Sequence record: NC_048046.1
Strand: one strand, 5' to 3'
Length of the DNA: 64,000 nt
Part shown: one piece after another, positions 1 through 64,000 of the stretch
Layout of the letters: every line of letters starts with the position of its first letter
Position numbering within the stretch: position 1 is the first letter of the stretch
The notes under the pieces: model-generated
Database searches by the model: none
Told to the model about the DNA's origin: nothing
What the model saw: the letters and a program-made list of their open reading frames with translations, nothing else
Program-made: the position numbers and the translations under genes

Positions 1-34
1 GTCATGCGGGAATACAAGGACGCGATCGCGCGTC

Positions 35-709
35 GTGGGTCCAAGAGTTGACAGACGACTCTCACTCGCCTATCAGGCTAACTCTATAATAGAAGGAACC
101 CATCCTGTGACCGCTCCGGTTACCTACATACCCAACTTCGCGCCGCCCTCGTTCAGGCACACGCTGTTCACGCGTCTGCGTGACGAACTGGCTTGGCAGC
201 GTCGGGTGATGCGTAATGTGCGCATCGTGGATGGGCAGGAGCAGGTTACGGAACAGCCGGTCCCGCGCGCTGAATACTGGACCAACACCTTCGATCGCCC
301 GTACACCTATGGTCGTGGCGCCGGTATCCGCACGTACGCTCCGCAGCCCGACCACGAGATCATCGACGTGCTGCGCAGCCTGATCAAGGTCATCCACGGA
401 CCTTATCTGGAAGGCTGCTTCTTGAACATGTACGAGAACGGGCGCGACGCCCTGGGCTGGCACGCTGACGACGATCCCGGCATTGACCACTCCAAGCCGA
501 TCGCCGTGATCACGCTCGGGGAGGGCAGGGAACTGCGTTACAAAGCGCAAGAGCCCGGCTCGCATCCGGTCAGCGTGTTCCTGGAGTCCGGCTCCCTGCT
601 GCTGATGCACGCAGGTATGCAGCAGACCCATTACCACATGATCCCGGCAGTCAAGGACTACGAGATCGACGCCCGCATCTCTCTAACCTATAGGGGACTC
701 ATCCAATGA
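35..709 (+). CDS. alkB: AlkB-family 2OG-Fe(II) dioxygenase (start uncertain)
   Basis: FLNMYENGRDALGWHADDD (HxD), LESGSLLLM, YHMIP, RISLTYR motifs. Confidence 0.85.
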   Translation: MGPRVDRRLSLAYQANSIIEGTHPVTAPVTYIPNFAPPSFRHTLFTRLRDELAWQRRVMRNVRIVDGQEQVTEQPVPRAEYWTNTFDRPYTYGRGAGIRTYAPQPDHEIIDVLRSLIKVIHGPYLEGCFLNMYENGRDALGWHADDDPGIDHSKPIAVITLGEGRELRYKAQEPGSHPVSVFLESGSLLLMHAGMQQTHYHMIPAVKDYEIDARISLTYRGLIQ

Positions 710-828
710 CCGAGCCGCAAGTCATCGAGCACAAGCACACCGTGAAGCTGGAAATCAGCTTCGATCTCTTCGGGATGTTTTCCAGCCTCGTCGGCATCGG
801 CGTCATCTGCTGGCTGTTCCTGAAGTAG
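706..828 (+). CDS. small membrane protein, 40 aa (not in ORF track)
   Basis: ATGA overlap with alkB stop; MTEPQVIEHKHTVKLEISFDLFGMFSSLVGIGVICWLFLK. Confidence 0.65.
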   Translation: MTEPQVIEHKHTVKLEISFDLFGMFSSLVGIGVICWLFLK

Positions 829-829
829 G

Positions 830-1063
830 ATGCCGGCCGACCGGTACGTGGTGGTCCATGCTCTCGAAGGGGAAGACGAGCAAGTCGTCCCCTTCGAGCG
901 CAAAGGCCTAGCCTTCGCTTATGCCAAGCGGAAGCTGAAGCTCATCGACACGATGGATCGCTGCGTCGCGGTCCAGTTTCAGGTGGAAGGAGGCGCAGGC
1001 TGGGTTGCGCTCGACACCTGGAAGTTCTTCCACAATGGAGAGATCGACCACATCGCCCACTAA
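830..1063 (+). CDS. hypothetical protein
   Basis: packed between genes, phage-like codon usage. Confidence 0.65.
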   Translation: MPADRYVVVHALEGEDEQVVPFERKGLAFAYAKRKLKLIDTMDRCVAVQFQVEGGAGWVALDTWKFFHNGEIDHIAH

Positions 1064-1077
1064 CTAAAGGAGACCCC

Positions 1078-1560
1078 ATGAAACTCGCCATACTGATCGC
1101 CGCCGCTGCCCTGTTCTACACTCCGGCCTTGGCTCAATGCCCGGTCGGCGCGAACTGCATGGGTGATCCTCAAGCCTGGAACAAGATGTTCGGCAACACG
1201 CCGGCGCAGCGTGCCGAGCAGTCCAGCGCACGCCGCGCGGCCGAATCGGTAATCCAGGATCGGCAGACCCAAGCCAATGCTGATCTGCTGGGCGACATGG
1301 GGCAGGTAGAGCGCTACCGCCTGACCTACTCGGTCGAGGATACCCTGACCAGACTCAGCGGCGCTCCTGCCACCGTGCTGCGCGCCACCGTCCTGGCGCG
1401 GGGCGGTGGATACCTCTTCTGCGGCTCGGCGCTGTACGGTCAGCGGGACAGCGGCATCTTCGTGCTGGACACCCGACCCGGAGGGATCGCCACGCTACAC
1501 GCCTCCGAAAGCGTGTTCGCGGATGCCGGCTGCGGTGTTCCTGCGACGATCTTGCGATAG
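1078..1560 (+). CDS. secreted hypothetical protein
   Basis: RBS AAAGGAG; signal peptide MKLAILIAAAALFYTPALA. Confidence 0.75.
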   Translation: MKLAILIAAAALFYTPALAQCPVGANCMGDPQAWNKMFGNTPAQRAEQSSARRAAESVIQDRQTQANADLLGDMGQVERYRLTYSVEDTLTRLSGAPATVLRATVLARGGGYLFCGSALYGQRDSGIFVLDTRPGGIATLHASESVFADAGCGVPATILR

Positions 1561-1564
1561 GCCG

Positions 1565-1607
1565 TTGACAGGGTTCTAGAGTTTCTTTACATCGTCACCT
1601 GACGATC
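1565..1607 (+). promoter_or_regulatory. class B phage promoter
   Basis: TTGACA, GTTTCTTTACA (1581-1591), GACGATC, then GGAG RBS. Confidence 0.75.
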
Positions 1608-1621
1608 AGAGGAGACTAGAC

Positions 1622-3097
1622 ATGTTCGCCGAAGCCATGACCGACGACAGCTACCTTGCCGCCCTGGAAGCCGACGCGCAAGACCAGGACGCGCGCGTTG
1701 ATGAAGCCGATTGGGCCGCCGGCCTGATCGAAGACGTCGATCGTGAGGATTGGGTCTGGAAGAACCCGCGCATCGGCGAACGTCTCGATCTCGATAGCGG
1801 CCGACAAGTCTACACCATCCTGTGCGATGACGGCCAGGAGGAAGAGATCAAGGCCCTTATCCTGAAGCTCAACAAGAAGCTGAAGAAGTGGGACCAGACG
1901 ATCAACATCCTCGCGGAGGATGAGGTCATCAAGGAACACTGGCTTCGCGGCCATCACGTGGGCGCCGAGGTCACGGACGCCGAGCGCTCTTCTGACCAGA
2001 AGATGAAGTTCGACTACAACATCAACAGCATCGCCTATCGCGGCAAAGTCCGTCAGGTGCTGCTGACGATCGATAGTCCCGCCGTCGCCGGCAAGAAGAC
2101 CAAACTGATCGGGTCGTTCGAACTGGCCGAAGATGGCGTCGAGGTCTACCGCCACGCCTTGAATGGTGCGTCCCAGGCCGACATCGAGCCCTTCATCAGC
2201 CGGTGGCGCGATTGCGACCACTGCGGTTATGTGCGCAATCGGCGCGCCTCGTTCGTTTGTGAGGACGCCGAAGGTAATCGCTCGATCATCGGCCGGCAGT
2301 GCTCGCGTGACTTCCTGGGCCTGGACGCGGCCGAACTTCTGGCGCGTGAGGCGATTCGGAAAGTTCTGTCGAACGGCGGGGAAGAGGATGAAGACCGTAT
2401 TGGCGGCGGCGGCCCGGTCTACATTCACGTCGAAACCCTGGTGCAGCGCGCCTATCTGGTGGCGAAGCGCATGGGCGGGTATTCGAAGGATCAGCGCGAC
2501 ACCTTCCTGGACCACCTCGCGGCGTTGGAAGGTGCGCGGGACTACGGCCGTAGCGACCACTACTCGAAGCTGCGCGACGAGTACAAGGAATGGGTGGCAA
2601 AGGCTAAGCCTGAGCCGCTGGACTTCATGAAGTTCGCCGACTACGTGTTTTCGGCGTCGGGCGACTTCGGTCATAACCTGCAAATCGCATTCTCGCTGGA
2701 GTGGGCCAAGCCGAAGCGTCGTACCCTTCTTGCCGCCGGCGTTGGCCTCTATATCGGCCGACTGCTGAAGCTGGAGAAGGAAAAAGCGGCGCAGGACCGC
2801 CTGCCGGCGAAACATCTCGACGCGGCCGAAGGTAAGCGCGTCGATTTCAACGGTACGGTGGAGCGCACCTTCCCCTTGGCCTCGGACTACGGCCTCAAGA
2901 CCCTGGTGTCGATCGTCTGCCCGGACGGCTCGCGTTGTGTCCACTTCTGCACCAGTCACGTCGTGCCCGAGGCCGGCAAGACCTACACGATCCGTGCGAC
3001 CGTGAAGGAACACAAGACCAACAAGCGCTTCGGTACGCCGGAAACGGTGATCTCCCGCGCTGTCTACGAACTCGCAGATCAACCCGCACTACTGTAA
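1622..3097 (+). CDS. conserved phage protein with Cys-rich Zn-binding segment and probable C-terminal OB fold
   Basis: CDHC...IGRQCSRDFLG motif; C-terminal beta-rich segment. Confidence 0.7.
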   Translation: MFAEAMTDDSYLAALEADAQDQDARVDEADWAAGLIEDVDREDWVWKNPRIGERLDLDSGRQVYTILCDDGQEEEIKALILKLNKKLKKWDQTINILAEDEVIKEHWLRGHHVGAEVTDAERSSDQKMKFDYNINSIAYRGKVRQVLLTIDSPAVAGKKTKLIGSFELAEDGVEVYRHALNGASQADIEPFISRWRDCDHCGYVRNRRASFVCEDAEGNRSIIGRQCSRDFLGLDAAELLAREAIRKVLSNGGEEDEDRIGGGGPVYIHVETLVQRAYLVAKRMGGYSKDQRDTFLDHLAALEGARDYGRSDHYSKLRDEYKEWVAKAKPEPLDFMKFADYVFSASGDFGHNLQIAFSLEWAKPKRRTLLAAGVGLYIGRLLKLEKEKAAQDRLPAKHLDAAEGKRVDFNGTVERTFPLASDYGLKTLVSIVCPDGSRCVHFCTSHVVPEAGKTYTIRATVKEHKTNKRFGTPETVISRAVYELADQPALL

Positions 3098-3110
3098 GGA
3101 GAACGCGTAC

Positions 3111-3458
3111 ATGCCCCGACCCAGGACTATCGACCCGCAGGAGGTCGTCACCAAGATGCGTGACGGCACTTTCGCCTACGCGGCCGAGGCGGCGCGCTAC
3201 TTCAAGTGCTCGCGGGTTCGCATCCAGCAAATTCTGGACGAGCATGCTCCCGACCTCCGCGCCGGCAAGGTATCGAGCACCCAGGCCACGCCGAAGGAAC
3301 GTAAGGCGCGTGAAGCCGTCCTCCGCAAGGAGACCCAGGCGGCCCTGAAGACGACCAAGTCGATCAACGAAGCCGCCGCCGTTCTGAAGCTGACGCGATC
3401 GGGCCTCTACAGCCGTATGCGACGCCTTGGCATCGAATACGGGCGCCAGCCTGCTTGA
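3111..3458 (+). CDS. small DNA-binding protein, two HTH-like segments
   Basis: AAEAARYFKCSRVRIQQIL and SINEAAAVLKLTRSGLYSRMRRLGI. Confidence 0.7.
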   Translation: MPRPRTIDPQEVVTKMRDGTFAYAAEAARYFKCSRVRIQQILDEHAPDLRAGKVSSTQATPKERKAREAVLRKETQAALKTTKSINEAAAVLKLTRSGLYSRMRRLGIEYGRQPA

Positions 3459-3507
3459 CACCGCTCTGCCAGTTTGGTTAACACTCGGGGCCTCACAGCC
3501 CCGAGTG
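3455..3507 (+). promoter_or_regulatory. putative promoter plus 10-bp leader hairpin
   Basis: TTGACA at 3455; CACTCGGGGC/GCCCCGAGTG stem 3482-3507 just before ATG 3512. Confidence 0.5.
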
Positions 3508-3511
3508 ATTC

Positions 3512-4738
3512 ATGTACGATCAACTTCTTCGCCTCTTCCAAGGCAATCCGATCCTTGCCGGCGGCGCCGGTATGGCGATCGTGGGCTGGATTCTGGTCCA
3601 GGCCCGCACCATCCCTCTCAAACTGTTCCGCATCATTCGGGACCAGTTCGTGACGACCATGACGATCTACACCGAGGACGTTATTTTTCGTCGCCTGGAT
3701 TACTGGCTGAGCCGACACCCCAGCACTGAGCACTCGCGGCGCTTCGGCGTGACCCATTGGCACAATCGTCGTACCGATGCGGATGACTTCCTGCTGACTC
3801 CTGGCTCTGGTTCGCATTTGATCAAGGAAGTCGGACGCTACTTCCTGGTCCATCGCCACGTCGAAGACAAGACGACCCAGGAAGACTTCGCCAAGATTCG
3901 GCGCCAAACGATCACGATCGCGACGTACGGGCGTTCCACCACACCTCTGAAGAACTTGATCGCCAAGGTTCAGCACATTGATGAAGATCGCACGGCTATC
4001 CCGATTTTGATCTGGCAAGGCCACGGGTTTACCCGCGTGGAGCGCCGAACCAAGCGCCCGCTCGATACGATCTACATCAATGCCGGGATCAAGCAGCACA
4101 TCATCGACGACCTGACGAAGTTCTTCGCGCAGCGCGCCGACTACCACGCTCGTGGTATCCCCTACCGCCGGGGATACATGCTGGAGGGTCCGCCCGGCAC
4201 CGGCAAGTCGACGCTGATTTTCGTACTCGCATGCCTGTTTGACCGCCCGGTCTACATCATCAACTTGGCGAGCATCAGCAACGACTCTGAATTGCTGCGC
4301 GCCATCAATGAAGCAGGTCGCAACTTCGTTGTCATCGAAGACATCGACGCCATCAAGGTCGCCGAGGAGCGCGAGGGCAAGGAATCCAGCCTGGAGGTTC
4401 GTGTGGGTGAGGCGTCCCGTCAGGGCATCACGACTTCGGGCTTGTTGAATGCCATCGACGGCATCGCCTCGGCCGAGGGCCGCGTCCTCTTCATCACCTC
4501 GAATCGTCCAGACGTCCTGGACTCCGCCCTCATTCGTCCCGGCCGCGTCGACGTACGCTATCGCATCGACTACGCCAAGATGCCTGAGGCCCTGGCGATG
4601 TATCGCAAGTTCTTCCCGGAAGCTTCCGCTCAGGAGCAAGCGACTTTCGAAGAGGAGATCGCTCCCTTGCTCCCGATCTCGCCGGCCGCTCTCCAGAACC
4701 GGCTGCTGGGCGAGTCCATGGAAGTGTTGATGTCGTGA
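3512..4738 (+). CDS. BCS1-family AAA+ ATPase
   Basis: N-terminal TM; GIPYRRGYMLEGPPGTGKS, IEDIDA, SGLLNAIDG, TSNRPDVLDSALIRPGRVD. Confidence 0.88.
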   Translation: MYDQLLRLFQGNPILAGGAGMAIVGWILVQARTIPLKLFRIIRDQFVTTMTIYTEDVIFRRLDYWLSRHPSTEHSRRFGVTHWHNRRTDADDFLLTPGSGSHLIKEVGRYFLVHRHVEDKTTQEDFAKIRRQTITIATYGRSTTPLKNLIAKVQHIDEDRTAIPILIWQGHGFTRVERRTKRPLDTIYINAGIKQHIIDDLTKFFAQRADYHARGIPYRRGYMLEGPPGTGKSTLIFVLACLFDRPVYIINLASISNDSELLRAINEAGRNFVVIEDIDAIKVAEEREGKESSLEVRVGEASRQGITTSGLLNAIDGIASAEGRVLFITSNRPDVLDSALIRPGRVDVRYRIDYAKMPEALAMYRKFFPEASAQEQATFEEEIAPLLPISPAALQNRLLGESMEVLMS

Positions 4739-4739
4739 G

Positions 4740-4773
4740 TTGACAGCCGGCATCCCGGCTGCTTAGTGTCAAC
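4740..4773 (+). promoter_or_regulatory. class A phage promoter
   Basis: GAGTTGACAGCCGG. Confidence 0.7.
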
Positions 4774-4796
4774 CTAACTGGCAAGCGGAACCATTC

Positions 4797-5204
4797 ATGC
4801 CCCTCTCCGAAGAAGAAGCGCTTCTCATCCGCGACGGCGACATCGTGCTCGTGCCGATCAAGGTCATGCGCTCAAACAATCACTTCGATCGTGACGGCGT
4901 CTCGCTCCGGGTTCAGTCCCCACAGATTCTTCACGGACGCGATGAGATCGAGAAGGGTCAGCCGGAGTTCAGCATCAAGACCTCTCAGGTCCACAGCATC
5001 GCTGCTATGCCGTTGCGCCTGAAGGATCACGTGAAGTGGGATGCGTCCGGACCGGGCGCCGAGTACATGCCGGAGACCGGCGTGGTCGTCCACATCGACG
5101 GCGACGACATCACCGTGAAGCAGGACAAGGAGCGCACGCCGCGAAATCGCGTGATTCTTCGACGTGCGCTCACTCGTTACAACCCTAAACTCAAAGAGGC
5201 ATGA
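4797..5204 (+). CDS. hypothetical protein
   Basis: follows promoter; overlaps next start. Confidence 0.7.
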   Translation: MPLSEEEALLIRDGDIVLVPIKVMRSNNHFDRDGVSLRVQSPQILHGRDEIEKGQPEFSIKTSQVHSIAAMPLRLKDHVKWDASGPGAEYMPETGVVVHIDGDDITVKQDKERTPRNRVILRRALTRYNPKLKEA

Positions 5205-5788
5205 TGACCTCCTCCAAACCCGCGACGCACCGCGTCATCAGCATCCTCAGCCGTGTGATCTTCGAGACCCGCTGGCTGCTGGTCCCGATCTATCTGGCGA
5301 TGATCATCGCCATCGCCGCCTACGTGATCCTGTTCACGAAGCAGGCGATCGATATGGGCCTGGGCGTGTGGCATTGGGATGCGGAGCACTTGCTGCTCGC
5401 CTCCCTGGCTCTCGTCGACATGTCGATGGTCGCCAACCTGATCGTCATGATCCTGGCCGGCGGCTTCTCGACCTTCGTCGCCGAGTTCGACCAGAGCCTG
5501 TTCCCAAATCGCCCGCGCTGGATGAACGGCCTCGACAGCACCACGCTGAAGATTCAGATGGGCAAGTCGCTGATCGGCGTCACGTCGGTTCACCTTCTCC
5601 AGACGTTCATGCGCCTGCATGACATTCTGAAGGAAGAGAACGGGCTGGTTCTCGTGATCGCCGAGATCGCGATCCACATGGTCTTCATCGTGACGACCGT
5701 CAGCTACTGCTACATCTCCAAGCTCACCCACGGCCACAAGGTCGCGCCGGCTGCCCTGCCGACGCCGGCCACTGCGGAAGGACACTGA
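5201..5788 (+). CDS. UPF0114/YqhA (TIGR00645-like) membrane protein
   Basis: SRVIFETRWLLVPIYL, LVDMSMVANLIVM, LKIQMGKSLIGVTSVHLL; 3-4 TMs. Confidence 0.85.
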   Translation: MMTSSKPATHRVISILSRVIFETRWLLVPIYLAMIIAIAAYVILFTKQAIDMGLGVWHWDAEHLLLASLALVDMSMVANLIVMILAGGFSTFVAEFDQSLFPNRPRWMNGLDSTTLKIQMGKSLIGVTSVHLLQTFMRLHDILKEENGLVLVIAEIAIHMVFIVTTVSYCYISKLTHGHKVAPAALPTPATAEGH

Positions 5789-5791
5789 ACC

Positions 5792-6322
5792 ATGAAGCTC
5801 CTGCGAGCTATCCTCCTCGGCGCGACCGCCGGCCTATTGGTCGCCGGCCCGCTCGCCCTCTCGGGCTGTACGGACCCCGCCGCCCGCCATCACGTCGTGC
5901 GCGGCAAGCACAAGGTCCACAAGCTGTCCGACGGCCGTTACGCCTTCCAGGGTAACGACGGCGTCTGGTACTGGTACATCTACAGCGCCAGCAACTCGGC
6001 GCGCCTGGAAGACGGCACGCTTTCCATGCCGGGCTCCTGGACCGCCGGCGGCGAGCCGGATGCCAGCGATCTCGCGGCCGGGTTCGACTTCGATTTCGAT
6101 ATCCCGACCCTGGACGGTGGCGCCCCGATCTCCGAATCGCAAGCGGCTTCGATCGAGAACGGCGCCGCTGAAGCGACTTCGGAAGCCGGCGGGGGCATGT
6201 CGGACACTTCGTCGGGTCCCTCGGACTCGTCCCCGTCAGTCGACTCCAGCGTCGATTCGGGCGGCGGCGGTGACTCCGGTGGTGGCGGGGGCGATGGCGG
6301 CGGTGGTGGTGACGGGGGCTGA
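5792..6322 (+). CDS. lipoprotein with acidic Ser/Gly-rich tail
   Basis: lipobox LSGC; tail DSGGGGDSGGGGGDGGGGGDGG. Confidence 0.75.
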   Translation: MKLLRAILLGATAGLLVAGPLALSGCTDPAARHHVVRGKHKVHKLSDGRYAFQGNDGVWYWYIYSASNSARLEDGTLSMPGSWTAGGEPDASDLAAGFDFDFDIPTLDGGAPISESQAASIENGAAEATSEAGGGMSDTSSGPSDSSPSVDSSVDSGGGGDSGGGGGDGGGGGDGG

Positions 6323-6324
6323 TC

Positions 6325-6885
6325 ATGGGTCAGTACATCTGGCATGATCTGCCGCTCGACGAGCGGCTGAGCAAGCCCAAGGTCGATGATCGTCCTGGAG
6401 CCCGGTTGAAGGCGGAGGATGCCCGAGGGCTCCTCCATTTCCCGGATCGCCTAGGCGATCTCCTGACCCTCAAGGCCTGTCTCGCCGGCGCCAAGATCGT
6501 TTTCAGTGGAAACGGCTATGCGCCGTCGGTGACGGCCTGGGGCTGGACGCCGCGCGACCAAGAGGTCATCGAAGACTACGTCAAGCGCCGTGTCGAAAAG
6601 AACATGGGTGGCCTGACCGCACGTCAAGGCCTCGTGCTCCTCGCAGTCCGCAATGACGGCAGCGTCGATGTTGCGACCTGGGGCAAGTCGTCCCAGGACT
6701 GCAAGGTGCTCGGCGAACTCGGTAGTAAGGAATTGGGCGCGCTGCCATCGTGCCCCTTCCAGACTTGGTGGGGCTGGGGTAACGGGGGCGTACCCAAGCG
6801 TTTCCCGGCGCAGACCCTCAAGACGCTGTCCGAGAACACCCAGGCCTACGTCAAGAAGAACACGCACCCCGGCGCCGTCGGCTGA
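6325..6885 (+). CDS. hypothetical protein
   Basis: translationally coupled ORF. Confidence 0.7.
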   Translation: MGQYIWHDLPLDERLSKPKVDDRPGARLKAEDARGLLHFPDRLGDLLTLKACLAGAKIVFSGNGYAPSVTAWGWTPRDQEVIEDYVKRRVEKNMGGLTARQGLVLLAVRNDGSVDVATWGKSSQDCKVLGELGSKELGALPSCPFQTWWGWGNGGVPKRFPAQTLKTLSENTQAYVKKNTHPGAVG

Positions 6886-7247
6886 TGGACGGTTTCGCGT
6901 ACTCCTGCCCAGACTGTGGTGAAGGGTTTCCTAGCCGCTACAGTCTGGGTCAGCATCTGAAGGCCGCGCATCCCGTCGTGCCTCAGGTCTTGAACATCCG
7001 CGACTATCCTGAAGGCCTGCCGCCTAACTCGACTTATGTCGGACGAGGCACGTTCGCTGGAAATCCCTATCGCATTGGTATCGAAGGGACGCGAGATGAG
7101 GTCATCAACCATTATGAGAATACGCGCGAACTGGATAAAGCCTTCGTAGCCAGGGTGCGTAAAGAACTGCGCGGCCGGCATCTCGTATGTCACTGCGCGC
7201 CTGAGCGGTGTCATGCCGACTGGCTGCTCAAGATCGCCAACAGCTAA
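6885..7247 (+). CDS. C2H2 zinc finger + DUF4326-like domain
   Basis: CPDCGEGFPSRYSLGQHLKAAH; YVGRGTFAGNPY...LRGRHLVCHCAPERCHADWL. Confidence 0.82.
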   Translation: MDGFAYSCPDCGEGFPSRYSLGQHLKAAHPVVPQVLNIRDYPEGLPPNSTYVGRGTFAGNPYRIGIEGTRDEVINHYENTRELDKAFVARVRKELRGRHLVCHCAPERCHADWLLKIANS

Positions 7248-7301
7248 GCCCTTGCTTTCGCGAGAAATCATCGTTATCCATGTGGCGGGTTTGAGGCCAG
7301 A

Positions 7302-7320
7302 TTAGGGCTTCATTAACCAT
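7302..7320 (+). promoter_or_regulatory. CtrA-like binding site upstream of hfa-like operon
   Basis: TTAG-N7-TTAA-CCAT, near match to TTAA-N7-TTAA. Confidence 0.55.
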
Positions 7321-7430
7321 GTGGCTGAAAAATAACGATAAATCTTGAACCCGAAAGTTGACAAACGCCGTAATCTCGAAGATGAAGGCGTCAAGTTCAA
7401 CTTCAAACGCGAAAGGGGAGTCCTCACCAC

Positions 7431-7922
7431 ATGAAGCTCAAGATCATCGCCATGGCTGGCATGCTCGCCGGCGTCGCTATCGCCGGCGCGGCCTGCGCCC
7501 AAGCGGTCGGGGAGGACTCCACCTGGAAATTCCGCACCCCGTCCGAGAACGTCATCCTCCAGCAGAACCTGGACAAGATCGACCTCCAGAAGGCCGGCTA
7601 CTACGACAAGCTGAAGAACGGCGCCTACGGCCTGGGCGGAGGTGCTGGCGCGGCCGGCGGCCTGCTCGGTGGCGGCGCCTCGACGATCAGCAACTACTAC
7701 TCGATCACCAACCAGACCACGAACAACTGCTCGTCGTCCGGTTCGGTCGGCTCGCCGATCTCCTGCGGCTCCGGCTCGATCACGAGCAGCGGCGTTTCGC
7801 AGTCGACGGTCGGCTCGTCCCTGGACTCGAACACCGCGCTGACGGGTAACACCGTCACCAGCACGGGCAACAAGACTCAGGTCGGCGGCACCATCAACAA
7901 CAATCAGCAGCCGCAGCAGTAG
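7431..7922 (+). CDS. secreted G/S/T/N-rich protein, HfaA/curlin-like by position
   Basis: signal peptide; low-complexity amyloid-like composition; first gene before hfaB-like. Confidence 0.65.
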   Translation: MKLKIIAMAGMLAGVAIAGAACAQAVGEDSTWKFRTPSENVILQQNLDKIDLQKAGYYDKLKNGAYGLGGGAGAAGGLLGGGASTISNYYSITNQTTNNCSSSGSVGSPISCGSGSITSSGVSQSTVGSSLDSNTALTGNTVTSTGNKTQVGGTINNNQQPQQ

Positions 7923-7931
7923 GGGGCGAAT

Positions 7932-8777
7932 TTGAACCGCAAGGTCTACATCCGCGCCGCTCTTGCGGTGGCGCTGCTGGCTTCGGCCGCCGCTATGCCG
8001 GCCCAAGCCGCTTCCAAGAAGAAGCCGATCGCCACGAACCTCGGCAGCACGCCGACCGTCAACGCCGATCCGCTGGCCGCAGGCTTCACCTGCACGAGCC
8101 AACTCACGGCCCAGGCCGCACGTCCGCTCCGTATCGCCGTTGGCAAGGTCGGCGACTTCACCGGCAAGTTCTCGAATGAAGCCTCCGAAGGCGGCTTCCG
8201 TGTGACACAGGGCGGCGCCCTGATGATCTCCAGCGCCCTGGGTAAGCTGGCCAACGTCGACCAAGTCGAACGTCTGGACACGCAGGTCGCCGATATCGAC
8301 ACGCTGCTGGCGAAGTCCCAACTGCTGCGTGATGGTGACGCCCTGCGTGGTCTGACCGCCGGTCAGTACGATGGCTCCGACTACTACATCATCGGCGGCA
8401 TCACCGAGGTGAACTACAACATCCGCTCGGGCGGCGGCAAAGTCGGCGTCTCGAACATCTACGGCGGCAAACGCACGTACACCATGAACGTCGCGGCCGA
8501 CCTGAAGATCGTCGAAACCAAGTCGCTGAAGGTCGTCAAGACCATCAGCGTTCAGAAGCAGATCACGGGCTACGAGAACACGTTCGGCCTGTTCACCTTC
8601 AAGGGCGACTATCTCTTCGACCTGGACTTCGGGTCGAAGGGGCAGGAGCCGCTCCAACTCGGGGTTCGCTCCGTCCTGGAGTACGGCACCCTGGAACTCA
8701 TCTCGGCGGTGGCGCCGAACCGCGACTACTACGCCGCGACCTGCCGCCCCTACGCCGAGGCGATGTTCGGGAAGTAA
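7932..8777 (+). CDS. hfaB: HfaB/CsgG-family secretion pore
   Basis: RIAVGKVGDFTGK, RVTQGGALM, VERLDT, GSDYYIIGGITEVNYNIRSG, ISVQKQITG, EPLQLGVR match remembered Caulobacter HfaB. Confidence 0.88.
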   Translation: MNRKVYIRAALAVALLASAAAMPAQAASKKKPIATNLGSTPTVNADPLAAGFTCTSQLTAQAARPLRIAVGKVGDFTGKFSNEASEGGFRVTQGGALMISSALGKLANVDQVERLDTQVADIDTLLAKSQLLRDGDALRGLTAGQYDGSDYYIIGGITEVNYNIRSGGGKVGVSNIYGGKRTYTMNVAADLKIVETKSLKVVKTISVQKQITGYENTFGLFTFKGDYLFDLDFGSKGQEPLQLGVRSVLEYGTLELISAVAPNRDYYAATCRPYAEAMFGK

Positions 8778-8854
8778 AGGGGAGGGGCAACCCAACCTGA
8801 CAGCGTTTGGTGCGGACGCTGGTTTCTCCCCGCACTTTTCCCTGAAACAAAACG

Positions 8855-9796
8855 ATGAAGGACCCTATGCGCAAGCTCATCCTCGCTACCGCCTCCCTGG
8901 CGGCTCTGTTCGCGGCCTCGTCCGCGTTTGCCGGCAACATCACCACCGGCGTGAATGGCTTCAACCAGAACAACACCACCCCGCAACTGTCGGGCACCCT
9001 GCTGACCAACATCAAGGTCGGCGACAAGATCGACGCCTCGGCCGCCGCTGTCGGCAACAACCTGAGCCTCGAAGCCAACGGCAACATCACCATCTCGGCC
9101 GGCAACCTGGACCAGCAGAACAGCGGCCTGCAAGTCGGCGCCCTGATCGTGAACGACTCGAAGCTGAACAAGGGCTCGCTGGAAGCCAAGGCCATCGGCA
9201 ACTCGATCTCCCTGAAGGCCGGCGGCACCGTCGACGGCGGCAACAACGGCATCGAGCAGATCAACAGCGGCCCGCAGATCGGCGCCCTGGTCGTGAATGA
9301 CGTGAAGGCTTCGGGCAACATCGACGCTTCGGCCGTGGCCGTCGGCAACGCCGTCTCGGTCGACGCTGGTACCGACTTCTCCGTCTACGGCGGCGGCTTC
9401 GATCGCCAGACCAACTCGGCCCTGCAAGTCGGCGTCGCCCTGGTGAACGATTCGAAGTTCGGCGGCAAGCTGGACGTCCTGGCCCAAGCCGTCGGCAACA
9501 GCCTGTCGACCGACACCTCGACCACGACCCTGCAATGGTCGCAGCGCAACACCGCGCCGCAGTTCGCCCTGGCCGCCGTCACCGACGTCAAGGCCTCGGG
9601 CAACACCTCGATCTCGTCGGTCGCCGCCGGCAACCTGATCAACGTCTCGACCAACTCGATCGGCCAGACCGCGATCTTCCAGACCAACTTCGCGCCGCAA
9701 GTCGCCGCCACGTACATCGCCGGCAGCAACTTCTCGGCCGACCTGACCGCCGGCTCGACCGCGATCGGCAACTCGGTGAGCGTCAAGGCCCACTAA
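8855..9796 (+). CDS. HfaD-like secreted beta-solenoid/amyloid-like repeat protein
   Basis: signal peptide; repeated A-x-A-[VI]-GN-S and Q-x-N-x-x-x-Q units; follows hfaB-like. Confidence 0.7.
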   Translation: MKDPMRKLILATASLAALFAASSAFAGNITTGVNGFNQNNTTPQLSGTLLTNIKVGDKIDASAAAVGNNLSLEANGNITISAGNLDQQNSGLQVGALIVNDSKLNKGSLEAKAIGNSISLKAGGTVDGGNNGIEQINSGPQIGALVVNDVKASGNIDASAVAVGNAVSVDAGTDFSVYGGGFDRQTNSALQVGVALVNDSKFGGKLDVLAQAVGNSLSTDTSTTTLQWSQRNTAPQFALAAVTDVKASGNTSISSVAAGNLINVSTNSIGQTAIFQTNFAPQVAATYIAGSNFSADLTAGSTAIGNSVSVKAH

Positions 9797-9829
9797 GCCT
9801 TCGATCTGAACTGAGATACTGGAATACGG

Positions 9830-9861
9830 AAAGCCCGGCGCGTGCGCCGGGCTTTTCTTTT
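9830..9861 (+). terminator. Rho-independent terminator
   Basis: AAAGCCCGGCGC-GT-GCGCCGGGCTTT followed by TCTTTT. Confidence 0.9.
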
Positions 9862-9876
9862 ACCTGACACCAAGTG

Positions 9877-9907
9877 TTGACAGCCGGCGCCGGGCCAGTC
9901 TAAAACC
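9877..9907 (+). promoter_or_regulatory. class A phage promoter
   Basis: GTTGACAGCCGG...TCTAAAAC. Confidence 0.7.
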
Positions 9908-9932
9908 GACATCTGATTTGACAGGAGACCCC

Positions 9933-10616
9933 GTGACCAAGAAGAGCCGATACATCGCTCCAGCGCTCGCGCAGGACGTCCTGGAGAACAGTCGTTTCTT
10001 CGGTGAAGATGCGGTCTTCCAGGGCACGTTCTTCGAGGGCGACGAACGCCTGCTGATCATTGTGGGCGAGAACGCGTCGGGCAAAAGCCTGCTCTTCCGC
10101 GTCCTCGCGGCCTGGGCCAAGAAAGACCACAAGGTCACCGGGATCACCATCTCAATCCGGGAGCGCACCGATAGCTCGGTACCCTTCCGCCGGATGTTCA
10201 TGTTCGGCGAAGAGAGCGAGAAGTCCACCGGCGCCAACTCCTTCCAGGTGATCGAGTCTGGCTTCAAGAACGCTGAGAGCGGCGGTCACGGCCAGACGCT
10301 CCTCATGCTGGACGAGCCCGAGATTGGCCTGTCTGACGGCTATGCTCGTGCGCTCGGTGAGTATCTCGGGCAGCGTGCTCTGACACTCACTGATTCCTGT
10401 CAGGGGTTGGTCGTTGTGACGCACAGCCATAGCCTCGTGCGGGGCGTACTCGCCGGGCTCAAGGCGAAGCCCGCCTTCGTGCATGTCGGCCCTAAGCCGA
10501 AGGCTCTGGATCAGTGGGTCGATGAGCCCGAGCACCGCACGGTCGAAGACCTCACTAAACTCGGCGATGTCGCCCTGGAACGCTGGCGAGCGATCCAGAA
10601 ACTCATGAAGGACTGA
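9933..10616 (+). CDS. stand-alone ABC-type P-loop ATPase
   Basis: Walker A GENASGKS, Walker B LLMLDEPE, H-loop VVVTHS. Confidence 0.8.
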   Translation: MTKKSRYIAPALAQDVLENSRFFGEDAVFQGTFFEGDERLLIIVGENASGKSLLFRVLAAWAKKDHKVTGITISIRERTDSSVPFRRMFMFGEESEKSTGANSFQVIESGFKNAESGGHGQTLLMLDEPEIGLSDGYARALGEYLGQRALTLTDSCQGLVVVTHSHSLVRGVLAGLKAKPAFVHVGPKPKALDQWVDEPEHRTVEDLTKLGDVALERWRAIQKLMKD

Positions 10617-10618
10617 CC

Positions 10619-10930
10619 ATGAAGCGCCTGATCCTCGCGGCTGCGGCCGTCCTTTCCATGTCCGCCTGCACCAAGGGCGACCTGATCGTCTCTAATCAGG
10701 AAGCGGTCGCCGCAGTGCGCCTGCTGGGCGTCAAGGACGTCGTGCTCGAACGACCGCAATTCAACTGCGACGCCTACGGTGATCAGCCGCGTGTTTCGCC
10801 GACCCCTGGTGCGTCGTATCTTCAGAATGGCTACTTCTTTCGAGGCATGCAGAACGGCAAGCCCGTGAAGGGCGCCGTCTGCGTCGGCTACGGCCGCACG
10901 CCGCGTGTCCAGGTTAACGGCATCCAATGA
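10619..10930 (+). CDS. lipoprotein
   Basis: lipobox MSAC after hydrophobic leader. Confidence 0.75.
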   Translation: MKRLILAAAAVLSMSACTKGDLIVSNQEAVAAVRLLGVKDVVLERPQFNCDAYGDQPRVSPTPGASYLQNGYFFRGMQNGKPVKGAVCVGYGRTPRVQVNGIQ

Positions 10931-11388
10931 CGAACGATCGCCTGAAGCGGTCGATTGAGTTCGACCTAACCGACGCACCGATGCTCATGCACGCCATGAG
11001 CATCGCGGCCTGTACCGCCATGATGTGCGGCCAGCCGGGCGCCGATAAGAAGCTGCGCGCCTATAAGGCCATGTTCCAGGCTTTCGTGCCGCCCGAAGCT
11101 GATGGCTTCGTGGAAGAGCGCTGGGCCGAGATGGGCATGGCCCTTCTGACGGCCAAAGCGTTCCATGTCACGGTTCTGCCGCGCTCGTGGGAAAGCTCCA
11201 AGGCGTGGTGGTCTGAGGGGTACCTGACCGTTGTCATCGACGGTAAGTCCTATCATGCCGATCGGGGCGTGCAGCCTTACGTCAAGCGAGGTGATGATGC
11301 TAAGCCTCAAGCCCTGCATCGCTACCTTCAAGATATCGCGCCGATGGATTGCATCGGCACCTGGGACAATGGAAAGGTCCAAGAATGA
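10927..11388 (+). CDS. hypothetical protein
   Basis: ATGA coupling on both ends. Confidence 0.7.
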   Translation: MTNDRLKRSIEFDLTDAPMLMHAMSIAACTAMMCGQPGADKKLRAYKAMFQAFVPPEADGFVEERWAEMGMALLTAKAFHVTVLPRSWESSKAWWSEGYLTVVIDGKSYHADRGVQPYVKRGDDAKPQALHRYLQDIAPMDCIGTWDNGKVQE

Positions 11389-11681
11389 GCGTCGGTCGTA
11401 TCTCCACCTACACCCACAGCGACAAGATCACCCCGAACAAGGGCGCGGCCGTCGTCAAGGTCACCTGTCAGACCGACTTCGCGGCGAAGACCGACGAGTT
11501 CATCGCGTTCGCTGACAAGGTCGCGAAGTTCAGCTTCGCGTCCTTGGTGGTCGCCGGCGACATCTCGGGCTGGAAGCAAGTCATCGAGAGCTTCCCGGAC
11601 CTGGAAGAAGAGCGTCAGGCGCTGAGCAAGACGCTCAAGGAAACCGTCACCGTCGAAGACATCGTGATCCTGACGCTGTGA
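11385..11681 (+). CDS. mini EF-Ts (core subdomain N only), 98 aa
   Basis: VKVTCQTDFAAKTDEFIAFADKV and LEEERQAL align with bacterial EF-Ts EVNCQTDFVAK..F.AFADKV and FEEERVAL. Confidence 0.82.
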   Translation: MSVGRISTYTHSDKITPNKGAAVVKVTCQTDFAAKTDEFIAFADKVAKFSFASLVVAGDISGWKQVIESFPDLEEERQALSKTLKETVTVEDIVILTL

Positions 11682-11800
11682 ATCGGTTCAAGGGCTCCTG
11701 GACTTCGATTCGCCTCGGCCCACTGATGATTCAGCGGGTCGATGGCCGTTTCCAGTGGCGACTAGCGTCCTCGGCGCGCTGGCGGACTCTCTGGTTCTGA
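11678..11800 (+). CDS. small hypothetical protein, 40 aa
   Basis: GTGA overlap; ends just before next promoter. Confidence 0.5.
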   Translation: MNRFKGSWTSIRLGPLMIQRVDGRFQWRLASSARWRTLWF

Positions 11801-11803
11801 GAG

Positions 11804-11835
11804 TTGACAGCCGGCGTGCGGACCTCTAAGCGTGT
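11804..11835 (+). promoter_or_regulatory. class A phage promoter
   Basis: GAGAGTTGACAGCCGG...CTAAGCGT. Confidence 0.7.
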
Positions 11836-11861
11836 CAGGCTAGATCACATCGGAGGGCCGC

Positions 11862-12518
11862 ATGACCAAACACGCCGACAAACGCTCCGTCCATACGGAT
11901 GCACTCGAAACCCTCGGCACGATCATCGGTCCCGAGGAAAAGCGTGACGCGATTCACATCGCTGTCGAGAACGTGGTCGCCGCCGGCATTCTGCGTCCTG
12001 GTGAAGACGTCGGTTTCCTGCCCGACGGCACCGTCTCTTCGAAGGCGGCGAAGTTGGTCGGCATCGTCGACCCCTTCCTGAAAGACTACGTCGAGAAGGG
12101 TCAGCGTTTCTGGCTGCTAGTCTACCCGCGTCAGATCAAGTCGCTGCGGCACGTCTGGACGCATCCGGATTTTCCGGATGAGCCTCAAGCGGTCGCTCAG
12201 CCTGTTCGTGTCTCGCGTGCCAGGACGGTACCCGCGCCTCCTCCTCCTCCTCCTCCGCCTCCAGAACCCGAGCCTAATCCGGAGCCCGCGTCTGGACGCG
12301 AGTGGATCGAACAGTTCGCTGATCGTATCGGTCAGACGTACGACGATCTGATGGCCGCAGCGGATCGCTGGGTTCAGTACAACGACTACACCTACGACAA
12401 CAGCGAGGGCTACAAGGGCTATTGGGAGGAGTTCCAAGAGTTCTGGACCCACTGGTCTCTGGTCACAGGTCGTCCCAAGCCTGAAGACGATTCCAGCTTC
12501 TTCACGTGCTCGTGCTGA
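11862..12518 (+). CDS. conserved phage protein with poly-Pro linker
   Basis: RDAIHIAV...GIVDPFL...FWLLVYP..IKSLRHVWTHPDF; PAPPPPPPPPPEPEP. Confidence 0.75.
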   Translation: MTKHADKRSVHTDALETLGTIIGPEEKRDAIHIAVENVVAAGILRPGEDVGFLPDGTVSSKAAKLVGIVDPFLKDYVEKGQRFWLLVYPRQIKSLRHVWTHPDFPDEPQAVAQPVRVSRARTVPAPPPPPPPPPEPEPNPEPASGREWIEQFADRIGQTYDDLMAAADRWVQYNDYTYDNSEGYKGYWEEFQEFWTHWSLVTGRPKPEDDSSFFTCSC

Positions 12519-13084
12519 CCATGGGCAACTACGGCACGGGTTTCGCAGGCTTCCAGACCTGCATCGACGTCGTCACCGAAGGCATGGGCGGCGCGCCTTA
12601 CACGCGCCGCGCCATCGCTTCGGTGTTCAAGCAGTTCCTCACCTGGGAAATGGACAAGAAGCCGCGCGTCGATTACCGCGCGCCTGATTGGACCGAAACG
12701 ACCGATGAGGCCTTCGACGCCGCCAGCCTCAAGGGCATGGCGTACTTCGAGCGCAACGACCCGGCGCCCGTCCTGGCAACCGCGATCTGGAACGGCCTCC
12801 AACTTCAATTGCGCGCCGACGATTGTAGCCTGCATGGGACGATCTATGGCATGGGCATCGGTCTCGTAGGCTCGCCCACCAGTACCTATGATTCCCGCAA
12901 GCGGACCAACATCCTGAAGTGGTCTCCGGGGCTGCTCGACACCGGCTGCCTCGTCGTACAGGGCAGCGAATACAGCCGCGACGGCAATAAAAGCGTCTCG
13001 GTTCAATCAGCCGAAGCCGCCACCACGGCGCTGCGAAAGCTGGTTGAACGCCACTTCAAGGTTCAGTTCGAGGACGTCGCATGA
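12506..13084 (+). CDS. hypothetical protein
   Basis: ORF in gene run; start may be ATG 12521. Confidence 0.65.
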   Translation: MLVLTMGNYGTGFAGFQTCIDVVTEGMGGAPYTRRAIASVFKQFLTWEMDKKPRVDYRAPDWTETTDEAFDAASLKGMAYFERNDPAPVLATAIWNGLQLQLRADDCSLHGTIYGMGIGLVGSPTSTYDSRKRTNILKWSPGLLDTGCLVVQGSEYSRDGNKSVSVQSAEAATTALRKLVERHFKVQFEDVA

Positions 13085-13554
13085 AGACCCGTCGCCCCCT
13101 GAAGGGCCTCTCCGACATCAAGCGCGCCGCCCAGCAGTCGCGTACCTATCCGATTACGCCTCCGCGTTCCTCAGATCGCGTGATGCGTGAGGCCGTGGAA
13201 CGCCGTAAACGCGAAGCCGAGACTTGGCTTCGCGAAGCTGAAGAGAAGGCCGCTGCCCGCGAACTAGCGGCGACGACATCCCCGCTCACGGCACGCGAAG
13301 CTGAGGTTAGTTATCGCGGACCGGAGATGCCCGATAAGGGCAAGCGAGACGGCTCCTGCAACGTCACGGCCTGCCAGATGCCGCTGATCGGCAAACCGCA
13401 GTTCATCATGCGCGAGCCCTGGTGCGCCGGCGAACTCTACTACTGCAAGCGATGCAACGATGGCTTCCGCTATTGGGATGAAATCGATCGTCCCGGCACC
13501 TATCGCTGCGAGGCCGATCCGCGCAACGCTGCGCTGGAGGACGAGTTCGCCTGA
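13081..13554 (+). CDS. hypothetical protein with C-terminal Cys motifs
   Basis: CNVTAC...YYCKRC. Confidence 0.7.
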   Translation: MKTRRPLKGLSDIKRAAQQSRTYPITPPRSSDRVMREAVERRKREAETWLREAEEKAAARELAATTSPLTAREAEVSYRGPEMPDKGKRDGSCNVTACQMPLIGKPQFIMREPWCAGELYYCKRCNDGFRYWDEIDRPGTYRCEADPRNAALEDEFA

Positions 13555-14318
13555 TGGGTCGAGGCATCCACACTCACCTGGAAGTCAGTCGCGAAACCCA
13601 GCCCGTCAACGAGGGGATGTTCGAACATCCCAAAGAAGACCGCTGGGTCGATCGCGAATTCGTCCTGACAAAGTGTAATGATCGACTTCGTGCGGACTAT
13701 CGGTGGTACCGGACTACGACTAAAGAGACGCATGTCGACTGCCCCAAGTGCCTCACGAAGATGTCGAAAGAACGTCTACAGGCACGTGTGGGCGGTCCCA
13801 GCCTGCGCCTGGAGAAGAGCGAAGAACGCATCTTCGCGGCCCGCCACGGGACGACCAACGCCGTCTACGTTGATGATGTCCTAGTAGGCTACGTCGCCAA
13901 GGCGGATAAGCGGTGGCGCATCTACCCCCTCATCCACGACGGTGATCAAGTCATCGCCTCAGGGCGGCCTCTTGCGGAGGTAGGGACAGCGTCCATCGAC
14001 TCATATGGGCGCTACGACAGCGAGGCGTTTGGCTTCAAGACCAAGGATGACGCACTCCTGGCCTGCGAGGATTTTCGTGCATCACGACGCCTCAAGTCAA
14101 CCGAGGAGGTCATTGCAGACCGTGAAGCAGCAGAGCGGCGCTGGGAGGATCGTGAGGCCAAGCGGAAGGCGGAAGCCCTGACGGCGGCTCATCGACGCCG
14201 AGACACGCTGGAGGCCCTTCAGGATATCCTCGCTGTTCACCCGCTGACCAACTACCAGCGCGAGGGTCTCGTCACGGCGATCGAGCATTTTTCTATTCCG
14301 CTTGACGACGAGAGTTGA
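13554..14318 (+). CDS. hypothetical protein
   Basis: coupled ORF; VDCPKC motif. Confidence 0.7.
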   Translation: MGRGIHTHLEVSRETQPVNEGMFEHPKEDRWVDREFVLTKCNDRLRADYRWYRTTTKETHVDCPKCLTKMSKERLQARVGGPSLRLEKSEERIFAARHGTTNAVYVDDVLVGYVAKADKRWRIYPLIHDGDQVIASGRPLAEVGTASIDSYGRYDSEAFGFKTKDDALLACEDFRASRRLKSTEEVIADREAAERRWEDREAKRKAEALTAAHRRRDTLEALQDILAVHPLTNYQREGLVTAIEHFSIPLDDES

Positions 14319-14346
14319 CAGCCGGCCGGCGCCCGCCTAAGGCTAA
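14315..14346 (+). promoter_or_regulatory. class A phage promoter
   Basis: GAGAGTTGACAGCCGG...CTAAGGCT. Confidence 0.7.
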
Positions 14347-14396
14347 GGCTCCTGATTTTGCCACCTCACGTGGCGCATAGCAGAGGAGTTTGTCCC

Positions 14397-14822
14397 ATGA
14401 AAATCGTGTCTCAGCCCAACGTCGACAGCGAGGGCCGTCGCGCCGATCCGGTCGACATCCACGTGGGTAAGCGCATCCGCATGCGTCGCAAGACTCTCGG
14501 CGTCAGCCAGGAGCAACTCGCCAGCGCTCTGGGCCTGACCTTCCAGCAGGTTCAGAAGTACGAGAAGGGTGGCAACCGCGTCAGCGCCAGCAAGCTGCAC
14601 GGCATCGGCAAGTTCCTGGGCGTGCCCGTCGCCTTCTTCTTCGAAGGCCTGGAAGAGACCGCCGACGGCCAAGTCACCACGAACGTCCAGACCCTGTTCG
14701 AAGTCGAGGGCGGCGCCGATCTGGCCGCTGACTTCCTGGCCCTGTCGCCGTTCGAGCGCCAGATGGTCGCCAACCTGACCCGCGACATGTCGCAGCAGCG
14801 TCAACGCGGCAAGGCCGCCTGA
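14397..14822 (+). CDS. XRE-family HTH regulator, alphaproteobacterial type
   Basis: DPVDIHVGKRIRMRRKTLGVSQEQLASALGLTFQQVQKYEKGGNRVSASKL. Confidence 0.92.
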   Translation: MKIVSQPNVDSEGRRADPVDIHVGKRIRMRRKTLGVSQEQLASALGLTFQQVQKYEKGGNRVSASKLHGIGKFLGVPVAFFFEGLEETADGQVTTNVQTLFEVEGGADLAADFLALSPFERQMVANLTRDMSQQRQRGKAA

Positions 14823-14983
14823 TGAACGATCGCGTTCTGGTCCCTATGTGCCTCCTCGCCGGCGTGCTCGTGATCAACGGCACGCGCGGCGTAGGCTGGA
14901 TCGCGCATTACGTCATGCCCGGCCTTGCGCTGGGCGTGGTGTTCTACGTCCTGGTCAAGGTGCTCATGGCGGTGAAACGCTAG
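14822..14983 (+). CDS. small two-TM membrane protein, 53 aa (not in ORF track)
   Basis: TGATG overlap; MNDRVLVPMCLLAGVLVING...LALGVVFYVLVKVLMAVKR. Confidence 0.65.
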   Translation: MNDRVLVPMCLLAGVLVINGTRGVGWIAHYVMPGLALGVVFYVLVKVLMAVKR

Positions 14984-15202
14984 TTGAGTACCCCCATTTC
15001 CATCTTCGATTCTGACGACATTCCCGGCGCCGTGCAAGGCTACGAGGTCCAGATCGCACGCCTACCCAATGGTGAGATCGAAGCCGTAGCTTTCATCGAC
15101 CACGAGCAGGCCGACATGGTCGAAGTCCCGCCGCAGATCGCCATCGAGTTCGCCCGTGCGATCTTGGCGGCGGTCCGCGATCCGTCCGCAACCTTGAACT
15201 GA
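14984..15202 (+). CDS. hypothetical protein
   Basis: abuts previous stop. Confidence 0.55.
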   Translation: MSTPISIFDSDDIPGAVQGYEVQIARLPNGEIEAVAFIDHEQADMVEVPPQIAIEFARAILAAVRDPSATLN

Positions 15203-15211
15203 GCTAACACG

Positions 15212-15754
15212 ATGACGCCCGAAGACCTCAAGTTCACGACCGCGTGGTGGGAACGCCTGCTCGCGGACGACGAGAAGATGGTGCGCTGGCTCCAGAAGCT
15301 GCAAGCTACCGAGTTTTCGGGCTACCAAGACAACCGGGACGCCGCCGCCCGCTGGGGTGGCGGCAACCCTGCCGTCGAGAACGTCTTCATCCAAACGGGC
15401 GATGACGAAATGCGTCACAGCGATCTTCTGATCGACGTGCTGCGCGGTCGCGGTGCTTGGCCGATCGAGAACCCGCCGCCGGAATCTGCCTATTGGGCCG
15501 AGATGGAAGCGGTCACGGATAGCCTCGAAGCGTGCGCCGCCGTTTTCCACCTCGGCGAGCAACTGGCCGCTGATCGGTTCGTAGTGATGTACGGGCACAA
15601 GCGAACGCCGGCCGACATCCTCTACTTCCTGCACCACGCCTTGCCGGATGAACGACACCATGCGCGCGTCTTCCGCAAGCTGACCAACGACGCCACCCTG
15701 GCCCGCATCACGCAGGCGCACAACGAGGCGGTCGTACGCTTGAAGGGCTCTTGA
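15212..15754 (+). CDS. ferritin-like di-iron carboxylate protein
   Basis: paired ExxH motifs DEMRH and DERHH, plus ATEFSGY and LGEQLAAD helices. Confidence 0.75.
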   Translation: MTPEDLKFTTAWWERLLADDEKMVRWLQKLQATEFSGYQDNRDAAARWGGGNPAVENVFIQTGDDEMRHSDLLIDVLRGRGAWPIENPPPESAYWAEMEAVTDSLEACAAVFHLGEQLAADRFVVMYGHKRTPADILYFLHHALPDERHHARVFRKLTNDATLARITQAHNEAVVRLKGS

Positions 15755-15793
15755 CGCCAGGAGGTTGTTTCTTTACAACCTTCTGTGACGATC
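15751..15793 (+). promoter_or_regulatory. class B phage promoter
   Basis: TTGACG..GTTTCTTTACA..GACGATC. Confidence 0.75.
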
Positions 15794-15806
15794 TGAAGGA
15801 GACCCA

Positions 15807-16007
15807 ATGGCTGAACTGCGTCCGACTAACTGGACCTTCTCGACCTCGAACGACGAGATGGTCCTTATCATGAAGGCTTTGGGCGGACGCCTGACGCCGA
15901 AGGAAGCCGCGCTAGCTAAGGCGCTGGGCGACAAGTTGACCCGCGAGCGCGCGCGTCAACTGGAGATCACCATCAAGCAACTGCGTGAAGCGGTCGGCGA
16001 TGCCTGA
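15807..16007 (+). CDS. hypothetical protein
   Basis: RBS AAGGAG after promoter. Confidence 0.7.
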   Translation: MAELRPTNWTFSTSNDEMVLIMKALGGRLTPKEAALAKALGDKLTRERARQLEITIKQLREAVGDA

Positions 16008-16806
16008 GATCACCTTCGTTGACAAGGAAAACGCTGACGGCCTGATCGCGGGGTCTCAGTATAACGCTAGCGTGCGCGTCATGGCCCGCTCGCCCTCGGG
16101 CGTCATCTTCAACGCTCTGGGTGTTCGCTACTGGAACCGCAAAGACGGCTCCAGCTTCCAAGACGTCAAGATCGTCGTACGCGACCGTCCCACCAAGGCG
16201 GGCTTTATCGCTGCCCGCGACGAGATCGACCGCTTCATGGGCGCCGGCGTAGGTGACGCCGTGCTCCGTGCCTGGAGGGAAGGTAAGACCGTCTTGGTCG
16301 ACGGGGGCGGCAAGAAGCTACGCTTACCTCGCACGGAGCAGCGTATCCTGGACACCCAGGCCTTGGCTGCTGTGTCGATCAACAAATCGATCTCGGTCGA
16401 CGGCCGCGTGCCGACCTGCAAGCAATGCGGGAAGCCTCTGCAACCTAAGTTCACTGTTCACCAGATGGGCAAGGAAATCCTCCCGGACCACCCGCGTTCC
16501 TGGGAAGACTGCCAGCGCATGTCGAACTTCGAGGTGGTCGCGATCCGTGGCTATCGAGTCGCCGAAGGGCCTAAGGTCGGTTTCGTAGAATCATTCGACA
16601 CCTGGGATGGACAGAGCACCTTCGATCCTCACTTCTGCGGTGACGCCTGTGCAGCGAGCTACGGTCGACGCGCCGCTGAAGCCTATGCGCCGTTAGGGCC
16701 GAGCGCTCCTGTCCCGAAGCCCGGTTGGCGTCACGACTCGGTGGAGCACTTCGAGCCCGCGCCGGCGCGGGAGATGATCCTGGATGGGAAGGTGTTCAAA
16801 TATTGA
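16000..16806 (+). CDS. hypothetical protein with Cys motifs
   Basis: CKQC and HFCGDAC. Confidence 0.7.
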   Translation: MPEITFVDKENADGLIAGSQYNASVRVMARSPSGVIFNALGVRYWNRKDGSSFQDVKIVVRDRPTKAGFIAARDEIDRFMGAGVGDAVLRAWREGKTVLVDGGGKKLRLPRTEQRILDTQALAAVSINKSISVDGRVPTCKQCGKPLQPKFTVHQMGKEILPDHPRSWEDCQRMSNFEVVAIRGYRVAEGPKVGFVESFDTWDGQSTFDPHFCGDACAASYGRRAAEAYAPLGPSAPVPKPGWRHDSVEHFEPAPAREMILDGKVFKY

Positions 16807-17084
16807 TCCAGATCAAGTCCTCGGACACCGTCATCCACGTCAATCGCGGTCAGATCGACAGCAATCGTATCGCCCTGAAGAGCGACCCCAGCGCCGAGAC
16901 CAAGCCAGTGCTGAAGGCCCAGAAGGGTAAGACCGGCAAGAGCGACTACGGAAACGCGATTGACGTCCTAGATGCCCATGGCGAGGTCGTGGGCACCTTC
17001 GTCTACGATCCGGCTGGCATCCTGGCGTGCGGCGCCAAAGCCGTGTTCATCGCCAAATACGGGGCACGTGTTCGCCATGACTGA
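16803..17084 (+). CDS. conserved small phage protein
   Basis: TTGA overlap; IHVNR...VYDP..LACGAK. Confidence 0.65.
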   Translation: MIQIKSSDTVIHVNRGQIDSNRIALKSDPSAETKPVLKAQKGKTGKSDYGNAIDVLDAHGEVVGTFVYDPAGILACGAKAVFIAKYGARVRHD

Positions 17085-17343
17085 CGCTCCCTCGCCACGC
17101 ATGTTGCTCGCTCAGACCTATGCACGTCAATTCGGTACACAGGTTGAGCGGGTACCGCATGATCGGCGACATCCCAAAGGTAAACGGTTCTATCGTATCG
17201 ACGCCCGAGGCTTCGTGATTGAGGTCCATGCGCTGACCTATATCGTCGTCGCGCAGGTCGTATGCCGCTCGAAAGCCGAAGCTGACGAGTCTATCGCCGT
17301 TCTCTTGGGCCAGAGAGTTGACAGACGACAGCGCACGGGCTAG
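17077..17343 (+). CDS. hypothetical protein
   Basis: overlapping ORF in gene run. Confidence 0.5.
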   Translation: MTDAPSPRMLLAQTYARQFGTQVERVPHDRRHPKGKRFYRIDARGFVIEVHALTYIVVAQVVCRSKAEADESIAVLLGQRVDRRQRTG

Positions 17344-17360
17344 TAGCATCTCCGACGATC
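17318..17360 (+). promoter_or_regulatory. class A phage promoter
   Basis: GAGAGTTGACAGACGA...GCTAGTAG..GACGATC. Confidence 0.65.
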
Positions 17361-17374
17361 ACACGGAGGTACCC

Positions 17375-17641
17375 ATGCTGTTTCAAAAGCCCAAGCGCAG
17401 CAACTATCGCCTGCGCCGCAGAGGTCAGCCCGAAGCGCTGATCGCTTTCCTCCAGTTCACTGAAGATCGCGAGTTGGCCTTCGCGAAGCACCTGCATGAG
17501 CAGGGCTGCTCGATCGAGCAATCGGCGGCGGCGGTCGCCTTGGTCAAGGCTACCCTGGTCGACCTGCAACTGACCGGTCCGGAGGATTTGGTCTCGAAAG
17601 GTAACTACGTCCGCTTCCTGCCTTCGGCGATGGACTACTGA
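17375..17641 (+). CDS. hypothetical protein
   Basis: RBS GGAGG. Confidence 0.7.
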   Translation: MLFQKPKRSNYRLRRRGQPEALIAFLQFTEDRELAFAKHLHEQGCSIEQSAAAVALVKATLVDLQLTGPEDLVSKGNYVRFLPSAMDY

Positions 17642-17642
17642 G

Positions 17643-18353
17643 ATGGGCAAGACCACCTACACCTACATCGTGGAAGGCTCTAAGTACGGCGAGTTCCCGT
17701 TGGACATGCTGCGCAAGGATGACTCCAAGGCCGCGACCAGTGACGACCAAGCGCTGATCGACCGCCTCGCCGTCTTCGGCGCCGACAAGAAAGACCTGCC
17801 CAAGCGCGTCCGCGTCAAGCTCACCCTGACCAGCGAGCGCTATCCTCCGCACGTCGAGCGCTGGGACTCGTTCGGCTGGAAGGTCATCGCCAGCAATCAC
17901 CCGCGCAACTACGGCCTGCCGTTCACGATGGACGAGATCGCCGAGCAAGAGCGTGCCGGCGAGTACCCACCCGTGCCCACGAAGAAGTCGCGGCGCGAGA
18001 CGCTGCGCGACCTCAAGGATGCCGTCATCCGCCTGGAACCCTACGTCTACATGGCGAAGCCGACCTTCCAGGCCATTCGCGAGGCATATGAAGCCTGTGA
18101 GTACGATCCCGAAGAGCGCCAGCATGCCTTGGGGATGCTCGACGGCGTCCGCATCGTGCTAAAGACGGGCAAGACCGCCGGCTTCATCGACGGCGCCGAT
18201 GTTCGCGTGCTGATCACCGCGCTCGATCTGGCCCACGACCTGCTCACCTACCGGGACACCGACTACATCCGCAGTTTCCTCAGCGATCGTCCCGACACGG
18301 TCCTGGCTGACCTGAAGAAGCTGCTCACGATGTTCAAGGGGATCGCCGCATGA
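17643..18353 (+). CDS. hypothetical protein
   Basis: FPLDMLRKD N-terminal motif; coupled ORF. Confidence 0.7.
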   Translation: MGKTTYTYIVEGSKYGEFPLDMLRKDDSKAATSDDQALIDRLAVFGADKKDLPKRVRVKLTLTSERYPPHVERWDSFGWKVIASNHPRNYGLPFTMDEIAEQERAGEYPPVPTKKSRRETLRDLKDAVIRLEPYVYMAKPTFQAIREAYEACEYDPEERQHALGMLDGVRIVLKTGKTAGFIDGADVRVLITALDLAHDLLTYRDTDYIRSFLSDRPDTVLADLKKLLTMFKGIAA

Positions 18354-18613
18354 GCCGGTACGATTACCTCACCATCAACAAGCGCGACGCCGACTGCTAC
18401 GACGTCACCGACGGCGATCGCCGCGTCGCGGCCCTGCGCTCGGCCTTCACGGAGGACGAGAAGGGGAAGCGCACCATGATCCCCGGCACGTGGTGCATTC
18501 GCTGGGAAGGTCCGGACTTCAGGCAAGACGCGGGTCGGATCGTGCTCGAAGCGCTGCGCTTCAACACCGTCCACGAGGCGTTCGCCTTCTTCTGCGGGCA
18601 GTGCCTGAAATGA
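18350..18613 (+). CDS. hypothetical protein
   Basis: ATGA coupling. Confidence 0.65.
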   Translation: MSRYDYLTINKRDADCYDVTDGDRRVAALRSAFTEDEKGKRTMIPGTWCIRWEGPDFRQDAGRIVLEALRFNTVHEAFAFFCGQCLK

Positions 18614-18879
18614 GGTACATCTGGACCGCCCCTGAGGGCCTGCACCAAGTCGTCTACTCGGTGGCTGAACGTCCTGACCTGCATCGGGACATCAATGCGC
18701 CGTTCGAGAGCACGATGGCTCAGCACGTCAGCGATTTCCTGACGCCCGAGGGCAGCGGCATCCTGAAGGCGCACCACGCCCTGGACACCCGCATCACCTC
18801 CCTGACTTTCGTCGACGCCCGGAGCGCCATCCGGTTCGTCGAGCACTTCGCGCCGGCGAAGTTCGTGCTGGGTACCTGA
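18610..18879 (+). CDS. hypothetical protein
   Basis: ATGA coupling. Confidence 0.65.
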   Translation: MRYIWTAPEGLHQVVYSVAERPDLHRDINAPFESTMAQHVSDFLTPEGSGILKAHHALDTRITSLTFVDARSAIRFVEHFAPAKFVLGT

Positions 18880-18881
18880 TC

Positions 18882-19268
18882 ATGGATGAGAAACCCTACG
18901 TCCCGCTGGCCGACGTCCTGCATCGCCTGAAGATCGCGCATCTCTATGGTCACGATACGGTGGAAGTGTCCACGGCGGACCTCGGCCGCGCCGTCGAGGC
19001 GTTGGAGACAGCGTTTGGGCGGAAGTCCTACGAAGTGGGGAACGCCCTACGTGGCTATTTCAGCGGCACCTTCGATAACGCGGATGAGGCCTGGACCGCA
19101 CTCAGCGAGCGGTTCAACCGAGGCTTTCCTTCGCCATCAGGTCGTCAAGTGGAGATGCGCACTTCTATCCATCTAGGCTCCACGGCCGGCGGTAACGAAA
19201 CCGAACGCGACCGAAAGCTGCGTGAGGAATTGGCCGCCATCCTCGAAAAAGAGAAAGCCGAAACATAG
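18882..19268 (+). CDS. hypothetical protein
   Basis: ORF in gene run. Confidence 0.6.
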   Translation: MDEKPYVPLADVLHRLKIAHLYGHDTVEVSTADLGRAVEALETAFGRKSYEVGNALRGYFSGTFDNADEAWTALSERFNRGFPSPSGRQVEMRTSIHLGSTAGGNETERDRKLREELAAILEKEKAET

Positions 19269-19271
19269 CAC

Positions 19272-19314
19272 TTGACGAGGTCAGGGAGTTTCTTTACATC
19301 CTCGTTCGACGATC
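19272..19314 (+). promoter_or_regulatory. class B phage promoter
   Basis: TTGACG..GTTTCTTTACA..GACGATC. Confidence 0.75.
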
Positions 19315-19328
19315 ACTGAGGAGGTCCC

Positions 19329-20000
19329 ATGACCGATCACAATTCCCGCGTTCTCGAAGGTTGCCGGATGCCGCGTCCGTGGTTCCGCGCTCAGAGCACC
19401 GCCGGCCCGCTGTTCGGCCTGTTCAAGGGCGACAATGGCTGGGCGCGCGACATGCCGCTCGCCGAGGGCGAGCGCCTGCTGGGCGAGTTCGTTCTGCCCG
19501 ACTTCCAGCGCCCGCCCGTTTGGAAGTTGATGCAGAAGGTTCGGCTGATCGAATCGCTCTGGAACGGCCTGCCGATCGGCGCCTACGTGGTCAACCGCGT
19601 CCTGGGCAGCCCCTACGACAACTACCTGCTCGACGGCCAGCAGCGGATCGGTGCGATCCTGGAATACGTCAACGACGTGTTCCCGGTCATGGGCTATCGC
19701 TACAGCGAACTCACTCGGCTGGACCGCCGTCAATTCGAGATGATCCCGGTCTCCTGCCTGGAGACCCAGATCACCGATCTGGACCAACTGAAGGAAGTCT
19801 ACGACCGGCTGGCCTATGGCGGCACGCCGCACGATCCACTGCAAACGAAGTTCGATCCGCGTCAATTCACGCAGGATGACGTCCTGATCGTCCGCGCCCG
19901 CTTCAAGTCGTACTCGGACGAGTTCCAGAAGCCGCACGTGTGGCTCTGGCCGTGCTCGCCGGACGATATCATCGCTCATGAGCCGAAGGAGGTCGCGTGA
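19329..20000 (+). CDS. stand-alone DUF262 (ParB/sulfiredoxin-like) domain protein
   Basis: LPDFQRPPVW, LIESLWNGLPIG, LLDGQQR. Confidence 0.85.
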   Translation: MTDHNSRVLEGCRMPRPWFRAQSTAGPLFGLFKGDNGWARDMPLAEGERLLGEFVLPDFQRPPVWKLMQKVRLIESLWNGLPIGAYVVNRVLGSPYDNYLLDGQQRIGAILEYVNDVFPVMGYRYSELTRLDRRQFEMIPVSCLETQITDLDQLKEVYDRLAYGGTPHDPLQTKFDPRQFTQDDVLIVRARFKSYSDEFQKPHVWLWPCSPDDIIAHEPKEVA

Positions 20001-20290
20001 TGGAAACCGCTCGGATCGAACACGTCCCCGCCCGCTACGACACCTACACGGCCCGCCTCGTGACGCGTGATGGCGATCGCGTCGCCGACGGTGGTCTCGT
20101 CGTCATCAACGGTGTCGACCGTCAGGGCGACCCGCTGGAGGACAACGGCTGCATCGGCGTGCTGGACATCCAGCCCGGCTACCAGACCCTGAACATCAAG
20201 CTGGGCTGCGTCCATGTCCGGGTCAATCCGGATCAAGTGCGTGCCCTGAAGATCGGCGAGCGCGTCGCCCGTCCGGAAGGAGGTCGCTGA
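19997..20290 (+). CDS. hypothetical protein
   Basis: coupled ORF. Confidence 0.65.
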   Translation: MMETARIEHVPARYDTYTARLVTRDGDRVADGGLVVINGVDRQGDPLEDNGCIGVLDIQPGYQTLNIKLGCVHVRVNPDQVRALKIGERVARPEGGR

Positions 20291-20613
20291 TGGACGTCGA
20301 ACTGCGCAAGATCGACACCAGCGGCGAACGCGAGGAAGTCTTCGGTCGACGCAAGCGTCAACGCCGGCGTCTGAACGCCTACGACATCATCCACGACGGT
20401 GTCGTCATCGGCACTGTGCGTGAGCGCCTCGTCACCTTCGAGAATCGCTCGCCGGGCAAGATGTACGTCAACTACCGCTGGCAGAACCCGCGTTGGTTCG
20501 CCGAACGCCTGGGCCAGAACCCTCGCTATCGGGGCGGCTCGGAAACTCGCAAGATGGAAGTCGAAGGCTTCCTGCGTGACTGGACCCACGAACAGAAGGA
20601 GGCTGCCTCGTGA
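20290..20613 (+). CDS. hypothetical protein
   Basis: coupled ORF. Confidence 0.65.
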   Translation: MDVELRKIDTSGEREEVFGRRKRQRRRLNAYDIIHDGVVIGTVRERLVTFENRSPGKMYVNYRWQNPRWFAERLGQNPRYRGGSETRKMEVEGFLRDWTHEQKEAAS

Positions 20614-21284
20614 ACGACATCAAGCACATTTCGTTCGACGTCTGGAAGACGCTGATCGACCCCAGCCCTGAGTTCGGCGTCGCGCGCCGGCAGCTTCTGA
20701 TCGACACCTTCGATCTGCCGCCGGCCCAAGTCGAGGCCGCGTATCGCAAGGTCAAAGATTCCTCGGACAACGAAGCGGAATCCAACGGGATCGGCTACAC
20801 CAGCGCCCAGGTCTACGAGAACCTGATGGCCGCACTCGGCCTGCCATCCGACGACTGGTGGGCGCTGCGTTCGAAGATCGAGGCGCTGTTCGCCCAGCAT
20901 CCGCCGATCGTGCGACCCGGCGTCGCCGAGACGTTGCAGACGCTGCAAGCGGCCGGCTACGGTCTGTCGATCTCCAGCAACACCAACTTCGTCGCCGGCG
21001 CCTGCCTGCGCGAGGTCGTCCTGGACCACCTCGGTATCGAGTGGTCCTACACTCTCTTCTCGGACCAGATGGCGATCGCCAAGCCGAACCCGCTCATGTG
21101 GCACGCCGTGAAGTCCCTCGCCGCGCTTCACTCGAACGCCGAGCCGCATCAAATCCTGCATGTGGGGGACAACCTCATCTGCGACGGCAAGTGCGTCGAC
21201 TTCGGGCTGAAGTTCCACTTCATCAACCAACCGGCGGACTTCCCCGCCCTGACCGGAGTCCTTCTGAATGCCCAAGCAGCGTAG
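20610..21284 (+). CDS. HAD-superfamily hydrolase
   Basis: SFDVWKTL, ISSNTNF, AKPNP, LHVGDN. Confidence 0.88.
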   Translation: MNDIKHISFDVWKTLIDPSPEFGVARRQLLIDTFDLPPAQVEAAYRKVKDSSDNEAESNGIGYTSAQVYENLMAALGLPSDDWWALRSKIEALFAQHPPIVRPGVAETLQTLQAAGYGLSISSNTNFVAGACLREVVLDHLGIEWSYTLFSDQMAIAKPNPLMWHAVKSLAALHSNAEPHQILHVGDNLICDGKCVDFGLKFHFINQPADFPALTGVLLNAQAA

Positions 21285-22143
21285 CCCGTTCGCTCAGTTC
21301 GTCGTCCACAGCTTCGACGACCTGGAGAATCCGTCCTTCTGTCCGCGCGACTACTCGCGGCTGAAGTTCGGCTCCGACATCGTCGCCCGCCGCTTCGGTG
21401 ACGAAATGGCCGAGGCCTTCTACGCCCAGCACCGTGATCTGCTGATCACCGATCGCTGCGTCGTCGTGCCGTCCGCCTTCAACGTCGTCGAGATCGCCGC
21501 GACCATCCTGGCCCGCCACTTCATGAACCGTCTGAACGACCTGCTGACGCGGGAAGGCCATCGCGGTGTCGAGTGGACCATCATGCACCGCACGATGAGC
21601 TACGTGGCGGACTACTCCTTCATGCCGAAGGCAGAGCGCGCCGCGATGCTGAAGGCCGACAAGCTCTTCATCAACCGCGACTTCATCGAAGACAAGGTGC
21701 TGCTGTTCGTCGACGACGTCACGATCACCGGCTCGCACGAGCACAAGATCGTCGACTTCCTCGACGGCCTGGGCGTCAAGAACCCGCGCATCTTCTGCTA
21801 CTACGCCCGCTACAACGGCGAGCGCGCCGACATCGAAGCGGCCCTCAACCAGTCCAGCATCAAGGGCGCCGACGAGTACGTCGAACTGATCCGCGAACCG
21901 GGGCATCAACTCGTCGTTCGGGCCGTTCGCTTTCTGCTGGACCTGCCGACGTCGGAACTCGCCACTGTCCTGCGTTTCGTCGACGGGCAGTTCGTGGACC
22001 GGCTGTACCACGCCTGCCTCGCCAAGGAATACGACAAGCAGGAGAAGTACCGCCAGGGCTTCGAGATGATCCGGGCTCGCCACGACAAGGGCTCCGCCTG
22101 GGCCAACCCGCCGGCGCAGGTCGTCAACATCGCGGCGGCCTGA
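21268..22143 (+). CDS. ComF-like phosphoribosyltransferase (PRTase_3 type)
   Basis: DYSRLKFG N-terminus, MHRTMSYVADY, PRPP-binding LFVDDVTITGSHE. Confidence 0.8.
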   Translation: MPKQRSPFAQFVVHSFDDLENPSFCPRDYSRLKFGSDIVARRFGDEMAEAFYAQHRDLLITDRCVVVPSAFNVVEIAATILARHFMNRLNDLLTREGHRGVEWTIMHRTMSYVADYSFMPKAERAAMLKADKLFINRDFIEDKVLLFVDDVTITGSHEHKIVDFLDGLGVKNPRIFCYYARYNGERADIEAALNQSSIKGADEYVELIREPGHQLVVRAVRFLLDLPTSELATVLRFVDGQFVDRLYHACLAKEYDKQEKYRQGFEMIRARHDKGSAWANPPAQVVNIAAA

Positions 22144-22151
22144 TCCAATAG

Positions 22152-22186
22152 TTGACAGCCGGCAGCCTTCTCCGTAAGGCTGCCGG
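22152..22186 (+). promoter_or_regulatory. class A promoter containing 11-bp perfect hairpin
   Basis: TTGACAG; CCGGCAGCCTT-CTCCGT-AAGGCTGCCGG. Confidence 0.65.
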
Positions 22187-22206
22187 TCTAACTGACAGGT
22201 AAGATC

Positions 22207-22452
22207 ATGGGTTTCGCGGACAACATGAACGATTTTCAGCGCACCGAGATGCAGTCGATCAAGTCGCGCAATATGGGCGGCGGCGGCTGGACGCTGAAGG
22301 AATTCGGGCACCGGGTCGAGGCCGGTCGGGTCATCGTCCACTGCAAGCGAGTGAACGTCGAGAAGAAGTCCGAGCACGTCCTGGAATACGAGATCGATTC
22401 CAGGGGCTTCTCCAAGGTCACGCTCGATGCCCAGGGCTCGATTACGCTGTGA
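22207..22452 (+). CDS. hypothetical protein
   Basis: follows promoter. Confidence 0.6.
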   Translation: MGFADNMNDFQRTEMQSIKSRNMGGGGWTLKEFGHRVEAGRVIVHCKRVNVEKKSEHVLEYEIDSRGFSKVTLDAQGSITL

Positions 22453-23114
22453 CGAAGCAGGTCGCCCGTATGGAGGTCGACGGTTCGGTCGTCCGCCTCG
22501 AACCGATGGAGCGCGAGGTCGCCTATCACTACAGCGATGGCAGCGTTGGCGCCTATCGCCAGCGCTCGCTCTACAAGGTGCTGGTCGACGACGTTTTGCG
22601 GGGCTACCTGTCGTTTCCGATGGGCTATGGCGGTCGATGGTCCGTCGTGACGCTGCGTCCCAAACACCGCTACAGCAACGTCTGGCGGCATCTGTACAGC
22701 GATCGTACCGAGCATGGCTTGTTCGAATACTATCGCTCCGTCTCGCCCGGCGTGCTGAACGAAACGGAGAATTGGGGCGAGCATGCGAAGTCCTGGGAGG
22801 ACCGTAACGCCATACTGGCGGCGTTCCCCAAGATGATCGCGCTCGGCCGCGCTCCTTCACCTGAAGAGGAAGAAGCGAACCTCCTTCAGATGAAGGAGGA
22901 CTACGAAGAGTCGGTGCGCCAAGACGCCGCTAACAAGGAGCGTTGGGCGCGGGAACGCGCCGAACGCGAGGCTCAGCAGGCTGAAGCCGCCCGGATCGCT
23001 GAAGAAAAGCGCCTGGAGACTCTCGAAGGCCTGAACTCCATCCTGGCCCGCGAGACCCTGTCCAACTTCGAGCGCGATTGTCTGATGACCGCGATCGCCC
23101 GGTTCTCGAACTAG
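22449..23114 (+). CDS. hypothetical protein with charged helical C-terminus
   Basis: GTGA overlap; C-terminus resembles that of 13554..14318 (ETLEGL..IL....L.N..R..L.TAI). Confidence 0.7.
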   Translation: MTKQVARMEVDGSVVRLEPMEREVAYHYSDGSVGAYRQRSLYKVLVDDVLRGYLSFPMGYGGRWSVVTLRPKHRYSNVWRHLYSDRTEHGLFEYYRSVSPGVLNETENWGEHAKSWEDRNAILAAFPKMIALGRAPSPEEEEANLLQMKEDYEESVRQDAANKERWARERAEREAQQAEAARIAEEKRLETLEGLNSILARETLSNFERDCLMTAIARFSN

Positions 23115-23118
23115 AGAG

Positions 23119-23150
23119 TTGACAGCCGATTGAGGGCGCCACTAAAACTG
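23119..23150 (+). promoter_or_regulatory. class A phage promoter
   Basis: GAGAGTTGACAGCCGA...CTAAAACT. Confidence 0.7.
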
Positions 23151-23175
23151 TCACGACCCATTCAGGATAACCGGC

Positions 23176-23781
23176 ATGAACATCACCCTCCGTAAAGCTT
23201 CTCAGTTCTCCAAAGCGCTGATCGAGGCAGGCCGCAAAACCACGATCAATCGTCTCATCTCGGTGTCCGTCTACGAAGACGCCGTGGAGAAGCCCGCGCA
23301 AGCCCTGGTCGAACTGGCCCAAGAGGCTGTTCAGGAGAAGCTGACCCAAGCGCTCAATCTTATCTCGGGCGGCTACGAACTTCGCGGTCAGATCGCCAAG
23401 GCCAATGCCGACGTCGGCATCAATCTGCTGCTCACCGAGCAAGCCAACCTCTCGGCGCACGAAGTGCTGATCTCGTCGGTGTGCAGCATCGAGTACACCT
23501 ACGACGAATCGGTGGAGCCGAAGTACGCCGACGCCAAGTTGGCTGCGCTGGTGGCACTTAACAAGAAACGCGATGCCTCCGTTTCGATCGTTCAACACGA
23601 CGACCACCTGAACGTGCGCGTCATCACTGACGAGATCAAGGCGCCGCTGAAGGACTCGGTCGCGGCAATCCGTCGGCGTAAGGCCGAGATCGCCGATGAA
23701 CTGACCTACCTGAACGCGAGCACTCGCGTCGAGGTGTCGGAGAACGTCCAGGGCCTGCTGAAGGCCCTGAAGCTGATCTAA
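23176..23781 (+). CDS. helical/coiled-coil protein of unknown function, upstream of structured RNA
   Basis: own promoter; MNITLRKAS start; heptad-rich. Confidence 0.8.
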   Translation: MNITLRKASQFSKALIEAGRKTTINRLISVSVYEDAVEKPAQALVELAQEAVQEKLTQALNLISGGYELRGQIAKANADVGINLLLTEQANLSAHEVLISSVCSIEYTYDESVEPKYADAKLAALVALNKKRDASVSIVQHDDHLNVRVITDEIKAPLKDSVAAIRRRKAEIADELTYLNASTRVEVSENVQGLLKALKLI

Positions 23782-23786
23782 CGAGC

Positions 23787-24054
23787 TTGGGCGAAGGGGT
23801 CTGGGTCTCTACGGGGACGCCGACTTCGCCCGAGGGGTGGAAGCGGAGAAGAGGAACGCAACAGCAAAGATGAGGCTCCGGCCTTCATCATGGAACCCAC
23901 CGCTTCATGCGGACATCTCTTTGCTAACCGGAATTACTCTACGGAGTGCCCTTATGGGCTTTGTTGTTTGTTCCGGACTGTAGAGATTTGTGGGTTGCTT
24001 GTTGTCCGTTGCAGCTTGTCCTTTGTCCCGCGCCCTTATCACCGCTTCCACTCT
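23787..24054 (+). ncRNA. putative structured non-coding RNA (~270 nt)
   Basis: nested stems 23789-96/23824-31, 23837-46/24042-51, 23894-900/23990-96, 23915-20/23982-87, 23928-33/23971-76; two cUACGg tetraloops. Confidence 0.7.
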
Positions 24055-24073
24055 ATCTATACACGGAGTCCTC

Positions 24074-24319
24074 ATGCGTAAGACCTTCTTCGGCGAACTG
24101 ATTTTCCAGCCGGGTGACGATTTCTTCGCCGAGTGGAATATGAACTTCCAGGAAGACCCGGACGGCGAGATCGCCCGCTTCATCGAGCATGATCCGGACA
24201 CCGCCTGGGGCTGCGAGATCACCGATAACAACGACCGCACCGTTCACGCCGCCGATTTCGAGAGCCGTGAGGCTCTGGTCGCGTGGCTGACCCAGAACAA
24301 GATCGAGATCGAGGCCTAG
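24074..24319 (+). CDS. acidic hypothetical protein
   Basis: RBS GGAG; MRKTFFG start. Confidence 0.7.
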   Translation: MRKTFFGELIFQPGDDFFAEWNMNFQEDPDGEIARFIEHDPDTAWGCEITDNNDRTVHAADFESREALVAWLTQNKIEIEA

Positions 24320-24322
24320 ATC

Positions 24323-24922
24323 ATGAACCGTCGCGAAATCCTCCTGGGCGCCGCCGCCGTGGCAGGCGCTTCGGCCATCAGTCTTCCCGCGCTCGCGGCC
24401 GTTCGCGTTCGTGGTGCATGGGAAGACCTCGACAGCGATAAGGCCCACGCCTTCATCTTCTGGTCGGCGGAAGCCTACGCGAGTCCGCACCGCAAAGTGG
24501 TCCGCGACTGGATCAAGGAAGTGGTCGACACCGGCATCCTGTATTGCGTCGGCGATGGCTTCATCGGTGATCGCACCGTGCGCGTCGAGAACCTTCGGTT
24601 CGACGTGGCCTGGGGCAAGCCGGTGTTCAACTACATGACCGGCTACACTGACGAGATCGGTCCGTCGATCACGATCACCGAGCACATGCCGGAAGGTAGA
24701 GACGCGGTGTTCGCGCCGATCGGCCTCGCCTCGACTCACGGCTCGAAGCACGTGCGCGCCGAGTATCGCGACGTCTACATGGTTCGCAAGCCGTTGCTCC
24801 GTTACGAGGAAGAGCGTGAACTGCGCTATGCCCTCGGCGACACCAACGGCTACAGCCCCAATTCGCGCATCGGTTACGATATGCGCTGGATGGACGACTT
24901 CAAGCTGAAAGGTTCGGTCTGA
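24323..24922 (+). CDS. protein with twin-arginine (Tat)-like signal peptide
   Basis: MNRREILLGAAAVAGASAISLPALA. Confidence 0.7.
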   Translation: MNRREILLGAAAVAGASAISLPALAAVRVRGAWEDLDSDKAHAFIFWSAEAYASPHRKVVRDWIKEVVDTGILYCVGDGFIGDRTVRVENLRFDVAWGKPVFNYMTGYTDEIGPSITITEHMPEGRDAVFAPIGLASTHGSKHVRAEYRDVYMVRKPLLRYEEERELRYALGDTNGYSPNSRIGYDMRWMDDFKLKGSV

Positions 24923-25329
24923 TGGCTCAGCCTCGCCGCACCTTCGAATCGATCCGTGACGTGGTCGCAGCCTGCTCCTATCCAGGCTTCGACTTCAAGC
25001 TCGCGACGCATCCGGATTCAGATAAGCCGTATCTCCAGATCATCTGTGAGGATGGCGTCGATACGAAGACCGGCGAGGCGGTTTCCTGGAAAGGGCGCAA
25101 GTGGGACCTGTCCTACTACGCGACCGACACCGAGATCGTGCAGACCGCCTGGGCGGCGGTCCAACGCGCCTTGATCCACGAGGCGAGCGAGATGTTCAAG
25201 TTCAAGGACGCGGCCATCTACGATCGCCATATCAGCGTCCATCGGCTGGTCGATCTGATCGCCGGCGCCGAACCCTACGACAGCCGCGAAGACGCGATGA
25301 ACGGCCTTGGAGAAGACAGTGCTGCGTAG
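24922..25329 (+). CDS. conserved phage protein
   Basis: YLQI..GRKWDLS..EIVQTAW..LIHEASEMF motif. Confidence 0.75.
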   Translation: MAQPRRTFESIRDVVAACSYPGFDFKLATHPDSDKPYLQIICEDGVDTKTGEAVSWKGRKWDLSYYATDTEIVQTAWAAVQRALIHEASEMFKFKDAAIYDRHISVHRLVDLIAGAEPYDSREDAMNGLGEDSAA

Positions 25330-26053
25330 ACAGGCCATCGTGATCGACCTCGGCGACACCCAAACCTATCACGACCTCGACGGCGTCCACGCCGACTACG
25401 CCGCCGGCATGCGCAAGCTGGGCTACGATGTCAGCCAGGAACTGCGCAAGAAGTTCCTGTCGCCCGGCACCGGACACCCGCTGAAGCGCGAGATGTACGA
25501 GAAGATCAAGGGCACCGACTTCTTTCGGTATCTCCCGATCATGCCCGGCTCGGTCGAGATGTACCGTGCCTTGAAGAGCACGAACGAGCCGGTCATCCTG
25601 ACCGCTTCGCCGCTGTTCGGCGCGACCGAGGACACCTACTACCTCAACCCGTATTGGCAGGGCGCCAAGTACCACAAGCGTGGATGGGTGGAGCACGTCT
25701 TCTTGCCACAGACCCGTCCTTACGAAGACTTCGCCTTCGGCATGCGTCGGACTCACTACTCCGATCACATCGCGATCGCCGATGAAAACTTCATCTGCAC
25801 GACCAGCAAGCGCAAGCACGAGTTCCTGCACCATAAGCACTCGAAGCGCCAACTGCTGATCGACGACAAGATCGAAAACGTCACCGCGTGGGCTGAGGCC
25901 GGCGGCCTGGGCATCCTTCACCTCGATCCCGAGACCACGATGCGGGCGGCGGCTCTCCTTTCGGGTCAGGACTTTGGCTTCGAAGGTCCCGGCGAATGGA
26001 AGCGCTGCGGTTCCAATGGCGGCTTCCTGTTTGATGCGCGGGTGCCCGAATGA
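25307..26053 (+). CDS. 5'(3')-deoxyribonucleotidase-like HAD (NT5C type); start may be downstream
   Basis: [48 protein letters not shown]. Confidence 0.8.
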
Positions 26054-26742
26054 TCGAGGTTCCCGGCATCCGCTCCTTTGGTTTCGTCACCGGATACGAG
26101 CGTAAAGGCCTCTACTCGATCGAGGAGGTTCACGCGCACATCGGCCCCGAACCGCGTGAATTCGATGGCGACATGGTCCCGATGGCGTCGCAGCGCTATG
26201 TGCTGTTCGCCCGAGCCCTCACCTGTGTTCGTTGCGGTCTTGTCGGCGCCTTCTACGCCAAGGAACGCAGCGCGCGCTATGTGAAGTCGACGGGCGAGTA
26301 CCGCCCGACCACGAACTCGTGGCACTTCAACCTCTACGCCCTGACCGACGGCCCGAGCCCACGTGCGATCCTGATGACCAAGGATCACATCGTACCCAGG
26401 GCACGCGGCGGCGCCGACGTTGACGAGAACTATCAACCGATGTGTTCGCCGTGCAATACGCGCAAGGGTCACCGCATCGAAGGCGAAACGGAGGAGGAAT
26501 TTCAGGCCTCGCCGGCGGAAGTGGCGCGACGTCGCACGATCGAGGAGGCTCGCGCTCGCAAGCGAGATCGTCATACCGAGGCGCGCAATCTCCTGATCAA
26601 GCAGGTCAAGCGCCTGTGTAAGGAGGTGGGCCTGGAACCGCCGACCGACAACGAGTTCTGTCGGATCGCCAATCGCAAGCTGTCGGCGCGGATCAGTGAT
26701 CTGCTCCTGATCAAGAACCAGACGGTGGTAGCCTATGCCTGA
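26050..26742 (+). CDS. HNH endonuclease
   Basis: [36 protein letters not shown]. Confidence 0.88.
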
Positions 26743-27109
26743 AACGCCGAGCATCGAACTCCTGGAGCATCGTATCGATCTTCTCAGTCAAGCACTCCTG
26801 AAGGTGCTCCAGACTGAAGGGATGATCCGCCAGGATATCGAGGAACTGACCGGGCCGGAACTCCTCCACATGGCGGACAGCTACTGCATCGCCATGAAGG
26901 AAAGCCGCACCGGCGGCATCATGCTGGAGCCCGGCGCAGCCATTCAGCGCGAAGACGGCCGCTTCTATGTACCTCTGAGCCGCATTCCGCCGCGCGCCGA
27001 CGTCTCCAACATCGTCGCGCGCGTGGCTTCAGACGCATTCGAGGACCCCGCGATTGAGGCGCAACTGTTCGCGCTCGAACTCGCGGGCCGTTGGAACAAA
27101 GGAGCCTGA
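26735..27109 (+). CDS. hypothetical protein
   Basis: overlapping ORF in gene run. Confidence 0.65.
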
Positions 27110-27111
27110 TC

Positions 27112-27621
27112 ATGGGTGTAATGCCGCGTCTTTTCTCGACTGGTTCATCGTCGTATCGCTCGCACTCGCCAGGGTCAGGTCCCAAGCCGATCCGGGCGCA
27201 TTCGCCCGGCTCTTCGGTGCGCCCTGAACCGGCACGCCGCTCGCACTCTCCTGGGTCCGCTCCTCAGTCGATCCGTTCGCACTCGTCCAGCTATTCGTCG
27301 CCGGAGGATTCGGTCACTCAAGGGCTGTCGCCGATGACGCTGGAGCCCGGCAACCCAGACCCAATGCGCTGGACCCTGCTGCGTGGCCAGAAGGTCGGAC
27401 GCGGCTTCGTCGCCGAAATCCATTACCCGGACTGCACCAACTACGAGGGCAAGAAGATTCTCGTCTTCCGGGCCGCGAGCTTGGACGCCATCGTCAAGCA
27501 GAACAAGGGTATGCTCGACCCTCACTTCACGGACGACCGCAAGATGGTTGCGCCAGTGGCGCGCTTCGAACCCACCGAGCGCGGCTGGGAACTGGCTCTG
27601 CTGATCGCGGCGAACCTCTGA
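27112..27621 (+). CDS. hypothetical protein with N-terminal R[SA]HSPGS repeats
   Basis: three R[SA]HSPGS units plus RSHSS; C-terminal YPDCTNYEGKKILV..LDPHF domain. Confidence 0.7.
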   Translation: MGVMPRLFSTGSSSYRSHSPGSGPKPIRAHSPGSSVRPEPARRSHSPGSAPQSIRSHSSSYSSPEDSVTQGLSPMTLEPGNPDPMRWTLLRGQKVGRGFVAEIHYPDCTNYEGKKILVFRAASLDAIVKQNKGMLDPHFTDDRKMVAPVARFEPTERGWELALLIAANL

Positions 27622-27818
27622 TGTCGATCGTCGCATACCATACGACGCCGTCGATCAACTACTACGCCAAACGGCGCAAGTCGGACATCATCTTCTCGAT
27701 CCACATGATGTGCGATCAGTTGAAGATCGAACGCCCGCTGACCGCCGAGTTGGAGAAGAAGACCAACTACGAACTGGCTTGGCAGGCGCTGCGTCTCCAC
27801 GCCCAATTCCCTGAATAG
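27621..27818 (+). CDS. hypothetical protein
   Basis: TGATG coupling. Confidence 0.65.
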   Translation: MSIVAYHTTPSINYYAKRRKSDIIFSIHMMCDQLKIERPLTAELEKKTNYELAWQALRLHAQFPE

Positions 27819-27827
27819 GAGCCTGCT

Positions 27828-28205
27828 GTGTCCCGTCGATCCTCGTCTTCCTCGAACGTCGCCCTGTGGCTAGGCGGCGCCGTTATCCTTCTGGTCCTGG
27901 GCGTCATCGTCTACGCAATCGCTGATCGCGCGGGCACGCCGACGAAGAGCGGCCTCGCCCGGATCGACGAGATTCGCTTCCGTCCCGCCTACACCTCGAC
28001 GTCCGGGTCGGGCTCGGAGAAGAAGACGAAGCATCATCAGGCCGAATGGAAGGTCGATGTCGTCACGCTGGAGGGCCGCGACACCGTGACCCGCACGTGG
28101 TCGCCGCCGGCCTGGATGGCGGAAGACGGCTTCGTGAAGGCTTCCTACAGCGTCGGCCGCTTCTCGCACTCCGTCTCGATCAGCAAGCTCGAACCGATCA
28201 AGTAG
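27828..28205 (+). CDS. single-TM membrane protein
   Basis: ALWLGGAVILLVLGVIVYAIA. Confidence 0.7.
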   Translation: MSRRSSSSSNVALWLGGAVILLVLGVIVYAIADRAGTPTKSGLARIDEIRFRPAYTSTSGSGSEKKTKHHQAEWKVDVVTLEGRDTVTRTWSPPAWMAEDGFVKASYSVGRFSHSVSISKLEPIK

Positions 28206-28209
28206 TCTC

Positions 28210-29115
28210 ATGAGCCTCGACTTCACCGCTCACGCCTCGGGCCTGGATCAAAGCGTCAACTTCGTGGCGCCGGCGGCTGACGGCATGTTCGAGGCTCGCT
28301 ATGTTCGGCGAGTCCGCGACTACTTCATCGCTTACCTGTCCAGCCATACGGGCTGCGACCAGTCCTGCCGGATGTGCCACCTGACCCAGACCCGGCAGAG
28401 GTCTATGGTCCACGCTTCGCGCCAGGACTATCTGGCCCAGGCCGATCGCGTGCTCGCCCATTACGACGGGCTGGATGAACCGGCGGACTTGGTCCACTTC
28501 AACTTCATGGCACGCGGCGAGCCTCTGTTGAACACGGGCGTCCGGCGTGACTGGCCCCGTCTTCATCGAGACCTCACCGCCAAGGCTCAGGAACGGGGGC
28601 TGGAAGCCCTGTTCAACATCTCGACGATCATGCCTGTCCAGGCGATCCTGAACCGCCTCACGGACGTTTTTCGAGATACCCAGGGCGTACGGCTGTACTA
28701 CTCGCTCTACTCGATGCGTCCTGAGTTCCGCCGGCGATGGCTGCCTTACGCGATGGACCCCGAACGTGCGCTCGACAAGCTGGCAGACTGGCAGGTCACG
28801 ACCGGCGGCGACGTTGTTCTGCATTGGTCCTTCATCGAAGGTGAGAACGACGACTTCGGTACAGTCGACGAGATCATCGAAGCCGTGCGGCGTCGCGGCC
28901 TGAAGACACGCTTCAATCTGGTCCGGTACAATCCGTACTCGCCGGCCCAGGGCAAAGAGCCCTCCGTTACCATGTTGACCGAACTCTTCAACCATCTCGC
29001 CTTTCACCTCGACAACGATCGTAGCGAATTGCTGCAACGGATCGATCTGTCCCGCATCGTTCCTCGCGTCGGCTTCGACGTGAAGGCGTCGTGCGGCATG
29101 TTCATGGAGGCGTGA
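28210..29115 (+). CDS. RlmN/Cfr-like radical SAM protein
   Basis: LSSHTGCDQSCRMC (CxxxCxxC), FMARGEP, FIEGEND, FNLVRYNP, VGFDVKASCG. Confidence 0.85.
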   Translation: MSLDFTAHASGLDQSVNFVAPAADGMFEARYVRRVRDYFIAYLSSHTGCDQSCRMCHLTQTRQRSMVHASRQDYLAQADRVLAHYDGLDEPADLVHFNFMARGEPLLNTGVRRDWPRLHRDLTAKAQERGLEALFNISTIMPVQAILNRLTDVFRDTQGVRLYYSLYSMRPEFRRRWLPYAMDPERALDKLADWQVTTGGDVVLHWSFIEGENDDFGTVDEIIEAVRRRGLKTRFNLVRYNPYSPAQGKEPSVTMLTELFNHLAFHLDNDRSELLQRIDLSRIVPRVGFDVKASCGMFMEA

Positions 29116-29336
29116 TGATCAACGTCGCTCACCACTTCGACGACATCGAGCGCCATTCGACGGCGATCGAATGCGAGTGTCATGGCTATGCGGCGCGAGA
29201 AGAGGCTTCGCCTTCGCGCGAAGAAGACCGCGCGGCCGGTGGTTGTGGTCGCCCAGGCTGCTGCACCGCAGCTTTCACCTGCCGCCTGTGCGGTAAACGC
29301 TGGATCGCGGCGCTGCCTGCGCCTGAAATGGAATAG
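29112..29336 (+). CDS. small Cys-rich protein
   Basis: CECH, CGRPGCC, CRLC. Confidence 0.65.
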   Translation: MMINVAHHFDDIERHSTAIECECHGYAAREEASPSREEDRAAGGCGRPGCCTAAFTCRLCGKRWIAALPAPEME

Positions 29337-29344
29337 GCCTCACA

Positions 29345-29752
29345 ATGGGCATGTACACCGAACTCGTGCTGTCGACTCAGATCGTCGACAATCCGGACGT
29401 GGTCGCCATACTCAACTACATGCGTGAGGGCGGCGAGGGCGAACCTCCGGTTCCGCTGCCGGACCATCCCCTGTTCCAGACGCCGCGATGGTCGTCGCTG
29501 TTCTGCTGTTGCAGCTACTACTTCACGCCTACGACCGTCTTCAAGCTGGAGTTCGACAAGATCGCCAAGGCGTGGTCTCTGGTCTCGCGCTCTGACCTGA
29601 AGAACTACCACGACGAGATCGAGAAGTTCGTCGACTGGATCAGTCCGTACCTCGACGATCACTTCGGCCAGATGATCGGGTACAAGCGCTACGAAGAGGA
29701 GCGGGAGCCTACGATCCTATACGCGCCGGGGGGCGAAGTTGATCCAAGCTGA
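29345..29752 (+). CDS. hypothetical protein
   Basis: MGMYTEL...LKNYHDEIEKFVDWI conserved-looking motif. Confidence 0.75.
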   Translation: MGMYTELVLSTQIVDNPDVVAILNYMREGGEGEPPVPLPDHPLFQTPRWSSLFCCCSYYFTPTTVFKLEFDKIAKAWSLVSRSDLKNYHDEIEKFVDWISPYLDDHFGQMIGYKRYEEEREPTILYAPGGEVDPS

Positions 29753-30122
29753 ATTGCCCTTCCCCGATCACGATCCGGCCGACATCATTGAAGGACCGCG
29801 CATCGCGCTGCGCTACGGTTCGGCGGCAACGCAAATCTGCGTCAGCGCGCGTATGTGGCGCCGCACTGACGTAGGAGATCGGTTCACCTATCGGGGCCGT
29901 TGGCGGTCAGTCGACGACTACACCGACGAGGACTGCGTCGCTGGCAAGTGGGTGCGGGTGAAGTGGCGCGACGGATACCGTGAGGGACTGGCCACGATGG
30001 ATGAGGAAGGCTTCATCCTCGTGAACGGCATTCCTTACCACGCCAAGAATGTCGAGGTCATACCCGACCCGGCGTACCTCAACATGTTTGAACGCGCGAT
30101 CGCCGCGCACCGGGGAGAATGA
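29739..30122 (+). CDS. hypothetical protein
   Basis: ORF in gene run. Confidence 0.6.
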   Translation: MIQAELPFPDHDPADIIEGPRIALRYGSAATQICVSARMWRRTDVGDRFTYRGRWRSVDDYTDEDCVAGKWVRVKWRDGYREGLATMDEEGFILVNGIPYHAKNVEVIPDPAYLNMFERAIAAHRGE

Positions 30123-30123
30123 A

Positions 30124-30462
30124 ATGGGCATGGACGTGAGCGCCCTGGCGGGCTGGGGCATCATCACGAGCTTCGGTCCCGATGAGGTCGAGGACTGGTA
30201 CGATGTCGACAAGCCTGACTGGCTGAAGTGGAAGAGCGTTGGCGCCTACGAAGGCGGCCACTACTTCCTCGGCGCTGTCTACGAACACGACTGGCGTCGC
30301 AACGTCACGGGCGTCCCGATCAAGACGATCCCGGTCCCGTCGATCGTCGCCGCCGAGATCGCCCGCATCCTCAAGCTGCTGAAGCGTGACGACGGCGAGC
30401 AGATCGGTGATTTGGCGACACCAGAGAACTTCGGCTTCCACGTCTACACCCACGTCAGCTAG
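30124..30462 (+). CDS. hypothetical protein
   Basis: RBS GGGGAG. Confidence 0.7.
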   Translation: MGMDVSALAGWGIITSFGPDEVEDWYDVDKPDWLKWKSVGAYEGGHYFLGAVYEHDWRRNVTGVPIKTIPVPSIVAAEIARILKLLKRDDGEQIGDLATPENFGFHVYTHVS

Positions 30463-30471
30463 GAGCGCACC

Positions 30472-30807
30472 ATGTTCGCTGAGAACATCTCCATCCGAGG
30501 CCCGATTGGCGATGCTCGGGATGAGCGATACGGCAAGTCCGCCGACGCTGAACGCTACACCTATACGCCGAGCCCCAATCTCCTGGGCTACATCAACAGC
30601 CTACGCCACGTGCGCGGTAGCGAGTTGGACAAGATTGGCGATCTGGCCGCCAAGATCGAGCGCGGCGACGCCACGGGCAGCGAAGAAGAATCGCTCCAGG
30701 TCTATGAAGCGCTGCCGGTGCTCTACGCCTGCATCGAAGACCTTGTCGACATGTGCCGTCGACGCGAAGGCGTGCTCTGGGATCACCACATCGGTTTCGG
30801 CCGCTAG
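30472..30807 (+). CDS. hypothetical protein
   Basis: RBS AGGAG. Confidence 0.7.
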   Translation: MFAENISIRGPIGDARDERYGKSADAERYTYTPSPNLLGYINSLRHVRGSELDKIGDLAAKIERGDATGSEEESLQVYEALPVLYACIEDLVDMCRRREGVLWDHHIGFGR

Positions 30808-30818
30808 GAGTCTTCGCA

Positions 30819-31619
30819 ATGCAAACCCTTCTGCAAATGGCCACCGACGTGCGTGTTCGCGACGAGTTCAAGCGTAGCGCGTTCATTGAACTGCTCGCAG
30901 CTTCATCGCAGTTCCTGGAAGTTCTTCCCTTTGAGAGTGCTCCGGACGGCGCATACCTCTATCCGGATGGGCGACCTCAGGAGCTACTAAAGATTGCTGG
31001 CGCGGATGTGGACGTCGATATCGCGGACGCTTCTGGTGGTGGTCGATCCAAACACGAGGCGATCCGCGTGCGGAAGATGAGTCGCTATCTCAGCCGTATG
31101 CTCATTAAGGGTCATACCGACAACGATCCGCGAGAACCCAACGGCCTTCTGATCCGCTCTGGGCACGTGATCCAGGGCAGCGTGACGCCCTCAACTCTCA
31201 AGACGGCGTTCAAGCACGTACCGCGTGCAACCCACATCTTGGTCGCGGAGAGCACAAGCCTACCCGTCGATTCTTTCGAAGTCAGCGCGGATGATTACGG
31301 CCGTCATCGCCTTCTTTACAAAGCTGATACGGAACGATCGGTCCCGACTCTGATCCCCTTGCTCAAGACGGGTCTCAATGAGATTGGTGATCCCATCCTG
31401 GGGAAGGGCGCTTTCATCGTTCGGCTGGGCGCGGATGGGGTACGTGGTGTTCAGAACGGCGTACCTGAGGTCGATGACCTCGGGCCGGTTCGGTGGCAGT
31501 TCGTGGAAGGGCGGTGGGTTGAGGGACCTATCGACGAGGCGACCACGCTGCGCACTCGCGTCGAATGGTTGATCAACCTCGCTCACGAGCCCGACAGCAT
31601 CTGCTATATCACTGGCTAG
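30819..31619 (+). CDS. hypothetical protein
   Basis: RBS AGGAG; weaker codon bias. Confidence 0.6.
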   Translation: MQTLLQMATDVRVRDEFKRSAFIELLAASSQFLEVLPFESAPDGAYLYPDGRPQELLKIAGADVDVDIADASGGGRSKHEAIRVRKMSRYLSRMLIKGHTDNDPREPNGLLIRSGHVIQGSVTPSTLKTAFKHVPRATHILVAESTSLPVDSFEVSADDYGRHRLLYKADTERSVPTLIPLLKTGLNEIGDPILGKGAFIVRLGADGVRGVQNGVPEVDDLGPVRWQFVEGRWVEGPIDEATTLRTRVEWLINLAHEPDSICYITG

Positions 31620-31651
31620 ACAACGGTCAGCCAAACTGGCAGGTTGCCGGG

Positions 31652-32806
31652 ATGAAAGAGTTGACGATCAACATCCCGGCGCCGGTGCTGCGTCTCCGTG
31701 AGAGCTTCCGCGCTGCTGGATTCGACATCCGCAGCGTGGGCGGCATCATCCGCAACAAGCTGGCCGGCGTCGACGACCTGTCAGACCATGACTTCGCGAC
31801 CGACGCCACGCCGGATGAGCAGATCGCCATCTATGAGTCCCAGGGTATCCGCTACGTCCCTACGGGCTACGACTACGGAACGATCACGATCGTTCTCGAA
31901 GGCATCAACTACGAGATCACCACGCTGCGCCTGGACGTCGCGACCGACGGTCGGCGCGCCGCCGTCTCTTACACACGCGATTGGATCGCCGACCTGCTGC
32001 GGCGCGATCTGACCTACAACGCCATCGAACTGACCTTCGACGGTGAACTGATCGACCCCTACGGCGGCCGTGAAGACCTCGCAGCCGGACGCACACGGTT
32101 CGTGGGCTCCGCCCTGGAGCGCATCCGGGAAGACTACCTACGTCTGCTGCGGTTCGTCCGGTTCCATGCGCGGTTCTCTGGAAATGCGCCGTTCGATAAT
32201 GAGGTGATGGCGGCGCTGCCCCAAGTCGTCAGCGGCCTGCGTAAACTCTCGAAGGAGCGCATCTGGAGCGAACTGAAGAAGATCGCATTGGGGCCGCATG
32301 CACCGGCGATGTTCGCCCGCATGTCAGCGACGGGCATTCTGCAAAATGCCGGACTGCCTGTGCCTCTGCACCTTTGGGCATTCGAAGACGCCTATCGCTA
32401 CACTCAGAATCCCATCACTCTGATGACGGCCTTGCTGGGAAATAAGACGCTGGAAACAGGAGCCCTACTTCGCTGGACGAAGGAAGACCTCGCCTTGGCG
32501 GCGTTCCTGCTGAAGCATCGGAACGAACCGGTTCGCGAGAAGGCCCTGAAGCGCCTGCTCGCGGTCAAGAAAGCGCCCCTGGAGCATGTTATCGAACTGG
32601 CGCTCTCGCAGGGACAATACAAAGCTGCCATGGCGGTCGAGTATTGGGACGTGCCTGAGTTCCCGGTGACGGGCGAAGACCTGTCCGACTTCATCGCGCC
32701 GGGACCCGGCATGGGCGCCGCCCTGAAGCGAATGAAGGAAAATTGGGCCGAAACCAACTTCACCGCGACGAAGCAGCAGTTGATCGTGATGGAGGAATGG
32801 ACTTGA
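31652..32806 (+). CDS. cca: class II tRNA nucleotidyltransferase (CCA-adding / poly(A) polymerase family)
   Basis: VGGIIRN..DHDFAT, TTLRLD, DLLRRDLTYNA, DPYGGREDL, IREDYLRLLRFVRF. Confidence 0.9.
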   Translation: MKELTINIPAPVLRLRESFRAAGFDIRSVGGIIRNKLAGVDDLSDHDFATDATPDEQIAIYESQGIRYVPTGYDYGTITIVLEGINYEITTLRLDVATDGRRAAVSYTRDWIADLLRRDLTYNAIELTFDGELIDPYGGREDLAAGRTRFVGSALERIREDYLRLLRFVRFHARFSGNAPFDNEVMAALPQVVSGLRKLSKERIWSELKKIALGPHAPAMFARMSATGILQNAGLPVPLHLWAFEDAYRYTQNPITLMTALLGNKTLETGALLRWTKEDLALAAFLLKHRNEPVREKALKRLLAVKKAPLEHVIELALSQGQYKAAMAVEYWDVPEFPVTGEDLSDFIAPGPGMGAALKRMKENWAETNFTATKQQLIVMEEWT

Positions 32807-33105
32807 TCCAGCCGGGCGATCTCGTCCTGATCGGCGACATTACTGATCTGACGATGAAAACAGGTCGCGTGGTGCTCGCCACGGCTCACGGCATCAAGAT
32901 CGAGCCGTACACGCACACCAGCGGTCAAGTCCTCGGGGATCATGCGCTGCTTACGTTCGAGGAGAGCAAGCCAATCCGCGTGATTCCTTCATTGGATGCG
33001 GCCCGCTATCTCTATCACATGCGCGGCGAGTGGCAGGCCAAGGTCGCGCACTGGAAAAGAACCTTTGACGCCCGCGTTGATGCCTGGATCGGAGTAGCCG
33101 GATGA
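32803..33105 (+). CDS. hypothetical protein
   Basis: TTGA overlap, RBS GGAGG. Confidence 0.6.
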   Translation: MIQPGDLVLIGDITDLTMKTGRVVLATAHGIKIEPYTHTSGQVLGDHALLTFEESKPIRVIPSLDAARYLYHMRGEWQAKVAHWKRTFDARVDAWIGVAG

Positions 33106-33947
33106 GTGACGAGAAGACCGCAGCGTTTTGCGAACAGTTCGGCGAAGAGATGCTTCAGAATATCGTCGAGGCCGTCTGGGCAGGTAAGACAGAAGGCGAT
33201 CGGTTCTCGATCTTCGAGGTCGTGAAACACGACGCTATCAACTGCACCATCTATGGCTTCATCGACGATGAGGTCGGCTTTCAGATCGATGACGGCAATT
33301 GGGCCGGAACTGACGTACGTAAGTTCGGTCCCGACGTCAGCGCGATCCCTCCGGAGGGCTGGTATAGCCGCCACTTCGATGTTGGGATGGGGCTGCGCGG
33401 CAACCGTGATCCCCGTGCGCAGATGCGTCTTCTCGCCCTGTACGTGGGCTGGGTGCGCGGCACGGTCGGCGGCGTAGGCGATCATGTCCACAAGGCGGAG
33501 AAGAGCTACGCCTATGATGCACACTTCGCGCCTGGGCACAAAACGAACGAACACTACCGCAAGATCGCTGAACAGCATGGTCTGATCCTCAGTAGCGGTT
33601 CGGTCGGCGCTGAGGACGATCCACCGCGCCTGGAGTACGACAAGGAGGTCAAGCCGCTCGAAGGCGCGCTCCACTTCTCGGTCAAGACGGGCGCCGATGC
33701 CCTGAAGTGCGCTGCCTATTCGTCCAAGCTGTCGGCATGGCTTGACGGCGAGGCCCGCACGGGCGCCGCCGAGGTCGCCCGCATGAACGCCGAGACCTGG
33801 ACCCGCTTTGCCCCGCTGCTCGATACGGGCGAGACGGTCGACTCGCTCATGGCGGCCGATGCCGCCCGGCTCCAGGCCATCATTGCCGCCATGGAGACCG
33901 GAGGTGCGCCGGCGGCAGCCGGTCACGAGGCGCGGAGCGGCGAGTGA
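33102..33947 (+). CDS. hypothetical protein
   Basis: ATGA coupling; 3' end formed by 53-nt repeat. Confidence 0.7.
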   Translation: MSDEKTAAFCEQFGEEMLQNIVEAVWAGKTEGDRFSIFEVVKHDAINCTIYGFIDDEVGFQIDDGNWAGTDVRKFGPDVSAIPPEGWYSRHFDVGMGLRGNRDPRAQMRLLALYVGWVRGTVGGVGDHVHKAEKSYAYDAHFAPGHKTNEHYRKIAEQHGLILSSGSVGAEDDPPRLEYDKEVKPLEGALHFSVKTGADALKCAAYSSKLSAWLDGEARTGAAEVARMNAETWTRFAPLLDTGETVDSLMAADAARLQAIIAAMETGGAPAAAGHEARSGE

Positions 33948-33948
33948 T
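33896..33948 (+). repeat. 53-nt GC-rich hairpin repeat, copy 1
   Basis: 48/53 identical to 46790-46842. Confidence 0.85.
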
Positions 33949-34210
33949 GGTCACGGACGAAGATTACTTCCTCCATGGCGCCGACTATGCCTTCAAGAAG
34001 ACGAGCGAAACGCCGCGCAAGAAGTGCTGCGAAACCTGCGCCTTCAACCCGACCGGCCCCACGGTACGCCCAGCGGATGTAACGATCTACCAACTGACGA
34101 AGTGGTCGGCGGACTATGATGGGTTTATCTGTCACACGGAGGACGAACGCGGCGTTCATCTTCGCTGCGCCGCGTGGCATGCGCTGCATGGTCGTGACGT
34201 CAGGAGTTGA
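33944..34210 (+). CDS. small Cys-rich protein
   Basis: CCETCAF..FICH..CAAW. Confidence 0.7.
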   Translation: MMVTDEDYFLHGADYAFKKTSETPRKKCCETCAFNPTGPTVRPADVTIYQLTKWSADYDGFICHTEDERGVHLRCAAWHALHGRDVRS

Positions 34211-34250
34211 CAGACGGCTTTGTGTTGTTCTAGGGATGAGCCGACGATAA
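34207..34250 (+). promoter_or_regulatory. class A phage promoter
   Basis: GGAGTTGACAGACGG...CTAGGGAT..GACGAT. Confidence 0.65.
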
Positions 34251-34264
34251 TTCTGGAGGCCCTC

Positions 34265-34930
34265 ATGTCCCTGTTCAAGATCACCGAAACGACCAAGACC
34301 GTCAGCTATCCCTCGGGGATCGACGGGCAATGCTTCTCCTCGGAAGAGGGTGCGCAGGCGTATCGCGCCGAAAGAGCCGCCGTGAAGGCTCTCGGTCAGG
34401 CCCTGTTCGACGATTCCCGGACGATGTGGTGTTTCACCACGCTTCGCAACATGACGGAGATGCCGGTCGCCGACCTCATCATCCTGCGCGACCTGATGGA
34501 CCAGTACCTGATCAATGTCCTGCCGGCCTTCATGGCGCTCCAAGGCGACTTTGGCTCCGGGCTGGGCAAGCAGCAGATCGAGACCCAGGATGGCCGTTCG
34601 TTCACGAACCGCCACGAAGCTGCCCTGCACACCTTGATGATGAGGTTCTACAAGCTGTACGAATCGCCTCTCTTCTCGATCGCCGGCAAACGCGCGATCT
34701 GCAACATCAGCAAATACAGCGACATCAACGCGCCGCACGTCGTCAAGGAATTGACAGCTTGGCGCTTCACCGGGCGCCTGATGGACTTCTTTGGCCGTCG
34801 TACGGACGCCGGCAAGCCCTATAAGGGCTACGAGCAGCGTTTCCGTGATGCGCTCGACGGCATGGTCATCGCCCGTACGACGCCGATCGAGCCCATCGTG
34901 CGTACCGCCAAGCCGAAGAAGGCGGCCTAA
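34265..34930 (+). CDS. hypothetical protein
   Basis: RBS GGAGG. Confidence 0.75.
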   Translation: MSLFKITETTKTVSYPSGIDGQCFSSEEGAQAYRAERAAVKALGQALFDDSRTMWCFTTLRNMTEMPVADLIILRDLMDQYLINVLPAFMALQGDFGSGLGKQQIETQDGRSFTNRHEAALHTLMMRFYKLYESPLFSIAGKRAICNISKYSDINAPHVVKELTAWRFTGRLMDFFGRRTDAGKPYKGYEQRFRDALDGMVIARTTPIEPIVRTAKPKKAA

Positions 34931-35556
34931 TGCCCATCCCCACGATCGGCGAGACCCACTTCTCCGATGAGAAGGCGATGGACTACCCTGACCTGATCTT
35001 CAAAGTGCAGAAGGGGGTCGTGCGGACGTACTGGTATGATCTGAGCGAACTCAAGTTCGAGCAGTTCACGTCACGCGTCCAGCCTATCCTGGTCAAGCGC
35101 CTGATCGCGCAATTCGACGCGGCTTTGACGGCCACCGAAAAGGCCTCCGGTCTCCGTCGGCCGTTGCGTGAAGTCGGTCACTGCATCTTCGATGACGAGA
35201 TTGACGCCGTCGTGATCACGCTGTGCGAGGTGGAGCAGCAGGCGCTTCGGCGCTTGACCCACATCGCGCGCCGGCGGAACCAAGACGACTGGCTGGCGAT
35301 CTATCACCTGCTCGACAAGCACGTTCTAGCCAACGGGGGCTACGATCATTCCAAGTCGCTGGAAAATTCGACTTGGCTGCACGCCGAGTCGAAGAAAGTG
35401 CAGGACTACCTCGCCAAGCACCGCCACCCGATTGTGAAGGTGAAGCCTTATGAGGACGAGGAGTTCGTGGTGCTACCGGTCGAGCCCTCGGGCTGGCAGA
35501 AGTTCGTCGCCGGCGTGAAGCGCTGGCTCGGGCCTGGACCGGACTGTTCCGCATGA
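34930..35556 (+). CDS. hypothetical protein
   Basis: TAATG coupling. Confidence 0.7.
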   Translation: MPIPTIGETHFSDEKAMDYPDLIFKVQKGVVRTYWYDLSELKFEQFTSRVQPILVKRLIAQFDAALTATEKASGLRRPLREVGHCIFDDEIDAVVITLCEVEQQALRRLTHIARRRNQDDWLAIYHLLDKHVLANGGYDHSKSLENSTWLHAESKKVQDYLAKHRHPIVKVKPYEDEEFVVLPVEPSGWQKFVAGVKRWLGPGPDCSA

Positions 35557-36035
35557 CCCGCGTCGTCTCGCCTCAGATCATCCATGTCCTGGAACTCGCC
35601 GAGAAGGGCCGCGACATCTGGTGGGTCCCCTTGGTCGACGGCAAGGGCTCACAGTCGCGCACCGTGGGCCGGCAGAACACCATCTATACGGCTCAGCGCC
35701 ACGGCTGGCTCGACAAGGATGACAAGCTGACGCCTGCCGGCAAGATCGTGCTGGCGGAACAGCAGGCGCGCGCTACGCAGCAGGATCGTTTCTTCGAACG
35801 GCAAGCCCGTCTTAAGGGCACCCATTGGGAGCGCGGATATCGCGTCCACGGGTTCTGGCGAGGTGGCGAGCGCCTGGGGACGGTGAGTCTCGGGCCGCCA
35901 GCGCTGTGGGACGGAGTCTATTCCTGGGCCGTCGATAATCACGGACCCTCGGGGACGGCGACAAAGCTGGCCGATGCTAAGCGCTTGGTGGAAGACGCGA
36001 TCGCCTTCCCCGACGGACACGCATCAAAGAGTTGA
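35553..36035 (+). CDS. hypothetical protein
   Basis: ATGA coupling. Confidence 0.7.
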   Translation: MTRVVSPQIIHVLELAEKGRDIWWVPLVDGKGSQSRTVGRQNTIYTAQRHGWLDKDDKLTPAGKIVLAEQQARATQQDRFFERQARLKGTHWERGYRVHGFWRGGERLGTVSLGPPALWDGVYSWAVDNHGPSGTATKLADAKRLVEDAIAFPDGHASKS

Positions 36036-36074
36036 CAGACGGCTTTCTGTCCCCTTACACCTAAGCTGACGATC
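36032..36074 (+). promoter_or_regulatory. class A phage promoter
   Basis: AGAGTTGACAGACGG...TTACACCT..GACGATC. Confidence 0.65.
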
Positions 36075-36090
36075 TCCAAAGGAAAGCTCA

Positions 36091-36699
36091 GTGCTTCAGA
36101 CCCTCATCGACCACCACAAGAAGCAGCTTGCCGCCGCGCAGTCCGTGCTGGATACCGACGGCAACCTCTTTTCGCATGAAATGCGCGAGCGGGCGCGAAT
36201 CGACGCGGCCCGCGAACGCGACTTCATCCGTACCCTGGAGTCCGCGAACGCTCAACTCGGGCGCGGTGACAAATATCGTCACCTGAAAAAGGACTCGACC
36301 TACAATGTGCTGGGTCAAGGTATTGCGCAATGCGCCACGCCGATCCAGGACAACGACGCGCTCGTCATCTACCGCGACGGCCAGGGCCGTTTCTTCGCTC
36401 GTCACGTGGATGAGTTCCACGATGGACGGTTCGAGAAAGTTTCGGCTGAACTACCGCGCGAACGTGTGTTCGTGGTTGGTGGGCACGAATTGCCTTGCGA
36501 CCCACTTTCGGACGACGCGTTCCATGCGCTCTGCATGACCGGTAAGATCGTCTTCGACGATGAGCAGGATTACGGCTCGGGCCTGCGCGGTCGATATCAG
36601 ATGCTAGGCGCCGAATGGACCGATCAGAAGCCCATGCGTCTGATCCTGCGCCCGGTCGCCGACCCCTCGTTCTGGGGCAAAGGGGCGGAAGAAGCATGA
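36091..36699 (+). CDS. DUF1653-domain protein
   Basis: YRHLKKDSTYNVLG..LVIYRD..FFARHVDEF. Confidence 0.7.
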   Translation: MLQTLIDHHKKQLAAAQSVLDTDGNLFSHEMRERARIDAARERDFIRTLESANAQLGRGDKYRHLKKDSTYNVLGQGIAQCATPIQDNDALVIYRDGQGRFFARHVDEFHDGRFEKVSAELPRERVFVVGGHELPCDPLSDDAFHALCMTGKIVFDDEQDYGSGLRGRYQMLGAEWTDQKPMRLILRPVADPSFWGKGAEEA

Positions 36700-38033
36700 C
36701 GCAAGCTTTCGAAATCGAGAGCCGACAGTACGGTGACACGGGCGCCAAGCGACCCTTCATCATCGCGCACTGCTCAGGCTGTGACGCCGAGGAAGCGGTT
36801 GCCGATCCAAAAGGTTCCGGCGCCGTCCCGCTGCAATATGCGCAGAAGCTCTTCTCCCGAAAGGGTTGGGAGCTAGGCAGCGTGCGGGCTAAAGACCTCT
36901 GCCCTTCCTGTGTGCGCGCCAAACGGGGACGTAAGGCCGATTCGCCCAAGACGGTGCTGAAAGGTGTCGATGGACCGATCCCCGCCGATCCATCAAAGGC
37001 CGACACCATGCTCGGCGCGAGGCTGATCGAGGCGGCGCGCGCGCTGACCGAAACGCCGAAAGTCACGCCGGCGCCTGTCGCTCAAATCCGCGAGCCTCAA
37101 ATGCCTCCCCCTATCGCCCAAGTTCGCGAACCTCACGCGCCTCCACCGATCAAAGGCGTCGATGATCGCGCCGAAGAACGCCTCGCAGCTTCGCGGAAAG
37201 GCGGCCACAACCGCATCGCAAAACTCACGCCCGAAGAGCGTAGCGCACTCGCTCGTAAGGGCGCGGCGGCCCTGAACAACCGTTCGCCCGAAGAACGAGC
37301 AGCGTCGGCTCGAAAAGCAGCCCAGACCCGCCGCGAACGGGCCGACGAACGCGCGGAGATCAAGCGACTGGCTGACGAGCAGGCCGCTGAAGCCCGTCGC
37401 GAGAAGATGGGTCGTGGGATCAAGGGCTTCTGGGCAGGCCTCACCCAGGAGCAACGCAGCGAACGCGGCAGGGTAGCCGCCGCCACACGCGCTGCAAAGC
37501 TCGCTGCCCAGAAGGCCGGTGTGCCTTTCGTCCATCCTAAGCGCATCACGCCTCAAGAACTCGCCCAAGCCAAGGTCAAGATCGCCAGCGCTACGAGCGC
37601 CGCCAAGAAGCCTCAGGAGTCCCCCATGCCCGCCGCCGCCACCATCAATCCCGTCCCTACCGCCGACCAACCGCGTCAGGCCACGCGTGAGCAGAACCAG
37701 AAAATCCTGGAAAAGCTCCACGAGGTCTACGACTCGTCCGATCCGGCGAATCCGCACTATATCTCGACCTATACCGATAAGCAGGTCGCTGAAGAGCTTC
37801 ACTATCCGGCCGCCTGGATCGCGGCCGTGCGCGACCAGTTCTTCGGCCCGGAAAAGAACGAAGCCGCCGAACTGCTCATCAAGGACGCCAAGGCGCTGAA
37901 GGCGCGCCAGGAAGACCTTAAGGCGCGTTTCGCCAAGCACTTCGAGGAGTTGACCCGCATGGATGACGAGATGCGTCGCCTGAACGAAGCCGTCGTCGCG
38001 ACCTGCCGCCGGGCCGGCATCCCGATCAACTAG
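36696..38033 (+). CDS. multi-module protein: Zn ribbons, Pro-rich linker, RKGG/TPEER repeats, C-terminal helical domain
   Basis: CSGC..CPSC; QIREPQMPPP/QVREPHAPPP; LTPEERSALARKG, SPEERAASARKA, LTQEQRSERGR. Confidence 0.7.
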   Translation: MTQAFEIESRQYGDTGAKRPFIIAHCSGCDAEEAVADPKGSGAVPLQYAQKLFSRKGWELGSVRAKDLCPSCVRAKRGRKADSPKTVLKGVDGPIPADPSKADTMLGARLIEAARALTETPKVTPAPVAQIREPQMPPPIAQVREPHAPPPIKGVDDRAEERLAASRKGGHNRIAKLTPEERSALARKGAAALNNRSPEERAASARKAAQTRRERADERAEIKRLADEQAAEARREKMGRGIKGFWAGLTQEQRSERGRVAAATRAAKLAAQKAGVPFVHPKRITPQELAQAKVKIASATSAAKKPQESPMPAAATINPVPTADQPRQATREQNQKILEKLHEVYDSSDPANPHYISTYTDKQVAEELHYPAAWIAAVRDQFFGPEKNEAAELLIKDAKALKARQEDLKARFAKHFEELTRMDDEMRRLNEAVVATCRRAGIPIN

Positions 38034-38037
38034 GCTG

Positions 38038-38078
38038 TTGACATCGTCATGGGTTTCTTTACAAGGCCCATGACGATC
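38038..38078 (+). promoter_or_regulatory. class B phage promoter
   Basis: TTGACA..GTTTCTTTACA..GACGATC. Confidence 0.75.
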
Positions 38079-38094
38079 ACACAGAGGAGGCCCT

Positions 38095-38790
38095 ATGGAA
38101 GTCACCATCAACACCCTGGCGCTGGCGACGGTTACCACCGGTCATGGCTTGGTGAGCGACATCGAAGACATCTTCGTGGCGCTGGAGGCTCTCTGGGGTA
38201 GCCGTCCGTCGATGCTTCACGTCAGCATGGCGGCTCAGGTCGCGGCCCGGCACGTTCGTGGCGCTCTGCCGGATTTTCCTGACGAGACCGACGCCGAAGA
38301 TTTCGGCACGTGGCCCGACTGCGTGGATGCCTACGCCACCTACCTGACGGCCAAGTTCGGCGAAACAGTGACCCTGCCGCCGATCCACCAAGAGCCGGTG
38401 AACGAGAACCTGCCGCTGGAATCGCTCTTCAACGCCAGTTACGTCGAAGACGATGTGGTGATCCTGGCCGGTAGCGGCCTCACGATCCCGGTACGCGCCC
38501 TTCAGGCTGGCATCCTGGTCGACGGCGTCGCCCGCAACGCCGAGTATCCCGAGTCTTTCCAAATCCCCTCGGAATACGAGCGCGAGAACCTGAAGCTGGG
38601 CGCATCCGTCAAGGTGTGCATCGAGGTGGATCAAGGTGGCGGCGAGCGATTCTGGACCGATGTCGTCGCGCGCCTGGACGACGGGGACTACCTCGTCAAG
38701 GTCGACAACCATCTGGTCAATTCGATCTATCACGGTGTGCGCCTGAACGACATCCTGCGTGTCGCGCCCAAGCACATCCTGACAACCTGA
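38095..38790 (+). CDS. hypothetical protein, C-terminal DUF2314-like domain
   Basis: GERFWTDV..YLVKVDN..HGVRLND. Confidence 0.6.
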   Translation: MEVTINTLALATVTTGHGLVSDIEDIFVALEALWGSRPSMLHVSMAAQVAARHVRGALPDFPDETDAEDFGTWPDCVDAYATYLTAKFGETVTLPPIHQEPVNENLPLESLFNASYVEDDVVILAGSGLTIPVRALQAGILVDGVARNAEYPESFQIPSEYERENLKLGASVKVCIEVDQGGGERFWTDVVARLDDGDYLVKVDNHLVNSIYHGVRLNDILRVAPKHILTT

Positions 38791-38814
38791 TCCGGCGCCG
38801 ACGAAAGGACCCCT

Positions 38815-39027
38815 ATGACGCTGCCGCCTACCTGCGAAGCCCTGGTTACCGGGCTCACCGATCGCTCCCAGGAGCGCGAAATCAAGGCCGCCATCCGCGC
38901 GGTCGCCAAGGACGTGCCGCCCGAGCAGCACGACAAGGCGTTCGATCGCGTGCGCCGCGCCTGCCACATGAACCGTGGCACGTTCAAGCGCCTGATGAAG
39001 CACGCCACTTCGCGGGTGGACGCCTGA
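38815..39027 (+). CDS. hypothetical protein
   Basis: ORF in gene run. Confidence 0.6.
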   Translation: MTLPPTCEALVTGLTDRSQEREIKAAIRAVAKDVPPEQHDKAFDRVRRACHMNRGTFKRLMKHATSRVDA

Positions 39028-39866
39028 TGGCGGGCAAGGACGATCTCGGCGATCGGATGAAGGAGTACGAGTTCCACGAAACGGGACGTCGCTTCCTCTC
39101 CATGCTGCCTGTCTATGCCCGCATCGACGGGCGCGGCTTCTCGAAGTTCACGCGCGGCATGGACAAGCCGTTTGATCCGCGCATGTCGGCCGCGATGATC
39201 GAGACGACCAAGTACCTCGTCCAGCACACCGGCGCCCTGATCGGCTACACGCAGTCCGACGAGATCAGCCTTGTCTGGAAGGCCCCGGACTACAAGTCCT
39301 CGATCTTCTTCAACGGTAAGATCACCAAGATGACCAGCGTCCTCGCCGGTCTCGCTACAGCCGCCTTCGGTAAGGAGATTCGTGGCTGGGCTCCCTACGA
39401 GGACCGCCTGCCGTGCTTCGATGCTCGCGTGCTGCAACTGCCGCAGGACTACGAAGCAGCCAACATGCTCCTGTGGCGCGCGCTGGATGCTGAGCGCAAC
39501 GCCGTCAGCATGCTGGCCCAGGCTCACTTTTCGCATAAGGAACTGCAAGGCAAGACGCAGCGCCACATGCACGAGATGCTCGCGGGCAAAGGGGTCAAGC
39601 TGACGGACTATCCCGAAGCGGCCCAGCGCGGCACGTTCGTTCGTCGCGTGGTCTATGATCATCCGACCATGCTCGTCGACATCGAGACCATTCCCGGACC
39701 GACGTTCGTGCCGAGCAGTGTCAAGCGCACCAAGGTCGACGTCATCCCCATGCCGTCGTTCCGCTACGTCAAGAACCGTACAGAGGTCGTGTTCGACGGC
39801 GCCGAACCCGAACACCTGGAAACCCTGGAGCGCTGGGAACGCATGACGGGCGAAGCCAATGATTGA
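39027..39866 (+). CDS. thg1: tRNA(His) guanylyltransferase Thg1 / Thg1-like 3'-5' polymerase
   Basis: DRMKEYE, ARIDGRGFSKFT, YTQSDEISL, FDARV, HFSHKELQG. Confidence 0.92.
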   Translation: MAGKDDLGDRMKEYEFHETGRRFLSMLPVYARIDGRGFSKFTRGMDKPFDPRMSAAMIETTKYLVQHTGALIGYTQSDEISLVWKAPDYKSSIFFNGKITKMTSVLAGLATAAFGKEIRGWAPYEDRLPCFDARVLQLPQDYEAANMLLWRALDAERNAVSMLAQAHFSHKELQGKTQRHMHEMLAGKGVKLTDYPEAAQRGTFVRRVVYDHPTMLVDIETIPGPTFVPSSVKRTKVDVIPMPSFRYVKNRTEVVFDGAEPEHLETLERWERMTGEAND

Positions 39867-40251
39867 TCTCACCCCCACGAGTCGCAACTTCCTGCGCGGC
39901 GACTTCCTGGATGCGAACAACGTAAGCTGTTCGATCCAAGAGTCCTCGGCCGCCATGGATAGTCTGCTCTGGCTCGGGTGCGACGGATCACGGATGCACC
40001 TGACGCAGGGTATGGCCGCCGATCTGCTGCCGCATATCCAGCGTTTCGTGGCGACGGGCGAACTCGCCGATAGCCCTGTGCCCGCCGGCGAGGAGCCGCC
40101 GCTGGACCTGCTGGAGGCGCGTGTTGCCGAGATGGTGCAGCGTATGTGTCCGCCCGGCGTCCTGCCGACACGCGGCCAGGAGCGAGATGCTTCAACCCTG
40201 GCTGCTCTCATCCGCATGGCGCGTCGCGGCGCCTCAGTCCCGAACCTGTAG
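39859..40251 (+). CDS. hypothetical protein
   Basis: CSIQESSAA..LWLG..RMHLTQ motif. Confidence 0.7.
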   Translation: MIDLTPTSRNFLRGDFLDANNVSCSIQESSAAMDSLLWLGCDGSRMHLTQGMAADLLPHIQRFVATGELADSPVPAGEEPPLDLLEARVAEMVQRMCPPGVLPTRGQERDASTLAALIRMARRGASVPNL

Positions 40252-40260
40252 GAGGCCCAG

Positions 40261-40611
40261 ATGAACCAGTCCGACCCACAGACGACGATCCACGAGGCCT
40301 GCGCCCGCGCGATCGCCTGGATGGCCCGAGGCCATGTCGCGCACGAGCATCTCTTCCTGGACTCGGTGGTCGAGCGCATCCGCGCTGTCCCGCGCCAGGA
40401 AAAGGCCTACGAGGTCTACACGGCCGTGCTGACCGATCTGACCCGGATGAACGCCGTGCTGGAAGCCGAAGGCCCCGCCTCCGCCAACAAGGCGCGTCTG
40501 GTCGCGGTCTCGATGACCCGCATCATGGAAGAAGTCGGGCCGCGCCTGGACGATCCTATGAACATCTACTCGGATCATCACAAGTGGTGGCCGATGGTGG
40601 AAGCGGCGTGA
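40261..40611 (+). CDS. hypothetical protein
   Basis: RBS GGAGG. Confidence 0.7.
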   Translation: MNQSDPQTTIHEACARAIAWMARGHVAHEHLFLDSVVERIRAVPRQEKAYEVYTAVLTDLTRMNAVLEAEGPASANKARLVAVSMTRIMEEVGPRLDDPMNIYSDHHKWWPMVEAA

Positions 40612-41159
40612 AGTACCACAACCTCTTCCTTGGCATCGACTATGATGATGCCTACCGCGCCGTGACCGTCACGCTACGCGACGGCGCCGAAGTGCGCTTC
40701 GAGACGGGCGATCCGCCGGCCGACTTCGCCAAAGCGGTCGAGTACGCCCGAGGAGAGTGCTTACACATCGGTTGCAACGTGATGACGTCCTCGTCCCTCG
40801 ACGGGTTCGTCTTCGATGTACCGGGCTGGAAGTACGACGACGATGACATGCTGGTTCGCGATCCGAGCGACCACATCGCCTCCCTCGCCGAAGTCATGTC
40901 AGGCTGCCCCATGGAGTGGGAAGGTAAGCTGGAAGACGGTACCCACTTCTATGCCCGATATCGAGACGGACGTTTTCGGGTAGGCTTTGGTGAGACGGAC
41001 ATCCAGGCCGTCGATCGCGCGGTCAGTAGCGACAAGGGCTACACTGCTCAAATCGGCGAGCGCCTAGAAGGTTTCCTGACCTGGGCCGAGGCGCTGCCGC
41101 ACTTCAACCAAGCCCTCCTGAAGCGCGTGGGCTACGACGTGAGACAAGACGACGAATGA
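40608..41159 (+). CDS. hypothetical protein
   Basis: GTGA overlap; CPMEWEG..FYARYRDG motif. Confidence 0.7.
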   Translation: MKYHNLFLGIDYDDAYRAVTVTLRDGAEVRFETGDPPADFAKAVEYARGECLHIGCNVMTSSSLDGFVFDVPGWKYDDDDMLVRDPSDHIASLAEVMSGCPMEWEGKLEDGTHFYARYRDGRFRVGFGETDIQAVDRAVSSDKGYTAQIGERLEGFLTWAEALPHFNQALLKRVGYDVRQDDE

Positions 41160-41566
41160 CGCCGATCCCTACCGACCTGACCTGTTTCCAACTCGTCCGC
41201 ATCGACCTCGCCAGCTTGAACCCCGGTAAGGGCATGGCGCAGACCAATCACGTTGGCACCAAGCTGGTCTACGATTCCCGCAAGTGGGACCCGATGCAGA
41301 CCGCCTGGGTGGAGACGTGGCTGGAAGAAGCCGATGGCTTTGGCACCGTCTTCACCTACGGAGCCACCCTGGAGCAGATGCGTACGGCCGTGATCCTAGG
41401 CAACGCCGCCGGCTGCCCTTCCAAGGTCATCGCCGATCCTACCTATCCGATCCGAGACGGCGAATCCTTGCACTTCCTGCACCTGGAAACGGCCGCCTAC
41501 GTGTTCGGCTCGCGCGCCGTTATCCTGCCCCTGATGAAGGTGCTTGGTCTGGTGTGGCATCCGTAG
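41156..41566 (+). CDS. Pth2-like peptidyl-tRNA hydrolase
   Basis: LVRIDL..LNPGKGMAQTNH, VIADPT, ETAAYVFG. Confidence 0.65.
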   Translation: MTPIPTDLTCFQLVRIDLASLNPGKGMAQTNHVGTKLVYDSRKWDPMQTAWVETWLEEADGFGTVFTYGATLEQMRTAVILGNAAGCPSKVIADPTYPIRDGESLHFLHLETAAYVFGSRAVILPLMKVLGLVWHP

Positions 41567-41865
41567 TGATCCGCTTCAAGCACGCTGATTTTACCGACTG
41601 CGAACTCGTTTCGTTCGGCGAGGGGCGCGGACGTCTTCAAGGCATGGCAGGCTTCGTGAATTGCCGTACTGCTGCCGGCGCAGAATTCCAGGCTATGCTC
41701 CGGGCCTCGGAGAAACTTCGCAAGCGCTTACTCGGTCCGGACGGCGCCCGCGTGAAGCGTGTTCAGGTTCAGCATATGGGCCTGAACATCTGGGGCAATC
41801 CTCGTCTAGGCATGGCGATCAAGTTCATGGACGCGGACGGAAACGATCTGGCGTTCGAGAGTTGA
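41566..41865 (+). CDS. stand-alone OB domain resembling ATP-dependent DNA ligase C-terminus
   Basis: RFK..D..ELV..EGRGRLQGMAG..C..GAEF..QHMGL..GNPR. Confidence 0.6.
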   Translation: MIRFKHADFTDCELVSFGEGRGRLQGMAGFVNCRTAAGAEFQAMLRASEKLRKRLLGPDGARVKRVQVQHMGLNIWGNPRLGMAIKFMDADGNDLAFES

Positions 41866-41906
41866 CAGACGGCAGATGATTGGTCTACCAGGGTCCTATT
41901 GACGAT
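41862..41906 (+). promoter_or_regulatory. class A phage promoter
   Basis: GAGAGTTGACAGACGG...CTACCAG..GACGAT. Confidence 0.65.
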
Positions 41907-41918
41907 AGAGGAGGCCCT

Positions 41919-42107
41919 ATGAAATTGTCCAAAGCCCAAGAGGAATTCTTGCGCGCGCTGCCGTCGACGGCCCACGAGGGCTATCAACCGGCACGCAAGC
42001 TGGTCGAACTCGGACTGGCGTCCAAGGAGGCCCAGAAGTACGGCTCCGATCGGTACGCCCGTACGGCCGCCGGCGATGCCTGGATCGCCCAGAAGGATGC
42101 CGCCTGA
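41919..42107 (+). CDS. small winged-helix-like protein
   Basis: RBS GGAGG; KLVELGLA..YARTAAG. Confidence 0.6.
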   Translation: MKLSKAQEEFLRALPSTAHEGYQPARKLVELGLASKEAQKYGSDRYARTAAGDAWIAQKDAA

Positions 42108-43087
42108 TGGGCCGCGAACTCCGCCGTGTGCCACTCGATTTCGCGTGGCCCGTGAACACGACCTGGGAAGGGTTCCTGAACCCGCACTACACGGCGACGC
42201 CGTGTCCCATCTGCGTCGACAACTCGGGCCACTCGACGGGCTACTCGCCCTACGCCCAGAAGGTCATGGACCAGTGGTACGGCCATCGGGGCGGCATCAA
42301 GGAAGTGCCCGCCTACAGCCAGCCGCATCTGCCGACCGATGACCACGTCATCGCGTACGCTCAGCGTCAACTCGACCACAGTCCCGGCTACTACGGCCGA
42401 GGTCCAGAAGCCCTGGCCCGCGAAGCGCTGCGCCTGAGCAATCTCTGGAACGAGTCGCTCAGCCACCACATCGACCAGGATGACGTGCAGGCACTGATCG
42501 ACGCTGGCCGACTGCACGACTTCACCCACGACTGGCGCGCAGACGACGAAGGCAAGTTCAAATGGTTCGCCAAGGAACCGGCAGTCATCCCGACCGCGCG
42601 CGAAGTCAACATCTGGTCCTGCGGCGGCATGGGACACGACGGCATCAACATGTCGATCGTGATCCGCAGCCGCTGCGAGCGCGCCGGACAGCCGACGACC
42701 TGCACCCACTGTGAAGGTCATGGGAATGTCTGGGCCTCCGAGGAAGACCGGAAGCGCTACGACGCCTGGGAACCGACACCGCCACCCAAAGGCGAAGGCT
42801 GGCAAATCTGGGAGACCGTCTCCGAGGGCTCGCCGATCACGCCCGTCTTCGCTACGCCGGAAGAACTGGCCCGCTACAAGGCCGATCATCCCTACGGCAC
42901 CGACGATGCCAGCTACGAGTCGTGGATGACGTTCCTGCTCGGCGACGGCTGGGCGCCATCGGCGATCGGCATCTCTGGCGTCGGCCTCGTGAGCGGCGTC
43001 GAAGGTCTCGCACGGCTGAAAAAGCAGCGCACTGGCGACTACGACCCGAACGAGTACGCCGACATCGGCGTGGAGGAGCGGTTCTGA
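42107..43087 (+). CDS. conserved phage protein with Zn-binding motifs
   Basis: MGRELRRVPLDF, CPIC, CTHC, GWQIWETVSEGSPITPVF. Confidence 0.75.
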   Translation: MGRELRRVPLDFAWPVNTTWEGFLNPHYTATPCPICVDNSGHSTGYSPYAQKVMDQWYGHRGGIKEVPAYSQPHLPTDDHVIAYAQRQLDHSPGYYGRGPEALAREALRLSNLWNESLSHHIDQDDVQALIDAGRLHDFTHDWRADDEGKFKWFAKEPAVIPTAREVNIWSCGGMGHDGINMSIVIRSRCERAGQPTTCTHCEGHGNVWASEEDRKRYDAWEPTPPPKGEGWQIWETVSEGSPITPVFATPEELARYKADHPYGTDDASYESWMTFLLGDGWAPSAIGISGVGLVSGVEGLARLKKQRTGDYDPNEYADIGVEERF

Positions 43088-43803
43088 TGTCGGTGTTCGA
43101 CGAGGGCCTCAGCCAACTCGCCCTGGACCCCGCCGATACGCCGGCGGGGGTCTTCTCGATCATCGCGAATCGCCTGGAAGGGGCGATTTGCGGTGACGAA
43201 CAGGAACTGCGCCTGCTGACCGAGAAACTCGACGAGACGTTCCGAATCGCTCTCAAGAACAAGGTCGGCGTGGCCCAGGTGATCTTGGGCCGCGAGCCTG
43301 ACTGGAAGACCGAGGCTGCCTACGCGCTGGGTCGCCTATCCTTCGCCCTGGAATTGGCGCAACGCACGTTGAGCCGTCGGCCGCCTGAGGGCTTCTATAC
43401 GATGCTCGACGACTACGGCTGGAGCGGACTCTACAAGGTGCTGCTCAAGCAGGGTCGGATATCGCTGGCGTCACGCCTCGATCCCAAGGCAACCAAGAAG
43501 CGGCGCAAGGAGGAACGCGACCGCTTCCAAGTTCTCGTGAACGCGGGCGTCGTCGACTTCGTCGAGGAAGGTGGCGACACCATTTTCATGCTGACGCCGG
43601 CCGCGCGGTCCTATCTGGAGAACAAGCCACCGCTGACCCTGGGCCTGCCTGAAGAACTGCTGGCGGGATGGGGCGACCTCGACAGCGCGATCAACCGCGT
43701 CATCACTTCGCTGCCGGCGCAGATTTCGGCCAACATGGAAGACCTGGAAGGACGCAAGCGGACTTTCCGTGAACTGATCCATAAGCTCGCAATGGGGCGC
43801 TGA
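43087..43803 (+). CDS. hypothetical protein
   Basis: TGATG coupling. Confidence 0.7.
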   Translation: MSVFDEGLSQLALDPADTPAGVFSIIANRLEGAICGDEQELRLLTEKLDETFRIALKNKVGVAQVILGREPDWKTEAAYALGRLSFALELAQRTLSRRPPEGFYTMLDDYGWSGLYKVLLKQGRISLASRLDPKATKKRRKEERDRFQVLVNAGVVDFVEEGGDTIFMLTPAARSYLENKPPLTLGLPEELLAGWGDLDSAINRVITSLPAQISANMEDLEGRKRTFRELIHKLAMGR

Positions 43804-44177
43804 TGACTGAACTCGAAGAGCGTCTCGACCCTCAGACGCTCGCCGACCTGATCTATCGTCACTTCTACAACGGGCCAGTCGGCGGCGCCCGGCACCGCCT
43901 TGCGCGCATCATCCGCAATCACGTGATGGGCCTGCCTATCATGTACTTCCAGGAAGTGCTGGACGAGTACCTGACGTCGGCCCTGGCGCTGAACGACAGC
44001 ACGGACCCTGCGATACGCGCCGAGAACCAGAAGGCCCTGGCAGATGCGCGTGCGTTGTTCTGGAAGGGCCTGAACGGCGTGGCTGATCCGGTCTATGTCG
44101 ATGGACTGATCGCTTATGCTGCTGCCAAGGAACTAACACCTTGCATCGCGGACACGATCGCGCGGAGGCGGACATGA
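43803..44177 (+). CDS. hypothetical protein
   Basis: TGATG coupling. Confidence 0.7.
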   Translation: MTELEERLDPQTLADLIYRHFYNGPVGGARHRLARIIRNHVMGLPIMYFQEVLDEYLTSALALNDSTDPAIRAENQKALADARALFWKGLNGVADPVYVDGLIAYAAAKELTPCIADTIARRRT

Positions 44178-44506
44178 AGCACGTGCCTCCCAAGACAATT
44201 AACGCAATCCGTCGACTCAGGAAGGTACTAAATCGCACACCAGAATCGTTAGCGCTCCAATTTGATTTGCCGGTAGAGCAGATTATTCAACTTATCAATC
44301 TAAAAAACGTAGCCGACACTAAAGTGGTCCCAGATAGTGAGTCTCGTATTTTTAGTCATGCGGCGGTCATTAGACTTGTAGGACAAAGTGTGTATTCGTA
44401 TCGCGCTATAGCGCGTCACTTTAAAGTCAATGTCGGCACGATAGCAAAGATAGTGGATCGCAAAGCGCCTTGGCTGAAAAAGGCTGCGCGCCGGAAACCG
44501 TCATAA
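44174..44506 (+). CDS. AT-rich gene, tandem HTH-like DNA-binding protein
   Basis: TPESLALQFDLPVEQIIQL and SYRAIARHFKVNVGTIAKI; atypical codons. Confidence 0.7.
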   Translation: MKHVPPKTINAIRRLRKVLNRTPESLALQFDLPVEQIIQLINLKNVADTKVVPDSESRIFSHAAVIRLVGQSVYSYRAIARHFKVNVGTIAKIVDRKAPWLKKAARRKPS

Positions 44507-44964
44507 TGTATCCAGTCTCCGTTCCCCATCTCCAGCAGATCGCCGATCCGTACGAGAACGTCGTCTGGCACCTCGATATCGACTCTCCGATCACTCGGCG
44601 GGAGGTCCGTGACGCAATCGCTCAAGGGCGCTATAGCGGTCACATTTCCACCGCACTGCACTCCCGCAACTGGAACGACCCGACGGAGCGGCGGCGGACC
44701 CACGCTGAACGCATCGCGCACCTCGTCACCTTCGGGTGGCATGACGCAATCATGATCGACGTCGGCATCCCGAGCTACTTCTTCGGCGCACGTCCTCCCT
44801 ACTGGCCCGTCACGGACGGCAACCACCGGCTGGCGGCGGCGATATATCGTAGCGATCCCTACATCGCAGGCGACGTTGTCGGCAGCATCGAAGAAGCCTG
44901 CCGCCTGGGCCTGGGTCCGCCCGGTCAAGTGCGTCCTCCGATCCCCATGGTGATCAATGGCTAA
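44506..44964 (+). CDS. ParB/sulfiredoxin-like domain protein
   Basis: RIAHL..DAIMID..VTDGNHRLAAAI. Confidence 0.7.
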   Translation: MYPVSVPHLQQIADPYENVVWHLDIDSPITRREVRDAIAQGRYSGHISTALHSRNWNDPTERRRTHAERIAHLVTFGWHDAIMIDVGIPSYFFGARPPYWPVTDGNHRLAAAIYRSDPYIAGDVVGSIEEACRLGLGPPGQVRPPIPMVING

Positions 44965-45190
44965 GCACCCTCCAATCCCGCAGGACTGTCGAACCTGCCC
45001 GTCTCTCTGGACCCAAGGTCGCAAGGATGGGCAACACGATCGCTGGTGCTGCCACTTCGGTGCGCCGGCGCCCCGGATGATCGGGCATTGCAAGACGACC
45101 GGCTACTTCGGCAGCGCTGCCCACGAGAAGCATAAGGGCGATTTCCCTCGTCCGGCCCGAGTCAAGCCGAAGGACCGCGTCAGCCTGTGA
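44957..45190 (+). CDS. small Cys-containing protein
   Basis: CRTC..WCC..GHC. Confidence 0.6.
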   Translation: MAKHPPIPQDCRTCPSLWTQGRKDGQHDRWCCHFGAPAPRMIGHCKTTGYFGSAAHEKHKGDFPRPARVKPKDRVSL

Positions 45191-45690
45191 ACCGCCCGAT
45201 CCTGTTCCTGGACTGCGACGGCGTTGTCAATACGACGTCGACCGAACCGCTGCCTTACGACAAGCGCCGGCCGGCGTGGCGCAAATATGCCCACCTCTCC
45301 GAGCCCGCGATCGTAGCGCGCCTTAAGGCCTTCGTGCAGGCCCACAACATGATCGTGGTGGTGTCGAGCACGTGGCGTAAGCTGAACACGCGCGCGCAGT
45401 TCATCTCCTATCTCGGAGATTGGCTTCAGGCTCACATTCCGCGCTCGAAGCATTGGCGGACCGTCTCGACCAACAAGGGCTTCCGTGGTGAAGAGGTGCG
45501 CATCTGGTTCCGTGCTAACCCTCGCCACGGCGCCGCGCCTTACGTGATCTTCGATGACGACAGCGACTTCTATCCTGACCAGCCGCACGTCAAGACGCAT
45601 TACGACCACGGCCTGACTGACGCCAACATCGCGCGCGCTTCTCAACTTCTGGCAGAACAGCAGTGTTCGACTCTTTCGTCTACCACCTGA
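45187..45690 (+). CDS. HAD phosphatase of the Swiss-Army-Knife RNA-repair type
   Basis: LFLDCDGVVN, VVSSTWR, RGEEV, YVIFDDDSD, GLT. Confidence 0.82.
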   Translation: MNRPILFLDCDGVVNTTSTEPLPYDKRRPAWRKYAHLSEPAIVARLKAFVQAHNMIVVVSSTWRKLNTRAQFISYLGDWLQAHIPRSKHWRTVSTNKGFRGEEVRIWFRANPRHGAAPYVIFDDDSDFYPDQPHVKTHYDHGLTDANIARASQLLAEQQCSTLSSTT

Positions 45691-46121
45691 ACGCTTATCG
45701 CCAGCGCAAAGGTAAGTACCGGGTCTTCCGCTACATGGGGCGGGAAGACGGCAATCCGATGCGCATCGTCTACTCCCGCAATTTCGGCCCGTCGCTCAAT
45801 GGCGAGACGCGATTCACGTTGGTATTAGGTATCGACACGAAGCTGTTCAGCTACTCGCTGATGATCAACCGCTACAGCGAGCGTTACGTCCTCAATCCCC
45901 ACACCGACGGCATCGATCACAACGAAATCCTGCTGCTGGAACTGATCCGGGCCAGGGCCGGCGGCGTCTTCTCGGCTGGCGCGGGCGCACGCTCATGGCT
46001 GAAGGGTCGCATCTGGCGGCTCGACGGCGGGCAAGTGGAGCACGGCTTCACGAAGATCGAGAAGGGATCGCGGTTGACGCTGATCTTTCAGCGCGGTCAG
46101 CATGGTGGACGCTGCCCTTGA
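45663..46121 (+). CDS. putative 2OG-Fe(II) oxygenase
   Basis: LNPHTD (HxD), GGVF, EHGFTKIEKGSRLTLIF (H..R). Confidence 0.65.
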   Translation: MFDSFVYHLNAYRQRKGKYRVFRYMGREDGNPMRIVYSRNFGPSLNGETRFTLVLGIDTKLFSYSLMINRYSERYVLNPHTDGIDHNEILLLELIRARAGGVFSAGAGARSWLKGRIWRLDGGQVEHGFTKIEKGSRLTLIFQRGQHGGRCP

Positions 46122-46160
46122 CGCGCAGAGGATGTCGCGTGTAAAGAAACCTCTGACGAA
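46118..46160 (+). promoter_or_regulatory. promoter with inverted class B box
   Basis: TTGACG; TGTAAAGAAAC at 46140-46150 = reverse complement of GTTTCTTTACA. Confidence 0.6.
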
Positions 46161-46173
46161 TAAGGGAGGCCAC

Positions 46174-46518
46174 ATGTCACTTCGCCAGATCATCGACTGG
46201 TTCCTGGAAATCCAGGACGATTATCTGTTCGACGAGTCGCTCGGACACCCCTCGTATGATGAACTGCGCGCGATCGGGCTGGGTGCAGGCCTTTCGGACG
46301 CGATCGCCGCACAGCACATCTTCCCCTTCTTGCGCCAGAACCAAGACTTCATCCGCGCGAAGCTGCCCGCGTATCGCAACGCGCCGCTGCCGAAGGTGGG
46401 CCTGCTGACCCGCATCCTCTTCAGCGATCGGCTGCTCTGGGTGCTCCTCATTGTCGGGATCACGCTCTGCCTCTACACAGACGCCTTGGACGGCAAGATC
46501 AACGGGATCATGGGGTGA
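46174..46518 (+). CDS. membrane-anchored hypothetical protein
   Basis: RBS GGGAGG; C-terminal TM. Confidence 0.7.
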   Translation: MSLRQIIDWFLEIQDDYLFDESLGHPSYDELRAIGLGAGLSDAIAAQHIFPFLRQNQDFIRAKLPAYRNAPLPKVGLLTRILFSDRLLWVLLIVGITLCLYTDALDGKINGIMG

Positions 46519-46658
46519 TGCTGGACTTCCTGAAGGAACTCCAACGGCGGTTCGAACACGAGATCGAGACGAACGCCGCGTTCTTCTGGTACATCGTCGC
46601 GACGGGCGCCGTGAACGTTGTGATCTTTGTCTGGCTGATGGGCGTGGTCTTCGGCTAA
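46518..46658 (+). CDS. small membrane protein, 46 aa (not in ORF track)
   Basis: TGATG coupling; AFFWYIVATGAVNVVIFVWLMGVVFG. Confidence 0.65.
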   Translation: MLDFLKELQRRFEHEIETNAAFFWYIVATGAVNVVIFVWLMGVVFG

Positions 46659-46660
46659 CT

Positions 46661-46789
46661 GTCCAAATGTGGCCGACGACAGCGGTTTAGCGGTCAGATT
46701 TGGCCACCCGTGGACAATTGCGTAAGCACCTGTATGTGGGTCTTTACGACCCTGGGCGCGGCCCAATCACCCATATAAAGCACATTGTC
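46661..46789 (+). ncRNA. putative structured RNA, multi-hairpin
   Basis: GTGGCC/GGCCAC, TGC-GTAA-GCA (GNRA), GGGTC/GACCC, GGGC/GCCC, ACAAT/ATTGT stems. Confidence 0.45.
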
Positions 46790-46842
46790 GACCGGAGGTC
46801 CGCCGGCGGCAGCCGGTCACGAGGGCCGGAGGCGCGAGTGAT
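46790..46842 (+). repeat. 53-nt GC-rich hairpin repeat, copy 2
   Basis: 48/53 identical to 33896-33948. Confidence 0.85.
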
Positions 46843-46862
46843 ATCTTGACGGCGGGATCGAG

Positions 46863-46925
46863 ATCAGCGAGAGTGAAGCTCTTAGTAGGGGTGGTAGCCT
46901 GCTGGGTATCCTTTGGGATGTTGAT
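46863..46925 (+). ncRNA. cloverleaf-shaped small RNA (not a canonical tRNA)
   Basis: ATCAGC/GTTGAT closing stem with three hairpins AGAG/CTCT, TAGTAGG/CCTGCTG, ATCC/GGAT. Confidence 0.5.
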
Positions 46926-46927
46926 GG

Positions 46928-46964
46928 AAACGGGAGGGCGGTCTTCGGGCCGCCCTCTTCGTTT
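46928..46964 (+). terminator. strong hairpin, probable terminator
   Basis: GAGGGCGGTC-TTCG-GGCCGCCCTC then TTCGTTT (cUUCGg loop). Confidence 0.8.
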
Positions 46965-46974
46965 GCGCCGAGAG

Positions 46975-47005
46975 TTGACAGCCGGCGCCGGTCTCGCTTA
47001 TCCAT
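46975..47005 (+). promoter_or_regulatory. class A phage promoter
   Basis: GAGAGTTGACAGCCGG...CTTATCCAT. Confidence 0.7.
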
Positions 47006-47010
47006 GAGCC

Positions 47011-47400
47011 ATGCCGTACTCACTCGACGCCATCGCCAATCGTGTCCGTATGGCGGACCCGAACCTCCTGCATCTCAGCCTGGAAGCAGACCTGCTTCAT
47101 ACGCTTCTGCACCAATCGGAGTGGCCTCCCGAGTGGCATCACTTCATGCGCTTCAACCCACTCGATCGCCTGGACTCTGCCGTCAGCCTGATCGAGCGCT
47201 TCTTCCCCGGATGGGACTTCGGCGTCCAGTATCGTTTCGACGACAAGACGGACGAGAAGTTCGCGAGCGCGGTCCTATCAACGCCGAACGGCACCACGGT
47301 CTACTCGGAAGAGGTGCGCGGAGGCTGCATCGCTATGCCGAAGGCAATTTGCCTCGTACTCCTGCGCGGGTTGAAGGATCAGCTTTCGCACGCGGCTTGA
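47011..47400 (+). CDS. hypothetical protein
   Basis: ORF between promoters. Confidence 0.65.
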   Translation: MPYSLDAIANRVRMADPNLLHLSLEADLLHTLLHQSEWPPEWHHFMRFNPLDRLDSAVSLIERFFPGWDFGVQYRFDDKTDEKFASAVLSTPNGTTVYSEEVRGGCIAMPKAICLVLLRGLKDQLSHAA

Positions 47401-47438
47401 CGATCACCGTACATTTCTTTACACGGGTCCTGACGATC
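47397..47438 (+). promoter_or_regulatory. class B phage promoter
   Basis: TTGACG..ATTTCTTTACA..GACGATC. Confidence 0.75.
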
Positions 47439-47455
47439 AATCAGAGGAGACCCGC

Positions 47456-47647
47456 ATGCAGATCGGTAACATGAGTGACGTCGGCCGGGATAATGACCTG
47501 CTCGACCTCATTCTCCAACTTCTGAAGGCTTCGGGCGACATCGACCACGTGCCGCGCGACGCGGAGTACGTGGAAGCGTACGGCGCCGCCGTCAACGTAA
47601 CGCTGGCCGACGGCCGCACCGCAACGATCCTGGTCTCGGTCGACTAA
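47456..47647 (+). CDS. hypothetical protein
   Basis: RBS AGGAG. Confidence 0.7.
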   Translation: MQIGNMSDVGRDNDLLDLILQLLKASGDIDHVPRDAEYVEAYGAAVNVTLADGRTATILVSVD

Positions 47648-47648
47648 C

Positions 47649-48266
47649 ATGACCGAGATCACCTATCGTCAAGCCAAAGAACGCCTGAGCGCGCCGGACG
47701 CGGACCTCAGCAGCCTACGGGCTGAACTCGCGGTCCTGCTGGACGCGATCGACAACAATCACTTTCCGTACGATCCCGAGCGGCCCTTCTGTCAAGGGTT
47801 CGTGCTGTGGACTCACCCCGATGATCCCAAGAAGCAGGTCACCGTGCGCAACGGGCAAATCACCTGCGTCGACTTCGCCCACCACAGTATCTCGGCCAAG
47901 ACCCTGTGGATCAGGGAGACTTCGGAACAAGAGCAATACGCACGTCTGGAGATCGGCGGCGTCGAGTCCGACGATAAGGCCATCGAGTTCAACTTCAGTG
48001 AAGTGCTCGCCGGCCTAGAAGACATCATCGGCTGCAAGGTTACGTCCAAGGTCTGCTACGGCTTCGACGGCTTCTACCAACTCGGGTTCGAGCGCCAGTT
48101 CAAGCGCTGGGATCGCCAGCGTCTGCGCGCCGAGCAGGTCGTCTCGCTCATGCAGAAGTACGACTGCGCTTTCGGTCGTACCTTCGTGGAGGTGACGACG
48201 GGTCGAATCGATCTGACGATCCAACTCCACAAAGGTGAGCACGGGAACTACACCAAGAAGGGTTGA
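47649..48266 (+). CDS. hypothetical protein
   Basis: ORF in gene run. Confidence 0.7.
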   Translation: MTEITYRQAKERLSAPDADLSSLRAELAVLLDAIDNNHFPYDPERPFCQGFVLWTHPDDPKKQVTVRNGQITCVDFAHHSISAKTLWIRETSEQEQYARLEIGGVESDDKAIEFNFSEVLAGLEDIIGCKVTSKVCYGFDGFYQLGFERQFKRWDRQRLRAEQVVSLMQKYDCAFGRTFVEVTTGRIDLTIQLHKGEHGNYTKKG

Positions 48267-48305
48267 CGCTCACGTGGTGTTTCTTTACAAGAACCCGTGA
48301 CGATC
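48263..48305 (+). promoter_or_regulatory. class B phage promoter
   Basis: TTGACG..GTTTCTTTACA..GACGATC. Confidence 0.75.
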
Positions 48306-48335
48306 ACAGATTGCTGTGCAATCCAGGAGGACCCG

Positions 48336-48902
48336 ATGACCAAAGACCCCTTCCGCGACGCCCAGGGCAACCGCCAAATCCAGATGAAGGAGGGCAAGCC
48401 GACCTATCGCGGGTACACGATCGAGCCAAAGAAGGATTTCGGCCAGTACGGCTATCACGTCGGCCCGTTCGTCTACGATCGTGGCTGGGTCGTGACCGAC
48501 GGCGGCATCATCAATGTCATGCCGGGCGCGGCGTGGTTCACCACCCACGACGACGCGATGCGCGCGATCGACGATCTGATCGCGAGCAAGGACTTCGTGA
48601 TGGACGGCGAGCATCCGTTCTGGGCCTACATCCGTCTACGCCGCGCCGCCGAAGAGCGCGCCCTGGAACTGGCGCTGGCGCTGAACGCCTTGGTCGAGAC
48701 GTCGGAGGCCTCGATCGAGAAGCCGATGGTGACGATGCCGGCGCTGGTCAAGGCGCGGATGTGGGCGCGCAAGCTGCTCAATGAGATCGACGACAACTGC
48801 GATCGCCGCGACACCGTGCTCCATCAGGACGGAAGGCGTGAACGCCTGGGCGTCAAGAAGGGCGGCTACTTCAGCCTGCCGATGAAGAAGGTGGAGGCCT
48901 AG
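48336..48902 (+). CDS. hypothetical protein
   Basis: RBS AGGAGG. Confidence 0.75.
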   Translation: MTKDPFRDAQGNRQIQMKEGKPTYRGYTIEPKKDFGQYGYHVGPFVYDRGWVVTDGGIINVMPGAAWFTTHDDAMRAIDDLIASKDFVMDGEHPFWAYIRLRRAAEERALELALALNALVETSEASIEKPMVTMPALVKARMWARKLLNEIDDNCDRRDTVLHQDGRRERLGVKKGGYFSLPMKKVEA

Positions 48903-49321
48903 TGGATCGCCGTCCGCTCTATCGAACCGATCTCGCAAACGCCCTGAACAAGTTGTTCGGCGAGGCGCCGGCCGATGTGCTCGACGTCTTGATGGAGTCG
49001 ATCTCCAAACGCATTGAGTCGGACGATCGTAGTGTCGAGGCGCATTACCAGCAGGCGATCGACTACGGGAAGCAGATCATGGTCGGACACGAATACGAGA
49101 ACGAGGCGTTCAAGGCCTTACTAGACTCGTATCACAGCAAGCCGGATGCCAAAGCGACTCTGCACGCCTTCCTCGAAAAGTGGTACGACGCTGACAACCG
49201 GCTCGACTGCGTGTCGCGCGACTGGCACGATCCGAACTGCGCTACGCTGAGCTTCTTCGAGCGTCGCGAAAAAGAAGCGGCGGCGCGTGCGACCAGAGCC
49301 CGTCAGGCCGCCGAGCAATAA
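48902..49321 (+). CDS. hypothetical protein
   Basis: TAGTG coupling. Confidence 0.6.
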   Translation: MDRRPLYRTDLANALNKLFGEAPADVLDVLMESISKRIESDDRSVEAHYQQAIDYGKQIMVGHEYENEAFKALLDSYHSKPDAKATLHAFLEKWYDADNRLDCVSRDWHDPNCATLSFFERREKEAAARATRARQAAEQ

Positions 49322-49329
49322 AGAACCGC

Positions 49330-49373
49330 TTGACCACCTGATTTAGTTTCTTTACAACGCCTCCATGACGATC
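49330..49373 (+). promoter_or_regulatory. class B phage promoter
   Basis: TTGACC..GTTTCTTTACA..GACGATC. Confidence 0.75.
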
Positions 49374-49393
49374 ACCGCCATGGAGGCTTTCTC

Positions 49394-49774
49394 ATGACCA
49401 GCACCTTCCGTCAGGAATTCGAAGCCCGCTACGCCGACAAAGCTGCCGCTGCGCGCAAGAAGGCCAAGCCGCATGCCCGCAAGGCCGGCGATGAACTGCT
49501 CAAGCTGGGCGCTCCGGTCTATTTCCATCTCGCCGGCGAGCACGGCACCCACTTCATCATCGGCGCCGAACTGCGCGACAGCGACGACAGCCTCTTCTGC
49601 GACTACTACCAGGAAGACGTGCGTGAGCGCTGGGACCGCGAGGACGTGCCGGTCGGCGAGCGTAAGATTCTGAACGCCATGGGCATCAAGACCGAGGTCC
49701 ACGATGTCCTGAAGAAGCACGGCCTCTATGCCGAGTGGATCAACCCCGGTCAGGTCGGCGTCTACGATGCGTAA
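49394..49774 (+). CDS. hypothetical protein
   Basis: RBS GGAGG; HGLYAEWINPG motif. Confidence 0.75.
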   Translation: MTSTFRQEFEARYADKAAAARKKAKPHARKAGDELLKLGAPVYFHLAGEHGTHFIIGAELRDSDDSLFCDYYQEDVRERWDREDVPVGERKILNAMGIKTEVHDVLKKHGLYAEWINPGQVGVYDA

Positions 49775-50039
49775 GCTGATCGCCAAGGTCTCCGACACCT
49801 ACAATGCGTGGCGCGACGCCCGGACGCCGCGCTACGTCGGCCGCATCCGCTGCCCGTACAAGCAGTACAGCCCGTTTACCGGGCTCTATCATAGTGGCGA
49901 GGACTTCATCCACTTCTACCGCACGCCGAAAGGTAAGCGGTCGGTGAAGGTCACGGACCGACAACTGATGATGCAGCCGGCGGTGCAAGCCTTCCTGCAT
50001 AACGGGACGCTACCGTGTTCGGCACAGTTCCCTCAATAA
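49767..50039 (+). CDS. hypothetical protein
   Basis: overlapping ORF. Confidence 0.65.
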   Translation: MRKLIAKVSDTYNAWRDARTPRYVGRIRCPYKQYSPFTGLYHSGEDFIHFYRTPKGKRSVKVTDRQLMMQPAVQAFLHNGTLPCSAQFPQ

Positions 50040-50044
50040 GGCGC

Positions 50045-50086
50045 TTGACGCTACCAGTGTGTTTCTTTACAAGCCTCCTCGACGAA
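50045..50086 (+). promoter_or_regulatory. class B phage promoter
   Basis: TTGACG..GTTTCTTTACA..GACGAA. Confidence 0.75.
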
Positions 50087-50100
50087 ACGAGGAGGCACCC

Positions 50101-50646
50101 ATGAGCGACCACTGGCCCGAGACCCGCGACGAACTGATCGAGCGCTTCTGCGCGCCCGACCACAACGGCCGGATCGCGATCGAGGATCGTGAACTGTTCA
50201 CGCGGTTCGTCGACAAGGCGCTCACGATGCCGGATCAGCGCTACACCTACGCCTTTTCGGACGATCCGTCCAAGCAACCGCCGGTGACGCCGTCGGCGCT
50301 GTGCAATGTGATCTATGACCGAGCGTTCTTCCTGAGTGCGGATACTGGCTGGATCGATCGCGAGGGCAACTTCTACGGCTGCGGTTACGCCAGTCACGAA
50401 CGCCTGCTGGAATGGATGGACATGAACTCCATCGAGCAGGAGCAAGAGGGCTGGATCAAACTGTCCCGCCGTGTCGCTCATGCAGTCTTCGCCCCTAACG
50501 ACGCGCAGATTTCGACCATCATGCGTCTGATCACCGCGATCGAGAAGATCAATGAAGGTGATACGGCTGAAGCGTGGCCGGGCGTGACGATCGACCTGAC
50601 GAAGCTGAACAACCTTCCCGAACTGCCGCGCAAGCGGCGCGCCTAA
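50101..50646 (+). CDS. hypothetical protein
   Basis: RBS GGAGG; TGWIDREGNFYGCGYASHE. Confidence 0.75.
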   Translation: MSDHWPETRDELIERFCAPDHNGRIAIEDRELFTRFVDKALTMPDQRYTYAFSDDPSKQPPVTPSALCNVIYDRAFFLSADTGWIDREGNFYGCGYASHERLLEWMDMNSIEQEQEGWIKLSRRVAHAVFAPNDAQISTIMRLITAIEKINEGDTAEAWPGVTIDLTKLNNLPELPRKRRA

Positions 50647-50654
50647 GGACCAAC

Positions 50655-51509
50655 ATGACCAAGCCGATCTGGATTCTGGAAACCAACGTCTTCGCCGAAG
50701 TGTGCTTCGATGCGATGGTCGCGCACCTGACCGCGTCCGGCATCGAACATCACCTCGTGCGCGTCCTGCCGATGACCAGCGATGGCGGACGCAAGGCGCC
50801 GGAGATCGAGGGCAAGACCCCGGTGCTGCCGGCCGGCGCACCGGTCGTGGTCTATGGTTCGGTGGGCGTACAGGCCCTGGCTCGCCAGCACGGCTGGACG
50901 CCGGGTGTGTGGACGGACCACGAGAACTTCAACTACGAAACCTTCCGCGACAAGCTGGGCGATCTGCTGCTGAACGCAGACATGGTGCGCATGCGTCTGA
51001 GCGCGGCCGGCGACTACTTCCGTAATCTCGCGCCCGGCGAGAAGCGATTCATCAAGCCGAACCTCGACACCAAGGAGTTCGCGGGGCAGGTCATCACCGC
51101 CGCCGACTTCGACGTCTGGCTCGCTGGGATGATCGATACGGGCTATCTGACCAAGGACAGCGACTTCGACGTGGTGATCGCCGCACCGAAAGACCTGGGC
51201 GTCGAGTGGCGCGCGGTGGTCGTGGATGGCAAGGTTTCGTCCTGCTGCATCTATCGGCAGTGGCAACGCGTGATGCCGGAACTGCACATCCTGCCCGAGG
51301 TCGAAGACCTGATCCTTCAGGCACACGCCAAGTTCGCGCCCGGCGACGTCTACGTCGTCGACATCGCCCAAGATTACCACGTGATCGACGGGCAGCGAGA
51401 CTACGTGTTCAAGATCATCGAGTACAACACGTTCAACTCGGCCGGGCTGTATGCCTGCGACGTGGTCAAGATCATCGACGACATCAACGCCTTTTTGGAA
51501 AGGAGCTAA
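50655..51509 (+). CDS. ATP-grasp protein, R2K/DUF4343 type
   Basis: FIKP..KEFAGQV, EWRAVVVDGKV, YVVDIA, IIEYNTFNSAGLYACD. Confidence 0.82.
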   Translation: MTKPIWILETNVFAEVCFDAMVAHLTASGIEHHLVRVLPMTSDGGRKAPEIEGKTPVLPAGAPVVVYGSVGVQALARQHGWTPGVWTDHENFNYETFRDKLGDLLLNADMVRMRLSAAGDYFRNLAPGEKRFIKPNLDTKEFAGQVITAADFDVWLAGMIDTGYLTKDSDFDVVIAAPKDLGVEWRAVVVDGKVSSCCIYRQWQRVMPELHILPEVEDLILQAHAKFAPGDVYVVDIAQDYHVIDGQRDYVFKIIEYNTFNSAGLYACDVVKIIDDINAFLERS

Positions 51510-51510
51510 C

Positions 51511-51735
51511 ATGCCGTTCAAGCGTGCTTCCGAACTGAAGATCGTGGAGATCACTCCGCACGGCGCCGAACTGCGCTACGAAGCGATCGCCCAATCCGCC
51601 GGCCACTTCAACATCGTCGCTTGGGGCCAGAACGGCGCCGGCGAACCCACCCAGCAGGAGCACGCCCGTTGCGGCTCCCGCGAGAAGGCTGTGTCGGAGA
51701 TGGACGACCTGTTCCGCACGCTGGAGCGCGCCTGA
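51511..51735 (+). CDS. hypothetical protein
   Basis: RBS AAGGAG. Confidence 0.65.
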   Translation: MPFKRASELKIVEITPHGAELRYEAIAQSAGHFNIVAWGQNGAGEPTQQEHARCGSREKAVSEMDDLFRTLERA

Positions 51736-52001
51736 TGCGCGATCTGACCGTCTACGAATTCCACATCTACACGGCCACGTCGGACGGCGTCGTTTCGGAA
51801 GATGCCCAGATCGAGCGCATCCCCTGCTTCGACGAGAAGTCGGCCAAAAGCGCTGCCCGCAAGTTCGCCGCCGGCGACGGCATCGGTCCGGTCGATCTGG
51901 CGCGCGCCGGTCCGGCACCCTGGGCGGACCGCTACATCGGTACGGCTATGCGGAAATGGCCCGATTCGAAGTACCGGGCGACGCAGTTCGACGTCCTCTA
52001 A
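51735..52001 (+). CDS. hypothetical protein
   Basis: TGATG coupling. Confidence 0.65.
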   Translation: MRDLTVYEFHIYTATSDGVVSEDAQIERIPCFDEKSAKSAARKFAAGDGIGPVDLARAGPAPWADRYIGTAMRKWPDSKYRATQFDVL

Positions 52002-52009
52002 AAAGGCGC

Positions 52010-52051
52010 TTGACGCGTCTGCGGTGTTTCTTTACAAACCTCCTCGACGAA
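52010..52051 (+). promoter_or_regulatory. class B phage promoter
   Basis: TTGACG..GTTTCTTTACA..GACGAA. Confidence 0.75.
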
Positions 52052-52065
52052 CACAGGAGGTCCAC

Positions 52066-52545
52066 ATGACCGAAGCCGCTACCGCTCGGAAAGAGTTCTA
52101 CACCGCTGAGGAAATGGAGCGCATGATGTCCGCGATGTGGCGGGTGCGTGACATCGAAGTCCAGCGGGTTCGTGAAGAAGAGCAGGCCCGCGCCAAGCGG
52201 GTGCTGGAAACCGCGCTGGACGACCAGCGCCACCAACTCTACGCCGGCGCCGTGGCCAACTACGAGGCAGGCCGCTTCGAACTGACGCGGCTGAAGGCCG
52301 ATGAATACCGCGACACCTGCGCGGTCCTGGCCGAAGTCCGGACCCGCCTGTTCGCCATCCGCCTCGACTACAGCGATGCTGATGGCGCCTACACCGTCAA
52401 GGCCCTGATCGGCCGCCAGAGCTACTGGCCGGCACGCAAGCTGGAGAAGGAGTTCTCCACGCCCTCCGAGGCCTGGACCTTCTACCAACGTGTGATCGAC
52501 AAATTCTACGACCAGGAGAACTTCTCCTGTCAGGTCGATTACTAA
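52066..52545 (+). CDS. hypothetical protein
   Basis: RBS AGGAGG. Confidence 0.75.
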   Translation: MTEAATARKEFYTAEEMERMMSAMWRVRDIEVQRVREEEQARAKRVLETALDDQRHQLYAGAVANYEAGRFELTRLKADEYRDTCAVLAEVRTRLFAIRLDYSDADGAYTVKALIGRQSYWPARKLEKEFSTPSEAWTFYQRVIDKFYDQENFSCQVDY

Positions 52546-52577
52546 GCCATTCCCTTTCAGCAAAGGAGTCACATCCC

Positions 52578-52997
52578 ATGCCCTGCAATTCCGAATACAT
52601 GAATCCGAACGCTCAAGAGATCGAGTCGCGGAAGGTCGCCGGCCTGATCGTCTACGCCAACCAGAAGCTGGGCGAGACGCCGGACCCCACCGTCGTCTCC
52701 TATTCGCAGAACACCTACGGCGCCCCCGATCAGTGCGACTACCTGACGTCGATCCTCTGCGCGATCTGCCGCAAGTTGATGGACGACGAGCGCGAGCGCG
52801 TCATCTATGACGCCCACGATCCGAAGGCCCGCGAACTGGCCGACTGGTGGGAACGTCACCAAGCTCACGACAAAAAGCGTGAAGAGCAGGAAGCTCACGA
52901 CGCCAAGGTTCAGGCCATGGCCGACGCGGTCGGCGGCGTCCTGTCCGAAGACCAGAAGGCTCTGCTGCGCGAAGCCGTCAACACGGGCGTGCTCTGA
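52578..52997 (+). CDS. hypothetical protein
   Basis: MPC start, LCAIC, LADWWERHQAHD. Confidence 0.75.
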   Translation: MPCNSEYMNPNAQEIESRKVAGLIVYANQKLGETPDPTVVSYSQNTYGAPDQCDYLTSILCAICRKLMDDERERVIYDAHDPKARELADWWERHQAHDKKREEQEAHDAKVQAMADAVGGVLSEDQKALLREAVNTGVL

Positions 52998-53503
52998 TGA
53001 CGGTCTACGCTATCGGCGTCGTCTCGGCCGACACCGGCCTCTCCCTGGAGGCCGCCTTCGAGGCCAAGGCCTTCTTCAACACCACGCGTGATGCTGAGAA
53101 CGAGCGCCGCCGGCGCACGAAGGCCTCCGGGGTCCGCTACCGCACCTTCGAGATGGTCTCGCTGAATCGCGTCGTCGTTCTCGACGACATCGCGATCGAA
53201 CGTACGCCCAGCGTCGGCAGCATCCCGGTCAATCCGCACGGCACGGATCGCCTCTACACGGTCGGCTTTTCCGGCTCCGTCGTGATCGACGGTGGCTGGC
53301 GTAATATGCTGATCGGCCAGGAGCAGCACCACACCGTGATGGACGCCGAGGAAGCACGTGATCGCTTCCAGGGCGATTACGGAGAAGAAGACGGCATCAC
53401 GACCATCATCGTCGAGCAGGTCATCGCTGCCGAGATCATCGTCGAAGACGAGCGCGTCATCCGCGTTCCGAACGCGATGCACCTTCTGCCGGCGGCGGCC
53501 TAA
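52997..53503 (+). CDS. hypothetical protein
   Basis: TGATG coupling. Confidence 0.7.
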   Translation: MTVYAIGVVSADTGLSLEAAFEAKAFFNTTRDAENERRRRTKASGVRYRTFEMVSLNRVVVLDDIAIERTPSVGSIPVNPHGTDRLYTVGFSGSVVIDGGWRNMLIGQEQHHTVMDAEEARDRFQGDYGEEDGITTIIVEQVIAAEIIVEDERVIRVPNAMHLLPAAA

Positions 53504-54084
53504 TGGCGACCTACGAAGCCCACAAAGCACGGCTGGTCGATGTCCCCGAGGGCGTCAGCGGCAACTGGCGCGTCGAGAAGTTCTTCGCCAAGCGATCGGC
53601 GTCGTCCATCATGGATGAACTGCGCGGACGTGGTTTGCCCGAAGGTACCTACACCCGACTGGCAAATGATACCGAGCGCTGCTTCATGAGCGATACGCCG
53701 GCCGAGTACCGCGACGCTATGTGGTTCATCGGTGCAGCCAAGGGCGATATTCTGATCTCGGGGCTGGGTCTCGGTATGGTCGTGAAAGCTCTGCTCCAGA
53801 AGCCCGAGATCACGAGCATCACCATCCTGGAACTCTCCAAGGATGTGATAAACCTCGTGGCTCCGACCTATCCCGATCCGCGCGTTCGCATCATTCACGC
53901 GGACTGTCGGACCTGGAAGGCCGATCGCAAGTTCGACTATGCGTGGCACGACATATGGGCCGAGGTCTCGCTGGATGATCTGCCCGAGATGCAACTGCTG
54001 CGACGACGCTACGCCAAGGCCATGAAGGCGCCTCAGCGGCAGTATGTTTGGGGCGAAGACTTGATCAACCGAGGGAGGCGCTGA
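53503..54084 (+). CDS. class I SAM-dependent methyltransferase, spermidine-synthase-like fold
   Basis: MSDTPAE, GDILISGLGLG, ITILELS, IIHAD, FDYAWHDIW. Confidence 0.8.
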   Translation: MATYEAHKARLVDVPEGVSGNWRVEKFFAKRSASSIMDELRGRGLPEGTYTRLANDTERCFMSDTPAEYRDAMWFIGAAKGDILISGLGLGMVVKALLQKPEITSITILELSKDVINLVAPTYPDPRVRIIHADCRTWKADRKFDYAWHDIWAEVSLDDLPEMQLLRRRYAKAMKAPQRQYVWGEDLINRGRR

Positions 54085-54266
54085 TGAATGATCGTAGTGA
54101 AGATATCCTCGCCGACATGCGCCGCGAGCGCGCTGAGTGGGAAGCCCGTACGCTCGCTCGCCACCACGCCCAAGACCAACGTGAGGATATGATCGTCTTC
54201 GGCTTCATCGGCGCGGCGTTAGCGCTCGCGATTATTGGCTTCGTCCTGGCGGTGATCTGGCCATGA
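54084..54266 (+). CDS. small membrane protein
   Basis: C-terminal TM. Confidence 0.65.
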   Translation: MNDRSEDILADMRRERAEWEARTLARHHAQDQREDMIVFGFIGAALALAIIGFVLAVIWP

Positions 54267-54892
54267 ATCGCGACGCCATCGAATGGCTGCTTCCGGCGCC
54301 CGCCGACCTGCTAGCGCTAGAACCGCGCGACTGGATGCGGACACAGATGCGCCAGCATAAGGACAACGTCCAGTTCTGGCGCGAAGACCTCAAGCGGCTC
54401 GATCCGCTCGTTCGCGCCGTCTATGATGAGGATGGCGAACTTTACACCGAGTCTCCTGAAGCGGCATGGAGCGGCGATGTTGATGTCGGTTCAGGCTGGT
54501 TGCGGATCAGCATCATTACCGCCAATGGCGAGATCGCCTATCACCGCGATCCAGACTTCGAAAAGTACGGCTACCTCCTGATCCTAAGGCCCGCCGGCTA
54601 CAGCGTGACCGGGCGTTATCACTGGCGAGGTGAGGATGTCCAGGAACGCGGCATGATGCTTTGCCTGCATCAACGGAACCGTCAGCACGCTCTTGTCCGG
54701 CGTGGGACTACTAAATGTCACGGCGCGCGTCTGAAGGACACCTTCTCGCTACACACGCCCAGGCCCGGACGTGTCTGGATGGCGATCGGCTTCAACTCGA
54801 ACAAACTGCTGACGCTGGAGGAGGCGTCGGACATCTTCCGCGCCGACCTCGAAAAACGTCCCGTCAATGCCGCGAGGCGCTTGACAGCCTGA
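54263..54892 (+). CDS. hypothetical protein, possible cupin/2OG-like fold
   Basis: IAYHRDPD (HxD)...LILRP...QHAL. Confidence 0.5.
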   Translation: MNRDAIEWLLPAPADLLALEPRDWMRTQMRQHKDNVQFWREDLKRLDPLVRAVYDEDGELYTESPEAAWSGDVDVGSGWLRISIITANGEIAYHRDPDFEKYGYLLILRPAGYSVTGRYHWRGEDVQERGMMLCLHQRNRQHALVRRGTTKCHGARLKDTFSLHTPRPGRVWMAIGFNSNKLLTLEEASDIFRADLEKRPVNAARRLTA

Positions 54893-54906
54893 GTAGTTTC
54901 TTTACA
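54881..54906 (+). promoter_or_regulatory. class B phage promoter
   Basis: TTGACA..GTTTCTTTACA. Confidence 0.7.
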
Positions 54907-54947
54907 AGAACCTTCAACACACTTTTCTCCAGCCCCAGGAGCCCATC

Positions 54948-55238
54948 ATGTCCCAACTCGATACCAACATCGCCGCCCTGCCCGAACTGGCCTACGCCAT
55001 CATGCCGACGTCGGGCGACACGGTCATCATCAAGCGCGGCGAGATGGGCTATCATGATCCGGGCTACGGTCCGCAGGGCGAAGCCGCCGTCAAGAGCCTG
55101 AACGACCGCATGGGCGTGACGCCGGCGCAGGCCGCCGCGATGTTCAACGGCTCGCTGTTCGGCTGGAGCACGCCGGCCGCCAACCCGGACGCCTACGACG
55201 AGGATGGCCAGTTCAAGGTCGCGCGGAAGAAGGCCTAG
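54948..55238 (+). CDS. conserved mobile-element protein
   Basis: IIKRGEMGY..LNDRMGVTPAQAAAMFNGSLFGW..PAANPDAY. Confidence 0.75.
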   Translation: MSQLDTNIAALPELAYAIMPTSGDTVIIKRGEMGYHDPGYGPQGEAAVKSLNDRMGVTPAQAAAMFNGSLFGWSTPAANPDAYDEDGQFKVARKKA

Positions 55239-55241
55239 ACC

Positions 55242-55859
55242 ATGGGCATTATCCGTCACCACGCCATCGTCGTCACCAGTCACGACGCAGACCACCTGAG
55301 GGAAGCTCACGCCAAGGCCGTCGAAATCTTCGGTGAAGCCCAGGCGTCACTCTTCGGAGGCAATCTGGCTTCGGTCAGCGAGATCACCGTGTCGACGCAG
55401 GGTCATGCCTCGTTCGTGATCGCTCCCGATGGCTCCAAGGAGTTCTGGGATCACAGCGACCTCGCCGACAAGGGCCGCGAAGCCTTCATCGTGTACCTGA
55501 ACGGCGAGCGTCACGCCGATCCGTCGATGTCCTCGGGGCTGGCCTGGGCAGAAGCCCAATTCGGCGGCCCGAACGATGACGACATGTTGCTGTCCTCGGT
55601 CGGGGCCGACGCCAAGAAACTGTACGCGGCCGTGGCTCGCATTGCCTATGAAGGCCATGCGCGGCCGGAGTATCCCAGCTATACCCACGCCGGCTTCGAC
55701 GTCCTGACCGTCCTGGAAACCATCGGCATGGTCTTCGTGGACTCGCGCGGTAACTACTTGCTGACGGGCTCGGGCTTCGAGTGCGCCGGCTACGTGGCGC
55801 GGGATCACCCCTTCATCGTGAAGGCGGTCACGCACAACTCGGTAATGGCGACCGCCTGA
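55242..55859 (+). CDS. hypothetical protein
   Basis: MGIIRHHAIVVT..SFVIAPDGSKEFW. Confidence 0.7.
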   Translation: MGIIRHHAIVVTSHDADHLREAHAKAVEIFGEAQASLFGGNLASVSEITVSTQGHASFVIAPDGSKEFWDHSDLADKGREAFIVYLNGERHADPSMSSGLAWAEAQFGGPNDDDMLLSSVGADAKKLYAAVARIAYEGHARPEYPSYTHAGFDVLTVLETIGMVFVDSRGNYLLTGSGFECAGYVARDHPFIVKAVTHNSVMATA

Positions 55860-56137
55860 TGATCCAGCCTGAACCCACCGTCGAAGAACTGCTAGCGGAG
55901 ATCAAGCGCATCCTGGAGGCGCCGGACGACATCGATCCGGCGGTCCTGATGTCGCCTAAGATGTCGTCGATCGCCGGCGTCGCGGACATCGAGTTCGATG
56001 AGCGTTGGGCGCGCGAGGTTGCAGACCTCGAACGCTTCACCACGCGCGTCGTCCCGGTCCGCGCGACCGAGCATGCCGCCGTCGAAGCCCGCGTCGACAA
56101 CGTCATCTACGTCCGCTTCGGCGGCAGCCCGTACTAG
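55859..56137 (+). CDS. hypothetical protein
   Basis: TGATG coupling. Confidence 0.6.
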   Translation: MIQPEPTVEELLAEIKRILEAPDDIDPAVLMSPKMSSIAGVADIEFDERWAREVADLERFTTRVVPVRATEHAAVEARVDNVIYVRFGGSPY

Positions 56138-56145
56138 GAGGACCG

Positions 56146-56646
56146 ATGGTCAGCCCCAGCCTCATGTGCCCCAGCCGTGGTGCGCCGTACGAAGGCGATG
56201 ACGGCATCACCAAGCTGCAAGACGACGTCCTCGGCCTCCTGGAGGACGCCGGCTTGCCGGCGTCCATCAACGACCAGATCATGCTACTCGTTCAGACGGG
56301 CGAAGGCATCGTGGCTGGCGAGCGTAAGCTGCCTGAACCTCGCGCGCTGGAGGAAGCCCGCGACGCCGTCCAGTTCTACGACCGCGTGCAGCGCGCATCG
56401 CCGGACGAGAAGATCGCTGTAGGTCACGATCATTGGGACCGTCTGATCAAGGCGATCCGAGGGGTCGTGAGCCTGTTGCCGGGCGAGCGGTTCATCGATC
56501 CGGTGTCGGGCGCGATCCCCGAGGGCGTCTACTGGTTCGCCGAGCACCAGAACTTCTATGACGTAAACACCCGCATCGGGATGGGTGATACCTTCTATCG
56601 GAACTGGCGCGGGCGTCACCACGAATTCCCGACGGCGCCGGACTGA
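56146..56646 (+). CDS. hypothetical protein
   Basis: RBS AGGAGG. Confidence 0.7.
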   Translation: MVSPSLMCPSRGAPYEGDDGITKLQDDVLGLLEDAGLPASINDQIMLLVQTGEGIVAGERKLPEPRALEEARDAVQFYDRVQRASPDEKIAVGHDHWDRLIKAIRGVVSLLPGERFIDPVSGAIPEGVYWFAEHQNFYDVNTRIGMGDTFYRNWRGRHHEFPTAPD

Positions 56647-56876
56647 TGCTGGACGTCTGGATCAACGGCATGATCGCGCTCTCGGTGTTCAACATCGGCT
56701 GTGCGATCTCCCAGGGCTGGTGGTCACCCAACAACACCAAGCTGGCGTTGATGACGCCGGTGTGGATGGTCTGCGCCGCCGGTCTGATCGCGCTGCTTTT
56801 CATCGTGACGACCTTCACGGTGATGCCGGCCTCACTCAAGGCGGAAATCGAAAAATATCCGCTTGACCTCGGTTGA
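56646..56876 (+). CDS. two-TM membrane protein
   Basis: TGATG coupling; two hydrophobic segments. Confidence 0.7.
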   Translation: MLDVWINGMIALSVFNIGCAISQGWWSPNNTKLALMTPVWMVCAAGLIALLFIVTTFTVMPASLKAEIEKYPLDLG

Positions 56877-56905
56877 GTGTTTCTTTACAAGCCTTCGTGA
56901 CGATC
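56863..56905 (+). promoter_or_regulatory. class B phage promoter
   Basis: TTGACC..GTTTCTTTACA..GACGATC. Confidence 0.75.
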
Positions 56906-56923
56906 ACAGCCATGGAGGCTCAC

Positions 56924-57352
56924 TTGTACGACCTGACCAAGATCACCTTCGTCGACCAGCGCAACGAGGCGCTCGCGAAGGCTCTGCTGGGTGTCGTGAC
57001 CGACGCCGAAGAGACGCTGGCGAAGTTCCAGGAAAGGTTCACGGAGAACCCCTACTACGCCTTCGATTGGGCGGACAGCGCCGTTCGCGCTGCCGCCTAC
57101 AAGAAGGTCGCCCTGCACTATCTGGACGGCCTCCTGGGCAATCAGGAGGGCCAGGACCCTCAAGACTCGACCTACTGCGTCGAGTTCATCAAGGAAAGCC
57201 TGCTGCGCGAGACCCTGCGCATGGCCGCCAATCCGCGCGTCTCGACCTCGACCTGCGGCAACTACCTCCAGCAGATGGAACTGTCGGCCTATGCCGAACT
57301 GCGTGACCGTCTGGGCAAGGAATTCTGGGCCTACAAGGGGAGCTTCTCCTGA
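56924..57352 (+). CDS. hypothetical protein
   Basis: RBS GGAGG then TTG start. Confidence 0.65.
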   Translation: MYDLTKITFVDQRNEALAKALLGVVTDAEETLAKFQERFTENPYYAFDWADSAVRAAAYKKVALHYLDGLLGNQEGQDPQDSTYCVEFIKESLLRETLRMAANPRVSTSTCGNYLQQMELSAYAELRDRLGKEFWAYKGSFS

Positions 57353-57600
57353 TGCGCGGCGTCGACGTCAACGAAAGCTATCAGACCGAGCAGCGCTCGT
57401 TCGATGGCCAACTCGCCGGCGGTAAGTACGGTGCCTCGTCCGGCCCAGACCTGACCCGCGAGCAATGGCGCGCCATGCAGCGGGCCGATCGCCAGCGGTT
57501 CACCGGCAAGGTCATGATGATCTTCCTGGGTGCATTTCTGCTGACCTGGGTGGTCGCCGACCTGACCCACTTCAACGCCAACCTGAACCTGCCGTTCTGA
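57352..57600 (+). CDS. single-TM membrane protein
   Basis: VMMIFLGAFLLTWVVA. Confidence 0.65.
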   Translation: MRGVDVNESYQTEQRSFDGQLAGGKYGASSGPDLTREQWRAMQRADRQRFTGKVMMIFLGAFLLTWVVADLTHFNANLNLPF

Positions 57601-57983
57601 TGGACAAGGCGCAGCGCATCCGTCTGGCGATCGACACAGCGCGGCCGGCGTGGATCGAGAAGACCGTCAGCGGCGATCAATACATCGTCGTTACCAAGGG
57701 CACGCTGTTTCCGCTCACCCGGTCGGTCCTTCACCGGTCGTTCAAGACCCGCGCCGGCGCCTCCAATCTGGCGCGCCGCGAAGGGTTCACGATACTCGAC
57801 GGCGACTGCCCTTTCGATCCGCCCACCGATGAGCAGATCAAGGCCTATCATGATCGAGATCGCGAGAAGCGTAACGCGGCCGAGCAGGTCATGCAGGAAC
57901 TCGACGTCTCGTTCACGGAAGCGTGGCGGGCATTGTCCAATCTGGAGGCCAAGGGCCTCATTCTTTTCGGAGGGCCGAAATGA
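57600..57983 (+). CDS. hypothetical protein
   Basis: TGATG coupling. Confidence 0.7.
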   Translation: MDKAQRIRLAIDTARPAWIEKTVSGDQYIVVTKGTLFPLTRSVLHRSFKTRAGASNLARREGFTILDGDCPFDPPTDEQIKAYHDRDREKRNAAEQVMQELDVSFTEAWRALSNLEAKGLILFGGPK

Positions 57984-58279
57984 TCGACCAGATCACTCAT
58001 CCCAAGCAGCCACTCGTGGACTACGATACCCTGCAACGTGAGCATGGTATCCCAGCCGTGCTGCCGACCGATCGTGAACGCCTGGATGTCGGCCTGCTGG
58101 GTATGGTCAAGGTGAGCGCCGAGGGCGAAAGCTTCTGGGCCTGCATCGTGGCCCTGGGCCTGGGCTTCCGCATCGCTCGCGTCGACAATGCGCTCCAGCG
58201 CACCGACCTGCACGGCCTATCGGACGGCGACCACATCATCATCCGCCCGTGCAACATCCGCGAGATCGGCACGCGCTAG
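57980..58279 (+). CDS. DUF2314-like small protein
   Basis: GESFWACI..ARVDN..LHGLSDGD. Confidence 0.55.
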   Translation: MIDQITHPKQPLVDYDTLQREHGIPAVLPTDRERLDVGLLGMVKVSAEGESFWACIVALGLGFRIARVDNALQRTDLHGLSDGDHIIIRPCNIREIGTR

Positions 58280-58627
58280 ATGTCCGGCCCCCTGATCATC
58301 TCCGGTACAAAAATCTCGGTCATTTCGTCCCATCCCAAGTGGGGCCGATGGGTGAGCTATCCGGACATCGCTGAGACGATCCACCTGCATCCCGAGCAGA
58401 AGTGGATGCCGCATGAGGTGCTGGGCCTGAGGGCGGTGTTCAAGCCGGATGACTTGGTCGAGATCAAGGATCAGTGGCTCGCTGATCGCGTAGGCGTCTG
58501 CGTAGCACACGTCTCCAGGTTCCGGTGGTGGGCCTACAATCGGCGCTCCGGCGCATATCCCATGGTGGAACTCCAGGGCCTGCCGCTGAAGTGGTACGCC
58601 GCCGGTTTCTTCCGAAAGATCAACTAA
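58280..58627 (+). CDS. hypothetical protein
   Basis: abuts previous stop. Confidence 0.65.
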   Translation: MSGPLIISGTKISVISSHPKWGRWVSYPDIAETIHLHPEQKWMPHEVLGLRAVFKPDDLVEIKDQWLADRVGVCVAHVSRFRWWAYNRRSGAYPMVELQGLPLKWYAAGFFRKIN

Positions 58628-58641
58628 CCAAGGAGGACAAG

Positions 58642-59019
58642 ATGTCCGAGACTAAAGCTTTTCCGACTCTAGACGTCCTGGGTGCCACCTCGGGCTTCCT
58701 GCTGGCCGAGATGGGCGGCATCTATCAAGTCCTCAACTTCATGACGAACTCCGACCTGTTTACGCACCAAATCCCGCGCGCTATCGGCCCGGCGGCATTC
58801 GCGCTGATCAAGCACAATCCCGCGATGGTTCCTATCCTCCAGGAGATCAAGAACGCCAACGTCGAACAGCGCCTTGCCGGCCGCGACGGCTGGCTGACTA
58901 AGCTGGGCGCGACGATCGAAGTGCCCCGTATCGCCGAAGGTGACTACGAAGTGATGGACCCGATCGCCGAGTTCATCGCTATGCGCGGCGGCGCAGATAC
59001 GGCGATCGTTGTCGTCTGA
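58642..59019 (+). CDS. conserved phage protein
   Basis: RBS AGGAGG; IYQVLNFMT..LFTHQIPR. Confidence 0.75.
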   Translation: MSETKAFPTLDVLGATSGFLLAEMGGIYQVLNFMTNSDLFTHQIPRAIGPAAFALIKHNPAMVPILQEIKNANVEQRLAGRDGWLTKLGATIEVPRIAEGDYEVMDPIAEFIAMRGGADTAIVVV

Positions 59020-59028
59020 CATCAAGAG

Positions 59029-59071
59029 TTGACAGACAACGCGAGGGCCTCTAAGGGTGACGGCGACGATC
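59029..59071 (+). promoter_or_regulatory. class A phage promoter
   Basis: AGAGTTGACAGAC...CTAAGGGT..GACGATC. Confidence 0.65.
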
Positions 59072-59085
59072 ACAAGGAGGCCCTC

Positions 59086-59604
59086 ATGCTGAAGTTCACC
59101 GACATCTCGAACATCCGCTACGAAATCAACCGCACCGGCGGTGGCTTCCAGGGACGCATCCTGTTCGAAGTGGGCGCCGACACCTGCCACGTCTGGGTCG
59201 ATCACGACACCCTCGCCCTGGGCATCTACTATGGCCGGTACGACAAGAAGGGCCTGTATCGATATCCGACCGACGCCGCCGCGCGCAAGACCACCGACAC
59301 GCAAATCCTGAACCTGGAAGCTAAGGCGACCGCGAAGGCCCTGGCCGCCGTCGTCGCCGAAGTGCGCAAGCTGGGCCTGCCGGCTACCGCCATCGCCGAA
59401 GTGCAGCGCCTTGAAGCAGAAGCTGACGAAAAACGCCGGCAAGAGAAGATCGAGAAGACCAAGAAAGCCTTCCACGACATGCTTCTCTACAGTCTCGAAC
59501 AAGGCTTGATGCCGCCGGCGAAGGTCAACGAGATCGAGCGTGTCATGATTGACGTCAAACCGGAAAGCTGGCTGATCCTGCGCAGCGCGGTGCTGGGCGC
59601 ATGA
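59086..59604 (+). CDS. hypothetical protein
   Basis: RBS AGGAGG. Confidence 0.75.
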   Translation: MLKFTDISNIRYEINRTGGGFQGRILFEVGADTCHVWVDHDTLALGIYYGRYDKKGLYRYPTDAAARKTTDTQILNLEAKATAKALAAVVAEVRKLGLPATAIAEVQRLEAEADEKRRQEKIEKTKKAFHDMLLYSLEQGLMPPAKVNEIERVMIDVKPESWLILRSAVLGA

Positions 59605-59927
59605 ACGTCGCGAACGTCCTGAACAAGGCCGCCGACCTGATCGAGGAGCGTGGCTGGTTCCAAGGGAACCTCCGCGACGATAATGATAAGCGGCTGTGCG
59701 CGAACATGGCGCTGGCGGAAGCAGCCGAAATCCGCCTGCAAGGTGATGTCTCCACTCGCTATACCCTGTACACCCAGGCGCAGTTGGTGCTTCTCAAGCA
59801 TCTGAGCATCACGATCCTTTGGGACCGCGTGAAGGGCAGCCTCATCATCGAGTGGAACGATGCTCCGGGGCGCACTCTGTCAGAGGTCGCCACAACGATG
59901 CGTGATGCTGCGAAGGGGATCGCATGA
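59601..59927 (+). CDS. DUF6197-like protein, paralog 1
   Basis: LNKAADLIEERGW..LC..EWNDAPGRT.SEV. Confidence 0.7.
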   Translation: MNVANVLNKAADLIEERGWFQGNLRDDNDKRLCANMALAEAAEIRLQGDVSTRYTLYTQAQLVLLKHLSITILWDRVKGSLIIEWNDAPGRTLSEVATTMRDAAKGIA

Positions 59928-60289
59928 TCGGGGATGCCCAAACCCGCGCGCTCAACATAGCGCTCCTGGAACGCGCCGCCTCCCTGATCGAAGAGAAGGG
60001 CTGGTGGTTCAAGGGCATCACCGACGGTCGTGGCAAGCTCTGTATCGTTGACGCCCTGCGCAAGGCCGTCAACCTCGGCGTCCAAGAGCGTTCGTTCACG
60101 ACTACGGCCGATCGCGACGCCTTCATCGAGCGGAAGCCACAAGCGCTGGCGCTGTTCCTGATCATTCATCTGGGCCTGCACCCCTATCCCAGCCCGACGA
60201 CCTCCTTGATCGAGTGGAACGATGCGCCCGATCGGACCCTCCAGGAAGTCCTCGACGCCCTACGCAACACCGCCAAGGAGATGCCATGA
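59924..60289 (+). CDS. DUF6197-like protein, paralog 2
   Basis: LERAASLIEEKGW..LC..EWNDAPDRTLQEV. Confidence 0.7.
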   Translation: MIGDAQTRALNIALLERAASLIEEKGWWFKGITDGRGKLCIVDALRKAVNLGVQERSFTTTADRDAFIERKPQALALFLIIHLGLHPYPSPTTSLIEWNDAPDRTLQEVLDALRNTAKEMP

Positions 60290-60666
60290 CCAATCGCCTT
60301 TTCCTCCTGGCCGCCGGCGTCGCCCGTCGCGGCACGAAGCTGACCGCGATCTTCAAGGACATCGCGATGCAGGGCATGCCGTTCGAGACGTCCGGGACCC
60401 GCGACGTCTATGACTGGATGGTCCGCGATTTCGAGTCGGGCATTCCTGAGGCGCAGGGTGATATCGATGCTTGGGCAGCCGCCCGCCCGATCGAAGAGGT
60501 TCGTGCCGCTTTGACCAAGGTGGCTGAGCGAGACGACGCGATCCTCCGCGCCGCCGGGCTGCGGCGGACGGGCCGCACGGTCCATGAATCCGCCTACGGG
60601 CGCCTGGGCGAAGATGAAAAGGCGACCGCCATCGCCTCGGCCGCGCGCATTCTGGGTGTCGCATGA
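60286..60666 (+). CDS. hypothetical protein
   Basis: ATGA coupling. Confidence 0.65.
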   Translation: MTNRLFLLAAGVARRGTKLTAIFKDIAMQGMPFETSGTRDVYDWMVRDFESGIPEAQGDIDAWAAARPIEEVRAALTKVAERDDAILRAAGLRRTGRTVHESAYGRLGEDEKATAIASAARILGVA

Positions 60667-61223
60667 GCCTCGTCAGCATCTACGAACGCGCGCTTTTCCT
60701 GATCCGGGAAGAGCCCGACAACACGCCCATGAACGCTTTCGTCGTGGGCCTGAACTATGGCTCTCAGGACGTTCCGACCCGCTACGAAGCCGTTCGGCGC
60801 CTGGGCAAGAAGATCGGTCTGGACGTGCCGGACGACGTCACACTGTTGGACGACAAGCAAGTCGACGTCCTGCTGGTCAAGATCGACGCGTGGCGCAAGA
60901 CCCGCACCATCACGCAGTTCTCCGGCCGCCTGGAGAACGCGTTCGGTGAGGCCCGCCGCGAGCGCAACGCGGCCATCCTGGAGGAGGTGATCAAGCGTTT
61001 CGAGCGCTTCCCGCCGGCCGCCATCGTCCCACTGCGCGACGTCTTCGATACCATCTGCCACGTGGCGAGCAAGGTCGAGCCAACCGACAGCGTTTGGGCT
61101 GCCGCCGATGCCTACCACGCCTTCGAGCTTGTTAACGGGAAGTCGTCACCCAACTGCCTGCCGGCCGCGTCGGCAGTCGTTCGGCTCAAGGCGGCGCTCC
61201 AGGCGAATAGGCCGCCGGCATGA
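60663..61223 (+). CDS. hypothetical protein
   Basis: ATGA coupling. Confidence 0.7.
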   Translation: MSLVSIYERALFLIREEPDNTPMNAFVVGLNYGSQDVPTRYEAVRRLGKKIGLDVPDDVTLLDDKQVDVLLVKIDAWRKTRTITQFSGRLENAFGEARRERNAAILEEVIKRFERFPPAAIVPLRDVFDTICHVASKVEPTDSVWAAADAYHAFELVNGKSSPNCLPAASAVVRLKAALQANRPPA

Positions 61224-61507
61224 GCGTCTTCCTGGAGAACGGCAAGGCGACGCGCAACTCGATCCTGATCCACGCGGCGAAGGTCGCGCTGGGCTGGTAC
61301 CCTAATCCGGCCACGTTCGATCAGGTAATCGAGGTTGCTGTGGAACAGCAGGAACGCTCGGTGGGCTTCGACGAGGTCTACGCGGCGGAGCGCGCTGCGC
61401 GTGCGGCCTTTCGCAAGCACTACAGTTACCTTGATCTGTCGACGCCAGTCGAACCCGCCAAGATGGCGCATCGACTTCTGTTCATCGCGATGCAAGTGCC
61501 GGCGTGA
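61220..61507 (+). CDS. hypothetical protein
   Basis: ATGA coupling. Confidence 0.65.
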   Translation: MSVFLENGKATRNSILIHAAKVALGWYPNPATFDQVIEVAVEQQERSVGFDEVYAAERAARAAFRKHYSYLDLSTPVEPAKMAHRLLFIAMQVPA

Positions 61508-61508
61508 G

Positions 61509-61540
61509 TTGACAGACGGCGCCTAGCTGATTACCGCTGG
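61509..61540 (+). promoter_or_regulatory. class A phage promoter
   Basis: GTGAGTTGACAGACGG...TTACCGCT. Confidence 0.65.
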
Positions 61541-61563
61541 GCGAATATGAGAAGGATATAGGG

Positions 61564-61944
61564 ATGAGCATCAAGGCTATGATGGGTGGCATCAAGGAAG
61601 TACAGATCGTCGTCCGCGCCGATGGTTCATCCGAAGTGCTCGGCCTCGGCGATAACGTTCAGATCGGCTATGAATGGAACGGGCAAGCCTATCCCACTCT
61701 CCGTGAGGCAGAGCGCGCCAAGATGATCGAGGGTGACAAGGAGAGCCTTCAGAAGGTGCTCCAGACCCTGCTCAATGAGCCCAGCATCGACGGCACATGT
61801 CCGCCGCTCCGCCTTCCGCAGTCCTATCGCCTCGCCGAATCCCTTCTGGCGAACCCTCGCCTTCGCGAGCTATTCTCGATGGCGCTGAGCAAGATCGCTA
61901 AGCGTCCACCCGAGACCTACGCTGACCTGAGAGGTAACGACTGA
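61564..61944 (+). CDS. hypothetical protein
   Basis: follows promoter. Confidence 0.65.
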   Translation: MSIKAMMGGIKEVQIVVRADGSSEVLGLGDNVQIGYEWNGQAYPTLREAERAKMIEGDKESLQKVLQTLLNEPSIDGTCPPLRLPQSYRLAESLLANPRLRELFSMALSKIAKRPPETYADLRGND

Positions 61945-62108
61945 TGGCCGGACAAAACCTTTATGGGGGCGGAGTTCCCTTCATGGTGAACTCAGGCACC
62001 TACGGACGCTGTCGACACGGCCACACGCGCTATATGCCTTGCTGGCGCTGCGGCATCTGGCATCCCTTAAAATTCCTGAACCACCTGATCGCCGACCTGA
62101 AAGGCTGA
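61944..62108 (+). CDS. small Cys/His protein, 54 aa (not in ORF track)
   Basis: TGATG coupling; GRCRHGH..PCWRCG. Confidence 0.6.
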   Translation: MAGQNLYGGGVPFMVNSGTYGRCRHGHTRYMPCWRCGIWHPLKFLNHLIADLKG

Positions 62109-62110
62109 AC

Positions 62111-62470
62111 ATGGCTCTCGAAACCATCCCCGAATCCGAACTCGTTCACCGCGCCTACTATCGCGGTTGGAACCGCAACACCAAGTTCGCGCGCTGGGAT
62201 GCGACGCAGAACTGCTTCGTGTTCTGGCGCGCGAAGTTCGACTACGTCTACATCACCACGGCGCCCCACGGTGAAAACGCCCATCAGGGCGACATCTTCC
62301 GGCCGTACGCACGCGTCGCGGATGACGAAATCGCCTTCCCGGTACCGTTCTACGCTGAGGGCGATACTGATCCGGAGCCGACCGCCCAGGCGATGCACGA
62401 GGAAGACGTCCGCCAGTTCAAACTGGAGAACCCAGGCGTCATCATGCAACCCTACGGGATGTCCAAGTGA
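62111..62470 (+). CDS. hypothetical protein
   Basis: YYRGWNRNTKFARWDA..F.FWRAKF. Confidence 0.7.
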   Translation: MALETIPESELVHRAYYRGWNRNTKFARWDATQNCFVFWRAKFDYVYITTAPHGENAHQGDIFRPYARVADDEIAFPVPFYAEGDTDPEPTAQAMHEEDVRQFKLENPGVIMQPYGMSK

Positions 62471-63084
62471 CCGAGCCCTGGCCGATCCGCACTCGCCCGA
62501 CGGGCTTCGACATCCAGTCGAACGCACTTGACATCATCACCCGACGCTCTGGTCTGAACTCCCAGGGCGGCCCTGACGTGATCATCGTGCCGACTGGTAA
62601 GGCCCGCAAGGTTCTTGAGAGTCAGGGCAAGATTACGCGCACGATCTCGGCACCCGAGATAGACATGCTCCTGGAGGCGGCTGCCGAGTACATCGTCGAG
62701 CGCGGCTGGCGTCGGACGACCAACGATGACGATACGCTCACGATGACGACTGCCGTTCTGCTCGCGGTGACGGTGTTCAAGGCGCACAACCATGTCGACG
62801 AGGAGTCGATGCTGGGTCGGGTGGTCTTGAACCGCTTGGCTAAGGCGCTCCCGAGCTATTACGACGGTTGTCCGGTCGACGAAGTCATCCTGGAGTGGGA
62901 GGCGTCCGCCGGCCGAACTCTGGAGGACGTTCTGCACGTCCTGCGCACGCGCACTCGTTTGCGCGACGACTGCTCGATCTGCCAGGGCCGCAGTGGTGGC
63001 GTGCCGGGCAACGAGAACGTAATCCGTGGCAAGCTGGTCTGCGACTACTGCCACGCCGCCGATATGACCTTGAGGGGAATGTAA
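62467..63084 (+). CDS. DUF6197-like domain (paralog 3) with C-terminal Zn ribbon
   Basis: LLEAAAEYIVERGW..EWEASAGRTLEDV; CSIC..CDYC. Confidence 0.65.
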   Translation: MTEPWPIRTRPTGFDIQSNALDIITRRSGLNSQGGPDVIIVPTGKARKVLESQGKITRTISAPEIDMLLEAAAEYIVERGWRRTTNDDDTLTMTTAVLLAVTVFKAHNHVDEESMLGRVVLNRLAKALPSYYDGCPVDEVILEWEASAGRTLEDVLHVLRTRTRLRDDCSICQGRSGGVPGNENVIRGKLVCDYCHAADMTLRGM

Positions 63085-63467
63085 TGGGCCTGAACTGTTC
63101 GCACGACGCCTTCGATGGTGCCTATTCGCGCTTCCAGCGCTTCCGCGTGGCGATCTGCCGCGCGATGGGCGGGAGCTACCCCAACGGCTACGATGGGGAG
63201 ACCAACTGGTACTATGGTCCCGGCATGGACAGCGGGACCCATCCGGGCCTCTACATCCTCCTCTGCCACAGCGACTGCGACGGCTCGATGACGTCCAAGG
63301 AGTGCCGGCTGGTCGCGGACGACCTGGACAAGATGGTCCCGCTGCTCGCTCAGCTTCCTGACCACGATCCCACTGATCGCCGCTTCAGCTACGTCGAGAT
63401 GGCGGAGACGTTTGCGGCCGGCTGCCGTCTGGCGGCGTCGAAGCGTCAGAAGCTGAAGTTCATGTGA
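63084..63467 (+). CDS. conserved phage protein
   Basis: MGLNCSH..GAYSRF..LLCHSDCDG. Confidence 0.75.
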   Translation: MGLNCSHDAFDGAYSRFQRFRVAICRAMGGSYPNGYDGETNWYYGPGMDSGTHPGLYILLCHSDCDGSMTSKECRLVADDLDKMVPLLAQLPDHDPTDRRFSYVEMAETFAAGCRLAASKRQKLKFM

Positions 63468-63766
63468 TGGATCAGCCTACGAAAAAGCCAACCGGCTACC
63501 GCGTCGAACGCCTGGGCTTCTTCGAACGCCGCGTGCCAACCTACGACGAGGCCTCGCCTGAGCCGCCGGCGCCGAAGCGCGACTGGCTGACGTGGTTGAT
63601 CGCTTCCCTGCTCTGGGGAGGTGCGATCTTCGCCGTGGCGCGTGCGTCGGGCCTTCCCATCTGGAGCACCGGATTTACGATCGACGCTACTGATCTGAGT
63701 CTCCTCCCGTTCGGTGCCTGGAACATCTGGTTCTTCCAAGGCCTAGCCAAGAAGGTGCGCCGATGA
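63464..63766 (+). CDS. two-TM membrane protein
   Basis: hydrophobic segments; ATGA coupling. Confidence 0.65.
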   Translation: MMDQPTKKPTGYRVERLGFFERRVPTYDEASPEPPAPKRDWLTWLIASLLWGGAIFAVARASGLPIWSTGFTIDATDLSLLPFGAWNIWFFQGLAKKVRR

Positions 63767-64000
63767 GCCCGCGTCATCAAATCGTTCAGATGCTCAACGC
63801 CGATCTCATTCAACTCAATGAGGATGGGACAGGCAAGCTGGTCGATCAGCCTCACGACCTAATCATCCAACTCAACCTCAACTACGTCGACCATGGTCAT
63901 ATGGTCGACGTAGTTGAGCTTGGCATCCAGGCCATGGTTGCTCGCGAGGAGTTGCTGAAGGTAACCCGCGAGAGCCCGCCTCATCCGATGACGGCCGAGG
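63763..64000 (+). CDS. hypothetical protein, truncated by window edge
   Basis: ATGA overlap; frame open to 64000. Confidence 0.55.
   Translation, partial: MSPRHQIVQMLNADLIQLNEDGTGKLVDQPHDLIIQLNLNYVDHGHMVDVVELGIQAMVAREELLKVTRESPPHPMTAE

What the first reader, a model, noticed from the sequence alone, without database searches (positions are those of the whole stretch)
7431..9861. Phage-encoded holdfast-anchor / curli-like export operon
Seen: three consecutive signal-peptide genes with their own upstream region and a strong terminator. They encode a G/S/T/N-rich 163-aa protein, a 281-aa protein with HfaB/CsgG motifs, and a 313-aa protein of AxA[VI]GN and QxNxxxQ repeats. The 281-aa protein has an AQA cleavage site and no lipobox Cys in its leader. 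Known: Caulobacter hfaA-hfaB-hfaD anchors the holdfast, and CsgG pores secrete curli amyloid. Inference: the phage makes the infected cell export its own surface fibre or anchor, which could change adhesion, hide receptors (superinfection exclusion) or aggregate cells. Homologs may already be annotated in Caulobacter giant phages, but I know of no functional description.
Basis: partly seen in the sequence, partly recalled or inferred. Interest (0 to 1): 0.85.

Follow-up and report, generated by a model that had tools for sequence, protein, structure and literature searches.

The report
Phage-encoded holdfast-anchor-like export cassette
Caulobacter phage CcrPW carries a self-contained three-gene cassette resembling the bacterial holdfast-anchor operon (a CsgG-type outer-membrane channel flanked by two secreted, beta-rich proteins), so infected cells probably display a phage-made surface fibre or anchor, but nobody knows what for.

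Summary
Window 7431-9861 belongs to Caulobacter phage CcrPW (gp250-gp252) and contains three co-oriented genes with Sec-type leaders. They have their own 183-nt promoter spacer and a strong terminator.

- **gp251** is a CsgG/HfaB-family protein. It scores above Pfam's CsgG cut-off, and NCBIfam HfaB is its best hit at 207 bits, below the 300-bit equivalog cut-off. Its AlphaFold model matches CsgG structures at E 8e-15.
- **gp252** consists of six ~48-residue beta repeats and links to the HfaD family only by weak and transitive evidence.
- **gp250** is homologous to the small proteins encoded upstream of hfaB-like genes, but no named HfaA was recovered.

The same trio, each with its own terminator, recurs in CcrColossus, five Brevundimonas giant phages and several uncultured phage-like contigs. 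It is under purifying selection (dN/dS 0.01-0.14) and lies far from the virion and lysis modules.

The middle gene was already annotated (CsgG-like in 2012, hfaB in 2018), but the held literature does not discuss the trio. Phage curli pores are a published precedent in marine myophages.

The best reading is a phage-borne Hfa-type (type VIII-like) secretion-assembly module that remodels the infected cell surface. Export, assembly and biological role are inferred, not shown.

The parts
7248..7430 (+). Promoter/leader spacer of the cassette (183 nt). It holds the -35-like GTTGACA at 7357-7363, upstream blocks TTAACCAT (7313-7320) and CTGAAAAATAA (7325-7335), and a GGGGA ribosome-binding site at about 7415-7419.
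   Evidence: Sequence read. GTTGACA is enriched in the window and strand-biased. The blocks TTAAC.AT, CTGAAAA.TAA and GTTGACA are conserved at the same offsets in the diverged phage contig L019. Function as a promoter is inferred.
7431..7922 (+). gp250: 163-aa secreted protein in the hfaA position. It has a Sec leader (about residues 1-25), a conserved N-terminal motif block (about residues 27-63), a G-rich linker, an invariant Cys pair (C100/C112) and a G/S/T/N-rich tail.
   Evidence: hhalign against proteins encoded upstream of cellular hfaB-like genes: 97.9%, E 5e-13. Against the first gene of the L022 trio: 99.85%, E 1e-30. dN/dS 0.014 versus CcrColossus.
7932..8777 (+). gp251: 281-aa CsgG/HfaB-family outer-membrane channel subunit, with an AxA-type leader (about residues 1-26) and no lipobox Cys.
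   Evidence: Pfam CsgG 51.6 bits versus cut-off 20.8. NCBIfam HfaB 207.5 bits, E 2e-61, covering 4-259 of 264 profile positions. phmmer to E. coli CsgG structures E 6e-6. AlphaFold model pLDDT 80, Foldseek CsgG E 7.7e-15, TM up to 0.73. dN/dS 0.031.
8867..9796 (+). gp252: 309-aa secreted all-beta repeat protein in the hfaD position. It has a leader (about residues 1-22) and six tandem repeat units (five of 45-50 aa, the last 38 aa), each with Q-x-N-x-x-x-Q and [AS]-x-A-x-G-N.
   Evidence: AlphaFold pLDDT 86, pTM 0.84, all strands. NCBIfam HfaD E 6e-5, and 1.3e-7 for phage orthologs. hhalign 97.8%, E 1e-12 to the L022 protein that carries a Pfam PF27277 HfaD hit. dN/dS 0.14.
9828..9863 (+). Intrinsic terminator closing the cassette (13-bp GC-rich stem, 4-nt loop, T-run). 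The next GTTGACA promoter element follows at 9876-9882.
   Evidence: CcrColossus annotates a terminator here. Equivalent hairpin plus T-run, followed by a GTTGAC element, lies after the third gene in all other phage cassettes examined.

Best explanation
The cassette is a phage-borne, self-sufficient Hfa-type (type VIII-secretion-like) export and assembly module.

The proposed mechanism has four steps:
1. The cassette is transcribed as one unit from its own promoter to its own terminator during infection.
2. All three products cross the inner membrane through Sec.
3. gp251 oligomerises into a CsgG-like beta-barrel channel in the outer membrane.
4. gp250 (HfaA-position protein) and gp252 (HfaD-like beta-repeat protein) pass through the channel and assemble on the cell surface into a stable beta-rich, possibly amyloid-like structure.

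The net effect would be that the infected Caulobacter cell acquires a phage-specified surface fibre or anchor. The most plausible uses are altering polar adhesion or holdfast retention, or masking or occupying the pole where the phage's receptors sit.

What is shown: gene structure, family and fold of gp251, homology of the flanking proteins to partners of hfaB-like genes, conservation as a unit, and purifying selection. What is inferred: co-transcription, Sec export, ring formation, secretion of gp250 and gp252, polymerisation, and any benefit to the phage.
For: - Identity of the channel: Pfam CsgG above cut-off, and HfaB the best NCBIfam model over its full length. gp251 aligns directly to E. 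coli CsgG structures. The model matches CsgG at E 8e-15 and fits the membrane-bound form (4uv3, rmsd 4.0) better than the pre-pore form (4uv2, rmsd 6.5-9). Long hairpin strands are present where CsgG has its transmembrane hairpins.
- Partners: gp250 and gp252 are homologous to the genes flanking hfaB-like genes in L003 and L022. The L022 third gene has an unmarked Pfam HfaD hit. The NCBIfam HfaD model is the only meaningful hit for gp252 and its orthologs.
- All three proteins have Sec-type leaders.
- Unit character: own promoter element and terminator, and the same trio plus terminator in CcrColossus, five Brevundimonas giant phages and contigs L019, L020, L021 and L023.
- Selection: dN/dS 0.014, 0.031 and 0.14.
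- Literature: host HfaB is required to bring HfaA and HfaD to the surface, where they form SDS-resistant multimers (PMC6707917; bioRxiv 10.1101/2022.07.20.500906).
- Position: more than 100 genes away from the structural, lysis and replication modules mapped in CcrColossus.
Against: - gp251 lacks the lipoprotein Cys that host HfaB and CsgG have. The only non-lipidated CsgG structure in the PDB is titled a soluble 'pre-pore' form, so outer-membrane insertion is not assured.
- gp251 and gp252 score below the NCBIfam equivalog cut-offs (207 of 300, and 22.5 of 100).
- No named HfaA was found among relatives of gp250.
- gp252's model has no significant structural neighbour. Its hhalign scores may be inflated by repeats and composition.
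- There are no expression, localisation or oligomer data.
- The host's own Hfa sequences could not be fetched for a direct comparison.
Confidence: 0.6

Rival explanations
1. Interference with, or hijacking of, the host's own holdfast anchor. The non-lipidated gp251 and its partners would mix with or compete against host HfaB, HfaA and HfaD. The effect would be altered holdfast anchoring in the infected cell (shedding and detachment, or premature fixation), not an independent structure.
For: - The cultured phages that carry the Hfa-type trio infect Caulobacter or Brevundimonas. The held literature describes hfa genes as conserved across Caulobacterales.
- gp251 lacks the lipid anchor that most relatives have, while a 93%-identical relative keeps it.
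- The phage proteins are diverged from the curated Hfa equivalogs but clearly related to them.
Against: - The phage carries all three components, which a simple poison would not need.
- Brevundimonas-phage orthologs keep a lipobox-like Cys, so loss of lipidation is not a general feature of the phage cassette.
- A relative without the Cys occurs on a contig of about 500 kb beside a confident HfaD-family gene, which suggests that unlipidated forms can work normally.
- Compatibility with the host proteins could not be assessed.
Confidence: 0.15
2. An outer-membrane pore used for lysis timing or envelope permeabilisation, as has been proposed for the CsgG/CsgF pores of Melnitz and the pelagimyophages. 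On this view the flanking proteins are accessories.
For: Published hypothesis for phage CsgGF pores (PMC9004378). gp251 has the CsgG pore fold.
Against: - CcrColossus has a canonical endolysin, holin and spanin cassette about 100 genes away.
- There is no CsgF homolog.
- gp251 is only about 25% identical to the marine phage CsgGs.
- Two conserved secreted partner proteins under purifying selection point to a substrate-exporting system.
Confidence: 0.07
3. Virion or adsorption-related structural proteins. gp252 would be a beta-helical fibre or decoration protein of the particle.
For: gp252 is an all-beta repeat protein, and its weak fold hits are beta-helices that include phage tailspikes.
Against: - All three proteins have cleavable Sec-type leaders, and gp252 sits next to a CsgG-type secretion channel.
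- No fold hit is significant (best E 0.026 in the PDB, 0.001 in BFVD, TM about 0.1).
- The cassette lies outside the structural module.
- None of the eight conserved virion proteins listed for phiCbK-like phages maps here.
- phiCbK and most relatives lack the cassette.
Confidence: 0.03
4. A functionless passenger: a recently captured bacterial operon with no role in infection.
For: Patchy distribution within the subfamily, and location in the variable right arm of the genome.
Against: - Conserved as an intact trio with its own terminator across phage lineages only 37-73% identical.
- Strong purifying selection between CcrPW and CcrColossus.
- Not close to any cellular sequence found (53% identity or less in genomes), so not a recent capture.
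Confidence: 0.03

Closest known systems
Caulobacter crescentus holdfast anchor operon hfaA-hfaB-hfaD
   Same: - Same gene order and size classes: small secreted protein, about 280-aa CsgG-like channel, 300-400-aa secreted protein.
- HfaB is the best curated model for gp251 over its full length.
- HfaD is the only curated model that hits gp252 and its orthologs.
- The host system secretes HfaA and HfaD through HfaB to form stable surface multimers.
   Different: - The cassette is encoded by a phage.
- Scores fall below the equivalog cut-offs (207 of 300, and 22.5 of 100).
- gp251 lacks the lipoprotein Cys that host HfaB has.
- No named HfaA was retrieved for gp250.
- No HfaE-like gene was seen nearby.
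- A direct alignment to the host proteins could not be made with the tools.
Curli (type VIII) secretion system of E. coli: CsgG channel with CsgA/CsgB substrates and CsgE/CsgF accessories
   Same: gp251 has the CsgG fold and passes Pfam's CsgG threshold. gp252 is a Q/N-containing tandem beta-repeat protein, as functional amyloid subunits are.
   Different: - gp251 is about 20% identical to CsgG.
- There are no CsgE or CsgF homologs.
- gp250 and gp252 have no Curlin-repeat hit and no profile similarity to curlin-repeat proteins.
- The repeat unit is about 48 residues.
- There is no lipid anchor.
Phage-encoded curli pores of pelagimyophage HTVC008M and Methylophilales phage Melnitz (csgF-csgG plus curlin-repeat genes)
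   Same: A CsgG-family channel gene carried by a lytic phage, with secreted repeat-protein genes next to it. The function is unknown, and hypotheses already exist in print: sibling capture, uptake, lysis timing.
   Different: - A different branch of the family (25% identity, outgroup).
- The marine modules have CsgF, which this one lacks.
- The marine hosts lack curli genes. Here, host Caulobacter has its own hfa operon, and hfa genes are described as conserved across Caulobacterales, the order that includes Brevundimonas.
- The partner proteins are unrelated.
Cellular CsgG/HfaB-family loci in alphaproteobacterial MAGs (for example Stellaceae L003, and Sphingomonadales-type HfaB-OmpA fusions L004-L009)
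   Same: - 42-58% identity to gp251.
- An upstream gene shares gp250's N-terminal motif block.
- L003 also has a gp252-like downstream gene.
   Different: - Most are lipoproteins, and many carry a C-terminal OmpA peptidoglycan-binding domain.
- The Sphingomonadales-type loci have an unrelated downstream gene.

Membership tests
CsgG family (Pfam PF03783) | Sequence match above Pfam's gathering threshold | tested here: met
   gp251 scores 51.6 bits against cut-off 20.8, covering residues 59-260 and 3-201 of 210 profile positions.
CsgG family (Pfam PF03783) | CsgG protomer fold, including the two long beta-hairpins that form the barrel | tested here: met
   The AlphaFold model (pLDDT 80) matches 6l7a, 4uv3 and 6si7 at E 1e-13 to 8e-15, TM 0.62-0.73. 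Strands 151-195 and 201-238 are present.
CsgG family (Pfam PF03783) | N-terminal lipoprotein signal (lipobox Cys) | tested here: not met
   gp251 has no Cys before residue 54 and the leader ends A-Q-A. 101 of 120 relatives have a lipobox-like Cys. CcrColossus has an identical leader.
CsgG family (Pfam PF03783) | Oligomeric (nonameric) ring forming an outer-membrane channel | not testable with these tools
   No multimer prediction or experimental data were available.
HfaB (NCBIfam NF037935, equivalog) | Score at or above the curated equivalog cut-off of 300 bits | tested here: not met
   207.5 bits, E 2e-61, full-length coverage. Phage orthologs score 165-236 bits. HfaB is the best model by far (CsgG equivalog 24 bits), but below cut-off.
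HfaB (NCBIfam NF037935, equivalog) | Operon context between an hfaA-like and an hfaD-like gene | tested here: met
   The order gp250-gp251-gp252 is conserved in ten phage or phage-like loci and in L003 and L022.
HfaD (NCBIfam NF037936, Pfam PF27277) | Match to the curated HfaD model above cut-off | tested here: not met
   gp252 scores 22.5 bits, E 6e-5, against cut-off 100. Orthologs reach 31 bits, E 1.3e-7. PF27277 is absent from the local Pfam copy. Precomputed PF27277 hits are 'weak' on the L019 ortholog and unmarked on the L022 relative.
HfaD (NCBIfam NF037936, Pfam PF27277) | Homology to a protein that Pfam assigns to the HfaD family | tested here: met
   hhalign of the gp252 family against the L022 third gene: 97.8%, E 1e-12, 354 columns. 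Repeats and composition may inflate this score.
HfaA | Detectable sequence relationship to a protein named HfaA | tested here: inconclusive
   - No Pfam or NCBIfam hit.
- The exhaustive profile search found 35 clusters. The 30 looked up are all unnamed or 'hypothetical protein'.
- Homology is shown only to the small proteins upstream of hfaB-like genes.
- The host HfaA sequence could not be fetched.
Curlin subunits CsgA/CsgB (Pfam Curlin_rpt) | Curlin repeat match | tested here: not met
   - No Curlin_rpt hit at E up to 1 for gp250, gp252 or their orthologs.
- No PDB sequence hit with profiles.
- No profile similarity to phage curlin-repeat proteins.
- CsgA and FapC appear only as non-significant fold hits.
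Phage CsgF-CsgG curli-pore module (HTVC008M, Melnitz) | CsgF gene adjacent to csgG | tested here: not met
   The gene upstream of gp251 (gp250) has no CsgF hit. The marine modules annotate CsgF directly upstream.
Known anti-phage defence or exclusion systems (PADLOC) | Match to a defence-system protein model | tested here: not met
   No PADLOC hit for gp250, gp251 or gp252 at E up to 0.01.

The most novel reading that the evidence does not exclude
Giant phages of holdfast-forming Caulobacterales carry their own diverged holdfast-anchor machinery in order to take control of the infected cell's adhesive pole. They might glue or release the cell, shield the polar receptor site against further phage adsorption, or trap neighbouring swarmer cells ('sibling capture') with a phage-made amyloid-like fibre. 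The unlipidated channel of the Colossusvirus lineage would be an adaptation for acting together with, or against, the host's HfaB.
Probability: 0.2. Interest if true: 0.8.

Novelty: new variant of a known kind. Interest (0 to 1): 0.55.

Why it matters
If the cassette works as inferred, a lytic phage reprograms the surface and adhesion apparatus of a model bacterium with its own copy of a secretion-assembly system. That would be a clear case of a structural, non-metabolic auxiliary module. It would also place the unresolved question of why some phages carry curli-type pores in the best-studied host for polar adhesion, where imaging and biochemical methods for Hfa proteins already exist. In addition, it supplies a compact, diverged Hfa/CsgG trio, including naturally unlipidated channels, for comparative structural work on how this channel family reaches the outer membrane and what its HfaA-like and HfaD-like substrates look like.

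Tried and rejected
**Host Hfa sequences.** A direct comparison with the host's HfaA, HfaB and HfaD was not possible.
- The single genome-collection scan returned only MAG relatives.
- The plasmid collection holds no curated hfa locus.
- The primary paper, Hardy et al. 2010, is not held.

**HfaA link for gp250.**
- The word-based search gave 7 hits.
- The exhaustive profile search gave 35 clusters, none with an informative name.

**gp252.**
- The word-based search gave 2 hits.
- Profile searches against PDB sequences gave nothing.
- Foldseek against the PDB and BFVD gave no significant match. I therefore reject both 'curlin' and 'tailspike' as family assignments.

**Other libraries.**
- PF27277 (HfaD) is missing from the local Pfam copy.
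- PHROGs places gp251 in an unnamed family, phrog_20175.
- PADLOC gave nothing.
- IMG/VR returned only CcrPW and CcrColossus themselves.

**CtrA control.** The 8-mer at 7313-7320 is the only copy in the window, but 31 of 100 shuffles have at least one. No full TTAA-N7-TTAA site exists in the window. I keep CtrA control only as a lead. The block is conserved in L019 with one change.

**dN/dS against L019.** Synonymous sites are near saturation, so I do not use those values.

**Lipoprotein label for the gp250 ortholog.** The 'putative lipoprotein' label in CcrColossus (LipoP) is rejected, because the leader Cys is not conserved in the family.

Full report
**What the region is.** Window 7300-9900 is 100% identical to Caulobacter phage CcrPW (MH588545.1, a 308-kb member of Dolichocephalovirinae, genus Colossusvirus) and 96% identical to CcrColossus. 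The three ORFs of the finding are the deposited genes gp250, gp251 and gp252, equivalent to CcrColossus gp241-243. Existing labels are as follows.
- gp250 ortholog in CcrColossus: 'putative lipoprotein' (basis: LipoP).
- gp252: 'hypothetical'.

The genome paper for CcrColossus never discusses these genes. Full-text searches found no paper that links hfa genes or holdfast with these phages.

**Checking the observation.** The ORFs, leaders, composition, repeats and terminator are all present.
- The third protein starts at 8867, giving 309 aa. The ATG at 8855 lies in the ribosome-binding site and is ACG in CcrColossus.
- gp252 has six tandem units. Five are 45-50 residues and the last is shorter. 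Each carries Q-x-N-x-x-x-Q and [AS]-x-A-x-G-N.
- gp250 is 46% G/S/T/N, rising to 63% in its C-terminal 99 residues.
- gp251's leader ends A-Q-A and has no Cys before residue 54.
- The terminator at 9828-9857 is the only terminator-like site in 3.4 kb.

**The promoter region.** The 183-nt upstream spacer contains GTTGACA at 7357-7363. This heptamer occurs 19 times in the window against 5.9 expected. Eighteen copies are on the coding strand. The six plus-strand copies that fall within the annotated stretch lie in, or at the edge of, intergenic spacers upstream of start codons. It is therefore the phage's common -35-type element.

The cassette's copy keeps the -35 part, but the sequence where other copies have a CTAA-like -10 deviates. 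The spacer is also unusually long, and it holds two blocks (TTAAC.AT and CTGAAAA.TAA) conserved at the same offsets in the diverged phage contig L019. That suggests an extra regulatory input. A CtrA link is only a lead.

**The channel protein, gp251.**
- It passes Pfam's CsgG threshold (51.6 against 20.8 bits).
- Its best curated model is NCBIfam HfaB (207.5 bits, E 2e-61, full length), far ahead of the CsgG equivalog (24 bits) but below the 300-bit equivalog cut-off.
- It aligns directly to E. coli CsgG structures (E 6e-6).
- An AlphaFold model from a 50-sequence alignment (pLDDT 80, pTM 0.72) matches CsgG chains at E 8e-15 to 1e-12, with TM up to 0.73. The fit is better to the membrane-bound form than to the non-lipidated pre-pore form.

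Oligomerisation could not be tested.

**The missing lipobox.** Of 120 relatives, 101 have a lipobox-like Cys.
- gp251, CcrColossus gp242 and several close relatives (P0003, P0004, P0006-P0008) have A-x-A leaders instead.
- The 93%-identical P0002 and the Brevundimonas-phage orthologs keep the Cys.
- A Cys-less relative, P0029, occurs on a contig of about 500 kb next to a confident HfaD-family gene.

Host HfaB is described as a lipoprotein. So the feature is real and evolutionarily labile, but not unique to this phage.

**The flanking proteins.** gp250's family (nine aligned sequences) shares a leader, a conserved block around E-D-S-x-W-x-F, a G-rich linker, an invariant Cys pair and an S/T/N-rich tail. 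The Cys in the CcrPW leader is not conserved, which argues against the 'lipoprotein' label.
- tblastn and hhalign show that the N-terminal block is homologous to proteins encoded immediately upstream of cellular hfaB-like genes (97.9%, E 5e-13).
- The whole protein is homologous to the first gene of the L022 trio (99.85%, E 1e-30).
- An exhaustive profile search of 1.84 billion representative proteins found only 35 clusters. The 30 I looked up are all unnamed or 'hypothetical'.
- 'HfaA' is therefore a positional and family-context assignment, not a demonstrated membership.

gp252 and its orthologs hit only the NCBIfam HfaD model (E 6e-5, and 1.3e-7 for the Brevundimonas-type orthologs over most of the profile), well below cut-off.
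- The L019 ortholog has a weak precomputed hit to Pfam PF27277 (HfaD), and the third gene of L022 has a confident one.
- The gp252 family matches that protein at 97.8% (E 1e-12, 354 columns). It matches the L003 downstream gene at 97.1%.
- Repeat composition may inflate these values.
- The AlphaFold model of gp252 is confident (pLDDT 86, pTM 0.84) and all-beta, but has no significant neighbour in the PDB or BFVD. The weak hits are beta-helices and solenoids, including FapC and a CsgA.
- There is no curlin-repeat signal by HMM, PDB profile search or comparison with the curlin-repeat proteins of marine phages.

**Distribution and selection.**
- The same trio occurs in CcrColossus. It also occurs in Brevundimonas phage Kabachok (read in full), in four sister Brevundimonas phages that share the channel gene, and in the phage-like contigs L019, L020, L021 and L023.
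- Where I read the flanks (CcrPW, CcrColossus, Kabachok, L019-L021), the trio ends in a hairpin plus T-run terminator followed by a new GTTGAC element.
- phiCbK and the other Caulobacter giant phages lack it, so it is an accessory cassette.
- In CcrColossus it lies about 100 genes from the structural (gp38-125), lysis (gp134-137) and replication (gp140-179) modules.
- CcrPW against CcrColossus gives dN/dS of 0.014, 0.031 and 0.14.
- The nearest cellular relatives found are 53% identical or less.
- In a neighbour-joining tree without support values, most phage copies group with unnamed metagenomic sequences. Short cellular forms are sister to them. OmpA-fused cellular forms make a separate clade, and the marine phage CsgGs are the outgroup.
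- This does not look like a recent capture from the host.

**Mechanism.** According to the literature read here, host HfaB is a CsgG-like lipoprotein needed to bring HfaA and HfaD to the surface, where they form heat- and SDS-resistant multimers that hold the holdfast. By homology and context, the phage trio most likely works the same way:
1. Sec export of all three products.
2. A gp251 channel in the outer membrane.
3. Secretion and surface assembly of gp250 and gp252.

Everything after 'gene structure, family, fold, conservation' is inference. The main molecular doubt is how an unlipidated gp251 reaches the outer membrane. This also motivates the chief rival, that the phage proteins act on or with the host's own anchor. 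The lysis-pore idea published for Melnitz, a virion role, and a functionless passenger are each less likely, for the reasons given under the rivals.

**Novelty and score.** A CsgG-like gene in these phages has been annotated since 2012, and phage curli pores are in print, so the finding is not categorically new. Four things appear undescribed:
- The gene is part of a complete, conserved hfaA/hfaB/hfaD-like trio.
- The trio is an autonomous transcription unit.
- All cultured phages found to carry the Hfa-type trio infect Caulobacter or Brevundimonas (Caulobacterales). Host Caulobacter has its own hfa operon.
- The Colossusvirus channel has lost its lipid anchor.

I rate it a new variant of a known kind, with interest 0.55.

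Noticed in passing
window, 19 sites (for example 47, 1564, 4739, 7357, 9876, 11803, 14314): GTTGACA is about three-fold enriched (19 observed against 5.9 expected), and 18 of 19 copies are on the coding strand. The six copies within the annotated stretch lie in or at the edge of intergenic spacers upstream of start codons. The extended context is conserved (AGA-GTTGACA-G.CG.C, then a CTAA-like element about 17 nt later). This is probably the phage's main promoter class.
   Followed up: partly
window 7302-7430, minus strand: CcrPW annotates a 42-aa antisense gene ('gp249c') inside the cassette's promoter spacer. CcrColossus, whose spacer differs at only two bases, does not annotate it. It overlaps the conserved promoter blocks and is probably not a gene.
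   Followed up: partly
window 7313-7335: Two sequence blocks upstream of the -35 element (TTAACCAT and CTGAAAAATAA) are conserved at the same offsets in the diverged phage contig L019. They resemble a regulator-binding site. The first block resembles a CtrA half-site, but it is not statistically enriched.
   Followed up: partly
window 6885-7247: gp248 combines an N-terminal C2H2 zinc finger with a DUF4326 domain. A DUF4326 gene also sits directly upstream of the cassette in L019, so the neighbourhood is partly conserved.
   Followed up: partly
window 9933-10616: gp253, the first gene after the terminator, is a small AAA/ABC-type ATPase with weak similarity to the ATPase components of defence systems (ATPase-Toprim, AriA, PtuA, E 1e-7 to 1e-3). 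A faint AAA_21 gene occupies a nearby, not adjacent, position downstream of the cassette in L019.
   Followed up: partly
window 5792-6322 and 10619-10930: Two further small envelope proteins flank the region. gp246 has a lipobox leader (LSGC) and a poly-Gly/Asp/Ser tail. gp254 has a lipobox-like leader (MSAC). gp245 (5201-5788) is a UPF0114 membrane protein. This part of the genome is rich in envelope-targeted products.
   Followed up: no
loci L004-L009 (Sphingomonadales-type MAG contigs): The cellular relatives have a different architecture. It consists of a 230-250-aa protein sharing only gp250's N-terminal motif block, an HfaB-like lipoprotein fused to a C-terminal OmpA peptidoglycan-binding domain, and an unrelated 400-aa downstream gene.
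   Followed up: partly
protein P0002 against window 7932-8010: A metagenomic relative 93% identical to gp251 keeps a lipobox-like Cys exactly where CcrPW and CcrColossus have Ala. Lipidation was therefore lost or gained very recently within this lineage.
   Followed up: partly
window 8855 against 8867: The longest-ORF start for the third gene (8855) lies within the ribosome-binding site and is not an ATG in CcrColossus. The real start is 8867, giving 309 aa.
   Followed up: yes

Follow-up and report, generated by a model that had tools for sequence, protein, structure and literature searches.

Downstream of the hypothetical gene gp279 of Caulobacter phage CcrPW, we found a structured RNA of ~270 nt, as the first-pass annotation of this DNA had proposed; it is conserved, covarying and noncoding and lies on the gp279 strand. 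Judged from sequence, the RNA appears to travel with the upstream gene and to be co-transcribed with it, and it is quite probably the 3′ tail of the gp279 transcript. Its 3′ half carries a tandem run of 7-nt units. Our best, if tentative, explanation is that this tail may be a platform on which an oligomeric protein docks at regular intervals; the protein in question would probably be gp279.

The locus and the predicted fold of its RNA

The window analysed here is a 64-kb stretch of the CcrPW genome (MH588545.1; Dolichocephalovirinae, Colossusvirus), in which a position equals the record position minus 186000; the features described below are on the + strand. Gene gp279 (23176-23781) encodes 201 aa, ends with the stop codon TAA at 23779-23781 and is annotated as hypothetical; its product belongs to a large family of helical phage proteins. 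It is followed by an unannotated gap of 292 nt (23782-24073) and then by gp280 (24074-24319, 81 aa), a downstream neighbour that stands outside the gene-RNA unit and has homologs in CcrSC, CcrBL9 and Bajun, phages without gp279 and the RNA. The genome had been described as otherwise gap-free, a statement contradicted by 11 gaps of 180-695 nt in the CcrPW annotation within the first 49 kb of the window.

A promoter-like motif (TTGACAGCC, spacer, CTAAAAC) occupies 23119-23148, 28 nt upstream of the gp279 start codon. The promoter claimed upstream of the 201-aa gene is thus present as a motif (23119-23147), with two occurrences in the 64 kb against 0.03 expected, and presumably resembles the housekeeping promoter type of the host. 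The segment that holds it (23100-23175) is 97% identical between CcrPW and CcrColossus, and comparable motifs stand at the equivalent position in two Brevundimonas phages, Domovoi and Kikimora, ahead of the gp279 orthologs.

The + strand of the gap has a minimum free energy of -126.7 kcal/mol (z -5.1), a value that 0 of 200 dinucleotide shuffles attained; for the - strand it is -105.7 kcal/mol (z -3.0). When the 11 gaps of at least 180 nt within the first 49 kb were compared, fold z was lowest here, at -4.4 compared with +0.8 to -2.35 for the others. By reading the sequence together with its fold, we recovered every stem and hairpin named in the first-pass annotation, each where it had been placed.

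The first element of the RNA, hairpin H0 (23786-23834), starts 4 nt past the gp279 stop codon and contains the stem GGGCGAAG/CTTCGCCC. The body of H0 varies and includes a cUACGg tetraloop (23805-23818), and its base, CUUGG/CCGAG, is invariant in 10 of 10 high-GC members. In CcrPW, H0 directly adjoins P1, the 13-bp stem GTGGAAGCGG/CCGCTTCCAC (23834-23846 with 24042-24054), which closes the RNA core (23834-24054) and is rich in purines on its 5′ strand and in pyrimidines on its 3′ strand. Inside P1 lies an irregular helix, P2; a local hairpin, P3 (23869-23889), has the tip GGC-UCCG-GCC and is formed from other letters in Brevundimonas phages.

A branched apical domain (23892-23998) comprises P4, P6, P7 and two small hairpins, P8 and P9. 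The stem AACCCAC/GTGGGTT pairs 23894-23900 with 23990-23996, and the P4 hairpin follows at 23900-23912. P6, ATCTCT/AGAGAT (23915-23920 with 23982-23987), and P7, CCGGAA/TTCCGG (23928-23933 with 23971-23976), are both seen in clade-specific versions. P8 is a second cUACGg hairpin (23936-23947) and P9 a GCCC-TTAT-GGGC hairpin (23948-23959), after which comes a U/G-rich joining strand (23960-23970). The 3′ segment of the RNA, also U/G-rich, runs from the apical domain back to P2 and P1. When we looked for a switch, conserved alternative pairing of the P1 5′ strand did not rise above that of shuffles.

Comparison with known RNA classes returned nothing informative. Rfam 15, whose families include riboswitches, 6S, Y RNA, tmRNA, RNase P, SRP, ribozymes, GOLLD, ROOL and T-box, gave 0 matches at gathering thresholds in the whole window, and a search of 23700-24150 at E ≤ 10 gave chance-level matches only (mir-92, 12 bits; snoRNA, 11 bits); two distant relatives of the RNA, L222 and L226, had no Rfam match inside the element. 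ARAGORN found no tRNA or tmRNA in the 64-kb stretch, where RF00005 was also without a match, and no intrinsic terminator was detected on the + strand between 22000 and 25500; in CcrPW, GGGG directly follows H0 and CUAUCUAUAC directly follows P1. With tRNA search, terminator scan and Rfam all negative, the earlier statement that the gap matches no tRNA, terminator or riboswitch holds.

Conservation and spread of the gene and the RNA

By tblastn, we found relatives of gp279 in CcrColossus (82%) and, at 29-34%, in seven phages of Brevundimonas; three further close relatives were taken from public assemblies. Nine cultured relatives and three metagenomic ones keep the arrangement of gene and gap. 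In each of the phages found by tblastn, the gene is followed by a gap of 284-314 nt and then by a gene of ~81 aa. A covariance model, R1, built from five Caulobacter-clade sequences alone, matched the Brevundimonas elements over their full length (E 2e-8 to 4e-7) and detected the RNA in all seven of the searched cultured phages that carry a gp279-family gene.

Between CcrPW and CcrColossus, the RNA core is 95.5% identical; for gp279 the figure is 87.5% over the whole gene and 79% at third codon positions. Identity in the core above that at synonymous positions indicates that the core is under sequence selection. H0 is 48% identical between the two phages, yet it forms a hairpin in both, a pattern indicating that its body is constrained in structure only. 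Covariation in homologous loci, the check that the first-pass annotation had itself proposed, is present. Counted on a 10-sequence alignment of three clades that was fitted to R1 and therefore favours the structure, 93.4% of cells pair, against 42-47% when the partners are slid by 1-3 columns, and 38 of the 76 pairs are changed on both sides, against 7-9 in the slid controls. The covariation score was 0.40 compared with 0.06-0.10 after sliding, and the observed values were reached by 0 of 500 shuffles.

Within that alignment, helix 1 (P1) has 98.7% of its cells paired and 7 of 15 pairs changed on both sides, helix 4 (P3) has both sides changed in 6 of 8 pairs, and helices 5-10 of the apical domain are 91-100% paired, with both-side changes present. 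P8 and P9 are not aligned across clades in the model-fitted alignment and contain many gaps there. Clade-specific helices are also evident in structure-blind alignments and in separate folds.

More distant relatives lie on contigs of ~40% GC and up to 364 kb, in dense tRNA arrays that sometimes include tmRNA and GOLLD. R1 matches one of these, L222 (E 6e-4), at 48 nt past the stop codon, which is exactly where H0 ends and P1 starts. On the low-GC contigs, the H0/P1 architecture begins 0-6 nt past the family stop codon. H0 adjoins P1 in six of them (L222, L226, L038, L062, L251 and L056), with z about -5 in the two tested, and a further contig, L260, has the P1 helix without the H0 hairpin. The CcrPW-type low-GC members are mutually linked by sequence. 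When the six members with H0, a small sample of distant members, were aligned by MAFFT blind to structure, H0 was 100% paired, compared with 23-60% after sliding, and P1 was 84.5% paired, compared with 52-64%; both sides had changed in 8 of its 14 pairs. Two broader scans added nothing: a DNA pattern scan of viral contigs for the H0 base and P1 start returned 120 chance stretches without a convincing closing helix (L097-L216, discarded), and a scan of a genome collection found no relative.

The gene and the RNA thus occur together in phages of 38% to 65% GC, with differing downstream neighbours. Past the RNA, the low-GC contigs have tRNA-Thr, tRNA-Glu, tRNA-Cys or tRNA-Trp; L226 has a canonical terminator and then a new gene, and in L038 and L056 a U6 run directly follows P1. 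In CcrSC, CcrBL9 and Bajun, which have gp280 homologs and no gp279, the RNA is missing. Because the downstream neighbours differ and phages with gp280 alone lack the RNA, we assign the RNA to the upstream gene and not to gp280.

The converse dependence does not follow. By rough counts over 90 distinct loci, the family stop codon is followed within 6-9 nt by tRNA-Met(CAT) in ~23, by a conserved ~205-nt RNA and then tRNA-Met in ~29, and by the CcrPW-type RNA in ~16. The CcrPW-type RNA is absent from more than half of the sampled family loci, and the protein therefore cannot depend on that RNA in general; this is the chief objection to a partnership of the two, which would not be universal. The unit of protein gene and RNA put forward in the first-pass annotation accordingly stands as a linkage across distant phages of 38-65% GC, and falls short as a general rule for the family. 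We rejected the ~205-nt RNA as a homolog of the CcrPW-type RNA, as it has no R1 match and no heptad tract. Likewise rejected was kinship between gp280 and a 75-aa ORF found past tRNA-Met in low-GC loci; that ORF is omega-like.

The heptad tract and the gp279 protein family

The most distinctive feature of the RNA is a tract of six tandem 7-nt units, each ending in UUG (23984-24025). It is the sole run of five or more such units on either strand of the 64-kb stretch, and none of 1000 shuffles reached a run of six. All 14 members tested have 3-6 tandem heptads that end in UG, with U or G at position 5, always at the same relative place in the 3′ half of the RNA, just past the closing of the apical domain. 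By comparison with dinucleotide shuffles, the run length has P ≤ 0.002 in nine of the 14 members and P ≤ 0.024 in 13. Period 7 alone stands out; periods 5, 6 and 8-11 never exceed runs of 3. Variation within the Caulobacter clade affects 11 columns of the tract, every one of them at heptad positions 1-4; positions 5-7 do not vary. By our own arithmetic, that split has a chance of ~6e-4. Tandem Repeats Finder (TRF) reported no tandem array in the RNA; the program is blind to these heptads because only two or three of the seven positions are kept. By base-pair prediction, the tract is unpaired with a probability of 0.30-0.56, an unremarkable range that is uninformative about exposure.

Periodic triplets of this kind are known as protein targets. 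HutP reads the triplet XAG three times with 4-nt spacers, a 7-nt period, and TRAP also reads repeated triplets; both are ring-shaped oligomers that read triplets at fixed spacing (PMC2425495). Several copies of a motif at fixed spacing were present in all 14 members of the CcrPW-type RNA, as 3-6 units of 7 nt ending in UG, and so resemble the HutP and TRAP targets in having tandem short motifs in constant register. By this analogy, the heptads are a credible candidate for a periodic protein-docking track, a call that we place close to even. They differ from those targets in that the triplet is UUG or GUG rather than NAG, and the tract lies inside a large folded RNA 3′ of a gene rather than in a 5′ terminator/antiterminator leader. 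The candidate partner, gp279, is moreover dissimilar to both proteins.

The gp279 family itself is large, and the description of its member here as an orphan is contradicted. IMG/VR holds at least 114 relatives, and when 8,000 candidates were scored against a family profile, more than 2,036 clusters passed E ≤ 0.001. Most of these lie in the tRNA islands of large phages that have not been cultured. Family alignments show a conserved N-terminus, MNITLRKA, which is invariant together with ~20 other positions. No match above cutoff was obtained in Pfam, NCBIfam or PDB sequences, and no RNA-binding domain was recognisable in the family by these searches. PADLOC and PHROGs gave no informative relative, the PHROGs result being one weak uncharacterised family. 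PF22709, examined for a Sipho_Gp157 or Mu Gam-like relationship, matches three of 29 members, with a best E of 0.015.

An AF2 model of gp279 itself was of mediocre quality (pLDDT 63); that of a typical low-GC relative is confident (pLDDT 89.7), its long helices being flanked by one short strand at either terminus. By Foldseek, the best PDB fold for the family was the uncharacterised 3kdq (TM 0.44-0.53, E 0.036), the other matches being uncharacterised phage proteins. Profile, sequence and Foldseek searches gave no similarity of gp279 to HutP or TRAP.

Defence-related roles found little support in these data. A type III toxin-antitoxin system has an RNA antitoxin made of tandem direct repeats of about 34-36 nt, lying upstream of the gene for an endoribonuclease toxin. 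It was rejected here, there being no TRF array, an RNA downstream rather than upstream of the gene and no match to a toxin family. The suggestion that the pair might be an antitoxin mimic or an anti-defence element is similarly unsupported: PADLOC gave a weak AbiEii match (E 0.007) in one member and none among the relatives, and TRF found no repeats.

Candidate functions and competing explanations

We propose the following sequence of events for CcrPW. Transcription of gp279 would start from the promoter-like site of host type at 23119 and, four nucleotides past the stop codon, the transcript would fold into H0. H0 would adjoin the 13-bp purine/pyrimidine helix P1, which in turn would enclose a branched domain of ~200 nt. 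In the 3′ half of this domain, the six 7-nt units ending in UUG could form the docking track for an oligomeric RNA-binding protein, for which the most economical candidate reader would be gp279, an elongated helical protein and the product of this very transcript. The outcome might be a ribonucleoprotein particle or feedback on the gp279 mRNA. That the docking protein is this co-encoded helical protein, giving a ribonucleoprotein or feedback on its own message, is possible and, in our judgement, somewhat doubtful; the physical complex is something we infer from gene linkage and the periodic motif. A more specific version, which we consider unlikely, is a hitherto undescribed phage ribonucleoprotein in which the widespread protein of the gp279 family would assemble along the UG heptads with a 7-nt spacing to form a particle acting on host or phage RNA metabolism, with the ~205-nt RNA and tRNA-Met of other loci as alternative partners. 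Such an action on RNA metabolism would fit the home of the family in the tRNA islands of large phages.

Before any of this, the gap has to be an RNA, and one that belongs to gp279. Were it instead a gene for a small protein, an extension of gp279 by read-through or a DNA site such as an origin or iterons, one would point to the gp279 frame, which is open across the whole CcrPW gap, and to the heptads, readable as 7-bp DNA repeats. The open frame, however, occurs in CcrPW only; each of the nine other members has 1-3 stops in it, so that none of the frames is open throughout the family (10 members), and, relative to CcrPW, CcrColossus has three single-base indels in the core and a 7-base indel in H0. 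The in-frame stops in all relatives and the single-base indels led us to reject coding and read-through. As for a DNA site, in all 11 members the strand in the gene sense folds more stably than its complement, by 6-30 kcal/mol, and two G-U pairs in P1 are invariant, conserved pairs that would be C-A mismatches on the other strand; together these place an RNA in the gp279 sense and argue against a DNA site. Compensatory changes, moreover, keep pairing and not sequence. Non-RNA readings are in our view exceedingly improbable. A riboswitch-like or protein-controlled 5′ leader of gp280 and later genes is very improbable as well. In CcrPW, Colossus and the Brevundimonas phages, the RNA does precede a conserved 81-aa gene that shares its strand and is not separated from it by a terminator; against this, the gp280 homologs of CcrSC, CcrBL9 and Bajun lack the RNA, distant members precede unrelated features, in L226 a terminator, and no Rfam riboswitch matches. 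In CcrPW, P1 ends at 24054, ~14 nt upstream of the ribosome-binding site of gp280 (GGAG, 24068-24071). Since the two do not overlap and a gp280-like neighbour occurs only in Caulobacter and Brevundimonas phages, we rejected a riboswitch or leader of the downstream gene. Distribution and strand evidence thus largely exclude both the leader and the non-RNA readings.

Two further explanations accept the RNA and assign it other work. It could be a free-standing stable noncoding RNA, cut from a polycistronic transcript and acting in trans on host translation or tRNA metabolism, with its adjacency to gp279 an inherited gene order; we think this unlikely. It would then be akin to other structured RNAs of phage tRNA islands. 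Distant family members sit in dense tRNA arrays with GOLLD and tmRNA near, and GOLLD and ROOL are phage RNAs of uncharacterised function that often lie by tRNA islands (PMC12286853). Three different RNAs follow the gene in different phages, and the core is better conserved than its coding flanks. Against a trans-acting RNA, gene and RNA stay paired in Caulobacter and Brevundimonas phages even though the 64-kb stretch has no tRNA at all, and no processing signals were identified. Its start, moreover, is always within a few nucleotides of the stop codon, which leaves no room for a promoter of its own. That same position directly past the stop codon, together with the long P1 duplex of 13-16 bp, the coaxial H0 and the constraint of the H0 body in structure only, would suit an element in cis that decides the fate of the mRNA, by protecting it from 3′ exonucleases, by offering a double-strand RNase site that uncouples gp279 from downstream genes, or by termination in some phages, much as in 3′ retroregulation. 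The U-run after P1 in L038 and L056 and the terminator after the RNA in L226 point the same way. Yet a protective hairpin needs neither 230 nt, nine or more helices, a core selected for sequence (95.5% versus 79%) nor a conserved tract of 7-nt period, and CcrPW has no terminator-like site here; we judge such a role improbable.

The periodic docking platform that we favour can be set beside several known kinds of RNA. Elements for 3′ retroregulation and 3′-UTR-derived RNAs, of which lambda sib is an example, are structured, lie directly 3′ of a coding sequence, and either govern the upstream message or are released from it. Each of these known elements consists of one hairpin or of a short sRNA ending in a terminator, whereas the CcrPW RNA is a multi-helix domain of ~270 nt with a conserved core sequence and no terminator. 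Phage T4 co-encodes stable small RNAs other than tRNAs in its tRNA clusters, and their function is obscure; the low-GC relatives of the CcrPW locus also lie in tRNA clusters, a likeness of description only. With GOLLD and ROOL, the CcrPW-type RNA shares its phage origin, an elaborate fold supported by covariation and an obscure function (PMC12286853). Its low-GC relatives likewise reside in tRNA islands, and three have GOLLD itself at a distance of a few kb. The CcrPW RNA is far shorter (~270 nt compared with ~600-800), matches neither Rfam model, has no tRNA nearby in CcrPW and is distinguished by its fixed place behind one family of protein genes and by its heptad tract. Of known RNAs, it is most like the ornate ones of phage tRNA islands and those that bind proteins through periodic motifs, and it departs from both in size, position, motif and partner. 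We rate it as a new RNA family within known broad kinds, and not as a demonstrably new kind of system, a rating that a ribonucleoprotein would raise.

If this assessment is correct, the locus would add a structured RNA family outside Rfam, paired with an unannotated protein family of more than 2,000 clusters. It would be a small and tractable addition to the ornate and poorly understood phage RNAs found around tRNA islands, and the idea of a periodic protein track is concrete enough to be checked. The pair occurs in cultured phages of Caulobacter and Brevundimonas that grow on laboratory strains, so that its expression, structure and binding could be described directly, unlike those of most RNA motifs known from metagenomes only.

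A second conserved RNA beside the gp279 family

Between the gp279-family gene, a relative of the 201-aa helical-protein gene of CcrPW, and tRNA-Met lies a second conserved RNA of ~205 nt, an arrangement shared by no fewer than 25 different viral contigs. The RNA is exemplified by L033:3580-3786 and occurs also in L016, L021, L049, L052, L060, L072 and others, with stems that covary in the alignment (A4). The RNA is unrelated to the structured ~270-nt CcrPW-type RNA that follows gp279, and the heptad tract of the latter, a run of tandem 7-nt units ending in UG, was searched for in it and not found. No Rfam family matched the ~205-nt RNA, which looks like a further undescribed RNA motif.

Additional features of the window and of CcrSC and CcrBL9

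Within the CcrPW-type RNA, the 9-mer CACCGCTTC occurs in two copies (23898-23906 and 24040-24048), so that the 5' strand of the closing helix P1 might also pair with the P4 arm of the apical domain. A conserved alternative pairing of this strand, tested across the family, was not detected above chance. The promoter-like motif that precedes gp279 has its sole other copy in the window at 9877-9905, just upstream of gp253.

Among neighboring genes, gp284 (26050-26742), annotated as hypothetical, is an HNH endonuclease by matches to PF14279 and PF01844. Gene gp276 (21268-22143) encodes a ComF-like phosphoribosyltransferase (PF15610) and adjoins a HAD hydrolase, a pair whose synteny is kept in Brevundimonas phages. 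In CcrSC (L090:2094-2500) and CcrBL9 (L091:2109-2500), similarity to the downstream neighbor gp280 is confined to the C-terminal half of an annotated 155-aa ORF, which may be over-extended over a ~400-nt noncoding stretch; the covariance model of the CcrPW-type RNA, R1, gave no match there. Three other long unannotated gaps, of 449 nt (18880-19328), 695 nt (30808-31502) and 328 nt (44178-44505), showed nothing out of the ordinary in their fold z-scores (-2.0, -0.2 and +0.6, respectively), and the last has an unusually low GC content of 0.47.

Other RNAs and an omega-like ORF in distant contigs

GOLLD RNAs (RF02032, 189-198 bits) share tRNA arrays with the gp279-family gene, ~1.5-2.5 kb upstream of it (L049:397-858, L052:945-1412 and L036:5-469). 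The phages of L015, L025, L047, L057 and L066 also encode tmRNAs with tag peptides, whose genes are located ~1-3 kb downstream of the gp279-family gene. In L226, where a terminator follows a distant CcrPW-type RNA, a sub-threshold match to the freshwater-2 motif (RF02980; 3452-3516, 40.8 bits against 49.9) precedes the gene that comes after the terminator. Directly following tRNA-Met in L024 is a 75-aa ORF (3668-3895) that matches the RNA polymerase omega/Rpb6 family (PF01192) with an E-value of 3.4e-5 and 24.2 bits, below the cutoff of 26; judged from this similarity, the phage may encode an omega-like subunit.

Follow-up and report, generated by a model that had tools for sequence, protein, structure and literature searches.

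Caulobacter phage CcrPW encodes, in gene gp297, a member of a distinct and widespread family that is sister to the RNA methyltransferases RlmN and Cfr and in which a tyrosine (Tyr42 of gp297) occupies the position of the so-called resolving cysteine, C118 of RlmN and C105 of Cfr. Judged from the sequences of its relatives, this tyrosine is a family trait and not a lesion. Because it is strictly invariant in an otherwise intact class A active site, it is best explained as a functional replacement. The reading we prefer, and to which we give about even chances, is that these proteins are active class A-type methylases that keep the methyl-cysteine carrier, use the tyrosine as a proton shuttle or radical relay, and act on a substrate other than A2503 of 23S rRNA or A37 of tRNA. 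The homology to RlmN and Cfr is ordinary in itself; what is unexpected is the strictly conserved swap of a class-defining residue, together with signs of a new substrate. A literature search returned no description of the gp297 family, nor of a natural tyrosine variant of RlmN or Cfr.

Location and features of gp297

The window analyzed here is a stretch of 64,000 nucleotides that corresponds to bases 186001-250000 of the genome of CcrPW, a jumbo phage of 308 kb in the genus Colossusvirus. The open reading frame at positions 28210-29115 on the plus strand encodes the 301 amino acids of gp297 and is 100% identical to NC_048046.1 214210-215115, where the existing annotation of the product is "Fe-S-cluster redox domain-containing". 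The initial annotation of this DNA had read 4 motifs from the open reading frame, CxxxCxxC, MARGEP, ASCG, and the segment IAYLSSHTGC, and all 4 are indeed there: gp297 has IAYLSSHTGC-DQS-C-RM-C (residues 40-56), MARGEP (100-105), and ASCG (293-296). The features discussed below are, in window coordinates:

28210..29115, plus strand: gp297, RlmN/Cfr-fold radical SAM protein of the Tyr-variant family phrog_27142, corresponding to RlmN 78-357
28333..28335, plus strand: Tyr42 codon, aligned with RlmN C118 / Cfr C105 (resolving cysteine) and invariant in the counts given below
28354..28377, plus strand: CxxxCxxC radical SAM [4Fe-4S] motif (C49, C53, C56), followed by the family-specific H57-L58-T59
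28507..28524, plus strand: M100-A-R-G-E-P105, SAM-binding GEP motif, with M100 equivalent to RlmN M176 and R102 in place of RlmN M178
29086..29097, plus strand: A293-S-C295-G296, C-terminal loop, whose cysteine corresponds to the methyl carrier C355 (RlmN) / C338 (Cfr)

The ATG of gp297 at 28210 lies four bases after the stop codon of gp298, and its TGA overlaps the ATG of gp296 as TGATG. The gp296 gene (29115-29336, plus strand) encodes 73 amino acids with seven cysteines (CxC ... CxxxxCC ... CxxC). It had no Pfam match and, among the loci examined, is common only to CcrPW and CcrColossus; the small protein could be a zinc- or iron-binding partner of gp297, or it could be unrelated. The same 2 phages have a nine-residue insertion, SELLQRIDL, in the radical SAM protein itself (gp297 residues 272-280, window positions 29023-29049), a stretch of lower model confidence (pLDDT about 62) that is absent from 29 of 31 other family members. 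No public RNA run was found to contain the gp297 stretch, the best run sharing 9% of the sampled words.

Fold and domain architecture

An AlphaFold2 model of gp297 built on the family alignment was confident overall (pLDDT 91.7, pTM 0.90) with its lowest confidence in the C-terminal loop, a segment that is mobile in RlmN as well. Foldseek searches with this model returned RlmN first (E 9e-15 to 1e-12, TM 0.70-0.75) and Cfr next at 1.4e-9, followed by a gap to pyruvate formate-lyase activase at 2e-7. VIA-align superimposed the model on the RlmN-tRNA complex 5hr7 with a Z score of 26.9 and an rmsd of 2.5 Å over 268 residues, model residues 1-297 matching RlmN 78-357, while Cfr reached Z 18.9 and the next, unrelated radical SAM enzymes Z 16.7 or lower. 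The gp297 model contains the RlmN-type fold, with its beta-extension, radical SAM core, and C-terminal loop. The initial annotation had called the protein RlmN/Cfr-like and proposed a structural comparison with the 2 enzymes, and this comparison bears the call out (Foldseek E 9e-15; Z 26.9 against RlmN and 18.9 against Cfr).

Radical_SAM was the only Pfam match to gp297 and fell below threshold (24.5 bits against 29.5). Among NCBIfam models, the RlmN equivalog TIGR00048 ranked first with 37.2 bits (E 1.5e-9) against a cut-off of 290 bits, and the Cfr models TIGR04432 and NF000424 gave 26.9 and 27.2 bits against cut-offs of 550 and 530. When a profile of the family was compared with the sequences of known structures, Cfr was matched at E 1.8e-15 and RlmN at about 5e-9. 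The phage protein profile phrog_27142, also named "Fe-S-cluster redox domain-containing", matched gp297 over its full length (E 1.6e-156, residues 1-300 against positions 2-300 of 300).

The N-terminal HhH2 RNA-binding domain of RlmN (RlmN_N, PF21016) had no Pfam match in gp297, and the structural alignment starts at RlmN 78. Since the model aligns only with RlmN 78-357, gp297 amounts to an RlmN without its N-terminal HhH2 domain, which has been described as "crucial" for rRNA binding (PMC13001441). RlmN_N is also absent from the longer members of the family. Domain fusions were considered and rejected, the longer homologs carrying an upstream HNH endonuclease or unannotated extensions in place of RlmN_N.

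Tyrosine at the position of the resolving cysteine

Pairwise phmmer alignments with PDB sequences paired Y42 with Cfr C105, and a profile built from 117 family members paired it with both Cfr C105 and E. coli RlmN C118; in both kinds of alignment C295 fell opposite C338 of Cfr or C355 of RlmN. Tyr42 is 7 residues from the first cluster cysteine without a gap, the flanking SS and G are conserved, and the VSS of RlmN and the xLSS of the family precede the cluster at the same spacing. For RlmN crystal constructs with the C118A change, the Y42 column of the profile alignment shows the alanine. The register is secure because counting along the 3rf9 row reproduces C118, C125, C129, C132, and M176. 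The Cys-to-Tyr change at the resolving position, as claimed in the initial annotation, is therefore found in 2 alignments.

Since gp297 has exactly four cysteines (residues 49, 53, 56, and 295), there is no alternative resolving cysteine anywhere in the protein. An equivalent cysteine elsewhere would have undone the initial annotation's reading, and none was found, gp297 and many other members having these four cysteines only (29 of 149 representatives of the wider family described below have exactly four). No alternative is conserved in the family either; the one candidate, Cys41, occurs in 10 of 121 members, would face the other side of the strand, and was rejected. Class A radical SAM methylases are defined by 2 conserved cysteines (PMC9692996). 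The CxxxCxxC and GEP motifs of the class (C49/C53/C56 and G103-E104-P105) are invariant in the family, as is the putative methyl-carrier cysteine of the C-terminal loop, C295, which aligns to C355/C338. The second conserved cysteine of the class (C118/C105) is replaced by tyrosine in every member.

Size and distribution of the family

The invariance of the tyrosine holds at 3 depths of sampling. A word-based search retrieved 2355 related proteins at E ≤ 0.001, the best 120 of which (50-97% identity) were used for a residue count, and Y42, C49, C53, C56, and C295 were invariant in 121 of 121 of these close sequences. Loci fetched by the family motifs comprised 40 viral and 47 from bacterial genomes, 85 of them readable at the Tyr position, and a tyrosine was found seven positions before the first cluster cysteine in 84. 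The sole exception, from a Bryobacterales chromosome (L089), is a disrupted copy. Finally, 1.84 billion representatives were searched exhaustively with the profile; 417 clusters (50% identity) matched at E ≤ 1e-30, and among the best 150 of these the tyrosine and the C-terminal x-x-C-G-x-F were present in 149 of 149 motif-containing representatives. The check across homologs that had been proposed at the outset thus gave tyrosine in 121/121, 84/85, and 149/149 cases. Across the 117 sequences of the family alignment, 42 columns are invariant.

The disrupted copy (L089:3950-5181) is split into 2 open reading frames and lacks the segment that precedes the cluster; no other member seen was evidently broken.

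In a maximum-likelihood tree the Tyr clade is monophyletic with support of 100/98, and bacterial members are scattered among phage members. Examples of phage isolates that carry the Tyr form are CcrColossus, eight Brevundimonas jumbo phages, and the Pseudomonas phages 201phi2-1, Phabio, Psa21, D6, RVTF4, and Viktualia. In many bacteria the gene is chromosomal and lies beside ordinary genes. Homologs carry inconsistent database names ("rlmN", "RNA methyltransferase", "Fe-S-cluster redox domain"), which recognition of the Tyr family corrects.

In bacteria the Tyr-family protein is a paralog of RlmN and not a substitute for it. A canonical RlmN above the curated cut-off was present in 5 of 5 bacterial carriers tested (Achromobacter, Polyangiales, Pararhizobium, Nocardia, and Acetobacter), and three further RlmN-like paralogs in these five genomes all keep the cysteine. 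No canonical RlmN was found in the CcrPW genome.

Conserved and altered residues of the active site

The residues that gp297 keeps from RlmN extend well beyond the cofactor motifs and include D13, E28 (RlmN E105), R34, S44, G48, Q77, M100 (M176), G103-E104, S138, S165, R174, P179, N213-D214, N236, N241-P242, G288, A293, and C295-G296. A second set has switched along with the tyrosine and is invariant within the family: R30 (V107 in RlmN), N98 (V174), R102 (M178), Y163 (Ala), Y167 (the His of SLHAP), H205 (Glu in RlmN), S294 (A354), and F298 (Leu). Others, R54, H57, H205, E250, and R286, are family-specific.

In a model of Cfr bound to rRNA, the residues within 5 Å of A2503 are M95, Y97, W101, S103, C105, S151, S153, M155, R327-F330, A337, and C338 (bioRxiv 10.1101/2025.09.18.677109). 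Their equivalents in gp297 are V32, R34, Y38, I40, Y42, N96, N98, M100, V284-V287, S294, and C295, with Cfr Q329 and F330 corresponding to R286 and V287. As read from this correspondence, the putative adenine pocket is kept in outline but is more polar and carries invariant arginines; it has changed, yet is conserved within the family. Outside the pocket, RNA contacts are made by Cfr R184 and by RlmN R206, a tRNA contact (PMC5130265), and neither residue is conserved in the Tyr family. The family is also acidic, with a median pI of 6.0 and a net charge of -5 (gp297 itself has a pI of 6.4), whereas the canonical RlmN proteins of the same bacterial genomes are basic (pI 8.1-8.8).

With RlmN (TIGR00048; C2-methyltransferase of 23S rRNA A2503 and tRNA A37; PDB 3rfa, 5hr7), gp297 shares the fold over RlmN 78-357 (beta-extension, partial TIM barrel, and mobile C-terminal loop), the cluster, the GEP motif, and E105, M176, and C355 as E28, M100, and C295. 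It differs from RlmN in having Tyr42 for C118, Tyr167 for the His of SLHAP, Arg102 for M178, Arg30 for V107, and His205 for Glu, in lacking HhH2, and in an overall identity of about 19-20%; the family further differs in being acidic rather than basic, in not keeping R206, and in coexisting with true RlmN in bacteria. Cfr (C8-methyltransferase of 23S rRNA A2503; TIGR04432; PDB 9p0p) is the best profile match and has in common with the Tyr family an NL[IV]RYNP motif and the G-x-D-[IV]-x-A-[AS]-C-G architecture of the loop, whereas C105 is replaced by Tyr, HhH2 is absent, and the pocket residues are changed.

Genomic context

Clustering of all open reading frames within 4 kb of the gene across 40 viral loci revealed no conserved phage neighbor, and nothing recurred except the gene and the shadow frames antisense to it; 2 further jumbo-phage contexts differ again, with an R2K ATP-grasp protein in one and SbcCD-like genes in the other. 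A phage partner that would supply a cysteine or an RNA-binding domain was ruled out by this lack of a recurring neighbor. Genes of tRNA metabolism do occur nearby: both CcrPW and Brevundimonas phage Marchewka encode a CCA-adding enzyme about 2.5 kb downstream of the gene, and CcrPW also encodes a Thg1-like enzyme about 11 kb downstream of gp297. Of the 40 viral loci, 6 have tRNA genes no more than 4 kb away, and none was found in the CcrPW window; as an RNA link for the Tyr family, this proximity is suggestive at best.

An HNH endonuclease, gp302, is encoded 1.5 kb upstream of gp297 (window positions 26050-26742, plus strand), and an HNH nuclease is likewise found upstream in Marchewka. In a metagenomic homolog, P0023, the radical SAM protein carries an in-frame N-terminal fusion to an HNH domain. 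There may be traffic of homing endonucleases around genes of this family.

In about 20 loci from Myxococcota and Planctomycetota (for example L048:125-3096 and L064:862-3281), the Tyr-family gene adjoins a divergent conserved pair. One member of the pair is a protein of 500-700 amino acids with a TIGR02996 domain and STM4015-like leucine-rich repeats, and the other a sulfotransferase-like P-loop protein of about 295 amino acids with a GTGRCGTT motif. PADLOC returned no match for gp297 or for these 2 neighbors, and the three genes may form an unrecognized module. In the actinobacteria Wenjunlia tyrosinilytica and Nocardia lijiangensis (L087:2249-6451 and L058:2634-6125), the Tyr-family gene is part of a same-strand operon in the order PNP/MTA-phosphorylase-like protein, P-loop kinase, radical SAM gene, MazG, and CoaE/GrpB. 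This nucleotide-metabolism setting, seen in two related loci only, hints at a purine nucleotide substrate or at the removal of 5'-deoxyadenosine and SAH by-products.

Proposed mechanism and alternative explanations

The carrier cysteine of RlmN and Cfr is methylated by one SAM and then converted to a thiomethylene radical by way of a second SAM, both enzymes using the same two-SAM ping-pong chemistry. On current accounts, the other conserved cysteine, C118/C105, removes the C2/C8 proton and gives it back, which sets off radical fragmentation; the older disulfide model has lost favor, since the adenine lies between the two cysteines, one on each of its faces (PMC9692996, PMC13001441). M176 has been suggested to stabilize the thiyl radical of C355 (PMC9692996). 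If C118 acts, as in this view, as a general base and not as a disulfide partner, a tyrosine could fill its role. Tyrosine is unable to form a disulfide, is a monoprotic acid/base, and is a good H-atom donor to thiyl radicals. As its side chain is about 4 Å longer than that of cysteine, the geometry must differ from that in RlmN.

In the mechanism that we propose, the machinery retained by gp297 (the [4Fe-4S]/SAM site, GEP, E28, M100, and the mobile C-terminal C295) would generate a C295-CH2 radical, which would attack an sp2 carbon in the substrate; the substrate is most probably a purine. Tyr42, on the same strand position as C118, would take the proton as C118 does in RlmN and then return it, and/or quench the C295 thiyl radical, upon which the adduct would fragment and the enzyme turn over. 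The target would probably not be 23S A2503 or tRNA A37 recognized in the manner of RlmN; a purine nucleotide, whether free or bound, seems likelier, as does a nucleic acid site that is small or local. That C295 is methylated, that a methyl group is transferred, what Tyr42 does, and what kind of substrate is used are inferred from residue conservation and context, and the Tyr42 hydroxyl is placed by alignment register.

The simplest alternative is a plain phage RlmN or Cfr, which would methylate C2 or C8 of A2503 in host 23S rRNA or of A37 in host or phage tRNA and so tune translation during infection. We think this unlikely, even though it is the best placed of the competing explanations. The closest folds and sequence families are those of RlmN and Cfr, the equivalents of E105, M176, GEP, and C355 are conserved, homologs are already named rlmN in some databases, and the CcrPW region has a translation flavor, with its CCA-adding enzyme (a synteny repeated in Marchewka) and Thg1-like enzyme downstream and the tRNA genes near some viral loci. 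The profile scores are nonetheless far from those of either enzyme (37 bits against 290 for RlmN, 27 against 530-550 for Cfr), the RNA-anchoring HhH2 domain is absent (PMC13001441), Cfr Y97, W101, S103, and R184 and RlmN R206 are not conserved, the family is acidic, and its bacterial carriers retain a true RlmN. These same features lend indirect support to the suggestion in the initial annotation of a different substrate or a different chemistry, for which the absence of HhH2, the remodeled pocket, the acidic character, and the RlmN kept alongside all speak. A different chemistry could go as far as an RlmN-descended enzyme without methyl transfer, in which C295 and Tyr42 would take part in some other radical reaction, with a small molecule or a protein as substrate; examples are H-atom relay, the formation of C-C or C-S bonds, and a further kind of nucleotide modification. 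Some radical SAM enzymes, spore photoproduct lyase among them, are known to use Cys/Tyr H-atom relays. The cysteine of that lyase has been discussed (PMC9692996). The remodeled, family-invariant R30, R34, R54, H57, N98, R102, Y163, Y167, H205, E250, and R286 fit such a change, as do the bacterial neighbors (P-loop kinase, MazG, phosphorylase, or sulfotransferase-like P-loop protein). We nevertheless rank it just behind the plain methyltransferase and also regard it as unlikely, the [AS]-S-C-G-x-F loop and M100 (RlmN M176) being unchanged; that both are kept makes them the simplest signature of a methyl-cysteine mechanism.

Two explanations take the loss of the cysteine at face value. The initial annotation had raised covalent trapping of host rRNA or tRNA, in which a protein without a resolving residue would remain crosslinked to its substrate and disable translation. 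RlmN C118A/S and Cfr C105A/S mutants do accumulate a protein-RNA crosslink (PMC9692996, PMC13001441), and gp297 has no other cysteine to release one. The replacement, however, is always Tyr and never Ala, Ser, or variable, which indicates a functional side chain, and many bacteria carry the gene on the chromosome, in cells that contain RlmN's own substrates and to which an RNA trap acting stoichiometrically would be toxic; given this invariance and carriage, self-trapping fits poorly. It also lacks a PADLOC defense model match and an RNA-docking domain, a one-shot protein would have to equal the ribosomes or tRNAs in number, and C118 is a base in current views. We consider it very improbable and the weakest of the initial annotation's three proposals. 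An inactive relic or pseudoenzyme is scarcely credible: the family does lack a residue described as essential in RlmN and Cfr, but its cofactor motifs are all intact, 42 columns are invariant across 117 sequences, there are at least 417 clusters at 50% identity, the AlphaFold2 model is confident (pLDDT 91.7), and a single broken copy, that of L089, was seen.

Returning to the preferred reading of an active methylase with a tyrosine relay, a more specific form of it, possible but tentative, is that the Tyr family is a third class A branch that C-methylates a purine outside rRNA and tRNA, with Tyr as both proton and radical relay. To our knowledge, RlmN and Cfr are the only class A activities known. 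If the third-branch proposal is true, the candidate product would be a modified free adenine or guanine nucleotide, previously unknown, that jumbo phages as well as some Myxococcota, Planctomycetota, and Actinobacteria would produce. The missing RNA-docking domain, the remodeled and charged pocket, and the coexistence with RlmN together suggest that there is probably an unsought product in jumbo-phage infections, which include those of nucleus-forming Pseudomonas phages such as 201phi2-1. The Tyr lineage also bears on the debated step of class A catalysis, disulfide formation versus general-base deprotonation with radical fragmentation: if the family is catalytic, it would be a natural experiment showing that the "resolving cysteine" of RlmN and Cfr is a base and not a disulfide partner.

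Comparison with other phage proteins and radical SAM enzymes

Prokaryotic viperins (pVips) are stand-alone radical SAM enzymes that act on free nucleotides and are often encoded beside nucleotide kinases. They offer a working analogy only to the Tyr family, which lies beside a P-loop kinase and MazG in the 2 Actinobacteria, and they differ in belonging to another radical SAM subfamily (Z about 14.5), in having no methyl-carrier cysteine, and in their dehydration chemistry.

Closer to the family are 2 phage-encoded proteins, gp170 of Tunturiibacter phage Tunturi_5 (L043:2929-3927) and gene_104 of Klebsiella phage 05F01 (L042:2851-3780), which branch between RlmN and the Tyr clade in the maximum-likelihood tree. 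Both resemble gp297 in lacking HhH2 and in keeping an [AS]-C-G-M-F loop, and both differ from it in having none of the Tyr-linked switches R30, R102, and Y167. At the C118 position, Tunturi_5 gp170 has a Cys and 05F01 gene_104 a Val; in the latter protein two other pocket positions, 45 and 98 in family numbering, are cysteines. On the 05F01 genome, this gene is flanked by an ADP-ribosylation gene and nrdD.

One member of the Tyr family itself (L040, 34% identity, Tyr present) comes from a contig binned with a giant-virus MAG (IMGVR_UViG_GVMAG-M-3300023179-150_000001). It is nearly identical in its motifs to the member on a 624-kb viral contig (L039), and its assignment could be a binning artefact or could reflect a very large phage.
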